This document shows, piece after piece, positions 1 through 64,000 of a stretch of DNA of 64,000 nt. Positions within the stretch are counted from its first letter, which is position 1. Every line of letters starts with the position of its first letter. The translations under genes and the position numbers were made by a program. The stretch comes from a virus. Lineage: Duplodnaviria > Caudoviricetes. The stretch lies in the IMG/VR virus record IMGVR_UViG_3300028381_000129, positions 2,821 to 66,820 of that record. One strand, 5' to 3'. Below the pieces are notes generated by a model. The model searched no databases, was not told the DNA's origin, and worked only from the letters and a program-made list of their open reading frames with translations.

Positions 1-1
1 T

Positions 2-1681
2 ACCGATGACCACAGCACCCGTGTTGTTGACCCGATGGTCACCAGGGTTCTGGTAGGAATAACCACCATTTTCAGGGCTGGTCAGTGACGGATCGATCCG
101 ACTCCGGCCCATGTTCCTGAACTCGACATGCCGGCGCAGACCATCATCATGGTGCATGTGCATGGTGTGGGCACGGTGACAGCCAGTGCCGGTAATGCCC
201 TTCTCCCGGACATAGGCTCCCTCGAACCGGATCGATCGAGACCAATTTGTGCAGCGAGCCTCGATGATCGTCGGGGTGCCGTCAGGCAAATTGCCGGTGT
301 GGGGCAGGTGGTTGTAAGCCAGAGGCGTGGAGAAGCTAACGATGTTGCCAGTGATCCCTGCAATCACTCGCACTTCATCATTGGACAGCTTGAAGTTGTC
401 CGCATTGTCCTGGACCATTACTCCGGCTGGGTTTGCTGGAGAGCCATTCACGATAGCTGTGGTGCCTGGATACCAGGCGTCCATAATCCGGATAGGACCT
501 GGAACACAGGCAGTTAGAGGGCCGGTATAGGTGCTGTCAGTAGTCGAACGTCCAGCGAAGGTGGTGCTGGTTATTACGATCGTGTCACCGATCCGCCAGT
601 TAGTTGGGATCGTATCAAGAGTGACCCACGTGTTGCCTTGAGCAGGGGCCACCGCAAACTTGGTGAAGGCAGTCTTGTCCTCGCCCCGCATCCGTAACTT
701 GCCCATGGTCATCAGACCGAGCTTGGTCGTTGCTCCTGGATCCCCGGTGCCGAGGAAAACACAGTGGTGACCCGGCGTAGAATCGGCAAACGGATAGCGA
801 ATGGGATCGGCGTCAGTCCCGCAGATCAGACCGCCATGAACCACCTCACTGTCGATGATCATCAGCGTCTGGACATCTGGCTTGATGTTCAGGGTTGCCG
901 TGCCACCGACATGGATCCCCCTTAGGGACAGTGCCTGGCAGGCTGAGACCACAGCGAGAGCGTCGACATCCGAAGGGGAACCAGCAAGGACATTACAGGC
1001 GTTTCGGTAGGCAGCCAGCATCTCAGTGATGCTAGAGTACCCACCGGTGCTCATCACCACATCGAAGTCGACGACGTTGGTTCCGCTGATGTTGGCCAGA
1101 TGGGTGCCACCAGGAACCGTGCCGACATCCCAGACCGTGGGATCACTCCAGTTGCCAGACTTCACCGCTGTGTGAGTAGCCGGGCCAAGACCAGGATGGG
1201 TATTGGTGTCCTGAAGCTGATCATAGATCGCTGTCCAGTATGCATCAGGAATGCCAAGACCAGCATCCCGACCACCTGACCAGTTCGCCAACGGTGCAAT
1301 CATCGGAGTTGGAGCTGGAACAGTGATGACAATCGGCGTCACCAGCGGATTGTTGCTGGCTCCAGGAAGGTTCTCGATCAGGTTGGTCGTGTAGTAGCGG
1401 TTAGCCCCCGAACCATAGGTGACCAGATCATATTCGATCGCCTTGGATCCCCGGACCACCGACGATCCGCTGATCTCAAGACGGTTGTTTTTGGTGTCGG
1501 ACAGCGTGATGGTCGAACCGAGAGTTCTGCCACTGATCAATCCAGCCAAAGTGCTGACAGCCGCCGACTCAGCTAGAGCAAACGTGCCTGTCAGGGCCGT
1601 AAGCTGGGTGGAGCTGGGCGGAACCAGAACCAGAAGAGACCCGGTGCTCGTGGAGCCAGAAAGGTTGATCGAGTGGCGCAA
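2..1681 (-). CDS. G8-domain fibre/spike protein, putative polysaccharide depolymerase (3'-partial, runs off the window edge)
   Basis: Absent from the ORF track. I checked every codon: 560 codons with no stop from TTG at 1681 (AAGGGG upstream) to the window edge. Motifs HTAVKSGNWSDPTVWDVGTVP, PTNWRIGDTIVITST and HRAHTMHMHH..VEFRNMGRS resemble bacterial G8/beta-helix proteins. Confidence 0.8.
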   Translation of the reverse strand, partial: MRHSINLSGSTSTGSLLVLVPPSSTQLTALTGTFALAESAAVSTLAGLISGRTLGSTITLSDTKNNRLEISGSSVVRGSKAIEYDLVTYGSGANRYYTTNLIENLPGASNNPLVTPIVITVPAPTPMIAPLANWSGGRDAGLGIPDAYWTAIYDQLQDTNTHPGLGPATHTAVKSGNWSDPTVWDVGTVPGGTHLANISGTNVVDFDVVMSTGGYSSITEMLAAYRNACNVLAGSPSDVDALAVVSACQALSLRGIHVGGTATLNIKPDVQTLMIIDSEVVHGGLICGTDADPIRYPFADSTPGHHCVFLGTGDPGATTKLGLMTMGKLRMRGEDKTAFTKFAVAPAQGNTWVTLDTIPTNWRIGDTIVITSTTFAGRSTTDSTYTGPLTACVPGPIRIMDAWYPGTTAIVNGSPANPAGVMVQDNADNFKLSNDEVRVIAGITGNIVSFSTPLAYNHLPHTGNLPDGTPTIIEARCTNWSRSIRFEGAYVREKGITGTGCHRAHTMHMHHDDGLRRHVEFRNMGRSRIDPSLTSPENGGYSYQNPGDHRVNNTGAVVIG

Positions 1682-1692
1682 CAGCTGGCCCC

Positions 1693-2841
1693 TTAGACAG
1701 TGATGGTGATGCCCTGCGGACAGATCAACAGCGGCATATTGGCTCGGAAGCAGCTCTCCAGGAGAGGCTCAGCAGCCGCCGAGGTGGCAGCGTCATCCGT
1801 CCACATGCCCCGGAAGCCACCACCACTGGACAGACCCGAACCCGTGATCCGGCCGTAGAACACCGTCTTCTTGCCGGCAGTCAGGTTGGCAGAGAGGGTG
1901 AGACGGATGGTGTCCGTGGTTCCTGGTTTGAGCCCGACACTGGAAACCGTCAGAGGAGTCCCACCGGTTTCGTAGGTCTTGCCGCTGGCACCAATCGCTG
2001 TCGAAGTGGTGCCGGTGTAGACTTCCCAGCCCTTGGTCGGCGTAGTCGGAACCACCAGAGCCCCACCATTAGGCAGACTGACCGTGAGATCGATCGTGTT
2101 GCTACCAGCAGCAGCGACAATGCCGGTGATCTTGGGAAATTGCCCATAGCTGGGACCAACATAAGCACCAGTCGGCTTGCGGTTGTTCTGTGCCCGCCAC
2201 CATGCCCGTGCCCGGGTGCAGACCAGCATTTCGTTATCGAAGTTGGACTGCACCGAATAGTGATCGGTATTGGCTGCGACCGAGGTATCAGGCACTTTGG
2301 TATGGAACGGGTTACCAGACGAGATGAAGCCTAGAGTAGGATTGAGCTCACACCAGAAAAGCTGAGTGATCTTGGCCAGATCATTGGAATTGACCAGATC
2401 CACTGCCATGACCAGGTTGGGGTTGCCACTCACAGTTCGCAGCTGCGAGACCAGCTGGGTCATGCCCTGCATAGCGCGCCAGGCCTGGTCTTCCCCCAGC
2501 TCACCAATATAAGGTGAACCAGTGACCTGGGAGTTGTAGGTCGAGGAGATAGCACCAGCGGTGGGATAACCGGTTTCGCCTTGAAGGAACTCCGGCAACC
2601 AGAACATGCTCTTGTCGGGTAGACTGTTGATAGCGTCTGTCAGCTGCTTGCCGCCAGATCCTGCCACCGTATTCAGCGTCCAAGTGGTTGGATCGACAGA
2701 ACCCATGTCATCAAGGATGGCATAGCTCGGGGACGCCAATGCCGAACCAGCGGTGGCAGCCGTTTCGAGACTCCGTAGTAGGGGTGTGGCCCCACGAGCA
2801 AAGAGAGTGGTTGCTGGGCTTTCTCGCGTAAAATCAACCAT
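1693..2841 (-). CDS. C-terminal part of an SGNH/SASA (sialate O-acetylesterase-like) carbohydrate esterase plus a beta-rich tail
   Basis: ARGATPL (block II-like), FLQGETG (QGE block III) and TDHYS (DxH-like block V) are present. The GQSN block I is missing and sits at the end of the upstream ORF. Confidence 0.6.
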   Translation of the reverse strand: MVDFTRESPATTLFARGATPLLRSLETAATAGSALASPSYAILDDMGSVDPTTWTLNTVAGSGGKQLTDAINSLPDKSMFWLPEFLQGETGYPTAGAISSTYNSQVTGSPYIGELGEDQAWRAMQGMTQLVSQLRTVSGNPNLVMAVDLVNSNDLAKITQLFWCELNPTLGFISSGNPFHTKVPDTSVAANTDHYSVQSNFDNEMLVCTRARAWWRAQNNRKPTGAYVGPSYGQFPKITGIVAAAGSNTIDLTVSLPNGGALVVPTTPTKGWEVYTGTTSTAIGASGKTYETGGTPLTVSSVGLKPGTTDTIRLTLSANLTAGKKTVFYGRITGSGLSSGGGFRGMWTDDAATSAAAEPLLESCFRANMPLLICPQGITITV

Positions 2842-4814
2842 TAACCGATATCCCCGAAGAGCTGAGCTGTCATCAGTGCTGACTGATGGATCCAGTAGTC
2901 AGAACCATCTGCTGACGAGCCGCCCCAGAAACCTGCGCTCTTGGCCAGCGAATTCGACTGACCGATGGCAGCCGTGCCAGTGACAGCTCGGGCAACACCA
3001 ATGCGTTGACGATGGCGGTTCTGCGCCCAGGCAATGATGGTGGCGATGTCGGCATCGGTCGGAGCTGCTCCGGTGATGACAATCTGCTCGTGGTAGATGC
3101 CCCGGAAAAACGAGCCAGCAGCGCCAGCAATGTTGTTGCCGATCGCCAGACGAGACGTGCCAGTGTTGTCCCGGAGCGTGCAGGTGATGGCATTGCCGGC
3201 CGAGTTGATGAAGGTCTTGACCGTACCTGCAACCTGGCCACTGACACCAGCTGCTGCTGAGGGAATTGCTCGACGAATGACGCAGCAAGTCTGAGCTGTC
3301 GTTGACCGATCAGTCGCTTCCTTGGCAACATAGCCACTGGCGGCACTGTTGTTCCAGGCGTTGACCCCGATGCAGCCAGGATTAGGCCCGCCAGGGCCTG
3401 TTGCCAGCGGTGCAGTAGCGGTGCCGACTGTCAAGAAGTTGTTATTGCCACCGCTTTCCGTGGTGTTGGAACCAAGGAAGGAGGGAATGGAGTAGGTAGT
3501 GGTCGTCTTGGCACTGCGAGCTCGATCGAGCGTGAAGATGTCAACAACCGTGTAGGGAGTCGATGTCGTCAGGGCGATGCCGGTACCAACGGCAGTGGCT
3601 AGGCCACGCTCGTTGTCCTCGAACATCAGGCCACTGATCTTGCCAGAGACATTCTTGAGGAAGATTGCACCATTCTGCCGGACGCTGCCGGCAGCGATAG
3701 CCACCATGTCAGGAAGAGCACCAGCACCGGTAATCCGGTTCTTCAGGGTGCTGACCCGGTTGGCACGGCCACTGGCATTGGCAGCTGTCGCTGTCATGAT
3801 GCCAGCCGTAGCTAGGGTCACCTTGGCGCTGTCATCGCTGGTTGCATCGTACCAGGCCACATAGGTGGCACCGGGAGTAGCCAGCGTCGGCAGGGTATCT
3901 GCCTGCTGACCGACCGTGATGGTGACCGTGGTCACACGCGGAGCACCCGAAGTCGGGGTCTCGGTCAGCGGGAAGGTGTAGGTGCCGTAGAGCGTCGGCG
4001 TACCCGTAATGGTCCGGGCCGCACTGTTCAGCGTCATGCCATCAGGCACAGTGCCGGTGATGGTCGTGCCTGCTGTGGCGCTGAGGATGTTGATCGTCGA
4101 AGCCGTCCCGACATTGGCTGTCGTCGCATCGAGGGTCAGCGCATTCAGGGCAGCGGTATCATCGTTGGTGACGGTGCCGAGGAAGCTGCCAGTGGTGATC
4201 GTGGCACCATTGGTCGGATTGGCCAGGGTGACCGTGAAGCCCTCGTCCGGCTCATAGGTGGTATCGCCCACCACATTGACCGTGATCGTCTTGGTGGTGT
4301 CACCTGGCGCGAAAGTCAGGGTTCCGGAAGGCAGTACACCACCGGAGAAGTCAGCTGCACTGGCCGGATTGGTTCCAGAACCGGTAACCGCCCAGTCAAC
4401 CGCATTGGTGCCACTGGTGTCGGTACTGCGGGTAACGGTGAACACGAATGCCGTGGTCCCCGAATTGCCTTCAGCCTGGGTGGCACCAGACGAAGCAATC
4501 GAGAAGCTCGGGATCAGAACCGGCACCGGACCCACACCCGTGACGAACAACGGATAGGTCATGGACAGATCGCCGAGATCTTCCTTGATCAGCGCCTTCT
4601 GGGTCGCATTGCCCAGAGCACTGGTAGCAGAGAGGGTGTCACCACCGGTCAGCGAGTAGTTGGCATTGGAGCCAGCCGCCAACGAAATCACCGATGAGGA
4701 ACCAAGCAGGTGAGGTAGCCGGATCAGGTTGCCGGTGGCGGTCGAATCGACAGAAGCATAGCGGGCTTTCGGCCTACCAGCACCGGATCCGTTGAGACCG
4801 ATCGAGTCCCGCAT
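2841..4814 (-). CDS. Multidomain fibre/spike protein: Calx-beta, putative Ig, lectin/LamG-like, and the N-terminal block of an SGNH esterase
   Basis: Start corrected to ATG 4814 (TGATG overlap with the upstream gene). Classic Calx-beta (AEGNSGTTAFVFTVTRS...GTLTFAPGDTTKTITVNVVGDTTYEPDEGFTVTL), Ig-like segment (PDGMTLNSAARTITGTPT) and IGQSNS near the C-terminus. Confidence 0.75.
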   Translation of the reverse strand: MRDSIGLNGSGAGRPKARYASVDSTATGNLIRLPHLLGSSSVISLAAGSNANYSLTGGDTLSATSALGNATQKALIKEDLGDLSMTYPLFVTGVGPVPVLIPSFSIASSGATQAEGNSGTTAFVFTVTRSTDTSGTNAVDWAVTGSGTNPASAADFSGGVLPSGTLTFAPGDTTKTITVNVVGDTTYEPDEGFTVTLANPTNGATITTGSFLGTVTNDDTAALNALTLDATTANVGTASTINILSATAGTTITGTVPDGMTLNSAARTITGTPTLYGTYTFPLTETPTSGAPRVTTVTITVGQQADTLPTLATPGATYVAWYDATSDDSAKVTLATAGIMTATAANASGRANRVSTLKNRITGAGALPDMVAIAAGSVRQNGAIFLKNVSGKISGLMFEDNERGLATAVGTGIALTTSTPYTVVDIFTLDRARSAKTTTTYSIPSFLGSNTTESGGNNNFLTVGTATAPLATGPGGPNPGCIGVNAWNNSAASGYVAKEATDRSTTAQTCCVIRRAIPSAAAGVSGQVAGTVKTFINSAGNAITCTLRDNTGTSRLAIGNNIAGAAGSFFRGIYHEQIVITGAAPTDADIATIIAWAQNRHRQRIGVARAVTGTAAIGQSNSLAKSAGFWGGSSADGSDYWIHQSALMTAQLFGDIG

Positions 4815-5086
4815 CAGTCGGTCAGCCCACAGGCAAAGGTGCAGAGCTGGGTTTTCGCCCGGACCCAGATGTGGGTGTTCGTGCCGGTGATGTCCTGGCT
4901 CGGCTGAAGCAGCCAACCAGACTGATCATCAGTAGGCTCCGTGCTGCTAGCCGAGAAGAATACCAGCAGTTGTCCAGGACCCTTGCACTGAAGGTTGGTC
5001 GTTGCCCCACCCAGCTCGGGGTAGATGGTGGTGATGTCAGTCCACTTCAGCGTCGATGCCGGCAGATCAATCTCAGACTTCGCCAT
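4814..5086 (-). CDS. Small 90-aa beta-rich protein, candidate spike base/adaptor
   Basis: First gene of the minus-strand fibre operon, translationally coupled to the fibre gene. Function is inferred only. Confidence 0.55.
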   Translation of the reverse strand: MAKSEIDLPASTLKWTDITTIYPELGGATTNLQCKGPGQLLVFFSASSTEPTDDQSGWLLQPSQDITGTNTHIWVRAKTQLCTFACGLTD

Positions 5087-5325
5087 TTTTCAATTCACCC
5101 CGATGCAAACTGGGGTCTGGCTACCATGCATGGGATTTTGAGGCAACTGAGGTGAGTCTAACACCGTCTAAATATGGCTTCCGGCCCACTCAAGAGGATC
5201 AAACCCTTTCTTTGGTTTGTCTAATCACGCGCTAAAGGTGGCTTAAGCAAGGTTGAGGTGGACAAAACCCGAAAACTTACGCATAAGAACGCCAACTCAC
5301 CCTAACCCCACCCGCAGGAAACATC

Positions 5326-6201
5326 ATGACCACCACCGCCCAGATCGTGGCGGACAGCATCTCTCCCGATGGTGTCCGTTTGACCACCATGCAGCTTCGC
5401 TATCCCAGGTTCATCCACGCAGAGTTCATGACGCACCGGATGTTCAGCCGGAATGCCTCCAGCTCTCGTGCCATTCCTGTCGCCAAGATGATCGAAGATC
5501 TCCGCCGTGATCCGGCAATGCCGGTGTTCTGGGGCTCGAATAAGCCTGGAATGCAGGCCGGAGCAGAGCTGGAAATGCACGACCTCCTAGGGGTCAAGTG
5601 TGTCTGGATTGCAGCAATGGAAGATGCCATTGCCCACGCCGAGACGCTCATGAGAACTGGTCTGCACAAGCAGATCGCCAATCGCATTCTCGAACCATGG
5701 GCTCACATCAATGTCGTGGTCACCGCAACGGACTGGTATAACTTCTATGCTCTCCGTCGGCACAAGGATGCCCAGCCGGAGATCAAGGTCCTGGCTGATG
5801 CGATGTGGGATGCCCAGCAGGCATCAATACCGAAGCTCCTTCAGCCTGGTGAATGGCATCTTCCTTACACCAATGCTGCTGACATTGATCAGAGCGTTTT
5901 CGCAGAAACACCTGAAGCGATTGAGATGGTAAAGAAGGTCTCGGTCGCTCGCTGTGCCCGGGTCTCCTACCTGACCCATGACGGCAAGCAGACCACGGTA
6001 GAAGAAGACCTCAAGCTTTACGATCGTCTGCTTGGTTCCAGCCCTCTCCACGCTTCACCGGCCGAGCATCAGGCAACCCCTGATAGACAATACTATCAGG
6101 ATAATGGTTTGGTGGATTGGGATCGGTCTGAGCTGCATGGCAATTTCACCGGCTGGATCCAGTTCAGGAAGACCCTCCAGAACGAATGGGTGCCAGGATG
6201 A
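5326..6201 (+). CDS. thyX: FAD-dependent thymidylate synthase ThyX
   Basis: ThyX signature THRMFSRNASSSR, plus SVARCARVSY and HASPAEHQA; AGGA SD. Confidence 0.95.
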   Translation: MTTTAQIVADSISPDGVRLTTMQLRYPRFIHAEFMTHRMFSRNASSSRAIPVAKMIEDLRRDPAMPVFWGSNKPGMQAGAELEMHDLLGVKCVWIAAMEDAIAHAETLMRTGLHKQIANRILEPWAHINVVVTATDWYNFYALRRHKDAQPEIKVLADAMWDAQQASIPKLLQPGEWHLPYTNAADIDQSVFAETPEAIEMVKKVSVARCARVSYLTHDGKQTTVEEDLKLYDRLLGSSPLHASPAEHQATPDRQYYQDNGLVDWDRSELHGNFTGWIQFRKTLQNEWVPG

Positions 6202-6527
6202 TCCACTCACCTCCCCAGATACGTACCGGCTTCACCACACCAGCCAAGGGAACCAGAGGAAGGCAGCTGATCCTGCTTCTGCTGAGGCCACAGGGTCTTT
6301 CCTGGGTCGAGGCGAAGCAGCAGGGATTCATCCACAGGGCTTTCGACTTCAAGGTTTCGGTGGCCCGGATCGAGTTCGAGCACGGCTTCGACATCCGGAT
6401 GATCGGTCAGGTCGGAGACGGTGGCGAGATCGGCAACGTCTATCGGATCGTCGGCCGTCATCGCTGGAATGGATCCTACCGAGCCATCGTCAAAGTCCCT
6501 GACACCTGGCCCAACGTCCGACAATAA
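6198..6527 (+). CDS. Hypothetical protein, 109 aa
   Basis: ATGA overlap with the thyX stop; operon-like packing. Confidence 0.6.
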   Translation: MIHSPPQIRTGFTTPAKGTRGRQLILLLLRPQGLSWVEAKQQGFIHRAFDFKVSVARIEFEHGFDIRMIGQVGDGGEIGNVYRIVGRHRWNGSYRAIVKVPDTWPNVRQ

Positions 6528-6547
6528 CCTCTCTCCTGGATCGCACC

Positions 6548-6805
6548 ATGAACCCCAAATCCGTCAATGTCCGAATGGACCGTGAGACCGGTCAACTTTG
6601 GTTGACCGAGGAAAAATACCGCAAGCCCATCCGCAAGATCGCCGACATCACTGGTCCGGTTCTGCTCGCCATGTGCGCAGAATCGAACACGATGGGTGGC
6701 CCTGGCGGTATGAGCAAGGATGTCCGCTTTGCTGACGGTAGTATCATCCGGATCACTGTCGAGAATGTTGATCCCGAAGAGCGGGAGATTTCTGCTCATG
6801 GCTGA
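6548..6805 (+). CDS. Hypothetical protein, 85 aa
   Basis: ORF in the co-oriented gene run with genome-typical codon usage. Confidence 0.65.
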   Translation: MNPKSVNVRMDRETGQLWLTEEKYRKPIRKIADITGPVLLAMCAESNTMGGPGGMSKDVRFADGSIIRITVENVDPEEREISAHG

Positions 6806-7013
6806 GCAACACACAATACAGAGCAACTCGGTCTGGTCTTACAAAGGCAAGCGATACCAGGTGAATAGCCTGATGCTTCGCAATCTGAGCCAGGATCCTG
6901 AGCTCGATGTGTGGCGGCCCACGGTTCGTTACACGGCTTATCCCAACATTGACGGATTGGTTTTCTACCGATCGGACCCCGAGTTCCTGCGCAAGTTCAA
7001 GTTCGTCGAATAA
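6798..7013 (+). CDS. Small hypothetical protein, DUF1653-like
   Basis: ATG 6798 overlaps the previous gene; HYKG-like SYKGKRYQV and terminal YRS..EFLRKF pattern. Confidence 0.55.
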   Translation: MAEQHTIQSNSVWSYKGKRYQVNSLMLRNLSQDPELDVWRPTVRYTAYPNIDGLVFYRSDPEFLRKFKFVE

Positions 7014-7052
7014 CCTTATTTTTCAATTAGCACCGGCCCGGCACAGCGGGCT

Positions 7053-7078
7053 CGGCGAAAGCCTGTCGGCTTTCGCTG
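7053..7078 (+). promoter_or_regulatory. Intergenic stem-loop upstream of rIIA
   Basis: CGGCGAAAGCC-TGTC-GGCTTTCGCTG: 11-bp stem with one G-U pair. Confidence 0.5.
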
Positions 7079-7125
7079 TTGACCCTCGCTGTGCCCTGGC
7101 CTGGTCCTTACCCGAGAGAAACATC

Positions 7126-9495
7126 ATGCAGGTCAGCCATACCAGCGATTTCATCACCCATGCTTCCATCGGTGCTGGCAAGGTCAGCTCGTTCAAGATC
7201 GCTCAGTCGGCCGAGTTCTTCCAGGTGCTCGCCAACACCCTCTATTCGCAGAAGGAGCTGGCCACCGTCCGGGAGGTCCTGTGCAATGCCTGGGATGCCC
7301 ACATTGCCGCTGAGCGAACCGATACCGCTGTCGAGATCACCCTCACCGACGACGAGGTGATCTTCCGGGATTTCGGCACCGGCATCGCTCCTGAGCGGAT
7401 GGAAGAGGTCTACCTCACCCTGGGTGGTGGTTCGACCAAGACCCACGATGGCAGCCAGACCGGCGGCTTCGGCCTGGGATCAGCTGCCCCCTTCGCATTC
7501 GTCGATCACTTCGAGGTGACCTCCTGCTTCGAGGGAACCAAGACGATCTACAACCTCTCGCTGAGCTCGCCCGAGAACGACGGCAAGCCGGCAGCCATCA
7601 CCATCCTCAGCCTCCCCACCACCGAGACCGGACTCCAGGTGAAGATCGGCCTGAGGGGTGCAGCAGACCACATCAAGTTCGCTAACCTGATCAAGCAGAT
7701 CACCTATTTCGGCCAGATGAAAGTCAAGCTGAACGGCGAAGACCTGCCGACCCTGGCACCTGACGCCTTCGAGAACGGCTTTGTGGTGGATACCAGCCAA
7801 ACTGCCGGCTTCGGACTGTATGTTCGCTACGGCAGTGTCATCTACCCGATCGAGCGTCACGAAGAATACCGAGACAACTTTCGCTGGCTCCGGGATTTTG
7901 TCGAGATGTGCTTCGGCAATGGTATCTGGGGTAACAGCACAGTCGTCCTTCAGGCTCCAGCACATCTGATCTCGGTCACTCCAAGCCGGGAATCGCTGTC
8001 GATGACCGACCGGACCATCTCGACCATCAAGCAAATGTTGGCTGATGTCCGAGGTAAGCTGGAAAAACGGGCTGAGACTCGGGTCAATGAGCTGCTCAAG
8101 GAATCGATCGACCACATCTGGCGTCAGGCCGACTTCAGGAAACTTTTCAACTTCTATCCCATCTTTCCTGATGACCTGCGGGCAGACAGGGAGACGGCCT
8201 ACTCTGACCCCCAACGTCTCGCTGATCGCCATGCGCAACGATATTTCCGTGACAGCAGTGAGATGGGGAAGCGTTACCAGAAGATGTGCCTGGATGCCTT
8301 GATCCAGGCAGGCTTCGACAAGACCGGGCTGGTCCGAAAATTCCGCAAGGTTGCGTGGAAGAACCTCAATAGCTGGGAGCGAGCCAACTGGTTCAACCAG
8401 ACCACCATTCAACCTCTGATCAAGGGTTTGATCCGGACATCATTGCTGAGCCCTGATCGGCTGATGGTTGCAACCACAGGTTACCAAGGAGTCAACTTTA
8501 CCAAACCCCTGAAAGTAAAGATGTGGGATTTTGGTGATACATTCCGAATGCTGCGGGGATGTGTGATCCTGTCCTATAGCAAGTTTGCGGTGGAACGGGC
8601 ACGCCATTATCCGGATATGAAGTTCTTTTACGGAGATCATGACGGTACACTGGTCTACATCGCTCAACGCAAAACTGGTCATCTTGAGGCAGCCAGGGAG
8701 TTCTTCACCAAGCGTGGCTTCACCGTCATCGATGCCACACAGATGCTGCCGGGTGAGAAGCCGGTGGTCAAGGAACCAGCCAAACCGAAGCTGAAGGTCG
8801 CTGACAACCTGGCTGTGTCGGCAGTTCTTCAGGACCGTAAGATCGAGTTTTGTAATCTCGAAGAGCGGGCCAAAACCGAACAGCTTCCGCTGGTTGAAAA
8901 GCCAGAGTTCTGGGTCATGGCCAGCACCCTCTCCAAGGAAGGTCTGTGGCACCCCGCAGCCATAAAGATCGTCAAGCTCTACGGTGACAGGGGCATCCTG
9001 GTTCGCTCTCCGAGCCAGAAAGAACGCCAGATCAAGCAGGGGATTCCTCAGCTTGACCAATGGCTTCTGGCCCAACTGGAGAAGGAGTACCGGGCTAGTC
9101 CTGCGCTGCGTCGGACCATCGCCAATGATTATCATCGAGATGATCTGGGGACTGATCACCGATTCCTGTGGCGGGCTCACTATATCGTCAGGCACCTCGA
9201 AGAGAACTTGGGCCTGTCTGTCGAACTGAGTGATCGAGAGCAGCGTATCAAGTATGTGTTCGAGGATGTTCGGCGATCACGCCTTGTAGGCAAGCCAGAA
9301 TATGAGAGCTTGATGAAATATATCGGCTCCATCAAGCCCAGTGCCGCGCTCAAGAAGCTCTGTGTCATGCTCAAGAGCCCGATGCTGAACTGCATCGATA
9401 TAACCAATTTTGATTTCTACCTCACCCAAAAGACAGAAAAACCGGAAGTTGCAGATGCTGCGCGTCGGTTGATCCTGTTTGCCTTGAAAGGCTGA
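7126..9495 (+). CDS. rIIA: rIIA-like protein (N-terminal GHKL/HSP90-type ATPase)
   Basis: LYSQKELATVREVLCNAWDAH, RDFGTGI, GGFGLGS; start corrected to ATG 7126; adjacent to rIIB as in N4-like phages. Confidence 0.9.
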   Translation: MQVSHTSDFITHASIGAGKVSSFKIAQSAEFFQVLANTLYSQKELATVREVLCNAWDAHIAAERTDTAVEITLTDDEVIFRDFGTGIAPERMEEVYLTLGGGSTKTHDGSQTGGFGLGSAAPFAFVDHFEVTSCFEGTKTIYNLSLSSPENDGKPAAITILSLPTTETGLQVKIGLRGAADHIKFANLIKQITYFGQMKVKLNGEDLPTLAPDAFENGFVVDTSQTAGFGLYVRYGSVIYPIERHEEYRDNFRWLRDFVEMCFGNGIWGNSTVVLQAPAHLISVTPSRESLSMTDRTISTIKQMLADVRGKLEKRAETRVNELLKESIDHIWRQADFRKLFNFYPIFPDDLRADRETAYSDPQRLADRHAQRYFRDSSEMGKRYQKMCLDALIQAGFDKTGLVRKFRKVAWKNLNSWERANWFNQTTIQPLIKGLIRTSLLSPDRLMVATTGYQGVNFTKPLKVKMWDFGDTFRMLRGCVILSYSKFAVERARHYPDMKFFYGDHDGTLVYIAQRKTGHLEAAREFFTKRGFTVIDATQMLPGEKPVVKEPAKPKLKVADNLAVSAVLQDRKIEFCNLEERAKTEQLPLVEKPEFWVMASTLSKEGLWHPAAIKIVKLYGDRGILVRSPSQKERQIKQGIPQLDQWLLAQLEKEYRASPALRRTIANDYHRDDLGTDHRFLWRAHYIVRHLEENLGLSVELSDREQRIKYVFEDVRRSRLVGKPEYESLMKYIGSIKPSAALKKLCVMLKSPMLNCIDITNFDFYLTQKTEKPEVADAARRLILFALKG

Positions 9496-9501
9496 ACCAT
9501 C

Positions 9502-11160
9502 ATGAAAATTCGTGTTGTCTATCTGATCATCGATACCCAGCGCCTTACCCTCTACCATGAGGACGGTGAAACCACGGTCATCCCACAGGGTGATCCCCGG
9601 GTATCGACAATCATCGAACAGGTTATGCCTCGTGTTTCGGCAGGACTGGTTGCCGAAGTCGATCTCGCCACGGACTGCCCTTACGAGCAGTTCGAGGAGA
9701 AAACCGGTGGCCTGGTCCGGTTCTTCCGGGTGGCCAAGCAGAAGCTCAAGGAGCTGTTCTCGGATCCGGTCGAGCCAATCACGCCCGGTGAGTTCGGAAC
9801 CAAGCCTGAGAGCAAGCCGCTGACCAATGAGCAGCGAGTGGCCGAGGTCATAGCTCATGCCACCCCGGTCAAAGGCAAGGTCTCCAGCCAGATGTCCTCC
9901 GAGGATACCATCGTCGCCAGTGTCGGTGGACAGATGGTGACCCAGGTCGAGAAGGTGAGGGATCACATCCAGCACGCGGTCAAGCTCGGATCGACCAAGG
10001 GCATGGAAGCCTTCTTCCGCCGCTGTGCAGCTGTCGCCGAGAACCGGGGTCACACCGTCAACGAGCTGCTCCGCTTCATGGAGAAAGGTGATCTGCCGGT
10101 GGCCGACGACGGTTCGATCATCGCCTACAAGCTGCTCTGGGCCAAGGGGGATGGTTGGTTCGTTGACCCGCATACCCGGAAGGTCCGGCAGCGGGTTGGC
10201 TCCTACGTGATGATGGACGAAAAGCTGGTCGACCCCAGCCGTCGGACCGAGTGCTCGCAGGGTCTGCACATTGCCCGGCGGGACTATCTCCGTGGCTTCG
10301 ACGGAGACTCCTGCTTCCTGGTCAAGCTGGCTCCGGAAGATGTCATCGCCGTGCCGAGGAACGAGCCCTCCAAGATCCGGGCCTGTGGTTATCACATCGT
10401 CGCCCAGCTGCCGGAACACCTGAAGAACCGGGTCAAGTCTGGTCAGCCGATGAGCACCGAACCGGAAGCCCGTGAGCTGCTGGCCAAGGTCATTACCGGC
10501 AATCATGTCGGTCGGATCGAAGAGGTCCGGATCACCGGTGGCATGGGTGAGGGGGTGAAGATCCGTTCACTCGCAACCACCAAGCTGATCAACGAGCAGC
10601 CGGTGCTGGAGACCGAGATCGCCCAGGCTGTGGCGATCGATGATCCGGAAGTCGCCGACAAGCCAACCGAACACATCAATCCCAAGTCCCTGGTTCAGGT
10701 CGAGGAAACGCCTGTGAACCAGGAAAAGGAGGAGCCTGTGCTCTCGCCCTACAAGAACCCGTCCCGCAAGGACAAAGGCCTTCAGCTCGTGGCAGTGCTG
10801 ATGGATCTCCAGACGCCCCTTATCAATCGCAAGGCGGCAGCACATCAGCTTCGCGAGTTCAAGAAGACCACCAAGGTCGGATGGGACAAGATCGGCGTCG
10901 ATGAGAAGGCGCTGACCATGATCAACATGGTGCTCAAGGACGAACCGGCACCAGTCAAAGCCTCGAAAAAGACCAAGGCTCTCTCGGCGATGATGAAGCC
11001 GAATGTTGAGGCAACTCTGGTGGTCAAGCAGCAAAGCCAACTCGAAGAGGAGGTGATGCGGCTGCATCGTCTGGGGACCATGAGCAAGCGGGCAATCGGC
11101 CGTGAACTCCAGGTCAGTGACCGGACGGTGGGGCGCATTATCGATCGCAACGGCGGTTAA
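9502..11160 (+). CDS. rIIB: rIIB-like protein with C-terminal HTH
   Basis: LPVADDGSIIAYK, CSQGLH, LVKLAPEDVIAVP, KIRACGY motifs; C-terminal MSKRAIGRELQVSDRTVGRII HTH. Confidence 0.9.
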   Translation: MKIRVVYLIIDTQRLTLYHEDGETTVIPQGDPRVSTIIEQVMPRVSAGLVAEVDLATDCPYEQFEEKTGGLVRFFRVAKQKLKELFSDPVEPITPGEFGTKPESKPLTNEQRVAEVIAHATPVKGKVSSQMSSEDTIVASVGGQMVTQVEKVRDHIQHAVKLGSTKGMEAFFRRCAAVAENRGHTVNELLRFMEKGDLPVADDGSIIAYKLLWAKGDGWFVDPHTRKVRQRVGSYVMMDEKLVDPSRRTECSQGLHIARRDYLRGFDGDSCFLVKLAPEDVIAVPRNEPSKIRACGYHIVAQLPEHLKNRVKSGQPMSTEPEARELLAKVITGNHVGRIEEVRITGGMGEGVKIRSLATTKLINEQPVLETEIAQAVAIDDPEVADKPTEHINPKSLVQVEETPVNQEKEEPVLSPYKNPSRKDKGLQLVAVLMDLQTPLINRKAAAHQLREFKKTTKVGWDKIGVDEKALTMINMVLKDEPAPVKASKKTKALSAMMKPNVEATLVVKQQSQLEEEVMRLHRLGTMSKRAIGRELQVSDRTVGRIIDRNGG

Positions 11161-11170
11161 CTGCAACTCG

Positions 11171-11217
11171 CTTGGACTTTCACCACACCTAAGTTAAGGT
11201 GGGTGAAAGTCTCCAAG
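11171..11217. promoter_or_regulatory. Long imperfect inverted repeat between rIIB and the next gene
   Basis: CTTGG-ACTTTCACC...ACCT / AGGT...GGTGAAAGT-CT-CCAAG. Confidence 0.55.
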
Positions 11218-11228
11218 GGGTTTGTTCA

Positions 11229-11564
11229 ATGTCAACTGTAAACCGGTCCAATCGCAAGGTCCATGATGCCGATCTTATCCGTCTTAACACGGTTGGAATC
11301 TCACTCGGCGCCATGGGAAGGCTTCTCGGCTGCGAAGCAGCCACAGTTGCCTTGCGGTTGCGTCAGCTCGGCCTGAACCCGACTGATACTCGGCGAGCGT
11401 TCATGGAGGATATCTACGATTCCATGACGCCCGACCAACGTGACTGGCTGATCGACCAGCTCGGTCCACATTCCCCGATCAAGAGCTTCATCAAGGATCT
11501 CCTGATCAACGCCTACGTCGCAGCCCAGTCCGGAGATCGCCCCGATGTCAACTTCGCCGAATAG
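11229..11564 (+). CDS. N4-like conserved hypothetical protein with HTH-like N-terminus
   Basis: ISLGAMGRLLGCEAATVALRLRQLG; position after rIIB is as expected for N4-like phages. Confidence 0.65.
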   Translation: MSTVNRSNRKVHDADLIRLNTVGISLGAMGRLLGCEAATVALRLRQLGLNPTDTRRAFMEDIYDSMTPDQRDWLIDQLGPHSPIKSFIKDLLINAYVAAQSGDRPDVNFAE

Positions 11565-12006
11565 CCTGGCCAATACCCTTGCCTGGTTCCAGGCAGCCCT
11601 GCCCAATCCGCAGGAGATCAACGTCCATACCCAGATCGGCGTTCACTTTGAGGAAGTGGGTGAGATGCTGGAATGTCTCACCGGTTTGGACGCTGAAACT
11701 ACGTTCCTGCTCCGTGATGCCTATGATCGGATGGTGGCCTTGGCCAAGCACTTGAAGGGCTCCACTGACAAGATCCTGATCCATGATTTCGATCGTGTCG
11801 ATTTCCTGGATGCCCTGTGCGATCAGATCGTTACGGCCACCGGTGTTGCCCACAACGCCAAGTTCGATCTGATCGGGGGCCTCAATGAGGTCAACAGGTC
11901 CAACTTCTCCAAGTTCGTCGATGGCCAGCCGGTGTTCGACGACAACAACAAGATCGCCAAGGGTCCAGCCTACTTCAAGGCTGACCTGACCGAGTTCGCG
12001 GCCTGA
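11545..12006 (+). CDS. MazG-like/PRA-PH NTP pyrophosphohydrolase
   Basis: HFEEVGEM, FLDALCDQIVTATG, EVNRSNFSKF, KIAKGPAYFKADL. Confidence 0.85.
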   Translation: MSTSPNSLANTLAWFQAALPNPQEINVHTQIGVHFEEVGEMLECLTGLDAETTFLLRDAYDRMVALAKHLKGSTDKILIHDFDRVDFLDALCDQIVTATGVAHNAKFDLIGGLNEVNRSNFSKFVDGQPVFDDNNKIAKGPAYFKADLTEFAA

Positions 12007-12017
12007 TCTTTTCATGT

Positions 12018-12055
12018 CGAACCAGGGAAAGGGACCACATCCTTTCCCTGGTTCG
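12018..12055. promoter_or_regulatory. Perfect 15-bp inverted repeat upstream of the helicase
   Basis: CGAACCAGGGAAAGG-GACCACAT-CCTTTCCCTGGTTCG. Confidence 0.6.
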
Positions 12056-12094
12056 GGCTGACCTTCGGCCCATCCCCCAATCGAGGAATACCAA

Positions 12095-13402
12095 GTGAGC
12101 AAACCCCTCAACGAGGGACAGGAAGCTGCTGCCGAAGCGTTTTTCCAGTTCCTGTTCCAGCCCGGCAAGGAGTTCATCATCAGCGGCCCTGGTGGTGTCG
12201 GCAAGACCTACCTAATGAGCGCTCTGATCGACGATATCATGCCCCGCTACTTCAAGACCTGTGAGCTGATGGGCATCGAGCCCGAATATCACACAGTCCA
12301 CATGACAGCGACTACCAACAAGGCAGCTGAGGTCCTGGCCCAAGGCACTGGCCGTCCTACTTCCACCGTGCATTCGTTCCTGAACCTAACAGTCAAGGAC
12401 GACTTTGCCACCGGCATGTCGAAGATCTCCAAGACCGACAACTGGATGGTTCACGAGAACATCATCCTATTCGTCGACGAGTGCTCAATGATCGACACGC
12501 CCCTGCGCAACGTGATCCTCGAAGGCACCCATAACTGCAAGATCGTCTACGTCGGTGATCACTGCCAGCTGGCTCCGATCATGGAACCGATCTCTCCGAT
12601 CTACCGTGACAATCTGCCGTTCTTCGAGCTGACCGAGCAGATGCGCAATGCCGATCAGCCGGCGCTGATGGCGGTCTGTGAGCAGCTGCGGCATACCGTC
12701 GAGACCAGCGAGTTCTACCCCATCCCCGTGGTTCCAGGTGTGATCGATCTGCTCGATGATGGGGATATGGAGGCCATGGTCGATGCCGTGTTCATGGACC
12801 CGGATCACGGTTCCCGCTTGCTGGCTTACACCAACTCCCGGGTGAACGATTATAACGATCACATCCGCAGCGTTCGCTTGCTGCCCAGCAGCTACACCAC
12901 CGGCGAGAAGCTGATCAACAACAACGCCATCCGCTTCGGCAAGATCATGCTTTCGGTCGAGCAGGAGGTGGAGATCCATAGCCTCGGTAAGATCGGCAAG
13001 GTGTCTGTCGGACCGGATGCCGAGCTCGAAGTCGTCGAGTCGGTGCTCAAGCTCCGAGGCGGTGTCCTGCTTCCCAGAGTTCCACTGCCGGTGGACCGGG
13101 AGCACTACACCAGCCTGGTCAAATATTACCAGCGCCGGAAGGACTGGGGACGGTATTTTGCCCTCAAGAACAAGTATCCTGACCTACGTCCCCGGGATTC
13201 GAGCACGGTCCATAAGGCCCAGGGTTCGACCCACGAGACCGTGTTCATCGATCTCGCCAACATCAGCACCTGTACCCATGCCGACCAGGTTGCCCGGATG
13301 CTCTATGTCGCCTTCTCACGGGCAAAGCATCGGGTGTTCCTCTACGGTAAGCTGGCCGACAAGTTCGGTGGGCTGCTGATTCCTGAGGCTGTCTGGCAGT
13401 GA
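12095..13402 (+). CDS. SF1B (Dda/RecD-like) DNA helicase
   Basis: Walker A GPGGVGKT, VDECSM, VGDHCQLAP, LTEQMRN, STVHKAQGST, MLYVAFSRA. Confidence 0.93.
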   Translation: MSKPLNEGQEAAAEAFFQFLFQPGKEFIISGPGGVGKTYLMSALIDDIMPRYFKTCELMGIEPEYHTVHMTATTNKAAEVLAQGTGRPTSTVHSFLNLTVKDDFATGMSKISKTDNWMVHENIILFVDECSMIDTPLRNVILEGTHNCKIVYVGDHCQLAPIMEPISPIYRDNLPFFELTEQMRNADQPALMAVCEQLRHTVETSEFYPIPVVPGVIDLLDDGDMEAMVDAVFMDPDHGSRLLAYTNSRVNDYNDHIRSVRLLPSSYTTGEKLINNNAIRFGKIMLSVEQEVEIHSLGKIGKVSVGPDAELEVVESVLKLRGGVLLPRVPLPVDREHYTSLVKYYQRRKDWGRYFALKNKYPDLRPRDSSTVHKAQGSTHETVFIDLANISTCTHADQVARMLYVAFSRAKHRVFLYGKLADKFGGLLIPEAVWQ

Positions 13403-13426
13403 TGTCAGCAACAGGAGCAACCTCCC

Positions 13427-13915
13427 ATGAGCAATTTGATCGAGACGCTGCTGCGCCAACCTGAGGAGCGGCGTCTGCAAGCCTATGTCGACCGTCTGGT
13501 CAAACAGAACCAGGAAGCCAGCTACTCCCTGGTGCCGGGCTTCCTCTACCAGGGACTGGCCTATCGCCACAGCTCAGCTCTCAAAGGCAAGCTGGAGTTC
13601 TCTGGCCTACACCCCTCTCTCTACGAGGCGATGGATGAGTTCCTGGTCTCGAAGGAGAACGTCGAGCGGGACATCCAAATGATCAATCAGGGGCTTAGGC
13701 CACTGATCAAATCATGCCTGACGATTCAGGATCTTCGTGATGCTTTGCCTGAGTGCATCATCACCCTGATCGGCAAGTCTGTCGACAACATGTCGGAACT
13801 TTCTCGAACCAGGGAACCGGCCTGGCCACTGGAAGCGACCGGTCGTGGGATGAACCAGTACCTCCGGGTACTGCCTCTCATCGAAACCTACTGTGCAGCG
13901 AGGTTCCTCTACTGA
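13427..13915 (+). CDS. N4-like conserved protein between helicase and DNA polymerase
   Basis: Syntenic position, GGAG SD, CLTIQDLRDALPEC segment. Confidence 0.7.
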   Translation: MSNLIETLLRQPEERRLQAYVDRLVKQNQEASYSLVPGFLYQGLAYRHSSALKGKLEFSGLHPSLYEAMDEFLVSKENVERDIQMINQGLRPLIKSCLTIQDLRDALPECIITLIGKSVDNMSELSRTREPAWPLEATGRGMNQYLRVLPLIETYCAARFLY

Positions 13916-13916
13916 C

Positions 13917-16610
13917 ATGCAATACCTGACTTTTTCCCAGCCCGAGAAGGCCTCCTATCCCGTCGTGCTGCTGGTCTCGGAGATCAGGCGGGATGAGATC
14001 AGGAAGGCCTATGTCGATCCCTATGGGGTCAACGCCGATGACCTGTTGGTAATCAAGACTCACCAGGAACCAGGAAAGAAGAAGACCCCTGCTGCCACGA
14101 TCAAGGAGTGGATCGCGCAGGAGCTGATACCAGTGCTCCAGGACATGGCCACCGAGTATCTGCTCGTCACCGACTCCGACTATTTCAAGGTGCTAACCAA
14201 GGCTTCCAAGGTCGAGGTCAACCTCGGCTATGTCATGGACTGTGCCTTCGGTCCGTGGAAGGTGATCTACGTCCCCAGCTTCCGGGCCACTTTCTATGAC
14301 CCAGAAAAGGTCACTGCCAAGATCGCCCTGGGGATGAAGGCACTCCAGGATCACCGATCCAACGGCTATCAGGATCCTGGTTGCGACATCATCCATCAGG
14401 CCGAATACCCCCGGACCTATGATGAGATCCGGGACTGGCTCGAAGCGATCCTGGCTGAGGATGTTCCAGTCACCATCGACATCGAGGCGTTCAGCCTCAA
14501 GCATCCCACGGCCGGGATCGGCACGATTACGCTCTGCTGGAACCAGCACGAGGGGATAGCCTTCCCGGTCGATTACCAAGAGATCCCTGGTGCAACCGAG
14601 GCCCCGTTCGGCCGGCAGATCCGCAATCATCCAGTCCGGGCACTGCTCAGGAGCTTCTTCGAGCGGTTAGGTTCCAAGGCGATTTACCACAGCATCGCCT
14701 ATGACGCCTATGTGCTGATTTACCAGCTGTTCATGGATCACATTCTCGACACCAAGGGGATGCTCCATGGCCTGGAGGTCATGCTGCGCAACTGGGATTG
14801 CACCAAGCTGATCTCCTACTTCGCCACCAATTCCTGCTCAGGCAACCGGCTTGGATTGAAGGACCAGGCCCAGGAGTTTGCCGGGAACTATGCGGTTGAA
14901 GAGATCAAGGACATCACCCGCATCCCGTTGCAGACCCTGCTCGAATACAACCTGGTGGATGGTCTCTCCACCTGGTTCGTCTACAACAAGCACTGGCAGA
15001 CGGTGATTGCTGACCAGCAGCAGGATATCTACGAAACACTGTTCAAGCCGGCCACCACTGACATCATCCAGATGCAGCTCACCGGCCTGCCACTCAACAT
15101 GGCCCGGGTCAAAGAGGTCAAGGCGGTTCTCCAGGCGATCGAGGACCATGCTGCCCAGACCATGCAGCAATCGCCTCTGATCAAGCATTTCGTCCGGCTG
15201 CTCCAGGATGAGCACATCGCCAAGCGCAATGCCGAGCTGAAGAAGAAGCGGATCACCCTGGCTGACGCCGAGGTGCTGGCGATCGAGTTCAATCCCAACT
15301 CGGGACCCCAGCTCCAGAGCTTGCTCTACGATATGCTCGAACTGCCGGTGATCTCCCTCACCGACAGCAAGGAGCCCTCAACCGATGGGGACACCCTATC
15401 GTCGTTGCGGAACCACACCAAGGACGCCCAGATCCTGGAGTTCCTATCGGCTCTCATCGATTACAAGGCGGTCAATAAGCTCAATACCAGCTTTATTCCT
15501 GCCTTCGAGGAAGCCACCGAGGGACCGGACGGATGGCACTATCTGTTCGGCAATTTCAACCTCGGTGGGACAGTCTCTGGTCGGTTGAGCTCATCGAAGC
15601 CCAACCTCCAGAACCTGCCGGCCAACGTGGTCATGGCCATCTCGGATCTGCTCGCCAGGCGGTTCGCTGATGTGCTTGCTGGCTGTGTCAAGGATGGCAA
15701 GCTGATCCTCGGCAAGCTGATCAAGACCTGCTTCGAGGCACCGCCGGGATGGGTATTCGCTGGACTGGATTTCAACAGCCTGGAAGACCGCATTTCGGCT
15801 CTGACGACCAAGGATCCCAACAAGATCAAGGTCTACACCGATGGCTACGATGGGCACTCCCTGAGAGCCTACTCCTACTTCGGTGATCAGATGCCCGACA
15901 TTGACCCCAACTTGGTGGCCAGCATCAACTCGATCGAGAAAAAGTACAAGCCGCTGAGGCAGGACTCGAAGGCTCCCACCTTCGCCCTGACCTACCAGGG
16001 AACCTGGTCCACCCTGGTCAAGAACTGCGGCTTCTCGGAGCAGCAGGCCAAGATGATCGAGGCCAAATACCACGAGCTCTACCAGGTCTCTGATGCCTGG
16101 GTGGCAGCCAAGCTCGATCAGGCCTGTATCGACGGCTTCGTCACCGTTGCCTTCGGTCTCAGGGTCAGGACACCTCTGCTCAAGCAGGTGATTCGTGGAA
16201 ACGGCAAGACCCCACGGGAGGCTGAGGCAGAGGGAAGGACCGCTGGCAACGCGATGGGTCAGAGTTGGTGCCTGCTCAACACCCGTGCAAGCGTGGAGTT
16301 CATGGGTAAAGTCCGAGTGAGTGAGCACAAACTCGACATTCGCCCCTGCGCACACATCCACGATGCGCAATACTTTTTGATCCGGGACGACATTGGTGCT
16401 ATCCAATATGCCAATCAACACCTGGTCAAGGCGGTTGAATGGCAGGCACACCCTGACATAGCGCACCCTGAGGTGAAGCTGGGCGGGGAATTGTCGCTCT
16501 TCCACCCCAACTGGGCATCGGAAATTACGATCCCCAATGGGGCATCAGAGGAAGAGATTTTCACCGTGATCGCCGAGCATCTGAATAAACTCCAAGCCAA
16601 GGCTGCCTGA
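13917..16610 (+). CDS. Family A DNA polymerase (N4-like) with 3'-5' exonuclease
   Basis: Exo I DIEAF; LEYNLVDGL; GTVSGRLSSSKPNLQN; motif A LDFNSLEDR; motif B RQDSKAPTFALTYQG; motif C HIHDAQY. Start corrected to ATG 13917. Confidence 0.96.
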   Translation: MQYLTFSQPEKASYPVVLLVSEIRRDEIRKAYVDPYGVNADDLLVIKTHQEPGKKKTPAATIKEWIAQELIPVLQDMATEYLLVTDSDYFKVLTKASKVEVNLGYVMDCAFGPWKVIYVPSFRATFYDPEKVTAKIALGMKALQDHRSNGYQDPGCDIIHQAEYPRTYDEIRDWLEAILAEDVPVTIDIEAFSLKHPTAGIGTITLCWNQHEGIAFPVDYQEIPGATEAPFGRQIRNHPVRALLRSFFERLGSKAIYHSIAYDAYVLIYQLFMDHILDTKGMLHGLEVMLRNWDCTKLISYFATNSCSGNRLGLKDQAQEFAGNYAVEEIKDITRIPLQTLLEYNLVDGLSTWFVYNKHWQTVIADQQQDIYETLFKPATTDIIQMQLTGLPLNMARVKEVKAVLQAIEDHAAQTMQQSPLIKHFVRLLQDEHIAKRNAELKKKRITLADAEVLAIEFNPNSGPQLQSLLYDMLELPVISLTDSKEPSTDGDTLSSLRNHTKDAQILEFLSALIDYKAVNKLNTSFIPAFEEATEGPDGWHYLFGNFNLGGTVSGRLSSSKPNLQNLPANVVMAISDLLARRFADVLAGCVKDGKLILGKLIKTCFEAPPGWVFAGLDFNSLEDRISALTTKDPNKIKVYTDGYDGHSLRAYSYFGDQMPDIDPNLVASINSIEKKYKPLRQDSKAPTFALTYQGTWSTLVKNCGFSEQQAKMIEAKYHELYQVSDAWVAAKLDQACIDGFVTVAFGLRVRTPLLKQVIRGNGKTPREAEAEGRTAGNAMGQSWCLLNTRASVEFMGKVRVSEHKLDIRPCAHIHDAQYFLIRDDIGAIQYANQHLVKAVEWQAHPDIAHPEVKLGGELSLFHPNWASEITIPNGASEEEIFTVIAEHLNKLQAKAA

Positions 16611-16623
16611 CCTTCGGGTCAGG
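16606..16623 (+). promoter_or_regulatory. cUUCGg tetraloop hairpin over the polymerase stop codon
   Basis: CCTGACC-TTCG-GGTCAGG. Confidence 0.55.
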
Positions 16624-16642
16624 AGCCACCCACCATCATCCG

Positions 16643-16661
16643 TTTTCCTGGGTCTCCCAGG
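16643..16661 (+). promoter_or_regulatory. Recurrent intergenic motif TTTTCCTGGGTCT, candidate middle (RNAPII) promoter
   Basis: Also at 20626-20638, with a variant at 63316-63328. Confidence 0.4.
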
Positions 16662-16703
16662 CTCAACCTGAAAGCACAGGCTGCTTTCGGCAAAGGAGAA
16701 ATT

Positions 16704-17006
16704 ATGGCCGTTTCACAACATTATGCGCTCGTCTCCGGCAAGGTGGTCTTCCGCCGGAACGAGAGCGAGGACATCGAAGAGCAGTACATCAACACCACCA
16801 TCGTCGGTGATCAGCCCAACATCACGGCGGTCCAGATCGCTCGGGCTCAGCAGGGTATCCAGATGCTCCTGTTCCAGCGGATTGGTGTCGATATCACCGT
16901 GCTCGACGTGTTCATCATGTCGATCAGCCAGCTGGGTCGGATGACCAATGAGAAGTTCATGGAAGGCATGGACGCTCTACAGGCTGGAGTGGCCGGCAAT
17001 GCCTGA
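16704..17006 (+). CDS. N4-like hypothetical protein, 100 aa
   Basis: AAAGGAG SD; syntenic position after the polymerase. Confidence 0.75.
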   Translation: MAVSQHYALVSGKVVFRRNESEDIEEQYINTTIVGDQPNITAVQIARAQQGIQMLLFQRIGVDITVLDVFIMSISQLGRMTNEKFMEGMDALQAGVAGNA

Positions 17007-17436
17007 CGCCCAGATCACTGGTGGTCGGGTGAACTACTACCTGGTGCGGGTGGAGCATCCTCAGCGTGAGGATCAGGCACCCTACCAGGCCGAGTGCGAG
17101 GACATCATTGAAGCCCTCTCGCTCAACCCCGATGAGGCCAACATCTTCAAGGAGATCTGGCGCTCAGCCGCTGCCCGGCAGCACAACGGCAAGCCGGGCC
17201 ACACCGCTCTCTATGGCGCCGAGAAGATCGTCCACTACGCCGGACGGATCCTGCGCCGTGTTCGGAGACAATCCGATGCAAAATCAATCACCGAGCGCGA
17301 AGTCATCGCATCGCTCGGAGGGTCATTTCGACCCTCATCCCAACCAACTGGAGCTACCAATACCGCTCCCGAAGATGCCAGCTCCTGGCTCTCAGGAACC
17401 GAAGCGGTAGATCTCGGAGACCTGCGATGCACGTGA
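16999..17436 (+). CDS. N4-like conserved protein (DUF3310-like nucleotide-hydrolase fold possible)
   Basis: GGRVNYY...ECEDIIEAL...EANIFKEIWR...EKIVHYA; GGAG SD before ATG 16999. Confidence 0.6.
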   Translation: MPDAQITGGRVNYYLVRVEHPQREDQAPYQAECEDIIEALSLNPDEANIFKEIWRSAAARQHNGKPGHTALYGAEKIVHYAGRILRRVRRQSDAKSITEREVIASLGGSFRPSSQPTGATNTAPEDASSWLSGTEAVDLGDLRCT

Positions 17437-18413
17437 CCAACACCATGGACATCAGCCTGCCCCTGGCAGTCTGGTTGCTCCACGACGAATACGACTACAT
17501 CAACGAGCCGAACTACATCTCGGCGACATCGCTGATGAAACCGCTTCGTCAGATCGTGCTGCCCAAGCGCATTGCTCCTGAGCAGCTCACCGAGGATGTC
17601 TCGGAATACATCGCCCGGACCCTCGGCAGCTCAATCCACAGTGGTATCGAGAAGGCCTGGTCGCATGGTAACCATCGCCTGCCGCTCAAGCGTCTCGGCT
17701 ACACCGATGACGTGATCGACCGGATCCTGGTCAACCCCACCCCAGAACAGCTCCGGGCCAGCAACGATGTGATCCCGGTCTACATCGAGCAGCGGGGAAT
17801 GCGGGAGATCACCGTCAACGGCACCACCTACACCATCGGTGGCAAGTTCGACATGGTGTCAGACGGCATCGTCAACGACTTCAAGAGCACCTCGGTGTGG
17901 TCCTGGGTCAAGGGAACCAAGGATGATGACTATGCCCTTCAAGGCAGTCTCTATCGCTGGCTCCATCCGGACAAGATCACCGAGGACTTCATCCGGGTGA
18001 ACTTCATCTTCACCGACTGGTCGAAGGCGATGACCCAAAGTGCTTCAAATTATCCGGCCAAGCGGGTCGAATACAAGGACATCAAGCTGCTCTCGGTCCA
18101 GGAAACCGAGAACTGGATCCGCAACAAGCTGGCGCTGATCCAGAAGCACCTGAATACCCCTGAGGCTGAACTGCCCGAATGCACTGATGAGGAACTCTGG
18201 CGTTCGGATCCGCAGTTCAAATACTTCTCCGATCCCTCCAAGGCCACTGTGCCAGGTGCCCGGTCGACCAAGAACTTCGACAACATCCTCGATGCTCGCA
18301 AGTTTCTGGCCGAGAAGGGTAAGGGGACCATTCTGACCATTCCAGGCGTGCCCAAAGCGTGCGGCTATTGTCGTGGCTACGCTGCCTGCACCCAGAAGGA
18401 CCGCATACTATGA
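17427..18413 (+). CDS. PD-(D/E)XK Cas4-like exonuclease (N4 gp42-like)
   Basis: GGKFDMV...VNDFKSTS, QGSLYRW, C-terminal ECTDEELW...ACGYC..YAAC cysteine cluster. Confidence 0.85.
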   Translation: MHVTNTMDISLPLAVWLLHDEYDYINEPNYISATSLMKPLRQIVLPKRIAPEQLTEDVSEYIARTLGSSIHSGIEKAWSHGNHRLPLKRLGYTDDVIDRILVNPTPEQLRASNDVIPVYIEQRGMREITVNGTTYTIGGKFDMVSDGIVNDFKSTSVWSWVKGTKDDDYALQGSLYRWLHPDKITEDFIRVNFIFTDWSKAMTQSASNYPAKRVEYKDIKLLSVQETENWIRNKLALIQKHLNTPEAELPECTDEELWRSDPQFKYFSDPSKATVPGARSTKNFDNILDARKFLAEKGKGTILTIPGVPKACGYCRGYAACTQKDRIL

Positions 18414-20566
18414 TCGACCTCACGGGGGTGAGTCATCATCCGGCGATCGAACAGATCGCCGAAGTCTTGGCCAACAAGACCCAGAACTCCGACCTCAGCT
18501 TCTTCCGCTGCGAGGTGGCCTATTTCCTTGCGAAGATGGCCAGCTCGATGCGGGCAACCATCGTCACCAAGATCCAGGGGGAGATCCCGGTCAATCTCTA
18601 CACCCTGCTGCTGGCCACTTCCGGCTTCGGCAAGGGGCACTCGATCGGCATCATGGAAGACGACTTTCTGTTCGGCTTCCGTCGTCGGTTCATGCAGACC
18701 ACGTTCCCGGAAATTGCCGAGCGCAATCTCTGGACCCTGGCTAATGGCCGGGCCGGTTACAATGGCACCGATGCACAGGAAGAGTTCGACAAGCTCGAAA
18801 AGGGCTTTCGCAACTCAGGACCATTCCCGTTCACGTTCGACTCTGGCACCACGCCGGCGGTCAAGCAGCTGCGGGATCATCTTCTCCTGGCTGGTTCCGG
18901 CTCGATCAACTTCCAGGTGGACGAGATCGGCCTCAATCTGATCAGCTCAGCCGAGGTCCTGACCGTGTTCCTGGAACTGTTCGACCAGGGCAAGACCAAG
19001 ATCAAGCTCACCAAACAGTCGATGGAGAACCGCCGAGGTGAGGACATCGACGGCAAAACTCCAGCCAACATGCTGCTATTTGGGACACCCTCAAAGCTGC
19101 TCGATGGCGGTGCTGTCGAAGACAGCTTCTGGGCTTTCATGGAGACCGGCTATGCCCGTCGGTGCCTGTTCGGCATCGGTGAGCAGAAGACCCGGCTAAA
19201 CACCGATCTGACCCCGGATCAGATTTACGCCAAGCTCAGCCAGCCCTCCAACAGTGCCACTACCAACCACTGGTCGAACCACTTCCACAGGCTCGCCGAT
19301 CCCGGCATGTTCAATTGGAAGATGCAGCTTCCCGATGATGTCGGGATCCAGCTGCTGACCTACAAGATTGAGTGTGAACGAGCAGCCGAACGGCTTCCCC
19401 AACACGACGAGATCCGTAAGGCCGAGATCAGTCATCGCTATTTCAAGGCGCTGAAGATCGCTGGTGCTCTCGCTTTCACCGACGAGAGCAGTGAAGTCGA
19501 AATGGAACACCTGATGTCAGCCATCCTCCTGGTGGAGGAGTCCGGTGCCAGCTTCCAGAAGATCATGTTGAGAGATAAGTCCTACGTCCGTCTGGCGAAA
19601 TACATCGCCGAGATCGGCACGGAAGTGACCCAGACCGACCTGATCGAGACCCTGCCGTTCTTCAACGGCTCGAATACGAAGCGCAACGACATGATGACCC
19701 TGGCGACAGCCTGGGGCTACAAGAAGCACATCATCATCAAGAAGAGCTTCGTGGACGGGATCGAGTTCTTCAAGGGTGAGACCTTGCAGGAGACCAACCT
19801 CGATGAGATCCGGGTCTCCTACTCGGACAACTTCGCCTACGACTACCTGTGCGAAACTGTGCCGTTCTCGCAGCTGCACACCCTGGTTCAGGCAGATGGG
19901 ATGCACTGGGCCAACCACCATTTCCGGGGTGGTCACCGGCATGACGACAACGCCATTCCGGGCTTCAACATGGTGGTGGTGGACTGTGACGGGGATGTCT
20001 CCCTCGATGCCGTCCACGACATGCTCAAGGACTTCACGTTCCTGACCTACACCACCAAGCGGCATACCCCTGAGGTGAACCGCTTTCGGCTGCTGCTGCC
20101 GATCAACTACAACCTGGAGCTCGACCAGGAAGAGTATCGGGAGTTCATGAATGCGGTCATGGCCTGGATGCCATTCAAGAGCGACCCGGCAGCCAACCAA
20201 CGGTCGAAGAAGTGGCTGACCTGCGAGAACAGTGTGGTCCACTACAACGAAGGTCAGCTGTTCGATGCCCTGGACTTCATCCCGAAGACCAGCCGCAACG
20301 AGGCCTACCGGAAGCAATACCAGGCTCTCGAAAACCTCGACAACCTGGAACGCTGGTTTGCCCAACGGATCGCTTCCGGCAACCGCAACAACCAGATGAT
20401 CAAGTTCGCCTTGGCTCTGGTCGATAGCGGCATGGATATCGTCCAGGTCAACGCTCAGGTTCACGCCTTCAACAAGAAGCTCAGTGACCCGATGAGCGAA
20501 GACGAGATCGACGGGACCATCATGGTGACCGTCAGCAAGCGCTTCGAGAAGAAGGCCTCGGCCTAA
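18410..20566 (+). CDS. DNA primase/helicase-like protein (N4 gp43-like)
   Basis: LLATSGFGKG, QVDEIG, VVVDCDG, YTTKRH..RFRLLLP, C-terminal GNRNNQMIKFA (PriCT-like). Confidence 0.88.
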   Translation: MIDLTGVSHHPAIEQIAEVLANKTQNSDLSFFRCEVAYFLAKMASSMRATIVTKIQGEIPVNLYTLLLATSGFGKGHSIGIMEDDFLFGFRRRFMQTTFPEIAERNLWTLANGRAGYNGTDAQEEFDKLEKGFRNSGPFPFTFDSGTTPAVKQLRDHLLLAGSGSINFQVDEIGLNLISSAEVLTVFLELFDQGKTKIKLTKQSMENRRGEDIDGKTPANMLLFGTPSKLLDGGAVEDSFWAFMETGYARRCLFGIGEQKTRLNTDLTPDQIYAKLSQPSNSATTNHWSNHFHRLADPGMFNWKMQLPDDVGIQLLTYKIECERAAERLPQHDEIRKAEISHRYFKALKIAGALAFTDESSEVEMEHLMSAILLVEESGASFQKIMLRDKSYVRLAKYIAEIGTEVTQTDLIETLPFFNGSNTKRNDMMTLATAWGYKKHIIIKKSFVDGIEFFKGETLQETNLDEIRVSYSDNFAYDYLCETVPFSQLHTLVQADGMHWANHHFRGGHRHDDNAIPGFNMVVVDCDGDVSLDAVHDMLKDFTFLTYTTKRHTPEVNRFRLLLPINYNLELDQEEYREFMNAVMAWMPFKSDPAANQRSKKWLTCENSVVHYNEGQLFDALDFIPKTSRNEAYRKQYQALENLDNLERWFAQRIASGNRNNQMIKFALALVDSGMDIVQVNAQVHAFNKKLSDPMSEDEIDGTIMVTVSKRFEKKASA

Positions 20567-20612
20567 CCACCACACGACTACCTAACGACTACCAGATGTC
20601 ACCCCCGTGACA

Positions 20613-20658
20613 GCTCCGGTCAGCCTTTTCCTGGGTCTCCAGGAGGGGTGACCGGAGC
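20613..20658 (+). promoter_or_regulatory. Long stem-loop containing the TCAGCCTTTTCCTGGGTCT motif
   Basis: GCTCCGGTCA...CCTGG-GTCT-CCAGG...TGACCGGAGC nested pairing. Confidence 0.5.
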
Positions 20659-20684
20659 CTTCGGGAACCAAGGAAAGGACTAGC

Positions 20685-20909
20685 ATGAGAGACCTTCAGG
20701 GCCGCTCATATCTCACATCCGCAGAAGCAGCTGTCGGGGTCGAGGTGGAGACTGATGGCGACTTCACCTGCCGAAAGCCCCATCAACGATCCAAAATTGA
20801 AGCTGATGCGGATGGCGATCTATTCATCCAGTGCGATCATGGTCAGCACCTTCTCGGTGGTCAGCTCTCCAATGATAGCACCCATTACAAGGGGGTTTAT
20901 CGTGTCTGA
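20685..20909 (+). CDS. Small hypothetical protein, 74 aa
   Basis: AAGGA SD; overlaps the start of the AAA gene. Confidence 0.55.
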   Translation: MRDLQGRSYLTSAEAAVGVEVETDGDFTCRKPHQRSKIEADADGDLFIQCDHGQHLLGGQLSNDSTHYKGVYRV

Positions 20910-21660
20910 GCAACAAGACACTGACGAGCAGTTCGAGTTCAACGATCAGATGATCCTGATCGGCGGTGTCTCGGGTGCCGGCAAATCTGCCGCGCTCCGC
21001 AACATCCGTAACCAGGATCGCTGGATCTACATCAACACCGAGGCGGGCAAGCGTCTGCCGTTCCGCAACCAGTTCATCAATGCCCGAGTCGACGATCCCT
21101 GGCAGGTCTACCATTTCGTCGACGACGCGATCAACAATCCCGATGATGTCGACGGCCTGGTTATCGACTCTGCCACCTTCATGATGGACATGTTCGAGAG
21201 CCAGTACGTTCTCGGCAGTTCCGACACCATGAAGGGCTGGAGCAACTACGCCCAGTTCTGGAAGAACCTCCTCCAGAAGAAGCTGGTCCAGTTCGGCAAG
21301 CCGGTGGTCATCATCGCTCACGTCCTTGAGGTCTACGACGAAGCCTCGATGTCGATGAAGCGGTCGGTGCCCATCAAGGGAGCGCTGAAGAACCAGGGTG
21401 TGGAAGCCTACTTCTCCACCGTAGTTGAGGCCACCAAGATCCCGATCAAGGACCTCAACGACTACGATCAGGATCTCCTGCACATCAGCGAAGACGAGGA
21501 AGATCTCGGCTTCAAATATGTGTTCCAAACCCGTTTGACCAAGGAGTCGATCGGGACCCGTATTCGTTCGCCCATGGGGATGTTCTCCAAGAAACAGACC
21601 CACATGGACAACGATGTTCAGCTTCTGCTGGACCACCTGGCGCGGTTCTACGGAGCCTGA
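20902..21660 (+). CDS. AAA ATPase (Sak4/AAA_24-like, N4 gp44-like)
   Basis: GVSGAGKS Walker A, YINTEAG, VIDSATF Walker B, VIIAH. GTG start after AAGGGGG. Confidence 0.85.
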   Translation: MSEQQDTDEQFEFNDQMILIGGVSGAGKSAALRNIRNQDRWIYINTEAGKRLPFRNQFINARVDDPWQVYHFVDDAINNPDDVDGLVIDSATFMMDMFESQYVLGSSDTMKGWSNYAQFWKNLLQKKLVQFGKPVVIIAHVLEVYDEASMSMKRSVPIKGALKNQGVEAYFSTVVEATKIPIKDLNDYDQDLLHISEDEEDLGFKYVFQTRLTKESIGTRIRSPMGMFSKKQTHMDNDVQLLLDHLARFYGA

Positions 21661-21707
21661 ACCAAGACCACCAAAACCACAAAAACGAACCAAAGAAAGA
21701 CTGAAAA

Positions 21708-22472
21708 ATGAACATGATATTTGGAAATCTGAACAACGAGGGTCTTGAGGAAGCTGAAGACCGTCTCGGCGGTGGCTCCCTGACCGTAGACACCGATGGC
21801 TATGATGCCACGATCAAGGTCGCCTATGCCGGCAAGTCGGCCGGTGGTGCCCAGAACGTGACCTTCATCTTCGACCTCGGTGGTCGGGAATACCGGGAGA
21901 CGATCTACGTCACCAACAAGAAGGGCGAGAACTTCTTCCTGAACAAGGACGACAAGACCAAGAAGGTGCCGCTGCCGGGCTTCACCACCGTCAACGACAT
22001 CTGCCTCGTCGCCACCGGTGATCCGCTCTGGGAGCAGGTCACCGAGGACAAGATGGTCAAGGTCTACGACTTCGACGAGAACAAGGAACTGCCCAAGTCG
22101 GTTCCGGTCCTGACCAACCTGCTCGGCAAGCCGGTGACCCTGGCCATCGTCAAGCAGATCGTCGACAAGTCCAAGAAGGACGATAGCGGCAATTACGTCC
22201 CGACCGGCGAGACTCGCGAAGAGAACTTCATCGACAAGGTGTTCGCCACCGAGACGAAGCTCACCGTGGTCGAAGCCACCAAGGGCGTGGAGGCAACCTT
22301 CTATGCGGCCTGGGTCGAGAAGAACAAGGGCCAGATCCGCGACAAGTCCAGCAAGGATGCCGGCAGCGGCCAGTCTGGTCGTCCGGGTCGTTCCGCCGGT
22401 GGTCCCCCGCAGGCCAATGGCGGTACTGCTGCCGGCAAGCCCAAGAGCCTGTTCGGTAACAAGTCGGCCTGA
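21708..22472 (+). CDS. Single-stranded DNA-binding protein (N4 gp45-like)
   Basis: EDRLGGG, YRETIYVTNKKGENF, LPGFTTVNDICL, terminal KPKSLFG; synteny. Confidence 0.85.
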   Translation: MNMIFGNLNNEGLEEAEDRLGGGSLTVDTDGYDATIKVAYAGKSAGGAQNVTFIFDLGGREYRETIYVTNKKGENFFLNKDDKTKKVPLPGFTTVNDICLVATGDPLWEQVTEDKMVKVYDFDENKELPKSVPVLTNLLGKPVTLAIVKQIVDKSKKDDSGNYVPTGETREENFIDKVFATETKLTVVEATKGVEATFYAAWVEKNKGQIRDKSSKDAGSGQSGRPGRSAGGPPQANGGTAAGKPKSLFGNKSA

Positions 22473-22485
22473 GGGGTAGGCTCTG

Positions 22486-23043
22486 ATGCGGATACCAGTC
22501 GTGGGGTTCGACCCCAGCCTCAGCAATTGGGGGATCGCTGAAGCTGAATTGGATCTCACGACTGGGATCCTCAGCACGCCCAAGCTCTCGGTCATCTGCA
22601 CTGAAAGTACCAAGACGAAGCAAGTCCGCAAAAACTCTGATGATATCCATCGAGCTGAGCAGGCAGCCAAGGCAGCCCTGGCCGCAGCTAGGAAAGCCAA
22701 GGTGATCTTCGTTGAATGCCCAGTTGGATCACAATCTGCACGGGCTATGGCCTCTTATGGCATTTGTGTTGGCATTTTGGGAACAATTCGTGCAGAGGGT
22801 ATTCCTCTCATTGAGGTCAGTGCGAGTGAGTCGAAACTCGCATTCACTCAGAATGAGAATGCTACGAAACAGGAGATGATAAGGGAGGCCATCAGCCTTT
22901 ATCCTGATGCCAACTTCCCGAAACATGCGGGAAAGGTCAGCCTATCCAAGGCTGAGCATGTTGCGGATGCAATAGCGGCAATCCATGCCGGAGTCCTGAC
23001 TCCAATGTTCCAAAACCTTCTGCGACTCTACTCTGAGGTGTGA
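22486..23043 (+). CDS. RuvC-like Holliday junction resolvase
   Basis: VGFDPSLSNWG, FVECPVGSQ, EHVADAIAA. Confidence 0.85.
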   Translation: MRIPVVGFDPSLSNWGIAEAELDLTTGILSTPKLSVICTESTKTKQVRKNSDDIHRAEQAAKAALAAARKAKVIFVECPVGSQSARAMASYGICVGILGTIRAEGIPLIEVSASESKLAFTQNENATKQEMIREAISLYPDANFPKHAGKVSLSKAEHVADAIAAIHAGVLTPMFQNLLRLYSEV

Positions 23044-23525
23044 AAATGCAGATCATCATCACTGAAAATGAAATCAAGCTTGCGATCCGAAACCACATTC
23101 TGTCGCAGATCTCCGTCAAGGAAGACATGCAGATCGATGTCGACCTCAAGGCCACCCGTGGCACCGAGGGCTACACTGCTGTCATCGACATCAACCCGCA
23201 GGTCGAAAAGACTCCGGCGGTTCAGCCAGCACCCCGTCAGGGAACCAAGGCGAAGACCAATCCGGGTGCCGTTGTTCAGAGCGAAAAGATCGAACCGACC
23301 CTTGCTCCGGAACCGGCTGCCACCGTGACTATTGAGGCCAAGGCCGTCATTCCCGAAGCGGAAACGGCACTGGAACCGGAAGTCGAAACTGCCAACGACG
23401 CTGCCAGTGACGCTGCTGCTGATCCAGCACCGGCTGCCGATGGCACCGAAGTGAGCAAGGCTGAAGCTCCCCGTTCGATCTTCGCAGGTCTCAAGAAGCC
23501 GGTGAACAACTCCGCATCTGCCTAA
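23040..23525 (+). CDS. N4-like protein with conserved N-terminus and Ala/Pro/Glu-rich tail
   Basis: MQIIITENEIKLAIRNHI...DLKATRG; ends PRSIFAGLKKP. Confidence 0.75.
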   Translation: MKMQIIITENEIKLAIRNHILSQISVKEDMQIDVDLKATRGTEGYTAVIDINPQVEKTPAVQPAPRQGTKAKTNPGAVVQSEKIEPTLAPEPAATVTIEAKAVIPEAETALEPEVETANDAASDAAADPAPAADGTEVSKAEAPRSIFAGLKKPVNNSASA

Positions 23526-23698
23526 TGTGGGCCGCCAGGATCCTGCTGGTCGGGATCCTGGTGATCGCTTCGATCGCCATCCTCTCGACGGCAATCGCAT
23601 TTGCTGCCCCTTACCTGGCAGCATTGGTGATCCTCTGGGGACTGGGAAAATGGTGTCTGAATAAGCTTCAGGACACCAAACCCCCGGAACCTCCGTGA
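23525..23698 (+). CDS. 57-aa hydrophobic membrane protein
   Basis: Translated by hand: MWAARILLVGILVIASIAILSTAIAFAAPYLAALVILWGLGKWCLNKLQDTKPPEPP; TAATG coupling. Confidence 0.65.
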   Translation: MWAARILLVGILVIASIAILSTAIAFAAPYLAALVILWGLGKWCLNKLQDTKPPEPP

Positions 23699-23730
23699 GC
23701 ATCGAGCGTTAGACCAGAGCGACCCATGTG

Positions 23731-23768
23731 CCCCCACAGGATGATCCTGTGGGGGTTTCTTTTTGTTT
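23731..23768 (+). terminator. Intrinsic terminator at the convergence of middle and late blocks
   Basis: CCCCCACAGGA-TGA-TCCTGTGGGGG followed by TTTCTTTTTG. Confidence 0.85.
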
Positions 23769-23789
23769 TCCGTGGATCAGTTTCAATTG

Positions 23790-26700
23790 TCAGTCGAACA
23801 AATTGACCCAGGGATTGAGAGCATGAGCGCGGAAAACCTCCTGGGGTCCGATCGACCAGCCGAGATTACCCTCCAAACCAGTGGTGAGAAGGTTGTCCTT
23901 GATCGGTAGACCGACAGTGCCGAAACCACTGGGCGTCGGTGCCATCCCAGCCAGTAGCATGTGCAGGGGATTACGCCGGAGTGTGGACAGGGCAACTTTG
24001 ATCGACTTCAGCTTGTAGTCCCAGAACCAGGTCATCCCGATCCCCGAGAGATACCCACGGAAGCGACCCGGAAGCCGATCGTAGTTGATGTACTCTTCGG
24101 TGATCGTCGCCAGGGCAGCTTTTCGATCGACACCCTGACGTTTGGTTAGGTCATCATAGAGGATAGCCTTGGCCAGCATGTCACCATAGTCCACCGACTT
24201 CTGAAGACCCTTGAACAGAGCCGTGTCCTTGCTGATGATCGCATAGCGACCAGCCGTCTTGACCGCCTCAGGCAGCTGGGAAACCAGGTGCTCCAGATAG
24301 CCATTGAGCTTGCCCTCAAATAGGCTACTCTCCTGACGGTCCACGCGTTCGGTGCTGATTGCTGAGAACTCGCCTGCCTGGATCAAAGGCCAGATGCTCA
24401 GCCGCTTGTTTGCATCCGAGATCGAGGTCATCTCGGCCTTGATCGCACGGGTCCTGGGCAGGTTGTTCCGGGCAGCCCGAAGATCGGCTTCAAGATCGAT
24501 CTGGCGTAGCTGGTTCTGATGATAGATCCGGATCTCCGCTACCTTCTTGGGCAGGCTCCTGGCGATGTTCACCAAAGGCACACCCCGGCTCGACAGCTGG
24601 TAGATGTTCGAGATCATGTTCGCCATCGGCACGATGATCGAGCGAACGACGATCGTGCTCTTGGCGTCGGCCACCACATTCTGGATCAGCCGTTCGCTGG
24701 TCACCAGCCGGCGATAGGCATCCTTGCCAAACACAGCCGTGGCAATGTTGACGGCCATGCTCTGGGTCCGAGGATCCAGACGGCTGACACCAGTCCAGGA
24801 ATCGCCCACCGAAGCAGTGCGATAGCCGATGGTGTCATTGACCATATCCTTACGGACCATGAAGCCCTCACCACCGAAGGTGTCCTTGATTAGTTTGTGC
24901 ATCTGAGGAGTGAACAGCGAGACCGCATCGGCGATGATCGGATCCTTGTGATTCTTGGGATCGAGCAGATCGACAAACTCATCGGACCGGGTGTCGTCCC
25001 GCTCATTCCAGATGTCGTGCAGGCGTTCGACCAGAACCTGGTTGAACTGATCGGCCGAAGCCTCTTCAGCCTGACGACCACGCCAGATCCCCAGCACCTT
25101 CGAGAGATCGGTCTGCTGCTGGAGCCGGCCCTTCTGGACCGGATCCACCGACCGCTCGTAGGCAACGACATCACCATCTGCATCGAACACCGGCAGCAGC
25201 TGCTCCACTGCCGGGTTGGCCTGCATCGAACGCAGCCTGACCGTGATCTTGCGGACCTCGGCAGCGTCAGTGATTCGGCCTGCCTGGTTCATATCGAGGC
25301 TACGGCCAGTGACCGGATCGACACCCCAGAAGGTGCGATGGACGTTCTGGGCAATGCCTTGGTTGAACGGCGACCTGGCGGTCAGTGGGGCGAAATAGTA
25401 GCCCTTACTGCCCCGGCCACCTTCCGCTTTCGAGCCGACATAGCTCGCCACCCGAGTGTAACCCCGAGCCACCAGATCAGCATAGTCTTTGTCGTCAGCC
25501 ACCCGCAGATCGGAACCCGAAGTAGTCTCCGTCGGGACATGACCCTTGTAGCGGTTGAGCTGACCGACGGTGCTGACACCCTTCTCAAACTCACCCCGAT
25601 GCTGGCCGACCAGGTAATTGAACACGAAGCTCATGCCGTCAGCTTCCTTGGCAGCCAGTTCAGCCATATCCAGCCGGGTCTGCACCGGAAGCTTCTCTAG
25701 GGCATAGAGCGAGGTCAGACGGTCGATGGCCTGGACCAGCTGACGATCCGGCTTCTTGCGCTGATCGGCTTCGAGCTTAGGCACCTCATTGAGCAGCCTG
25801 GCAATGGCGTCAGCGTTGCGCAACAGGTTCTTCGAGGCCTTGCCGCTGCTCATATACTCAGCGAGCTCCTGAGCCTTCTGCTGGATCAGGGCAGCTCGTT
25901 TCGGATCGAGCTTGGCGATCTGGGCTTCATGCTTGCCGATCTCGCGGGTGACATGACTGGCATCCCGCAGGAGGGTCAGCACACGACTGGAACCAAGGGA
26001 GGAGAGAGCCGCTAGGTCAGTCTTAGCCATGCCATGGTAGAGCGCAGTCCATTCCTGTTCGGACAGGGCACGGGAGAACTGGGCAGCAACCTTCTTGGGC
26101 AGCTCTTCACGGAATGCCTGACGCTTTTGCTGAGTGAATGCCCGGGTAGCCTTGATCAGATCGTAGATCGGAGCATTGGCCTTGGTGCGACCAGTCACTT
26201 CGTTCCACAGCTCCCGAACCGGGGTCCAGACACTGAGCTTGTTCAGGGTTGAGGTGATGCTCTCGCCGGCGTTGTCTGCCCGCTCGTCATTGAGTGCAGA
26301 CGAGATCAGCTGACCGGTCCGAGCGACGATTTCGACCAGCTTGTTGTCGGTGTTGTCGGCGATGTCTTGGAGTTTGTCAGCCGCCTTGCCGGTGAGATCC
26401 TGCATCCCACCAACCAGCACGTCATTCACCTTGTCGAGGCCATTGCCCACCGGAGTGGCATACTGGTTGATCCACGTCTCCCGTTCCTCCTGGCTTTCGG
26501 CCAGTCGGGCGGTGAGATCGTCGATCGCATGAAGCATGGTCTTGGCTTTGTGGTCGCCAGCGAGAACCCGGCTCATCCGATCGAGTACACCAGAGGCCAG
26601 ATCGTCGATGTGATTGTCGAGACTACCGCCACCGGTGCGCTCACCCTTGGGCAGACCCAGTTTCTCGATCACCTCGCGGAAACCATCATGGACGTTGGCA

Positions 26701-29700
26701 AGAGCCAGGAAGGCCGGCAGCATCGTCGATCGGCCGGCACTGTCATTGCCGGTGAAGGTGTTGCCGTTGATGAAATTCAGCTTCTGGTTGGCATAGTAGA
26801 GATCTGCCGGATCGGTCGAAGCCGGCTCGGCCATGAGATCCTCGGCCTTCAGGTTGTCGAGGACATGGCGATAGAGATCCTGGACCCGAGCCTGGGCATT
26901 GGGATCGAGACCGTGATCGATACCGAAGGTGGTCACCAGGGTCTTGAACAGCGAAGCTTCCTGCTGGGTCAGATTGAATCCGCTGGCCTGAGCGGCTTTG
27001 AGGACCTGCTCGGCGATAACGTGCATGGCATTGTGGGCATCATCCGCCTTCACCCGGGCAGCATCTGCTTCAACCGGAGTGCGCCTTTGACTGGCCCGTT
27101 CCAGAACACCATGCAGGCGGTCAATGAACTTGCCTTCCAATTTGGATAGCCGCTCGTCCTGACCGTAGCCACGGGCATGGAACTGAGCCAGACGGGACAG
27201 ATCTTCGGCATTACCGAGCACCGGCAGCTTGGCCTGCATGATCGCCAGCGTGTTGAACCGCAGGTTGGAATAGATGTCGTCGCCAACCGAAGGAGCCAGA
27301 CCCCTGCGCCAGATCAACTTCTTGATGGCTTCCAGAGCTTTGCCGATGATCAGGGCGAGGGGGTTCTTCACCTTGGTCTGGCGTGCAAGATCAGCCAGCT
27401 TCTGGTTGGACAGCACCCAAGCCATGAACTCATTGACCCGGGCAGCCTGACCCAGCACCTGATCGGGATGGTTCGAGGCCTGCTCCATGGCAGCCAGAGC
27501 ATTGAGGAACTCGGTCAGGGCGTCGGCATCCTTGATGTCAGCAGGCGAGATCGCCTCAAATTCTGCCATCAGCTTTTCAATCCGGCCCATCGCATCTGTG
27601 ATGGCCGTTTCAACTTTGCTCCCGGAAGCACGGTTCTGATTGGCGAAATAATCATAGACCCGTTCGATCGTGGCAGCGTGGACCAGCTCGTGTGCCAGAG
27701 TTTCTGGATCGGTCGAGGTCAGGTAGATCTGCTGGATACCCGGCAGGGCAACACCCTGCCGATCCGTCAGATCAGGAATGGTCTGGCCACTTTCTCGGGT
27801 GTGAGCCTGAAGCTGCTCAGCTGAACCAAGCAGGATGGACCAGCCCTTGGTGGTCAGGGCATTAGCGGCATCCCGGATCAGAGCCCGCTGCTGGGCAGGA
27901 ACATCGAGACGATCAGCAACCTGGCGAAGCTCATCGCGGGTAATGGTCCGGACACCATGCTCATCGACAGTGCCGAGGTTGGTCAGTTGTTCCGGCAGCT
28001 CACGGGCGGGGGCATTGTGCCTGGTTCCAGACTTGTCCAGCAACTCGTTAAGCCGGGTAGCGGCCTCTACCGGATCAGAAGAAATCTCGGTCTTGTCCGA
28101 CACCGTGAACGGTGCGGCGGCACTGGCCATGTGATCGACTGAGAGATTGGCTTGAGCCAGTGCAGCCTTGCGGGCAGCAATCTCGTCAGCTGAGTTGGTG
28201 ATCCGGTCATGGAGACCGGCAACCATCTCAGCGAGATCGCTGGCTTCAAGAAGATCAGAACCCTTGCCGTTCAGAGCTTCACTGAGATCAAGACGCATCT
28301 CGTCGATCATCTCGAATGCCTTGTTGGCACCGGTGGAGAGGACGAACTTTCCAAAGGCATCAGCCACAGCTTTGACGGGGTTTTCCATCCAGCCCTGGTG
28401 GACAGCCTGATTGATCCGGCCGCTGAAATCCTGGGCCTTGTCGAGTGGCAGGTTAATGCCGTCGAACACTGGCAGGACACCTTCGAGAGCCTGTTCCCCG
28501 GTCATGGCGTTGAGGATCATCTGGCCGTCACCAGTGGCGATCACCAGGTAGGGAATGCCTGAAACACCCGGATTTTCCGGACCATAGACATAGCCGTCGG
28601 ACTTGATCCGCTCAGCAAAGTCAGCCCCGAAAGCAGAGGTCTCGACATCGGCCTGAGCCGAGCCACCGACGAAGATCAGCTGGGAACCAGTGTTGATCAT
28701 CGGGTGGGTCTTGATCAGCCCATCGAAGATCTGTTGGAGCTCGTTCTGGCTCAGGAAGTCACGAGCCAGAACCCCATCAGCACCACCTTCCCGGTTGGCG
28801 AGCTCATCAGCAATCGCCTGCTTGAAGGCATACTTGAGGTGGATTGCCTGAACCTGGGTGGCCTGACGGACCAGATCAGCGTTAGCCAGAGCCGGAGCCA
28901 TCAGGTTTTCGATCGAAGCTCGTAGAGGCCTGGCGAACAGCTGGTGGACGTTGGCCGAGAGGTTCTCGATCATCGCTGGCTGCATGGTGTAATTGACCCC
29001 ACGACCAGTGTTCTGGTTGGTCTCGCCGCGAAGGTTCTTGGTGTAGAGCTTGCCCTCGAATTGCCGGACCTGCTGGGTGGTCAGCAGCTCCAGATCCTGC
29101 ATGAGCTGGGTATCGATCTCGCCATTCGACATGGCCTCGTAGAGACCATCGACCATCGCTTTGGTAATCTTGCTGGCAATCCCCCTGGTTCCAGAACCAT
29201 AGACCGTAACGGTCAGCGGGTTCTTGGCAATGCCACGCTCGAACTTGAGCTTGCCGTCCTCATCGAACTGGGCGTCATCGAGTAGCTTGGCCATCACCCG
29301 CTTCAGGGCTTCATGGACGGCTGCCACCTTGGGATCGCTGATCGATTTGGTCAAATCAGCAACGTGAGCTCGCAGTCGATCGGTAGCCAGCTGGTAGAGG
29401 TCGCTGGAGTTTTTCTGAGCATAATCAGCCAGAGAAGTCGGATTGGAACCGGTGAAGAGACCACCGCGGTTCATCCGGTCCACCCATTCAGGAGTAAACT
29501 GGCCACCGGTCAGGTTCATCATCGCATTGATCGGACCGTCGGTGACACCATCGGCTTCAAGATAGAGCGGTGTCTCGAAAGCCTTCCGCTCTTCTGGTGT
29601 GGCTTCCAGGAACCGGGCATACTCGACCAGAGCATGAATGGCACCAGGCGAGAGCTTGTTGCCGAGCAGCTGCTTGAGGTGATCGAGATCGCTGACTTCG

Positions 29701-32700
29701 AGATCGAGCGGGTTAGTCCCATTTTCATTGGCCACCCAGCCATGCAGAATTTCGACGGCCGGAGCCAGTTTCCCAGACAGGAGGTTCGTGGCTTCTTCGA
29801 CGGAAGTATCCGGCGAAAGTTTGTGGACCTTCACACCCAGATGCTGGGCAATCGCCACCATGAAGTTGCGGTAGTGCTGACCCTGACGATCGGACAAATC
29901 GAGTTTCGACCAGGTAGGGAGGAGCACTTCACGAGTGAGCTTGCTCGCCTGCGGATTGTGTGCCCCGATCATCTGGAGACGGCCTACCGAGGTGATGCCG
30001 TGCTCGAAGTAGACCGGCATGTCATGGGTGTCGGAACCGTCAGCCTCAGCCTTCAGGGACATCTCGGCAACCAGACCCTGGATGTTTTCCCAGGCACCGG
30101 CCATCGTCCGGTTGAAGCCGTCGATCGCCTTGGCGTGGTTGATGTTCAGACCCTCGGTATTGGGATCACCAGCGCCGAATAAGTTGAGCAGCAGACCCTT
30201 GTTGCCAAGCATCGAGAGGAACTGGAGCATCGGCCGGCTGAGACGGTATGCTGTCTTCTGGGCGTTGGTGATCGCTTCGCGCTGCTGAGGCTGGAGCTGC
30301 ACCGGAGAACCATGGAGCTGATTGGTAGCCACGTTCACTGGCGGCTTGCCGATATGCCGGGTCACCTCAGGCTCAGGACGGACCAACCTCTCGATCGCAT
30401 CCGGGGAAGCCTGGAGCGACTTGAACAGCTCCTGGGCTTTCTCGCTCGTGTTGAGCACGAAACGGGAATAGGTCTTGCCATCGATCTTGGTCGTTTCGAG
30501 CTTGATCAGCTTGGCATCTTCCAGAGATTGCAGCACCTCGGCCGACAGGCTTTCCGGGACACCCTTGGTGTATCCTTCCGGTGCCGACCGATCGGGAGAC
30601 ACCCCCCAGAACTGGGTGATCTTGTTGGCCAAAGACCGCTTGGCGTCATCTTTCCAGACACCATCGTTGAACCAACGAACCATGTCCTCATCGACCAGAC
30701 CCTCATCGATACCGAGGATCTTGGCGACAGCTTCAGCATCACGGTTCGAGCTCCTTGCCGACGTGCTCACCAGCCACTGAAGGCCAGCCAGAGCAGCAGC
30801 CTGCTGGAGCGTGGGATTGTAGGCCAGCTTGCCATCGACGTTCTCGACGATGTTCAGCGCCTTGTTCTGAAACCAGCCATTGACCTGGCTATCACCCGGG
30901 ACACCCTTGGTCAAAGCCTCAGCAAAGGTCATGCCGTGCTTGTCGATGGTCTTGGCCAGCTGAGCCTTCAGCCGCTGGTTCATCGTGTCGACGACCATAC
31001 CGGCATATTTCAGATAGCGGGCATAGCTGTCCGAGAGCTGACCAGGCAGACCGGTATCCGACTTCAGCGCATCGGTGACGAACTTCACCGGATTACTCTC
31101 GGTCAGGATGTTCGATCCGGACTTGGCCAGCTTGAACGCCTTGTGGAACCAGTTCTTGACCGGACCATCTTCAGAGCCGACCAGGTTCGGGAAAGCCTCA
31201 GCCAGCGTCTTGGGAGCTACGGCTTCCTTGGTTCCGGTTTCCGTGACTCCTTGCGTGTCAGAGGCACTTTCGGTTTCGGTCTTGGCCGGTGCGGGACTTT
31301 CCTGCCCGACATCCTGTTGGACATTGGTTTTGGTCTCCGTGGGCTTCTCCGTCACCGGAGCGTCGGCCTTGCTGGTCTCAGCCGTGCTCGCAACAGGCTT
31401 CGGCTCCGCCTTCGCCTGTTCCTGCGCTGGCTGGACCTCGGCCTTGGGCTCCGGTGCTTGGGGCTTGGTTTCGGGAGCAGTGGTGGTCTCCGTGGAGCCG
31501 GAAGTCGCCTCCGATTGCGGGGGCGCAATCGGAGTCTCCAGCGCCGGCTCCACTGGCTTTTCGGTCTTGGTCGCTTCGGACCGGGCTGTTGCCTTGGCTT
31601 CGCGGATGAACCGCTTCATCACTTCTTTGGCTGGAGCAGCCATGATCCTAGGATCCATTTCAGCCAGCTTGATCGGTTCGACACCCAGTTCCGGATTACC
31701 GGAAGCCAGACGGTTGGCCATATTGCCCAACGCCTTGGCATTAAGGGCAGTATCCTGAGCCAGTTTGACCGAACCCTTATGGGTCGGATCGAGCCAGACA
31801 CCAGGGGACTTGTAGACCTTTCGGGTCTGCGAGTTCAGCGCCTGGAACGGGGTCAGATTGTCCTTCGAGGCGTTGCCGGCAGCCATGCTCTGCTTGAGGG
31901 CCTCAACCTTGTTCTGCATGTGCTGTGCGAACTTCATCATGTCTCGAAGACGTTCAGCCGCCAGAGCCTTGTTACCCACCGACAGTGCGTCCATGATCCC
32001 CTTGAAGTGGCTCGATGCCGACTTCTCGGCGACATCCTCACCGTTTTCCTTGTGCAGGATTTCGTGGGTCACCAGATCCTGCGGGGTGAGATCGAGCTTG
32101 TTCCGCTCAGCTTCGTTGGCCTTGGCAATCTCCTTGATCGACATCCCGAAGTAGAGGGCTTTCTGAGCCAGATCAGAGAGGGCCACCTTGCCGTTGCGGG
32201 CGTGTTCCAGAACCAGCTTGGCCAGATCCGGACTGACCGCTTCCGGGTTGGACTGAGCCACGGAAGCCAGGGTCTGCACAGCCTGCTGACCACGAGGGGT
32301 CTGCAAGGCCTCTTCGCTGATATCGGCTTCCTTGAGTGCCTGAGCCCGCTTCACCGCTTCCAGACGGGCAGCGTTGACGGCCGGGTTCTCGAACACACCG
32401 TCGTAGAACAGGTTTTCGTGCTGCCTCAGCTGGGCGAGGGCAGGGTGGTCATCCGGCAGAACCGTGACCGCAGCACCGAGATTGTTCTCGATCTGGGGAC
32501 CGAGCTGGTTGGCAACATCGTTGATCCAGGTCGCAGCTTCCAGCCGGTGATCCGGATTGGCGTTCTTGTCGGTGGCAATCTGGGCAGCCTGATGCAAGGC
32601 ATCGATCCGGTTGGTGGCCAAAGCGATCTTGTCCCGGACTTCCGGGGAGAGATTGGTGTTGTCGAGCTCAGCCGGATCGAACGCGATAGAGCTGTTCAGC

Positions 32701-34178
32701 CGATCGAGATGTCCCCTGATCTGGTTCGCTTCAGCCTCGGGAACCTTGTTGTCAGCCAGAGCCTGTTCGACCTGGGCCTGAACCATAGGAGCCTGAGCAA
32801 CGGTCTCGTTGGCCGCTGCTGACAGGTTCTCGGCCGATACCGGAGAGGCTGCCTGGCGATTGGACTGGATGTTGCCGGCCCGGGCGTTGACGGCCCCAAT
32901 GGCAGCCTTTCCAGCCGCCTTGGCTCCGTCAACAATAACACCGCCGCTGGCGATCGCCGCTGCGTTGAAGACGTGAGGTGCTTGGGCTGCACCAGCTGAA
33001 CCAAGACCAAACAGGGCACCCTGGCCGGCCTGCTCACCCACCTGATCGAGAAGATCTTGGTTCTCATTGGCATATTGCCGAACACCGAGGTTGCTGGCGA
33101 GCTGACTGGTTCCAGATTGAAGACCCTCTTCAACACCCTCCCTAAGCATGGTGCCAGCGAGACCGGTGCCAGGGACTTTTGCGAATGGATTACGATGGAA
33201 CTCTGGGATGATCGTGCCGGCGGCTGCTGCCACAGGAAACTGAGTGGACGCAGCAAGAAGACCTGCACTGTTGGCAATCTGCTCTCGGGCAGCTTCCGGA
33301 TCAGCACCCTGTTTGATCAGATCGGCATACTCGGGGGAGTTAGCCATGAGATCGTCATGGCTCATGCCCTGCACCTGCTGGACAGTTTGGGTGTAAGTGC
33401 CTGCTGCTTCCTGGGCACCGATCACCGCAGGAGCTGCAAGCTTTGAACCAACCTGGGCAGCCTTCAGTGCAGCTGCTCGGGAAATCACCCCATTCCGCAA
33501 GAGACCCATGATGGCCTTGCCACCAAGTACCTCAGCGCCCCTGATTAGGGGACCACCCGTAGCAAGGGAACCAATACCCTGAGCAATACCGTCCTGAAGG
33601 GTAGAGCTATCTGATGCCGCGTTCTTTGCGTTATCCAGAAAATTGCGGCCGATCTTCTTTAGGATCGGCAGCGTGCTGCTGTCTCCGGGGGCTTCCTTGT
33701 CATAAAGAGCCTGGTTCTGCTCAGTCGACAGCTGATTGAGTGTCCCCGTTACTCTTTGATGAGCGCCGAGACCACCTGACTGGCTGTCCTGGATCCGCTT
33801 GGTAGCATCTGCAATGACCTCAGATGCCCAGTTACCGGCAGGTGCGTTGACCAGACCCAGTTCGAGAGCACCGAGAGAACCAACAGAATTGATGACCCCG
33901 ACGCCGAGGCTCTTGACGGCATCGGTGACTTTCTGGGTTGGGTTACGATAAGCTGTGTCACTGTTGTTGAAGCGGTTACGGCCGATCGCTTCGTTAATCA
34001 TCGAGCTCAACGGATTATCGTCAACCACTCGCGGTTGGTAGGGAATGCCCAACCTTTTCGCGGCACCAGCGTTGAACGCCTCCTGCTGGAGATCCTGAGG
34101 CGTGGGTTGACCGGGAGTAGGGCTGGCCTGAGTGCTGAAGTTCGAGAACTGAGCAAGGACTTCAGCTGCGTTGGCCAT
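23790..34178 (-). CDS. Virion-encapsidated RNA polymerase (N4 gp50-like vRNAP), about 3460 aa
   Basis: Size; motif A LEADGVTDGP, motif B AKNPLTVTVYGSG, motif C VFDG; HELVH zincin-like motif; no Cys found on manual scan. GGGAG SD before ATG 34178. Confidence 0.97.
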   Translation of the reverse strand: MANAAEVLAQFSNFSTQASPTPGQPTPQDLQQEAFNAGAAKRLGIPYQPRVVDDNPLSSMINEAIGRNRFNNSDTAYRNPTQKVTDAVKSLGVGVINSVGSLGALELGLVNAPAGNWASEVIADATKRIQDSQSGGLGAHQRVTGTLNQLSTEQNQALYDKEAPGDSSTLPILKKIGRNFLDNAKNAASDSSTLQDGIAQGIGSLATGGPLIRGAEVLGGKAIMGLLRNGVISRAAALKAAQVGSKLAAPAVIGAQEAAGTYTQTVQQVQGMSHDDLMANSPEYADLIKQGADPEAAREQIANSAGLLAASTQFPVAAAAGTIIPEFHRNPFAKVPGTGLAGTMLREGVEEGLQSGTSQLASNLGVRQYANENQDLLDQVGEQAGQGALFGLGSAGAAQAPHVFNAAAIASGGVIVDGAKAAGKAAIGAVNARAGNIQSNRQAASPVSAENLSAAANETVAQAPMVQAQVEQALADNKVPEAEANQIRGHLDRLNSSIAFDPAELDNTNLSPEVRDKIALATNRIDALHQAAQIATDKNANPDHRLEAATWINDVANQLGPQIENNLGAAVTVLPDDHPALAQLRQHENLFYDGVFENPAVNAARLEAVKRAQALKEADISEEALQTPRGQQAVQTLASVAQSNPEAVSPDLAKLVLEHARNGKVALSDLAQKALYFGMSIKEIAKANEAERNKLDLTPQDLVTHEILHKENGEDVAEKSASSHFKGIMDALSVGNKALAAERLRDMMKFAQHMQNKVEALKQSMAAGNASKDNLTPFQALNSQTRKVYKSPGVWLDPTHKGSVKLAQDTALNAKALGNMANRLASGNPELGVEPIKLAEMDPRIMAAPAKEVMKRFIREAKATARSEATKTEKPVEPALETPIAPPQSEATSGSTETTTAPETKPQAPEPKAEVQPAQEQAKAEPKPVASTAETSKADAPVTEKPTETKTNVQQDVGQESPAPAKTETESASDTQGVTETGTKEAVAPKTLAEAFPNLVGSEDGPVKNWFHKAFKLAKSGSNILTESNPVKFVTDALKSDTGLPGQLSDSYARYLKYAGMVVDTMNQRLKAQLAKTIDKHGMTFAEALTKGVPGDSQVNGWFQNKALNIVENVDGKLAYNPTLQQAAALAGLQWLVSTSARSSNRDAEAVAKILGIDEGLVDEDMVRWFNDGVWKDDAKRSLANKITQFWGVSPDRSAPEGYTKGVPESLSAEVLQSLEDAKLIKLETTKIDGKTYSRFVLNTSEKAQELFKSLQASPDAIERLVRPEPEVTRHIGKPPVNVATNQLHGSPVQLQPQQREAITNAQKTAYRLSRPMLQFLSMLGNKGLLLNLFGAGDPNTEGLNINHAKAIDGFNRTMAGAWENIQGLVAEMSLKAEADGSDTHDMPVYFEHGITSVGRLQMIGAHNPQASKLTREVLLPTWSKLDLSDRQGQHYRNFMVAIAQHLGVKVHKLSPDTSVEEATNLLSGKLAPAVEILHGWVANENGTNPLDLEVSDLDHLKQLLGNKLSPGAIHALVEYARFLEATPEERKAFETPLYLEADGVTDGPINAMMNLTGGQFTPEWVDRMNRGGLFTGSNPTSLADYAQKNSSDLYQLATDRLRAHVADLTKSISDPKVAAVHEALKRVMAKLLDDAQFDEDGKLKFERGIAKNPLTVTVYGSGTRGIASKITKAMVDGLYEAMSNGEIDTQLMQDLELLTTQQVRQFEGKLYTKNLRGETNQNTGRGVNYTMQPAMIENLSANVHQLFARPLRASIENLMAPALANADLVRQATQVQAIHLKYAFKQAIADELANREGGADGVLARDFLSQNELQQIFDGLIKTHPMINTGSQLIFVGGSAQADVETSAFGADFAERIKSDGYVYGPENPGVSGIPYLVIATGDGQMILNAMTGEQALEGVLPVFDGINLPLDKAQDFSGRINQAVHQGWMENPVKAVADAFGKFVLSTGANKAFEMIDEMRLDLSEALNGKGSDLLEASDLAEMVAGLHDRITNSADEIAARKAALAQANLSVDHMASAAAPFTVSDKTEISSDPVEAATRLNELLDKSGTRHNAPARELPEQLTNLGTVDEHGVRTITRDELRQVADRLDVPAQQRALIRDAANALTTKGWSILLGSAEQLQAHTRESGQTIPDLTDRQGVALPGIQQIYLTSTDPETLAHELVHAATIERVYDYFANQNRASGSKVETAITDAMGRIEKLMAEFEAISPADIKDADALTEFLNALAAMEQASNHPDQVLGQAARVNEFMAWVLSNQKLADLARQTKVKNPLALIIGKALEAIKKLIWRRGLAPSVGDDIYSNLRFNTLAIMQAKLPVLGNAEDLSRLAQFHARGYGQDERLSKLEGKFIDRLHGVLERASQRRTPVEADAARVKADDAHNAMHVIAEQVLKAAQASGFNLTQQEASLFKTLVTTFGIDHGLDPNAQARVQDLYRHVLDNLKAEDLMAEPASTDPADLYYANQKLNFINGNTFTGNDSAGRSTMLPAFLALANVHDGFREVIEKLGLPKGERTGGGSLDNHIDDLASGVLDRMSRVLAGDHKAKTMLHAIDDLTARLAESQEERETWINQYATPVGNGLDKVNDVLVGGMQDLTGKAADKLQDIADNTDNKLVEIVARTGQLISSALNDERADNAGESITSTLNKLSVWTPVRELWNEVTGRTKANAPIYDLIKATRAFTQQKRQAFREELPKKVAAQFSRALSEQEWTALYHGMAKTDLAALSSLGSSRVLTLLRDASHVTREIGKHEAQIAKLDPKRAALIQQKAQELAEYMSSGKASKNLLRNADAIARLLNEVPKLEADQRKKPDRQLVQAIDRLTSLYALEKLPVQTRLDMAELAAKEADGMSFVFNYLVGQHRGEFEKGVSTVGQLNRYKGHVPTETTSGSDLRVADDKDYADLVARGYTRVASYVGSKAEGGRGSKGYYFAPLTARSPFNQGIAQNVHRTFWGVDPVTGRSLDMNQAGRITDAAEVRKITVRLRSMQANPAVEQLLPVFDADGDVVAYERSVDPVQKGRLQQQTDLSKVLGIWRGRQAEEASADQFNQVLVERLHDIWNERDDTRSDEFVDLLDPKNHKDPIIADAVSLFTPQMHKLIKDTFGGEGFMVRKDMVNDTIGYRTASVGDSWTGVSRLDPRTQSMAVNIATAVFGKDAYRRLVTSERLIQNVVADAKSTIVVRSIIVPMANMISNIYQLSSRGVPLVNIARSLPKKVAEIRIYHQNQLRQIDLEADLRAARNNLPRTRAIKAEMTSISDANKRLSIWPLIQAGEFSAISTERVDRQESSLFEGKLNGYLEHLVSQLPEAVKTAGRYAIISKDTALFKGLQKSVDYGDMLAKAILYDDLTKRQGVDRKAALATITEEYINYDRLPGRFRGYLSGIGMTWFWDYKLKSIKVALSTLRRNPLHMLLAGMAPTPSGFGTVGLPIKDNLLTTGLEGNLGWSIGPQEVFRAHALNPWVNLFD

Positions 34179-34245
34179 CAACAAACTCCCGGATAGAGGT
34201 CAGAGACCTAGCATCTATCGCCAGTGAGTTGAAGAGTGCGTTTGG

Positions 34246-34584
34246 TCAGTTCCGCCTACATTGCGCCCATCCGCTGCGGATGGTCCTGGTGATTTCCAGC
34301 GACATAGGGTTGGTATCCACCTTTGCCTGACAAATCCTCGGATGCTTGGACTCATCACAATAAATATCTACCCCATCGCACTGCGGGTAGTACGCCAGTT
34401 TCTGTTCAACCGGCATGGGGGCAAGTCCGGCATCAGCTCTTGCAGAGGCCGATTCCGATTGTCTTGCCTCCCGTTCTGCAATTTCAGACTGCTGAGTGTA
34501 TATCCGCCATCCTGTGACTACTGTAAAAATCAGCAGAGACAGGATCAGAGACACCTTCATTACGGTAAAAACAGTCTCTTTCAT
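34246..34584 (-). CDS. Single-pass membrane protein (112 aa) inserted between two ejection-protein genes
   Basis: GGAGG SD; TM segment SLILSLLIFTVVTGW; four Cys in the C-terminal domain. Confidence 0.65.
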   Translation of the reverse strand: MKETVFTVMKVSLILSLLIFTVVTGWRIYTQQSEIAEREARQSESASARADAGLAPMPVEQKLAYYPQCDGVDIYCDESKHPRICQAKVDTNPMSLEITRTIRSGWAQCRRN

Positions 34585-34642
34585 GCTCTTTCCTCCGGAG
34601 TGGTTCGCTACGGCTGTCAGCAACCACTCCGGAATGCAAGCC

Positions 34643-36565
34643 TCACTTCAGGAAACCCTTCCAGAATGGTTCGCTGGGCTTCGGTGCAGCGGGGGCTTTA
34701 CCACCAGAGGTAGCCAGCGTTCTCGCAGCTGCTTTTGGAGCATCGATGGCTGCCTGAAGCATGGCCGAGGCTTTGCTAACCTGATTGTCGTAAGGAGTGA
34801 GATCGACCTTACGACCACCTCGTTGAACAGCTGCCCTAGCCTGCTCACGGGCCGCAAGCGCTTGGCTCAGCAGCTGAGAGGCGGTGGCCTGCTGACCCTG
34901 GTTTCCTTGAATGACCGTTGCCGCCCGAACCCGTTGTTCGTTCGGACTGATACCGGTTTTTGGATCCGGGATCTGGTCAGCGATCATCTGCTTGACCTGA
35001 TCGGCGTCATAACCGGAATACGCAGCTGGATTGGCACCACTGGCAAACCAGTCGCTGATGCGGTCGATCGTAGATCTCGGCCGCATAGCAGTCTTGAACA
35101 TATCAAGCGCAGCAGCGGGACTGAGCGAGACGCCCATCTTTTGACCCTGTGCCTGGATCTCCCGGATCTTGCCTAGAGCCATATCATAGCTAACCCCGGA
35201 CAAGTTTTTGCTCGCCCAGGTTGCAAGCTCAGGTGCTTCACGCGGGTCACTCTGAAATTGGGCCAGACGAAGTGCATTGTTCCCGGAACCAAGGGCACCG
35301 ATTTGATCAGCGGCCGTGAATGATCGACCAGCCTGATCAGCAGCTGCGCCGAGCAACGATGCTGCCTGGGTAGCCGCCCGGACCCGCGCATCGGTGGCTG
35401 CACCAGAGGACCTCTCGTAGAACTTGTCGATCAAACGAGCAGCTTCTTCAGGGGTCTTAGCCCCCTTGATCGCAGCCGCCTGTGCGCGAGTCATCCCCGC
35501 TTTCTCGGGATTGTTCAGCTCCCAGATAGCGAAGTTGGCCTGATCGATGGGAGTTGCCTGGCTAAACGGCTTACCGGTTGCTGCCTCGAAATTAGCCAGC
35601 CGATCCGGATGCCACTGGGCAATGCCCCGAGCCTTACCACCATCACCAACAGCACCGTCATATCCGCCCTCGACATGGAAGTTGCCGAGGTATCCAGCAA
35701 CAACCGGAGTAGAGAGACCACCAGCCGATAGGGTTGAGGCAACTGCTTGCTGAGGAGCACCGAAGTTGAAAGTGCCACCACCACCCCCAGACGAACCCCC
35801 ACCGAAGGTGGGATCTGGAGTGAACGTGGGGAAGTTGGGTAGCTGAAGCCCGGCACGGACACGAGAAAGGACGTTCGGGCTGACATCCTTGAGACTGGAC
35901 AGATACCTATCCGCCGACTCCGGGTTCGTGGAGTTGGCGATAACATCCTGAATGAGTGCCGTCGCCTTGCGCTCTTCATCGTGGTTCTGGACATCCCAGC
36001 CAAAGCGGGTGCCGGACTGCGTGTAGCTCTGATCGCTCGAAGCCAGACCCTGACTGTCACGAAGAGCACCTGCAAAATCGACACCCATATTCCTGGTTTC
36101 AGGGTGGGAAGCCAGAAGTGCAGCCGCTTCGTTCCGCCTTCCCTGTGCACTGAGAGCCAAGGCTTCATTGATGACCGGTTGTGCCAGATCCTGGTTTGCC
36201 TGCCGGGTTCTGGTCCGATCGAAATCGTAGGTATCCTTGTTAAGTCCGAGCTCGTGTTGGGCCGTCGAGATCACCTGATCAGGTCTACCCATGGCAGCAG
36301 CCAAGCTGGCACCAGATACCCGATTTGGATCAGCAGCAGCAAGAATGCTGGCAACCTGGGATTTGGCTGTAGTCGGGTCCTGAACCCCGGCCAGGCTCAT
36401 CATCAGAGCCTTGTTGACCCGATCGGTCTGGGCCTGATCGAGGTCGCTGACGATCGACTTGGCCTGGTCCACGCCACGGCCAAACATCGAGCTGAAATCC
36501 TTGATACCGGTGAGGGCAGTCGAGAAATCAGGGGCTGCAACTTCGCGCCAGGACAGCTGAGACAC
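34643..36565 (-). CDS. Virion/ejection protein (N4 gp51-like) with phage tail lysozyme domain
   Basis: VAGYLGNFHVEGG...ARGIAQWHPDR...QANFAIWEL...FYERS (Phage_lysozyme2-like); position upstream of vRNAP. Confidence 0.8.
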   Translation of the reverse strand: MSQLSWREVAAPDFSTALTGIKDFSSMFGRGVDQAKSIVSDLDQAQTDRVNKALMMSLAGVQDPTTAKSQVASILAAADPNRVSGASLAAAMGRPDQVISTAQHELGLNKDTYDFDRTRTRQANQDLAQPVINEALALSAQGRRNEAAALLASHPETRNMGVDFAGALRDSQGLASSDQSYTQSGTRFGWDVQNHDEERKATALIQDVIANSTNPESADRYLSSLKDVSPNVLSRVRAGLQLPNFPTFTPDPTFGGGSSGGGGGTFNFGAPQQAVASTLSAGGLSTPVVAGYLGNFHVEGGYDGAVGDGGKARGIAQWHPDRLANFEAATGKPFSQATPIDQANFAIWELNNPEKAGMTRAQAAAIKGAKTPEEAARLIDKFYERSSGAATDARVRAATQAASLLGAAADQAGRSFTAADQIGALGSGNNALRLAQFQSDPREAPELATWASKNLSGVSYDMALGKIREIQAQGQKMGVSLSPAAALDMFKTAMRPRSTIDRISDWFASGANPAAYSGYDADQVKQMIADQIPDPKTGISPNEQRVRAATVIQGNQGQQATASQLLSQALAAREQARAAVQRGGRKVDLTPYDNQVSKASAMLQAAIDAPKAAARTLATSGGKAPAAPKPSEPFWKGFLK

Positions 36566-36611
36566 GGTAGGATCCTTATTCCGGGAACCAGGAGGAAAGA
36601 GATCCGCCGGG

Positions 36612-37106
36612 TCAGTTGATCGGAGTATACTTCAGACTGTTACTGGAGACGTAGTTGGCGGCCTGGTCCGGACTTTGACCCTCGACGACAGCCCGTGAAC
36701 GGGACCGATCAGCCAAAGTGGTGTTATAGGACTGAATCTGGTTCGCCAGGTTGGCATTCGAGAATTTCTTCTGGAACTCGAACTGCTTGTTGGCGAGGCT
36801 CAGGGCCTTGAATGATCCCCAGAGATTGCCGATCGTGCCGAGGCCGTTGAGCATTGCTCCGATCTTCTGGGCACCATTGGCACCACCCCAGAAACCACCA
36901 CCGTCGTTGGAGCCGAGGAAGCCACCACCGATCTTGGGCATGTTCGGGTTGATCCAGGAGCTCTGGTCACCGACGGAAAGACCGCCCATCCCGGAAGCCA
37001 CGCTCTCGGGAATGTAGGGCATTCCTGCGCCAGGGTTGCCGGCAAGGACGTTAAAATCGTCGAAGCTGCGGGCAAAAGCTGGAGTCGCAATCCCGTTATT
37101 GTTCAT
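36612..37106 (-). CDS. Virion protein (N4 gp52-like)
   Basis: Gly-rich; C-terminal ANLANQIQSYNTTLADR; synteny. Confidence 0.7.
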   Translation of the reverse strand: MNNNGIATPAFARSFDDFNVLAGNPGAGMPYIPESVASGMGGLSVGDQSSWINPNMPKIGGGFLGSNDGGGFWGGANGAQKIGAMLNGLGTIGNLWGSFKALSLANKQFEFQKKFSNANLANQIQSYNTTLADRSRSRAVVEGQSPDQAANYVSSNSLKYTPIN

Positions 37107-37117
37107 GGCCAGCGCCC

Positions 37118-39334
37118 TTAACTTAGGAATAAATCAGTGGTCAGCGAGATATCTGTGAAGTTGTTTAGCATAGTCAAGCTCATGTCAGCAATATCCGAGC
37201 CAGTCATCAGGGTGCGAGACAGGAATGAGTTTGGTGACTCCAAACTTATCTCCGCATTCATGATGCCCATCGGATCGAGAACCCCACCTTCAAAACCGAA
37301 GGTTTGAAGATATTTATTCTGAATTTCGAGAGACTGCCGACCGGCACGATCAACGAGATCCTGCGTTTCCTCAATGACGCTGGTAGCCTTGTCCTGGATG
37401 TACGCTGAGATCCCGTTGCCGACAGCCGAGGTCAGCTTGAGGATGTTGACGGCCGAGCTGAGGTTGCCGAACGTCGAGGCGAACATTGCTGAGAAATTTC
37501 CGGCAAACAGATCGTGGAAATCACCAACAATCGCGGCTGAGACTAGGGTTGCTAAGAACGCACCGAAGGCTTCTCCAAACAGGGCAGTTGTGATTGGCTT
37601 CAGAATGGCAGTCAGGATCATAGCGGCAATGGCATTGATCACCGAGGCGACGATGATTGCCAGCAACCCGGTGATACCGATTGCAGCTGTTGCAGCCATA
37701 CCGATCGATAGTGCGATGCTCTCCGGACCCAGAATGAGCGTGGCAACCACGATGATGGCTACAGTGATAATGAAATTGAATAATCCGCTGAGAAAGCTGG
37801 TGTGCTTCTCGACGTAGCAGTTGATGACCAGGTAAGCGCAGGCAGTAATCATTTGGGTAGTGTCGACCATCGACATCGACTTCAGGGTCGTCTCGTGCAG
37901 AGGCACAATGAACCCGGATTCGTGATCATCGGCAATTCCGTCGATCAGCTTGATGTCGACAGCATGACCTTTATGAATGTAATTGAACTGCCTCATCCCG
38001 ATAATCGACAGACGGGTCCATTGGCTGTCATCAATCTGGTGATAGAGGTAGACCCGATTAAAGATCAGCTGAGCTGCAAAAGAATCGCTGTATTTGCCAA
38101 TCGGTGAAGTCATGACATCCGGGGTCCTGGCCTCGAACCAAACATCATCCTTTTTGGCTCCAGTCTTGCCTAGACCGGCGCCGGTTTCTTCTTCGATCGA
38201 GACCCACATGATCTCAATATCGTAGTTGGTATCGAGAGTCCCGGAGCCCCTGATCTTGAAGCTGTTTAACGGAAAGCCTGGAAGCGCCGGGTGGTATGGT
38301 TCCGGTGTCCCATAGAGAGGATCAGTAATGTCGCTTTGTGCCGTATTCCATGTTTGCCATGTGGTGTTGGCATCCACGAAGGTCGTGAACTGTGCACGAA
38401 AATTGGTATACTCGCTTCCAGAATTTTCGTTTTGACGGTCCATCAACAGCTTGAAAAAGTTGTAGATGTATTTCCTGCTGGCATTCTCCAGAGTGTTTAC
38501 CGAGACACCAAACATAACATAGGCGTAGTCCATGTCATCGAGGTGCTCATTTTCGGCAAGCTGGTCGATCAACTTGTCGAGCTTCTGGCTAGTGGCCTTC
38601 CGAAATGCCTTCTTGGCCAGCGCATAGGCATCAGGATGATAGGTATCGGACAGGAAGTTGTTGTCGATTCTCACAGGGATAAAGGGGTAGAACTCCTTCG
38701 CGCTTGGGGCATGGACCGTCTGGATTGCATCCAGCGTCGTGTTGCCTGAACCAAAGGCATAGATGAACACCCCGTTGTCTGTGCTAGCGTCGATATCTGC
38801 GGTCGAGTAGAGTGCGTAGATATACTGAGCAGCCTCATCGAAACCGATCGGGGTAAAGCTATGGATCGAGGTGTCGGCAAACGTGACCGTGATCTGCCCG
38901 GAAACCCGATCATAGGTTGAGGTCCAGCCCGACGAATACTCGAAGGGGTAGTTTTCCGTGATCCACTGACCAGCCCACCAGGTATGATCTGCGGCCCCGA
39001 AGTCGATCTTTTGCAGGACAACAGCTTCACCAATTTCCAGCTCGATCTGGCCTTTGATGATGGTGTTGTTCGCGCTTTCAGCGGTGATCAGTTGAGCAGT
39101 GGGCATTCCGATCAAATCGTAATGATCATATGCCCAATCGAAGAATTGTCGGAGCTTGATCCGGGGACCATGGAGGTAGCCGCTGCTGATGACATCAGCC
39201 AGATCGAGCTTGGGGGTGGTGAGAAAGTGTCCGAGGACCGTGGTTTTCAGGTAGTTCGGGCGCTTGGTCTCATCCCCGGCCAGATTGCTTGCAACCGAGG
39301 AGACATAGATCGTGGTGCCACCAAACAGCCCCAC
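37118..39334 (-). CDS. Structural protein (N4 gp53-like)
   Basis: MGLFGG..IYVSS N-terminus, central hydrophobic stretch, synteny. Confidence 0.75.
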   Translation of the reverse strand: MGLFGGTTIYVSSVASNLAGDETKRPNYLKTTVLGHFLTTPKLDLADVISSGYLHGPRIKLRQFFDWAYDHYDLIGMPTAQLITAESANNTIIKGQIELEIGEAVVLQKIDFGAADHTWWAGQWITENYPFEYSSGWTSTYDRVSGQITVTFADTSIHSFTPIGFDEAAQYIYALYSTADIDASTDNGVFIYAFGSGNTTLDAIQTVHAPSAKEFYPFIPVRIDNNFLSDTYHPDAYALAKKAFRKATSQKLDKLIDQLAENEHLDDMDYAYVMFGVSVNTLENASRKYIYNFFKLLMDRQNENSGSEYTNFRAQFTTFVDANTTWQTWNTAQSDITDPLYGTPEPYHPALPGFPLNSFKIRGSGTLDTNYDIEIMWVSIEEETGAGLGKTGAKKDDVWFEARTPDVMTSPIGKYSDSFAAQLIFNRVYLYHQIDDSQWTRLSIIGMRQFNYIHKGHAVDIKLIDGIADDHESGFIVPLHETTLKSMSMVDTTQMITACAYLVINCYVEKHTSFLSGLFNFIITVAIIVVATLILGPESIALSIGMAATAAIGITGLLAIIVASVINAIAAMILTAILKPITTALFGEAFGAFLATLVSAAIVGDFHDLFAGNFSAMFASTFGNLSSAVNILKLTSAVGNGISAYIQDKATSVIEETQDLVDRAGRQSLEIQNKYLQTFGFEGGVLDPMGIMNAEISLESPNSFLSRTLMTGSDIADMSLTMLNNFTDISLTTDLFLS

Positions 39335-39337
39335 CGA

Positions 39338-40024
39338 TCAAACCAGGCCGTTGTTGGTCTTGATCGCCGAGAGCACGGTATCGAGGCTGGCATTGGTGAA
39401 GCCAGTCGGAGGCACGAGGCCCTCATCGATCGTCTTCATGGCGATCCAGGCATCAGAGAAGATCTTGGCGGTCTTGTTCTCCGCATCTCGCTGATAGGAC
39501 GTGATCTGCTGGGTGTAGAGCGACTTTTGCTTGCCGAGCACACCAGTGACCGGATTTCCATCGAGACGAGTGTCGCTGGTCTGGGCACGCTGGGTCTCAG
39601 CCTGTTCGGTAGCGAGCTGGAGTTGCTTGGGCAGGATGTTGTCGAGGGTGAACTTGCCCGAACCGAAGGTGACATCCTCGGTGGCAATCTTGGCCTTAGC
39701 GAGGGCGTAGGCAGCCTGTTGGGCCATAGCCTGCCAATAGGCGTTTTCCTGACCCAGGAGGAACTGGACAGCATTGCCGAGTGCCGCCTCAGTGAGGGCA
39801 ACATAGGCCTTGGCATATTCGGCACCGGTAATCCGACCGGCGCTGTACTCACGCTGCAAGGAGGCATCGACTGCCCGCATCAGGACCTCAAAGGTCCCGG
39901 TGCCATCGACAGCCCCAGTGGACAGTTTCTCGTTGGTCGGGCGCACCACCAGGTTAGTGGGCGGCGTGCTGTCAATCAGGGACGGCAGCAGCGAGTTGGC
40001 GAGAGTTTCTGAACCAGAGGACAT
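39338..40024 (-). CDS. Structural protein (N4 gp54-like)
   Basis: GTGTFEVLMRAV...GRITGAEYAKAY, QITSYQRDAE, TIDEG..PP; synteny. Confidence 0.8.
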   Translation of the reverse strand: MSSGSETLANSLLPSLIDSTPPTNLVVRPTNEKLSTGAVDGTGTFEVLMRAVDASLQREYSAGRITGAEYAKAYVALTEAALGNAVQFLLGQENAYWQAMAQQAAYALAKAKIATEDVTFGSGKFTLDNILPKQLQLATEQAETQRAQTSDTRLDGNPVTGVLGKQKSLYTQQITSYQRDAENKTAKIFSDAWIAMKTIDEGLVPPTGFTNASLDTVLSAIKTNNGLV

Positions 40025-40051
40025 GTCGATGGCTTTCGGTCGGTATCAGGA

Positions 40052-40711
40052 TCAGACCAGAAGGTCAGCGTTGGTCTTGTCGATGCTACCGGCAGCAGCC
40101 TGAGCCGTAGCCAGCTGAGCGAGTTCGATCTCCGTGAGCTGCGGGAGCACTTCCAGAGCGAACTCCTTGGCCCAGGTTGACTCGGTGCGGTTCGCACCAG
40201 TGCGGCGATCTTTGACGGTCCGGATGTTCAGGAATCGGCGTTCTTCCAGGAACCGGAAGATGCAATAGGGCACATGGTAACCGTCGTCTGTTTCTTCCCC
40301 GAAGGGGACATATTTGCGAACGGTGCCGATGTATTCATTGGCGACCGTGAACACCTCACCAGGTAGATCCTTCTTTTTCGGATCCATGCAGGTGATACGA
40401 ACACGGACGAGGGCCATCTGCTTGGCGAGGATCTCTTCGCGCAACGTCAGCTTGCGTTGCACCGGGGTCTCGCCGAGCGGGTTGATTTCGTCGATGGGGT
40501 TCTCATCGCCATCATCACCCTCGTCGCCCGCTTCTTCGCCGTTGAGCTTGTCTTCGATGCGCTTGCGCAGGCTCTCGACGCCGATGTTGTTGGAGAAAGT
40601 GATCCCCATCAGCTTGGCACGTTCCTTGAGAACGGCGAGCTCGTCGACACCCGGGAGCGGGAGAACGGTCTGAGTCTCGTTGGCGGGGTCGGTGTTCTGT
40701 TCTTCGGACAC
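40052..40711 (-). CDS. N4 gp55-like protein
   Basis: LKERAKLMGITFSNNIGVESLR, LVRVRITCMDPKKKDLPGE, KEFALEVLP. Confidence 0.8.
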   Translation of the reverse strand: MSEEQNTDPANETQTVLPLPGVDELAVLKERAKLMGITFSNNIGVESLRKRIEDKLNGEEAGDEGDDGDENPIDEINPLGETPVQRKLTLREEILAKQMALVRVRITCMDPKKKDLPGEVFTVANEYIGTVRKYVPFGEETDDGYHVPYCIFRFLEERRFLNIRTVKDRRTGANRTESTWAKEFALEVLPQLTEIELAQLATAQAAAGSIDKTNADLLV

Positions 40712-40735
40712 GGATGTTATCCTTGAGTATGGGAA

Positions 40736-40772
40736 AAAGTAGAAAATGGGGGAACCAAGCAGGCTCCCCCAT
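40736..40772 (-). terminator. Intrinsic terminator downstream of the major capsid gene
   Basis: Minus strand reads ATGGGGGAGCC-TGCTT-GGTTCCCCCAT-TTTCTACTTTTT. Confidence 0.8.
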
Positions 40773-40792
40773 CTCCCTGGATCAGATCATGA

Positions 40793-41983
40793 TCAGAGCG
40801 GAGCGACCGTCTTGATCATGCCGATGCGTTCCGGCCGCTTGCAGAGGAACCCATAATACCACTTGATCGAGCTGAAGCCCGTCTCGCCGTAGGGGTCGTT
40901 GCGGTCGGCCGTTTCGTTGCCGGGCATCTTGGTGGTGACCGAGAACTTCACCGTCTTCCCGTCGGTCTGGAAACCGATGGTGGTGAAGCTGTCGTCACCG
41001 ATGACCAGCATCGGGTAGACGTTGTACTTGCCGCCGGAAGCCCGGTAGCCCGGGTTGGTGCCGACGTTGGCACCCACACCATCCCAGTGCAGCATTTCCG
41101 GAACCTGGATGATCCGGAACTGATCGATCGAACCGATCTCACCGTTCAGGATGGTGCCGGCGTCGCCGTAGTGCTGGACCGAGATGAAGGCCGGGTTGTT
41201 GAACTGGTCCTTCATACCCTTGACGAGCGTGACCAGCTCCGAGCCGATGTACATCACACGGCAGGCAGCGACCGTCTTGGTATCGATCAGACGCGAACCA
41301 GTGATGACAGTGGTCTGCCGGGGTGTGCGGTTATCGGTCAGGATCTGATCGAGCCGCATCAGGTTCGAGTAGCTGACGATGGTCGGCGTGCTGCCTTCGG
41401 CAGTGACATCGCCGTTGGCAGCAGCAGCACCAGCGTAAACGATGACGCCAGCAGAAGCGAGAAGGTCCTTTTGGAGGACAGCCTCGGTCAGCTGAACGGC
41501 ACCGTTGGTGAGCTCACGGGAAAGGTTCGACATCAGCTCGGCATCCGAGTCGAAGTCCATGGTTTCCTGGGTGAACTCGGTGAAGAAGCCGAACTTGTAG
41601 ATCGAGCCTTCACGCTGGAGACGGGTGAAGCCGACGCGATTCACGCGGCCACCATTCTCGGTCAGGGTCGGAAGCTTGCCGGTGATGGTGCCCACGTCGC
41701 GGCTCGACCCGTAAAGGTTGCCGTTGGAGATGGTCACACCGGAAGCATCGATACCCTGATCGCTGACGTTGCGGTCATCGAGCAGCGGGACATACTGGTA
41801 GACCTTGATGGTCTTACCGAAGTTCTTCGGCATCGAGACCACATCAGCCAGCGGCATGAAATACTGGTCCTTGCGGGCATCGATGATCGCCTTCTTCAGA
41901 TAGTAGAAGGTGTTCATCTGGTTGGCATTGCCACCAGTGTCGATGCCCGACTTCGTGGTCGGGGGAGCATTGTAGTTCAGCAT
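40793..41983 (-). CDS. Major capsid protein (N4 gp56-like)
   Basis: 396 aa; [44 protein letters not shown]. Confidence 0.95.
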
Positions 41984-42029
41984 TGCAAAGTATCCCTGAA
42001 CCTTGGCTCGACCCTATTCTCGTTGGGGG

Positions 42030-43241
42030 TCAGAGCCGTCCGTTCCATTGCTTCAGAAAGTCATCATCCGACATCGCGAGCGGATTGATTTCAGTCTTCG
42101 GCGGAGTGGCGTTGCCCCTTGAGGGAGATGCTGCGGCTGCCTTGTCGCTGTTCGTGATCGGGCTTTTCGGGGTTGCGGCTCGGGTAGCGAGAACCTGTGG
42201 CGCTTCAGGTTCCAACTTCGGCGCGACATTGCCCTGACCGGTCTTGGCATTGTGCTCGGCAACGAGCTGATCGCCGACGGTCTGGTAGGCCTCAAGAAAC
42301 GGCGTACTGGCGGGAAGCTTGCCCAGGGTGATCTGCCGGTCCACCTCGGCAACGATCGTGGCATAAACGCCAGATTCTCGTTGCTCTTGGATCGCTGTCA
42401 GGATCTGCGGGTGCTGCCACAGCGCCTCTTTGCTGACATTATCCCAACGGTCATTGATGTCCTGTAGGGTTTCCTTGCCGGCCGAAGTGGAGCTGAGCTC
42501 TTCCAACGCGGAACGGAAATTGACCTCCTGGTCAGTGACCTGGTGATTGCCACCAAGGTAGGCGGGGTCGGTCGAGGTATCGATATCCAGAGGGTCGATA
42601 CCACGATCTTTGATGAACTTCTTGACCGCCTCCGGATTGCCCTTGTCCAGATCAATCAGGAACGAGAGCTTGTCGGGGTCGAGAAGACCATTGTTTTGGA
42701 GCATCAGCAGCGTCTTGCGATGCGGCTGAAGCTCTTGCATCTTGCGGGTGTAGTTCGCACCCATCTGCATGAGCGCCACGGCTTCTTCCGGGGACTTGGG
42801 CTCGATCATCTTCCCGTTCGCTTTGAACGGTTTCATGATCAGCTCGAAGCCAGCCTTATAGTCGATCGGCTCCGGATCCTTGGGCGCTTCACCCTCAGTC
42901 TTGGCCAGCTCAGAACCGGTCTCGGCGGCAGTCTCACCAGTCTTGGTGTCGGCAGTGCTCTCACCGCCAGCAACCTGACCTTCGGTGGTCGTGGTAGTCT
43001 CAGTGGTGGTGGTTTCGGTATTGGCACCGGCGCCGGTTTCGGTTGCACCAGCTTCGGTCGAGCCGGCTGCGCCGCTCTCCTCGCTGGTTCCACCATCACC
43101 GGACGCCTGGTCAGCAGAGGAAGTGTTGTCAGGAACAGCCGGAGCTGACGGTTCATCCACCACCGCCTCAGCAGCCGGATCGTTCAGCTTGAGGAAGTCC
43201 TCATCGGACATTCCCAGCACTTCCTCAGGGGTATCAGCCAT
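42030..43241 (-). CDS. N4 gp57-like protein (scaffold-like; often labelled tape measure)
   Basis: MSDEDFL repeated at both ends, acidic low-complexity N-half, KPFKANG, MQMGANYTRKMQ. Confidence 0.8.
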   Translation of the reverse strand: MADTPEEVLGMSDEDFLKLNDPAAEAVVDEPSAPAVPDNTSSADQASGDGGTSEESGAAGSTEAGATETGAGANTETTTTETTTTTEGQVAGGESTADTKTGETAAETGSELAKTEGEAPKDPEPIDYKAGFELIMKPFKANGKMIEPKSPEEAVALMQMGANYTRKMQELQPHRKTLLMLQNNGLLDPDKLSFLIDLDKGNPEAVKKFIKDRGIDPLDIDTSTDPAYLGGNHQVTDQEVNFRSALEELSSTSAGKETLQDINDRWDNVSKEALWQHPQILTAIQEQRESGVYATIVAEVDRQITLGKLPASTPFLEAYQTVGDQLVAEHNAKTGQGNVAPKLEPEAPQVLATRAATPKSPITNSDKAAAASPSRGNATPPKTEINPLAMSDDDFLKQWNGRL

Positions 43242-43594
43242 CAGTTGGCATCCCCATCATCCAAGCCTTCTTCGGAGCGGGCTTCGTCGATCGCTTCTTC
43301 GATCTGGCCGATCTCTTTCTCGGCGACAGCACCCATCTGGACCACTACCGACAGGTAGCGACGTAGGTGACCAGCAGCCTGAGCAATCGCCAGCGAATCG
43401 GCACGGTCACTGGCATTCAGTGCAGGGTTGGCCGAGTTCTGAGCGTAGCGAGCGCACTCCTGAACGCAGAACTCATCGAGGATCAGCGACTTGAAGTCCC
43501 GGTTGGAGGCGAGACGGACAGCTGCATCCCGGCGCTTGACCAGGGTCTTGGCATCCTTGAGCTGATCTTCGAGTGCATCGATTTCGAGGTTCAT
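43241..43594 (-). CDS. N4 gp58-like protein
   Basis: RLASNRDFKSLILDEF; position between portal and gp57. Confidence 0.75.
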   Translation of the reverse strand: MNLEIDALEDQLKDAKTLVKRRDAAVRLASNRDFKSLILDEFCVQECARYAQNSANPALNASDRADSLAIAQAAGHLRRYLSVVVQMGAVAEKEIGQIEEAIDEARSEEGLDDGDAN

Positions 43595-43675
43595 GAGAGT
43601 GAGTGCCCTTAGATTTCTCGTTTAACAGGGCAAACTCTGAAAATGTCTTGCCCTTAGTTAGCCTAAATCTCTTCT

Positions 43676-45949
43676 TTACCCGAGATTGTCAACGGGCAAC
43701 GGAAGTTCAGGCGAACTAAGTTTAGGTGGACTGCCGGTCAGTTGGTTATAACCGATGGCTGCCTCAATGTCTGGCTGGGTGGTATCGGGCTTCCTCGGCG
43801 TGGTCAGCGCCTTGGTCACAGCCAGTTCCTTGTTGCCCTGAGCCTGACCCTCTTGCAGATCGATGTTGCGGGCATGTTCGATACCATTGGCTTGCTCATG
43901 AGCATCGAGAGCCTTCTGATTTGCACCAGCACTGGCTTCCTGAGCCTTGGCATCATTGAGCCGGATGCGAGAACGTAGTTCTTCGACCTCAGCCATTGCC
44001 TTATCCAGCTCAGCCTGGCGAAGAGCTTGCGTGATCGGATCGGGCTTGGGCTGGTATGTCCGCAACTTATGTTCGAGCTCTGGCATACGCTTGAGCCGAC
44101 AGATTTCGGCCAGGATCATCAGAGTGATGCTGACATCGACGGTGTTGCCCAACGTCTGGAGCATGAACGCCAAATCCTGAGACTGGGCGTTGTCGACTTC
44201 GGCAGTCGAGATATCAACATCGAGATCGAAGTTGCCAGCCAGATCTTCCCGGTTGATCGTGGCGAAGTGGTCTTCCAGCTTGGGACCGCCATTGTGGCCC
44301 ATGCCCGGACTTTCAGTGCCATCGTCCTGTTTGGGCGACAGTGGTACGAACGGGGCATTGGTAATCCGGATGACTTCCCTGTCCGACAGGAACTCGGCAT
44401 TCATCGCAGCGATCTTGTTGCCGACTTCGACCATGCCCTGAGCCAGACGACGCAAGATGTTCATCTCGCGCTTCGAGGCAGCATCCAGAGCACCACGGAT
44501 CCCGGCAGCAACATCGCCATAGGATTCCCCGGAGATGCCGCCAGAGAAGCTTTTGACCCCCGACAGCGCCTCAGCATCCTGGTTCTGGAGATTGAGCATC
44601 ATCAGAGCCGACTGAGGCAATTCCGGATACTGATGAGTGATCAGACCCTGGGCCGGCGATAGGTTCGGGTTGAACTCGTAATCCTGGCCGTTGTCGTAGC
44701 GCCGGCGGTTGAGCGGATCGAGCATCCCCTTGGCAAAGCCCTGCTGGGCATTGGCAGAGCGACCAAGCAGATCGATCATGCCCCTCATCAGGGCACCGAG
44801 GATCTTCTGATTGTCTTCGAGCAGCTCGGCGTCAGGCTCACCATAGAGCTCACGCTTGACCGGCAAATAGGGAACCAGAACGAAGGGGAGCTTCTGGTCC
44901 GGGAACGGGTTGAGCTCCATGCGGATCAGGACATTACCGATCCAGGTGGCAACGAACGGGATCAATTCACCCTTGTTGTGGATGTCCCAGAAACCCCAGT
45001 ATTCGTAGGCCACCACCCGCTTGCGCAGGGCATCGTTGAACTGGAAGTCATTCGGTGTGCGGGTCTCGTGATCAGGTGTGGTCAGAGGACCAGCACTATC
45101 CCAGAGCACAGCATCGAGATTTTTGTAACGCTTGCCTTCAGCAAGCAGATCGGCCTTCGAGGTCTCGAAAGAGACGATGATGAACTTGGCCTTGGCCAGA
45201 TCACCCTGGCAGGATGGATCGATGATGACATTGCGGAGGTCCATGACCTCCACCGTCGGCCGGTTCTCGATCGGCTGCTCAATTTCCTGGGTTGTGGTCC
45301 CGGTCTGCTGGGCAACGGCAGCCTGCTGGGTTTCTTCGTAGTAATCGACCGCCGCCTTCAGCTCAGGGGGGATCGAGTTTTCGTATCCTTCGGGATTGTC
45401 CTGCTTGAGCTGGACTGCCTGCTGGAGAGCCTGAGCCTGTTCCTGGTTCTGGATCGTATAGTAGGTCCATACCGGAACCTGCTGCTTGATCTTGACTGTA
45501 CGGCGGAGCCAGCCAAGCCGGATGATCGAGGTGCCATCATCGACGGTCGAACGGACAAAATCATCAACGAACTTGATCCGGTTGAGTTTGTTCCGGAACT
45601 GGTAGTTGAGCACCATCTCATTTTGGCGAGCGGCATCAGCATCCTCCCAGGTCGAGGGCTTAACCTGGAACAGCTTGTGTGAATTGAGGAAAGGCTCAGC
45701 CAGCGAGGAGTAGCGCCATTCAGCCTGACGCCGGACCAGCTTGGGCTGGACCGATGAACGTCCATTGACCTTCTTGGGCTTCGATTGGCCCCTGACCTTC
45801 AGCAGGTCATTCCACTCGGAAACTCGGGCAATATGGGCATCGTGTGGGGGTTTGGCTGCCCGGTAGTCATCCATCAGCTTACCCAGCGTGGGCTCATTGG
45901 CCCAATCGGTGAGCTTTACTGCTGGAGCCTGACTTTCCTGCATGGACAT
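43676..45949 (-). CDS. Portal protein (N4 gp59-like)
   Basis: 757 aa; [38 protein letters not shown]. Confidence 0.93.
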
Positions 45950-46131
45950 TGCTTACACCTGAGACTGAGTTCCAGGTTAAGCGATATGCACTGAAAGTTA
46001 GGTGCGGTCCAGTTGAAGAATCGTCGTGCTAACTTGAGATCAGTGAATTGTCAGGATGATGCTGACGGGAATGAGTGCCATCGTGGTCAGGATGATAGCA
46101 AGAACGTGGGGAGCATAGCGTTCGTTACGTC

Positions 46132-46659
46132 TCACTGACTATCCTCCGAAACAGCAATACCAGCATCAATCAGAGCTTGGGCATCGACCTGCATTTGAGC
46201 TGCTTGGGCTGCGGCTGAGACGATGAGATCGTCGTCGGCTTTGGGACGGGAAACCATTCCGGTAGCTTCACCGGTGTGGTCATCGCTCGGGATAGGACGA
46301 TCGGTTCCGGGCAGATCGGGATTGCTGATCGGACATGGGTTCCGCATCCGGTGAGCATCAGCAGCAACCCGGACAGCAGCATAGTAGGCAGGCGCTTGGG
46401 CATCAGACTTCCTCGCGATTTCAGCACTCTTGCGGGCAGGTTCATGGTTCACTTCGGTCTGGTGCTTGGTTGCATCAGCCTGGGCGACGTGGATTTGGGT
46501 GATCTCGTCACGAACGCTATGCAGCCTCCAGAACAGGCCTCCAGAGAGAACCAGGAGGATGAGAGGCACCCAGCGTGGGATATTGACCGTCTTGCTCAGC
46601 CAGTCGCCAGCAGAGCGCCAGCCACGCCACATTTTGAAGGCAATCCAGAGCTCACTCAT
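46132..46659 (-). CDS. Inner-membrane spanin (Rz-like)
   Basis: N-terminal TM (WVPLILLVLSGGLFW), helical periplasmic region; last gene of the lysis cassette. Confidence 0.75.
   Translation of the reverse strand: MSELWIAFKMWRGWRSAGDWLSKTVNIPRWVPLILLVLSGGLFWRLHSVRDEITQIHVAQADATKHQTEVNHEPARKSAEIARKSDAQAPAYYAAVRVAADAHRMRNPCPISNPDLPGTDRPIPSDDHTGEATGMVSRPKADDDLIVSAAAQAAQMQVDAQALIDAGIAVSEDSQ
46170..46403 (-). CDS. Outer-membrane lipoprotein spanin (Rz1-like), embedded in the Rz gene
   Basis: Alternative frame inside Rz; lipobox LLMLTGC; Pro-rich mature part. Confidence 0.75.
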   Translation of the reverse strand: MPKRLPTMLLSGLLLMLTGCGTHVRSAIPICPEPIVLSRAMTTPVKLPEWFPVPKPTTISSSQPQPKQLKCRSMPKL

Positions 46660-46907
46660 GGCTGTGTTCCCTCGTTCTGGGCTTTAGCCACCTGGCGATC
46701 CTTGAGGGCAATCGCGCCGGCAGTGGCACCGAGACAGGCGACCAGACCAGCCGGGTAGGCAATGCAGAAGGTGTCGAAGGTTACCTGGACCCTACCGGTC
46801 CAAACCAGAGCCGGACCGGTAATGATGTAGGTCATCGTCCCGACCGTGCCCAAGATCCTTTGGATCTCGAACTGTCCATTGCCCTTTAAGGCTTCCATGA
46901 CGCTCAT
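46656..46907 (-). CDS. Holin-like two-TM protein
   Basis: 83 aa, two hydrophobic segments, basic C-terminus, ATGA overlaps with its neighbours. Confidence 0.6.
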   Translation of the reverse strand: MSVMEALKGNGQFEIQRILGTVGTMTYIITGPALVWTGRVQVTFDTFCIAYPAGLVACLGATAGAIALKDRQVAKAQNEGTQP

Positions 46908-47428
46908 GCTGCAACCATCCTGAGAGAGCGTGTCTGGATCCGATCACACCGTTTCAGCCATCCTTTCCCGTAGATTGAGAGGCCATCCAGCGACCTCAGG
47001 TAATCCCCGCGAGCTTGCATCAATCCAAGGATGACCTTGGACAATCCGAGCAGACGGGCCTTCTGTTGAAGAGCTGCCAGTGTTGCTGGACCGATCTGGC
47101 CATCAGGCTTGGCACCGATGGTGATCTGGAGGTATTTTGCAGCACGACCAGGACCACTGTTCACGGCGAAGTCAAACATGGCGAGGTCGAGCCCAGCAGG
47201 CAGGCTATCCCCTTTCACCTGGTTCCAATAGCGATCACGATACATCGGTCCGACCTTGGCCGGGGTCAGCTCACGCATGATCTTTTCGGTCACCGGTTTT
47301 CCGGTCCAGTCGGCCCAGGTATAACCAGTCACCCCAAGGTTGGTGATCCCCCCACGATCTCGCGGATCGTTGACGAAACCACCTTCCTCGCTGAGCAGGA
47401 TCGGCAGACAGATATCGAACCGGCTCAT
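46904..47428 (-). CDS. Endolysin, glycoside hydrolase family 108 with PG-binding domain
   Basis: EEGGFVNDPRDRGGITNLGVT, FDFAVNSGPGRA, GKGWLKR. Confidence 0.92.
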   Translation of the reverse strand: MSRFDICLPILLSEEGGFVNDPRDRGGITNLGVTGYTWADWTGKPVTEKIMRELTPAKVGPMYRDRYWNQVKGDSLPAGLDLAMFDFAVNSGPGRAAKYLQITIGAKPDGQIGPATLAALQQKARLLGLSKVILGLMQARGDYLRSLDGLSIYGKGWLKRCDRIQTRSLRMVAA

Positions 47429-47658
47429 TCGAGACTATCCACAATGACAGTCTCAGCAACCAGTGCGAGCTTGGATTTCCGCTTGTCCGAGAACTTCTCG
47501 ACATAGCGGAGCACCCACCATCCTAGTGTCAGGAGAGCAATCAGCAGCGTGATGATTGGCGTTGCCAGGGCTGCGAAGTGCGAGACCATGACAAAGATGG
47601 TGGAGATGGAAGCACCCAGATCCCCCAGGTGCTTCACGGTTTCGTGCGACCCAACCAT
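47425..47658 (-). CDS. Holin/antiholin-like membrane protein, 77 aa
   Basis: Hydrophobic segments and basic C-terminus, directly upstream of the endolysin; ATG 47658. Confidence 0.6.
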   Translation of the reverse strand: MVGSHETVKHLGDLGASISTIFVMVSHFAALATPIITLLIALLTLGWWVLRYVEKFSDKRKSKLALVAETVIVDSLE

Positions 47659-47660
47659 CT

Positions 47661-56102: not shown

Positions 56103-56540
56103 ATGATCCGTCGCAATGAAGCCGCTGCTGCTGTGCAGGCCAGCAAGTCCAACATCATGCCGATGAAGTTCGGTCAGCGCATGGGCATGTCCCAGGCACC
56201 CGAAGTCGAAGCCAAGGCCGAGATCTGGCTGAACATCGGCTATGAAACCGGTGATCCGGAATATCCGCTGATCACTCTGCCGTTCGGCATCCCGATCGAC
56301 ACCCAGGGCGAATCTCCGCTGCGTGGTCAGAACCCCAAGTTCCTGGCCTTCACCAAGCGTAAGAACGAGCTGCTGAAGCAGATCCAGGCGGCCGGTGCCA
56401 AGCTCGCTCCGGGCGAAGAGGCCATCATCGGCGGCACCGAAGGTGGTCTGGTTCTCCAGCTACGTCGCCGTGCCACTGACTCGGCCGATCTTCCGGTCGA
56501 CGAGGACCTCCTGCCGGCCTTCGAGCTCAACCTGAACTAA
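56103..56540 (+). CDS. N4 gp2-like ssDNA-binding activator of RNAPII
   Basis: KAEIWLNIGY, ITLPFGIPIDT, NELLKQI..L.PGEE, LQLRRR. Confidence 0.8.
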   Translation: MIRRNEAAAAVQASKSNIMPMKFGQRMGMSQAPEVEAKAEIWLNIGYETGDPEYPLITLPFGIPIDTQGESPLRGQNPKFLAFTKRKNELLKQIQAAGAKLAPGEEAIIGGTEGGLVLQLRRRATDSADLPVDEDLLPAFELNLN

Positions 56541-56547
56541 GTCATTT

Positions 56548-56586
56548 TCCCCTATCACCAGCCTCAGTGCTGGTGGTGGGGGATTT
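56548..56586 (+). terminator. Stem-loop, probable terminator after gp2
   Basis: 15-bp stem TCCCCTATCACCAGC / GCTGGTGGTGGGGGA (two G-U pairs) followed by TTT. Confidence 0.6.
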
Positions 56587-56599
56587 GACTTATGTGTGG

Positions 56600-56880
56600 A
56601 TAGTTGAACACTCCATTCAACATGAAGGCAAACCAAGTTGAAACTTGTCGGCCAAACTGGCGGCAAACAGCTGGTAAGCCATCACCTGGAGTGAGTTTGC
56701 TCCGACGCAGGTCAGTAAGCCTATAAGTTAGGGCAAGCCGAGCGGCATGTGAGACGAGCTGCGGGAACCACAAAGGTCCAAGTGAGTCTGATATCGCTTG
56801 CGCAGAGGCCCGGCTGCATTTATGTGCAGGGTATTGGACCACGATGAACTGTTCGGGTCCCTCACACGAACCATGCCAAG
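56600..56880 (+). ncRNA. Second candidate structured non-coding element
   Basis: Nested helices GGCATG/CATGCC, TGAG/CTCA, CGAGC/GTTCG, GGTCCAA/TTGGACC, CTGCA/TGCAG; no SD-led ORF. Confidence 0.4.
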
Positions 56881-56896
56881 CACCGGTCTGACCCCA

Positions 56897-56915
56897 GGCG
56901 CTTCGCTTTTCTTGG
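56897..56915 (+). promoter_or_regulatory. N4-type vRNAP hairpin promoter 4 (weaker match)
   Basis: GGCGC-TTC-GCTTT-TCTT-GG, same spacing as promoters 1-3. Confidence 0.6.
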
Positions 56916-56970
56916 GCCTTCCTTGATAGGTCCACTCGTGAACAAATCATACACATATAGGGAAAAATAC

Positions 56971-57345
56971 ATGAACCAGTTTGGCGTTGAGGCGGGAAGC
57001 AATGTGGGTCGGGTGATCAGCAGCCATGATGTGGAAGCCAATCTGCTTCCGGCCAATTCGGTGTTCATCGACCACGGCTCAGCTTACGCAAATCCCTTCA
57101 CCCTGGCCGATCACGGCACCCAGGATGAGATCTGTGATCGCTACGAGCTGATGCTGGCGATGGATCAGGACAAGCTAAAGGGTCTCGATCATCTCACCGG
57201 CAAGAACGTCATCACGTTCTGGGCCGATCGTCGCAACCATGGTGAGACCCTGGTCGAACTGGCAGCGATGAGTATCGATCAGCGCCTCGAATGGGCCGAG
57301 AGCATCAAGATCAAGAACGGCATGGGACAGTCCCTGGCGGCCTAA
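56971..57345 (+). CDS. DUF4326-like protein (divergent)
   Basis: VFIDHGSAYANPF, L.GKNV...NHGETL; start corrected to ATG 56971. Confidence 0.65.
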   Translation: MNQFGVEAGSNVGRVISSHDVEANLLPANSVFIDHGSAYANPFTLADHGTQDEICDRYELMLAMDQDKLKGLDHLTGKNVITFWADRRNHGETLVELAAMSIDQRLEWAESIKIKNGMGQSLAA

Positions 57346-57373
57346 CCCTGCCAGACTGAACCAGACAAGCCAG

Positions 57374-57418
57374 AAGGGCAGTTGGTCACCCGTCAGGGGA
57401 AGGACCGGCTGCCCTTTT
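57374..57418 (+). terminator. Stem-loop/terminator-like element
   Basis: AAGGGCAGTTGGTC...GACCGGCTGCCCTT followed by TT. Confidence 0.5.
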
Positions 57419-57436
57419 CATATCAAGGAGATCAGC

Positions 57437-57658
57437 ATGGCAACCGCAATGATCATCGGTGCAGTGGCCGGGTTTTGGTTGGGCGTGAGCTTCAGCATCC
57501 TGACTTTTCAGAACCTGGAACGCACAGCCCAACACATGCGCCAACTTGGGCTGAAGCACGCAAAAGTGACCATCAACGGGCTGATGTTTGCTCTGTGGAT
57601 GATGGGTTTCATTTCAGGTGGAGCTCTGCTGGGGGCAGCCATTCACGCAATGATATGA
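57437..57658 (+). CDS. Two-TM early membrane protein, 73 aa
   Basis: AAGGAG SD; two hydrophobic segments. Confidence 0.7.
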   Translation: MATAMIIGAVAGFWLGVSFSILTFQNLERTAQHMRQLGLKHAKVTINGLMFALWMMGFISGGALLGAAIHAMI

Positions 57659-57876
57659 GTGCTTCAATCGAGGATCTCGCGTGGAAGCTGGTCAACAAGC
57701 ATCCCAATGACAAGTCTGGCTATGTGCTGAGCCTGATGAGGCGTCGGTTCTCGGAAATCCAGATCCTGAGAGCTGTCACCAATGCCTATCAGCTGCTGAA
57801 GATGGTCGATCCAGATCATCCTTCATTGCCCAAAAGCACCAGCTACGCAGTCATGGACATGTTCTACAAAGGATAA
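57655..57876 (+). CDS. Small helical early protein, 73 aa
   Basis: ATGA overlap; contains NAYQLLKMVDPD, similar to 59131-59343. Confidence 0.65.
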   Translation: MSASIEDLAWKLVNKHPNDKSGYVLSLMRRRFSEIQILRAVTNAYQLLKMVDPDHPSLPKSTSYAVMDMFYKG

Positions 57877-57879
57877 CTT

Positions 57880-58068
57880 ATGGGGAGCCCTCTCCACGAC
57901 AATGCTTTCCTGCACCTGTGTGCGATCATCAGCCTGTTCGCTGTGGTCCTGGTGCTGGTGGCTACCTTCGTCCCTCAATGGAAATTCGACCATGAGGTCG
58001 ATTACCCCAATGCTGCTAGGGCAGTGATGGTGGTGCTCATCCTCGGTCTGCTCAGAGGAGCATTCTGA
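57880..58068 (+). CDS. Two-TM early membrane protein, 62 aa
   Basis: AAGGA SD; two hydrophobic segments. Confidence 0.65.
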   Translation: MGSPLHDNAFLHLCAIISLFAVVLVLVATFVPQWKFDHEVDYPNAARAVMVVLILGLLRGAF

Positions 58069-58523
58069 TGTTCGTCATCTTCGATCTCGATGGCACCCTC
58101 GCCAACATCGAGCACCGTCTCCACCACATCCGCAAGAAGGATGATCAGGGCAACAAGCTCAAGCCAAACTGGGACCAGTTCCACCTCGATTGCGTGCATG
58201 ATGAGCCGATCTGGCCGATCATCAACATCTTTCGGGCACTTCGGCATCAACGGCACACTATCGAGATCTGGTCTGGCCGCAGCGACAAGGTTCGGGCAGA
58301 GACTGTGAACTGGCTCGAATTCCATGGTATCTTCGCGGACAAACTGCTGATGCGGATGCACGGTGACCATCGTCCCGATCACGAACTGAAAGAGCTCTGG
58401 CTCGATCAGCTCATCGGGATTAGGGACAAACCCGATCTCGTCTTCGATGACCGTTCTCGCCTGGTCGAGATGTGGAGGCGCAATGGCATCCAGTGCTGCC
58501 AGGTTGCATTCGGCGATTTCTGA
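58068..58523 (+). CDS. HAD-family phosphatase (PseT/PNKP 3'-phosphatase-like, stand-alone)
   Basis: VIFDLDGT (motif I), WSGR (II), ELK (III), VFDDR (IV), GIQCCQVAFGDF C-terminus. Confidence 0.88.
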   Translation: MFVIFDLDGTLANIEHRLHHIRKKDDQGNKLKPNWDQFHLDCVHDEPIWPIINIFRALRHQRHTIEIWSGRSDKVRAETVNWLEFHGIFADKLLMRMHGDHRPDHELKELWLDQLIGIRDKPDLVFDDRSRLVEMWRRNGIQCCQVAFGDF

Positions 58524-58768
58524 TGAGCCAGGAGGAACAACCTGATCTGGGTGTTCTGGCTGCCCAATATCATCTCGCTCTGAACAATGACCCTGAGGAT
58601 CGGGGCAATCATGCTCTCCAGATCCGTGACCAGATGATTGACCAATTCGGTGTCCGACAGGCCTTCGAGGCCATCCGGCTCGCCAAGGATGTGGTCGAGA
58701 TGCTGGGCATGGAGCCTGGTTCGGCTGTTCTGTCTCCAGAGTGGTCGCTTCTCTCCTGGCGGTCTTAG
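58523..58768 (+). CDS. Small helical early protein, 81 aa
   Basis: TGATG coupling to the HAD gene. Confidence 0.6.
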   Translation: MSQEEQPDLGVLAAQYHLALNNDPEDRGNHALQIRDQMIDQFGVRQAFEAIRLAKDVVEMLGMEPGSAVLSPEWSLLSWRS

Positions 58769-58789
58769 CCCTGAAACAAGGAGGAAAAC

Positions 58790-59131
58790 ATGCCTGAACT
58801 CACCGAATATGCGGTCAGGATCAAAGGCACCCAATGCTACCTGCCGCGTCAACAACGTCGTGACGGTCGGGGCGGATCACACCTCGAACCAGTGGACTTC
58901 GCTGACCGATCCTCGTGGCCCAAGCGCTATGCGAAGGACATGCAGATCCGCAGCTACACTACCGAGAAGGCTGCCAAGAACCTGCTCAGCTCATGGCTTC
59001 AGGGAGCTGTCGGCTGCACCAGGTACGGCTCCTACGAAGATTACGACGAGGAAAACTACCTAATACCGAAACCTCATCGGATCCCGGAAATGATGGAGAT
59101 CGTGAAGATCACGATCATTCTGCCTGACTGA
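58790..59131 (+). CDS. Hypothetical early protein, 113 aa
   Basis: AGGAGG SD. Confidence 0.7.
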   Translation: MPELTEYAVRIKGTQCYLPRQQRRDGRGGSHLEPVDFADRSSWPKRYAKDMQIRSYTTEKAAKNLLSSWLQGAVGCTRYGSYEDYDEENYLIPKPHRIPEMMEIVKITIILPD

Positions 59132-59343
59132 TGACATCGGTCCATGACAGCACTCCGATCGAGGAGCTCGCTCTGGAATACTGGGCGGCTGTTCGGAAAA
59201 GGAAACGAGATCAATTTCTTGCACTGCAAGAGAGGATCTTCACACGAGCTGGCCCAGTTTACGGCCAAGTCTACCTCAACAACGCCCTGGAACTCCTCAA
59301 GATGGTAGATCCAGAAGCGGAGAAACTCAGGTTGATAAGATGA
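59131..59343 (+). CDS. Small helical early protein, 70 aa
   Basis: TGATG coupling; contains NALELLKMVDPE. Confidence 0.65.
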   Translation: MTSVHDSTPIEELALEYWAAVRKRKRDQFLALQERIFTRAGPVYGQVYLNNALELLKMVDPEAEKLRLIR

Positions 59344-59507
59344 AACTCGAACACACTTTCATGGAAGACCATGACGGTCTCCGTGTGACCAAGATCGGCT
59401 TGATCAAGGGCCGATATCCGATGGTCTGCCTGGAAAACTCCACCCTGCTGGGTGAAATCCGCAGGCGGAGATCCATCATCGAGCGCAACATCCAGCAGTG
59501 GAGCTGA
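59340..59507 (+). CDS. Small early protein, 55 aa
   Basis: Translated by hand (MKLEHTFMEDHDGLRVTKIG...); ATGA overlap. Confidence 0.55.
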   Translation: MKLEHTFMEDHDGLRVTKIGLIKGRYPMVCLENSTLLGEIRRRRSIIERNIQQWS

Positions 59508-59510
59508 GCC

Positions 59511-59675
59511 ATGAAACCTTATTTTCAAGAGGGTGCCCAAGACATGGGCATATTTGAAGGCATGGGGGCGGGCTGGTATTTCAAATACGGCTCCTGTGAA
59601 TATGGGCCTTACCTCACAGAGGAGGAAGCAAGATCCGTCCAAAGAGAAGTCAATTATGGTGGGCCGGACGACTAA
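59511..59675 (+). CDS. Small early protein, 54 aa, with GWYF...GPY.TEEEA motif
   Basis: Translated by hand; GGAG upstream. Confidence 0.55.
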   Translation: MKPYFQEGAQDMGIFEGMGAGWYFKYGSCEYGPYLTEEEARSVQREVNYGGPDD

Positions 59676-59704
59676 TTCTGGCTTTTATCGAGATTGGATT
59701 TGAT

Positions 59705-60550
59705 ATGCTCGCGATCACTGACAAGGCCACGGCTCGTCTGGATCTCCAGATCGAGCTGGAGGAGCTCTATTCCAAGAACCAGCTGCTGCCTCGGATCAGG
59801 CAGGAGTTCACCAGCTGTGAGGATATCGATTTCGAGGCCTTCATGGCTGAGCACGAGATCCCGTTCGATTTCGGCATGGACCTCCTGGTTCAGATGGTGC
59901 TCCACAAGCGTACCACCCTGCCGACCCTGGTGGGCATCCTCAGGCACCATTTCGAGCCAGATGCCAATGCCAGCCAGCTGACGGCTGACATGCTCTGGAA
60001 GTGCGCTGAGATCGACCTGGTGACCTGGGATGATCTCACCACCAAGTTCATCCTGGAGTTCGATATCAGCCCTGATATCCAGGCCGAGATCGACCAGTAC
60101 CAGTTCCCGCTACCGATGGTGGTTCAGCCTCCGGTAATTACCACCAACCAGGAGACCGGGTATCTCACCTGCCCTGGTTCGATCATCCTCAAGAAGAACC
60201 ATCACGATGACGATGTGTGCCTCGATCACATCAACCGGATGAACTCGATCAGGTTCTCGATCGACGACGACACGGCGTTCATGATCCAGAACTCCTGGAG
60301 GAACCTGGACCGAGCCAAGGATGGTGAGGGGGTCCAGGAATTCCAGAAGAGGGTCAGAGCCTTCGAGAAATATGATCGAACCAGCAAGGACGTGATCGGC
60401 AAGATCCTCAGCCTGGGCAATGAGTTCTACCTCACCCACAAATACGACAAACGAGGCCGCATCTACTGCCAGGGCTACCATGTCACCTACCAGGGCAATC
60501 CCTGGAACAAGGCGGTGATCGAGCTTGCAGACAAGGAGATCGTCGAATGA
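59705..60550 (+). CDS. RNA polymerase II subunit 1 (N4 gp15-like)
   Basis: QLELEELY-like start, YQFPLPMVVQP, LTHKYDKRGRIYCQGYHV.YQGN.WNKA. Confidence 0.93.
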   Translation: MLAITDKATARLDLQIELEELYSKNQLLPRIRQEFTSCEDIDFEAFMAEHEIPFDFGMDLLVQMVLHKRTTLPTLVGILRHHFEPDANASQLTADMLWKCAEIDLVTWDDLTTKFILEFDISPDIQAEIDQYQFPLPMVVQPPVITTNQETGYLTCPGSIILKKNHHDDDVCLDHINRMNSIRFSIDDDTAFMIQNSWRNLDRAKDGEGVQEFQKRVRAFEKYDRTSKDVIGKILSLGNEFYLTHKYDKRGRIYCQGYHVTYQGNPWNKAVIELADKEIVE

Positions 60551-60804
60551 TTGGATCACCCAGCAATCTAGAGGTGCTGCTCCACTGCTATTATTCTAGT
60601 GAACCTCATCCAAGAGCTGATGCTCCAGCAGTGATGGAAGGCATCAACTACCTCATCAATACGGGGATGATTTACGCTATCACCTACAACGGCAACACTG
60701 GTGAGGAGACCTGGAAGACGACTGCCAAGGGTGAAGCCTATATAGAACACCTGATGAGCATCCCATTCCCGGTTGCGACCTGGGTAATCCCGGATTCTGT
60801 CTGA
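60547..60804 (+). CDS. Hypothetical protein, 85 aa (winged-helix-like)
   Basis: AAGGAG SD, ATGA overlap; W..TAKGEAYIEHL. Confidence 0.65.
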   Translation: MIGSPSNLEVLLHCYYSSEPHPRADAPAVMEGINYLINTGMIYAITYNGNTGEETWKTTAKGEAYIEHLMSIPFPVATWVIPDSV

Positions 60805-61049
60805 TGGTCGTCGTTCCGATCAAAGACCCGGAAGCAGCTGTCCCCTCGGTGGCCTATGTGATCCTGCGAAGGACCAAGGACGGCTACACCGAGGTGGGCA
60901 TCAATGCGTTCGGTGAGCTGATGATCCGCTACACTCAGAACGGCACGATCAAGGCCGTCATCCCTATGGGACCAGCCACGAAGGAGAACCTCCTAGAACT
61001 CAACATGATGTTCGATGAGCTGGCCCACTTCATCAACCCAGAGATTTAG
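60804..61049 (+). CDS. Hypothetical protein, 81 aa
   Basis: TGATG coupling. Confidence 0.6.
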   Translation: MVVVPIKDPEAAVPSVAYVILRRTKDGYTEVGINAFGELMIRYTQNGTIKAVIPMGPATKENLLELNMMFDELAHFINPEI

Positions 61050-61051
61050 TC

Positions 61052-61312
61052 ATGCAAATTCCCAGTGACCCCATGGAGCGCCTCATAGCCGAGGCGCTCC
61101 AGGATGCAGGTGAACCCTATCTACATGAAGTCCCAACCGGTAATCGGGCGATCGACTTCTATCTACCTAATCGAGACATCTACATCGAAGTGAAGCGGTT
61201 TCACTCGGACCGTCTCGATGCCCAAATGTCCGTCTGCGAAAACATTATCGCTGTTCAAGGCAAGCCCGCAGTCCAAATGTTGGCGAGGCTACTCCGAAGC
61301 ATGAACCGATGA
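61052..61312 (+). CDS. Minimal PD-(D/E)XK nuclease-like protein, 86 aa
   Basis: ERLIAEAL...IDFYLPNRDIYIEVK. Confidence 0.6.
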   Translation: MQIPSDPMERLIAEALQDAGEPYLHEVPTGNRAIDFYLPNRDIYIEVKRFHSDRLDAQMSVCENIIAVQGKPAVQMLARLLRSMNR

Positions 61313-61533
61313 CCTACCTGGACGGCTTCATTGCCGGCCAATGGCACGCCATCGAGAACCTGATCAACCAGCTGAACAGCGATGATACGGTCATGAGCCG
61401 AGGGGACTTCTGTGCCCTGCTCATGGCCTATCGCCCACGCATTCCAGAGGAAGCAGAACCATGTTCCAGACCTTTACCGGACGCGACTACCTCAAGATCG
61501 ATATCGCCAACAGCTTCGGCCTCGACAAGCTAA
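61309..61533 (+). CDS. Hypothetical protein overlapping the RNAP2 start
   Basis: ATGA coupling; 3' end overlaps RNAP2 by about 70 nt. Confidence 0.5.
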   Translation: MTYLDGFIAGQWHAIENLINQLNSDDTVMSRGDFCALLMAYRPRIPEEAEPCSRPLPDATTSRSISPTASASTS

Positions 61534-62669
61534 CTTGGGATGCTCGGATCTCCTGGTTCGACCAAAACGAGCACCAGCTCGATCAGCTTCTGAAGCAGGC
61601 AGCTGAGCCGGCCCTGTTCTATGCAGGTGTGAAGGCCTGGCGTGATGTCCTGGCCGGCAAACCGATCGGCTACATGATCAGCCTCGATGCTACCTCCTCC
61701 GGGTTGCAGATCCTCGCAGCTCTCACGGGCGACAGGAGCGCAGCGCAGCTGTGCAACGTCGTCGACACGGGAGGGCGAGAGGATGCTTACACCTCGATCT
61801 ATCAACTCATGCTCAACGAGCTGGGCCAGAGCGCCAAGATCAAGCGTGACGATGTGAAACAGGCCGTAATGACCGCCCTCTACAGCTCCAAGGCTGTGCC
61901 CAAGCGGGTCTTCGGAGAGGGTGAACTGCTCGGGCTCTTTTACCAGGTCATGGAGACTGCTGCTCCTGCTGCCTGGGAACTGAACGAGACCATGCTTCAG
62001 CTCTGGAACCCGGAGGCCCACTCCAACGACTGGGTGATGCCGGACAACTTCCACGTCCACATCAAGGTGCTCGATACCGTGACCGAGACCGTTCACTTCG
62101 ACAACCAGCCGTTCGAGGTGAATTACAAGGTCAACCGGCCGATGCCGGAAGGACGGTCACTGGGAGCCAACATGGTTCATGCCATCGACGGCATGATCGT
62201 CCGTGAGATCACACGCCGCTGTGATTATGACCAGAAAAAGGTGGACCGACTCCGCTACTTCCTCACCACTTATCAATCGCTTGGGGTGACCGCGGAACTC
62301 GACGACAATGACAAGATGGTGGATATCCTCTGGAAGCATTACCAGGCGACAGGCTACCTCTCGGCCCGGATCATCGATCACCTGAACCAGAACAACCTGG
62401 GCAACGTCGACGCTGCGGTAATCCAGCAGTTGCTGGACAGCCTGCCAGTCAAGCCTTTCAAGGTCATCTCGATCCATGACTGCTTCCGCTGTCTGCCCCA
62501 CTACGGGAATGATCTGCGCAGGCAATACAACCTCCAGCTGGAGATGATTGCCAAGTCCGAACTGCTCAGCTTCCTGATCAGCCAGCTCATTGGCCGGTCA
62601 GTGCAGGTGGGTAAGCTCGATCCTGATCTCTGGAAGGATATCAGCGAAACCAACTATGCACTGAGCTGA
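61461..62669 (+). CDS. RNA polymerase II subunit 2 (N4 gp16-like)
   Basis: YLKIDIANSFGLDK, motif A LDATSSGLQ, motif B R..VKQAVMTALYSS, ANMVHAIDG, motif C IHDCF. Confidence 0.95.
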   Translation: MFQTFTGRDYLKIDIANSFGLDKLTWDARISWFDQNEHQLDQLLKQAAEPALFYAGVKAWRDVLAGKPIGYMISLDATSSGLQILAALTGDRSAAQLCNVVDTGGREDAYTSIYQLMLNELGQSAKIKRDDVKQAVMTALYSSKAVPKRVFGEGELLGLFYQVMETAAPAAWELNETMLQLWNPEAHSNDWVMPDNFHVHIKVLDTVTETVHFDNQPFEVNYKVNRPMPEGRSLGANMVHAIDGMIVREITRRCDYDQKKVDRLRYFLTTYQSLGVTAELDDNDKMVDILWKHYQATGYLSARIIDHLNQNNLGNVDAAVIQQLLDSLPVKPFKVISIHDCFRCLPHYGNDLRRQYNLQLEMIAKSELLSFLISQLIGRSVQVGKLDPDLWKDISETNYALS

Positions 62670-62752
62670 AACTGATTGCATAGTGAGTTGAATTATGTGT
62701 CGGATTAAGTCACCCAGGGGGAGGCTTACTCCGGCGCAAAGGTCCACTCACC

Positions 62753-63235
62753 ATGTCCGCATTCAAGGTTGTCTACAAGGCCTCCACCAAGAACGTGAAG
62801 GTCATCCCCTCTGCCACTGCCATTCCCTCGGGCTATACCGATGCTGGCACCTTCAATCACATCGCTGATGCTGCCGACAAGCATGGTGCCGATGTCAATC
62901 ACACGATCATCCACCACATCAACAGTCGGCTCTACAGCATCGGCGTGCTCACCACCCAGAACCTGACCATCGATGTCCCGGTGGACTCGATGACGCTCAC
63001 CCCGAACAAGACCACCCTCGACATTTCGGATGGCGATCGGGGCTATCTGGCCATTGCCTTCAATCCGCCGTTCGCTCCCAAGCAGGCGGTGACGTACTCG
63101 TCCTCGGATACCTCGAAGGCCACGGTCGATGCCAACGGCAAGGTGACCCCGGTGGGTGCAGGCTCGGTGACCATCACCGTGACCAATACCGACAGCGGCA
63201 AGACTGCCACTCAGGTCTTCACCATTCAGGCCTGA
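62753..63235 (+). CDS. Ig-like (Big_2) capsid decoration protein (N4 gp17-like)
   Basis: VTYSSSDTSKATVDANGKVTPVGAGSVTITVT; position after RNAP2. Confidence 0.8.
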   Translation: MSAFKVVYKASTKNVKVIPSATAIPSGYTDAGTFNHIADAADKHGADVNHTIIHHINSRLYSIGVLTTQNLTIDVPVDSMTLTPNKTTLDISDGDRGYLAIAFNPPFAPKQAVTYSSSDTSKATVDANGKVTPVGAGSVTITVTNTDSGKTATQVFTIQA

Positions 63236-63262
63236 CCTCGACTCACCTCAACCTGAACCAGG

Positions 63263-63296
63263 AGAGAGCATCCCATGACGGGGTGCTCTCTTTTTT
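63263..63296 (+). terminator. Intrinsic terminator after the gp17-like gene
   Basis: AGAGAGCATCCC-ATGAC-GGGGTGCTCTCT followed by TTTTT. Confidence 0.85.
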
Positions 63297-63309
63297 GTGT
63301 CAGGGGAGA

Positions 63310-63513
63310 TCAGCCTTTTCGTGGTTCTGTGGGATCGTAAACCACGGTTAAACACGACTCACATACGATGGAGGCCGAAATGTGACGCTACTCAACGCAA
63401 GTTTGATGGAAGCAAGCTTGCGCTCACCCCAGATTCATGCAAGGTAGAGATGCCGCTCGCGGCACCCTCTCCCAACCTTAGGCCCACCTGTTCCGTAGGT
63501 GGGCCTTCTTTTT
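63310..63513 (+). ncRNA. Candidate small RNA between two terminators
   Basis: Begins at the TCAGCCTTTTCGTGG motif; helices CGTGGTT/AACCACG, CGCAAGTTTG/CAAGCTTGCG, AAGGT-AGAG-TGCC/GGCA-CTCT-ACCTT; ends in a terminator. Confidence 0.5.
63480..63513 (+). terminator. Intrinsic terminator
   Basis: AGGCCCACCT-GTTCCGT-AGGTGGGCCT followed by TCTTTTT. Confidence 0.8.
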
Positions 63514-63576
63514 CTGGGTCTTTGGTGGGCCTCACTGGCTCCAGATCCGAGGAACACATCACACAGGAGTCTCTAC

Positions 63577-63876
63577 ATGCCCGAGACACCCCCGATCCGC
63601 ATCCAATCCGACACCATCCAATCGCAGATGATGTCCTTTGGTTTGAACATCACCATGCCTGCCGATGCCTTGGTCCTATTCAAGACCCAGCCGTCTGAGG
63701 AGACCAAACTGATCTGCCTGGTGATGAGCTATGGCTATGCCCACGTCACCCGCACGCTCAGTGCTGAGGAAGCTCGTGCTGTCGGCCAGGAGCTGATCGA
63801 CTTCGCCAATGAAGCAGAAAACCAGGCTAATGCAGAGGCCAAGGCCATGCTCGACAGCCTCCAGAAGAAGGCCTGA
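63577..63876 (+). CDS. Hypothetical protein, 99 aa
   Basis: AGGAG SD, ATG 63577. Confidence 0.7.
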   Translation: MPETPPIRIQSDTIQSQMMSFGLNITMPADALVLFKTQPSEETKLICLVMSYGYAHVTRTLSAEEARAVGQELIDFANEAENQANAEAKAMLDSLQKKA

Positions 63877-63879
63877 GTC

Positions 63880-64000
63880 ATGGATGACGTTGACAAGTTC
63901 CTGACCGATCTCGCCGGGTGCACGGGGGCGACTAGCATCGTCATTCTTTGGGATACTTTCACAGACCCCGATGAGTCTTTCGAGGTTCGCATTTATCGCC
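63880..64000 (+). CDS. Hypothetical protein (3'-partial)
   Basis: ATG 63880 (MDDVDKFLTDLAGCTG...) is open to the window end. Confidence 0.5.
   Translation, partial: MDDVDKFLTDLAGCTGATSIVILWDTFTDPDESFEVRIYR

Follow-up and report, generated by a model that had tools for sequence, protein, structure and literature searches.

A small jellyroll gene and a shared N-terminal peptide in an N4-like phage suggest a plug-and-socket module for enzyme-bearing fibres

The window (here the whole analysed stretch of 64,000 nucleotides, i.e. positions 2,821 to 66,820 of the IMG/VR virus record IMGVR_UViG_3300028381_000129, Caudoviricetes) carries a cassette in which a small, beta-rich gene precedes two large fibre genes, with all open reading frames (ORFs) on the minus strand and located as in the original prediction. 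The small gene occupies 4814-5086 (coding 4817-5086; stop 4814-4816) and encodes a protein of 90 aa, a small jellyroll according to its structure model and a member of the family alignment A1 (see below), which we refer to as the candidate socket. The ATG of the first fibre gene (fibre A), at 4814, shares its A with the preceding stop codon, the overlap reading TGATG, by which the two genes are translationally coupled. Its product opens with MRDSIGLNGSG, and the putative plug peptide MRDSIGLNGS is encoded at 4785-4814. Fibre A comprises an N-terminal ORF of 657 aa (2841-4814), identified by its sequence, its Pfam domains and its match to the protein P0160, and a C-terminal ORF of 382 aa (1693-2841), identified by its match to the same protein; a TAATG stop/start junction, evident from the sequence at 2839-2843, divides the esterase domain between the two. 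The frame of the second fibre gene (fibre B) starts with a TTG at 1681, behind an AGGGG Shine-Dalgarno-like stretch, and reads MRHSINLSGST; its putative plug peptide, MRHSINLSGS (1652-1681), was recognized from the sequence and from the comparison of N-termini. The first 560 aa of fibre B are encoded in the window (1-1681) and the gene continues past the window edge, its full extent on the contig (L002:893-4501) amounting to 1203 aa. On the upstream side a spacer of 239 bp (5087-5325), which is the presumed promoter region of the cassette and in which a consensus scan gave no sigma-70-like site, lies between the cassette and a divergent thyX gene. The cassette is likewise divergent from thyX in a second N4-like contig (L003).

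The first fibre gene was thus found at the predicted position, 4814, but as a split gene. The 657-aa ORF contains a Calx-beta domain (aa 116-205), a He_PIG Ig-like domain (aa 231-301) and, near its C-terminus, block I of the esterase (GQSNS), together with a region that it has in common with P0160. Its residues 307-657 are 57% identical to residues 20-364 of P0160, and the 382-aa ORF is 55% identical to residues 367-746, so that a single homologue of 746 aa covers both ORFs without a gap. The TAATG junction is identical in a 160-nt contig from a second, independent sample (X2, corresponding to 2742-2901; 0 differences; depth about 2). The esterase motifs are distributed over the two ORFs (in the 657-aa ORF IGQSNS, at its end; in the 382-aa ORF FLQGE and NTDHYS) and are conserved in P0160; the 382-aa ORF would be made up of the rest of a SASA/SGNH-like O-acetylesterase and a C-terminal beta domain. 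The closest Atlas clusters of fibre A are SASA (PF03629) esterases (score 0.90), and the payloads of related cassettes do match Pfam Lipase_GDSL_2. Fibre A itself has no Pfam SASA or Lipase_GDSL match at E<=0.1, and the proposed label 'esterase' is therefore backed by motifs and look-alike clusters but not by a direct Pfam match.

For fibre B, which combines its N-terminal peptide with a cadherin-like shaft and a large body that appears to be G8-related, the corresponding label likewise lacks a direct Pfam match. No match to PF10162 (G8) was obtained and, apart from one chance match, no Pfam family was hit at E<=10. Homologues occur in Sphingomonas, Erythrobacter and Gemmata, and one homologue, at 39% identity, bears PF10162 in its precomputed annotation; because of this one annotation, from which alone the label derives, a divergent G8 domain in fibre B is possible. 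A cassette of the myovirus type (L004) has a fibre with 43% identity to residues 19-121 of fibre B.

The N-termini of fibres A and B match each other, as had been noted, and the remainder is unrelated: 6 of the 10 residues after the Met are identical, and BLASTP of fibre A against fibre B gave no further significant similarity. In a null set of 40,755 pairs of ORF N-termini from the window not one reached 6, the maximum being 5 (in 18 pairs).

The 90-aa protein is one of a family of phage proteins of 88-92 aa that lacks annotation. An AF2 model based on 27 homologues (pLDDT 95.1) is a jellyroll of 7-8 strands and is matched best by small jellyrolls or double-stranded beta-helices, with scores in the range that the model of any small jellyroll would give and thus with no specific kinship to the pentons of adenovirus or PRD1. 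At the sequence level the protein has no match in Pfam, PHROG, NCBIfam or PDB, and neither the protein nor the 27 family members matched a Pfam or PHROG tail-adaptor or fibre-anchor family, bar single matches at chance level. A search for a cultured member of the family returned none. The family does include fusions of 145-354 aa, in which the socket domain is N-terminal and is followed by a fibre-like extension; the N-terminus is the usual place of a virion-anchoring domain.

The cassette had been likened to the head spike of the Rhodobacter gene transfer agent (RcGTA), which consists of the base Rcc01079 (GhsA) and the fibre Rcc01080 (GhsB; PDB 6TB9/6TBA/6TSU/6TUI). The RcGTA base, of which the structure is solved, is a jellyroll of the 84-85-aa class, its gene overlaps the fibre gene and the fibre docks by an N-terminal peptide of ~10 residues (PMC7296036). 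A comparable pair is present in Rhodobacter phage RcapNL (JQ066768; 20588-20845 and 20845-21279), where the gene for an 85-aa base overlaps that of a fibre starting with MGLGLGIGLGL, the two lying last in the late operon, behind lysis-type genes. Homology of the 90-aa protein to the RcGTA base was not supported. Searches of the PDB chains (6tb9_E3 included) with phmmer and with a profile gave no match at E<=10, NCBIfam gave none at E<=0.1, and hhalign of A1 against a 27-member alignment of the Rcc01079 family (A2) returned a probability of 0.3%. The A2 HMM detected nothing in the window or the contig, though it did find RcapNL, and neither 6TB9 chain E3 nor 8CJZ chain h is among the matches listed by Foldseek or VIA-align for the 90-aa model. 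What the model shows is a shared fold class. The peptides differ as well: true Rcc01079-type fibres start with MGLGLGIGLGL, MIGVGVGLW, MLGLGFGLAG and similar sequences, whereas the window fibres lack the five-fold (hydrophobic-Gly) repeat and have two anchors. The original reading is partly supported: the layout, the coupling and the matching N-termini are as proposed, and the pairing recurs in unrelated phages.

That recurrence was examined across 11 independent contexts in which another gene follows the small one, on N4-like, Mu-like and other myovirus-like contigs. In 10 of these 11 the downstream gene opens with the motif [IVL]-[DNG]-[LF]-x-(x)-[GA]-G, e.g. MRRSVNLAGG, MHGIDLRSGAG, MARTIDLSGAGG, MRKINLGAP, MSNIDLRG, MKVLDLTAPGG, MSRWIDLTAGGG and ..APLDFRGQNG. 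The bodies behind the motif are unrelated (SGNH esterases, a SASA-like esterase, the G8-related protein and unknowns), i.e. the payloads are swapped, and across the 10 cassettes only the two hydrophobic positions of the peptide are conserved. The motif has a short conserved core of 3-5 residues, and a loose regular expression for it also matches internal start codons at background level. In the other cassettes with a downstream gene the stop of the small gene overlaps or abuts the fibre start (TGATG, GTGA and similar), and in two (L070, L071) the genes are 12 nt apart; L071 is a weak case, its downstream N-terminus, MAFDAASYGAG, fitting the motif poorly. In a further context (L068/L069) the small gene follows three tail-fibre genes and no motif-bearing gene lies downstream. 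As a negative control, the same esterase body on a contig that lacks the small gene begins with MNRRTQGSG and is free of the motif. The phages with the cassette are podovirus-like and myovirus-like, and infect bacteria of soil and rhizosphere.

The phage of the window, an uncultured one from soil, is N4-like (Schitoviridae), as predicted: it has an ORF of 3464 aa (23790-34184) of the kind expected for the giant virion RNA polymerase, its PHROG matches include N4-type major head, portal and terminase proteins, the gene order agrees, and its major capsid protein is 77% identical to that of Sinorhizobium phage ort11 (genus Huelvavirus), the closest cultured relative. The late operon of ort11 contains three spike genes (630-700 aa), two of which share an N-terminus. 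At that position the late operon of the window phage has only genes of 167 aa and 514-519 aa, which show no detectable similarity to the ort11 spikes. As to the separate tail fibre that had been assigned from 47661 onward, the ORF in question (47661-49220) matches no tail-fibre family and has an N-terminus that resembles a signal peptide.

We consider it rather probable that the 90-aa protein and the fibre N-termini constitute a plug-and-socket appendage module. The 90-aa jellyroll would be the socket on the virion side (base or adaptor), to which fibres A and B would dock by their first ~10 residues, the anchors of the plug being I/V at position 5 and L at position 7, followed by Gly/Ser. The payloads would be enzymes acting on surface polysaccharides, with fibre A as a putative SASA/SGNH-type O-acetylesterase on a Calx-beta/Ig shaft and fibre B as a G8-related protein that is probably glycan-binding or glycan-cutting, and one socket gene would display two alternative enzymes. 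We favor docking because the pairing of small gene and motif recurs and the same esterase body has no motif where the small gene is missing, because the socket domain occurs as an N-terminal fusion on fibre-like proteins, because the end of the socket gene overlaps or adjoins the start of the fibre gene, and because the N-terminal shaft of fibre B is also found on the L004 fibre. The contexts L068/L069 and L071, the shortness of the motif core and the missing similarity to the RcGTA base, the one solved socket of this type, speak against it. The anatomy of the cassette, the family, the pairing, the fusions and the exchange of payloads are observed, whereas physical binding, an oligomeric state and attachment of the module to the virion are inferred. 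The cassette as a whole may be regarded as a mobile accessory unit, placed beside thyX and away from the late operon in the N4-like phage and after lysis or baseplate genes in the myovirus-like contigs; its accessory status is suggested by the fact that L004 and L005 have a separate, canonical tail-fibre gene.

As to where on the virion the socket would reside, capsid vertices and tail have roughly equal odds. On the one hand, the socket could form pentamers on the five-fold capsid vertices like Rcc01079, with fibres A and B as head spikes, distinct from the receptor-binding proteins of the tail, through which the phage first touches capsule or LPS in a reversible manner. This placement, which we regard as tentative, agrees with the RcGTA/RcapNL cassette in gene layout, size class and fold class, with the position of the cassette, which in the window and L003 is not part of the tail gene block and in L004, L005, L070 and L077 follows the lysis genes (as in RcapNL), with the separate canonical tail fibres of L004 and L005, and with the intermediate-looking peptides on some true Rcc01079-type fibres (MLIGLNLKL, MFLGINLRLGR). 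Against it stand the lack of detectable homology to Rcc01079, the two hydrophobic anchors, with which a five-point star cannot be the binding mode, and the observation that no sampled cassette adjoins a capsid gene. Moreover, the solved capsids of Schitoviridae are reported to have decoration proteins at quasi-six-fold positions, and the esterases to be located on the tail (PMC11654681).

On the other hand, the socket could be an adaptor on the tail, with fibres A and B as podovirus tailspikes docked by their shared N-terminal peptide, in the manner of SP6/K1-5, KP32-like and G7C-like phages, a placement to which we attach the same limited likelihood. Large esterase-bearing proteins are tailspikes in the N4-like phages G7C, Moo19 and B2 (PMC11654681), the window phage has only the small, dissimilar genes where ort11 has its spikes, and in the Mu-like contig L075 the cassette fills the tail-fibre slot directly after a homologue of Mu gp48. 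However, in both N4-like contigs a long distance separates the cassette from the tail genes, a canonical tail fibre is already encoded on L004 and L005, and the 90-aa protein, which resembles no known adaptor family, would have to fit tail machines as different as those of podoviruses, Mu-like phages and E217/Pam3-like phages.

It is improbable that the 90-aa protein is instead an assembly chaperone or partner subunit that recognizes the fibre N-terminus as a tag, the enzymes perhaps being free depolymerases released at lysis. The proximity of the cassette to lysis genes in several contigs and the lack of a structural-protein family match for any of its parts would fit such a role. Known fibre chaperones, however, have their genes behind that of the fibre and work on the fibre's C-terminus, whereas in the cassette the small gene precedes the fibre genes and the tag is N-terminal; in addition, the fusions put the socket domain at the N-terminus of fibre-like proteins, and the payloads bear the long Ig, cadherin or Calx-beta shafts that are typical of displayed fibres. 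Coincidence, or a preference in translation initiation without any link to the 90-aa gene, is already disfavoured and very improbable: although the conserved core is short and BLASTP alone gives E=6.8 for the window pair, the 6/10 match exceeds every null pair, and in 10 of 11 contexts the motif follows the family although the bodies are unrelated, while it is missing where there is no small gene.

If the fibres do dock in this way, an unannotated 90-residue family and a tag of ~10 residues provide a portable means of mounting arbitrary enzymes on virions, which would account for the movement of depolymerase and esterase payloads among unrelated phages. A small jellyroll gene followed by M-x-x-x-[IVL]-[DN]-L-x-G would then be a signature by which annotators could mark displayed enzymes, and peptide-in-socket attachment of fibres would have a second, independent instance beside RcGTA. 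A location of the module on the head would mean that enzymatic head spikes extend beyond gene transfer agents and their relatives. More speculatively, and with clear doubt, the socket could represent a second family of capsid-vertex spike bases, independent of that of RcGTA or diverged from it past recognition, by which phages of any tail type, here an N4-like podovirus, would carry exchangeable polysaccharide-modifying enzymes on the head through a two-anchor plug, and for which two enzymes would compete or which they would share.

Systems of a penton base with fibre tail peptides, namely penton base and fibre of adenovirus and P31 with the spikes P5 and P2 of PRD1, belong to viruses that are non-tailed and of the double-jellyroll lineage, unlike the window phage. 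Among tailed phages, SP6/K1-5 have an adaptor with two tailspikes, the second receptor-binding proteins of the KP32 type carry a short conserved N-terminal peptide, and G7C has gp66 and gp63.1. The cassette resembles these in having two putative enzymatic spikes (one a candidate esterase), a short shared N-terminal element, a separate small protein or domain, and payloads that are exchanged between phages; the adaptors of these phages, however, are larger proteins with recognizable domains for tail binding, and their genes lie among those of the tail, whereas the candidate described here is a 90-aa jellyroll encoded far from the tail genes. With RcGTA and RcapNL it has in common an all-beta jellyroll gene of 84-90 aa that lies directly upstream of, and overlaps, the fibre gene, an N-terminal peptide of ~10 residues with alternating hydrophobic and small residues (to which docking is here ascribed by analogy), variable fibre bodies, and a position either at the end of the core structural block or apart from it. 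It differs in the peptide, which has two hydrophobic anchors and an Asp/Asn ([IVL]-[DNG]-[LF]-x-G) instead of the (Leu-Gly)x5 star, and in having two fibres per base gene. By analogy, these features support a view of the module as an architectural parallel to the RcGTA/RcapNL head spike rather than as a detectable homologue of it.

The cassette is read on the minus strand and starts with the gene of the 90-aa jellyroll protein (4817-5086), hereafter the socket protein, whose stop codon overlaps the next start codon as TGATG. The gene thus overlapped (2841-4814) encodes 657 aa, begins with MRDSIGLNGSG and constitutes the first ORF of fibre A; its end overlaps the start of the 382-aa second ORF (1693-2841) in a TAATG stop/start junction (2839-2843). 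The 1203-aa gene of fibre B follows from a TTG start at 1681, 11 bases past the stop of the 382-aa gene and with an AGGGG stretch ahead of it; it encodes the N-terminus MRHSINLSGST and extends beyond the start of the window. After the Met, 6 of the 10 N-terminal residues of the two fibres are identical, a level reached by none of 40,755 pairs of N-termini of window ORFs, and beyond these N-termini no other similarity between the fibres was found. The observation behind the original prediction, i.e. a small gene in front of two large fibre genes that match at the N-terminus and are otherwise dissimilar, is thereby borne out. A scan of the cassette for promoters and terminators yielded none above shuffled expectation.

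Twelve independent genomic contexts of the socket gene were retrieved, 11 of which have a downstream gene. Locus searches of IMG/VR with the socket-family alignment (A1), the socket protein of the window and sequence P0009 returned nothing usable, and a narrower socket-family alignment used as query returned one locus. On a second N4-like contig (L003) the socket gene is again divergent from thyX, and the gene that it overlaps encodes 854 aa with He_PIG and an SGNH esterase; on two myovirus-type contigs (L004 and L005) it comes after the lysis cassette, on another (L075) after Mu-type baseplate genes, and five loci (L070, L071, L073, L074 and L077) provide other settings. The downstream gene starts at, or at most about 12 nt from, the socket-gene stop in 10 of the 11 contexts that have one, and in 10 of these 11 its product carries the N-terminal motif [IVL]-[DNG]-[LF]-x-(x)-[GA]-G, the exception being L071, where the motif is weak. 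At a further exceptional locus, L068/69, the socket gene comes after three tail-fibre genes and has nothing downstream. Some longer fibre-like proteins are fusions that carry the socket domain as their N-terminal part. The second gene past one such fusion begins MANLSLINLGSA. Locus L162:95-4236 encodes a 308-aa fusion of socket domain and extension, with a 595-aa gene next to it and a 473-aa gene after that. As a control, the fibre A esterase body recurs on another phage contig, there within one protein of 746 aa; this contig has no socket gene, and the protein starts with MNRRTQGSG, i.e. without the motif. Fibre B, finally, shares 43% identity with the L004 fibre in its shaft (residues 19-121). 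Together, the range of contexts, the recurrence of the motif, the fusions, the socket-less esterase and the shared shaft show, at the level of comparative sequence analysis, that the cassette is mobile and consists of two parts, in that the socket gene moves with the N-terminal tag and payloads are swapped.

The predicted arrangement of a small base plus two fibres with a common docking peptide is likewise well supported by the comparative evidence, the base being the protein to which the peptide would bind. Complex prediction for four copies of the 90-aa protein (A1) with residues 1-40 of fibre A (A4) gave ipSAE values of 0.02 and 0.01, which count neither way. When the D/N/G position of the peptide is set against the QNK/QCK motif of the socket protein, L074 breaks the pattern, in a set of 10 pairs that is too small for covariation. 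A Tat or Sec signal as the meaning of the N-terminal motif was rejected by inspection, since most members lack a hydrophobic h-region after the motif.

Several other N-termini resemble the tag. The socket protein itself begins with MAKSEIDLPAS (5053-5086, minus strand), a sequence compatible with the loose plug motif; the N-terminal consensus of its family reads MA-x-T-x-x-D-V. Possibly, the tag of the fibres mimics the first strand of the socket protein. The 473-aa gene of L162 starts with another tag-like sequence, MANLSLINLGSAANDGTGDPGR. Just upstream of the socket gene of L075, a 156-aa gene (L075:4520-4990) begins MRDFTGVSGASGG, a close match to the fibre A plug MRDSIGLNGSGAG; tag-bearing proteins thus flank this socket gene on both sides.

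With respect to the payloads, fibre A combines Calx-beta, He_PIG and a SASA-like esterase, whose Ser block (GQSNS) is encoded by the 657-aa ORF and whose QGE and DH blocks are encoded by the 382-aa ORF; the Atlas neighbours of the latter part are SASA esterases. The 746-aa homologue (P0160) crosses the ORF junction without a gap, residue for residue. The split is probably real and not a one-off assembly error, because the identical TAATG junction recurs, at low depth, in a contig of a second rhizosphere sample. It could be genuine, mark a recoding site or reflect recent pseudogenization; the halves may reassemble, a frameshift may fuse the ORFs, or the enzyme may be dead. Fibre B has no Pfam match; its homologues occur in Sphingomonas, Erythrobacter and Gemmata, and one of them is annotated with G8. 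Three cassettes (L003, L005 and L070) have an SGNH/GDSL esterase as payload (Pfam Lipase_GDSL_2), so this cassette type seems to carry O-acetyl esterases more often than any other cargo; other downstream bodies belong to no family.

The phage itself, known from a 66.8-kb IMG/VR contig (estimated completeness 91%) of which the window comprises bases 2821-66820, is N4-like (Schitoviridae). It has a virion RNA polymerase ORF of 3464 aa, and its capsid, portal and terminase genes are of the N4 type. The major capsid protein (capsid gene at 40793-41983) shares 77% identity with its counterpart in Sinorhizobium phage ort11, and near-identical DNA is present in rhizosphere metagenomes. The capsid match, the rhizosphere DNA and the homologues of fibre B suggest hosts among rhizosphere Sphingomonadales or Rhizobiales. 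A tblastn search with three socket-family members against 50,697 phage records gave no match, and the family is therefore without a cultured relative; structural relatives of about 90 aa do occur in BFVD.

As to where the appendage sits, the genome context points in two directions. It may be an accessory structure, possibly head-borne: in both N4-like contigs the cassette is located far from the tail genes, elsewhere it comes after lysis genes as in phage RcapNL, and L004 and L005 each have a canonical tail-fibre gene of their own. Equally, it may be part of the tail, as are the esterase spikes in solved N4-like phages (PMC11654681). The late operon of ort11 contains three large spike genes, where the window phage has only a 167-aa and a ~514-aa gene, both without detectable similarity to the ort11 spikes, and the cassette of L075 occupies the tail-fibre slot. 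The ORF at 47661-49220 (minus strand), which had been designated the separate tail fibre, has no PHROG match. Its sequence from the only early Met, MKKLAPLFLILSALLVTPVQASS, resembles a Sec signal peptide, which is odd for a virion protein.

The closest cultured relative, ort11 (L081), differs from the window phage here. Its two large late-operon spike proteins gp80 and gp82 have a common N-terminus of ~60 residues, MTQLPL..AIPRFK.NEERVDKLVNGT, a docking element other and longer than the 10-residue tag, and there is no cassette beside its thymidylate synthase gene.

RcGTA bears the 84-aa jellyroll protein Rcc01079 as a pentamer on its capsid pentamers, and this base holds one fibre, Rcc01080, through residues 2-10, IALGLGLGL (PMC7296036). 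A search of genome contigs with the back-translated pattern MIALGLGLGL hit 61 loci, all unrelated and none from Rhodobacter capsulatus. Phage RcapNL encodes a clear Rcc01079 homologue of 85 aa (match to 6tb9_E3 at E=3e-30). From IMG/VR, 80 true Rcc01079-type loci were fetched, about 70 of which have a called downstream ORF. Many of these ORFs start with alternating hydrophobic-Gly peptides, and a few look intermediate (MLIGLNLKL, MFLGINLRLGR). Some genuine RcGTA-type cassettes (L122, L123, L133, L134, L159 and L161) are followed by short ORFs of 82-101 aa that begin MLIGLNLKLPRP or MFLGINLRLGRF, peptides that seem to lie between the Leu-Gly star and the window's I-x-L tag. BLASTP of 12 socket-cassette fibres against the about 70 fibres downstream of Rcc01079-type bases revealed no common bodies. 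Since the peptide of the window family retains only two hydrophobic positions plus Asp/Asn, a five-point star as such is excluded as the binding mode here. Relatedness between the two base families is not detectable at the sequence level: hhalign of their 27-member alignments gave a probability of 0.3%, and the Rcc01079-family HMM had no match in the window phage contig. The label GTA-like thus fails as family membership and stands as an analogy, because in RcapNL, too, a small base gene is succeeded by an overlapping gene (start MGLGLGIGLGL), the pair closing the late operon behind lysis-type genes, in the same layout as in the window.
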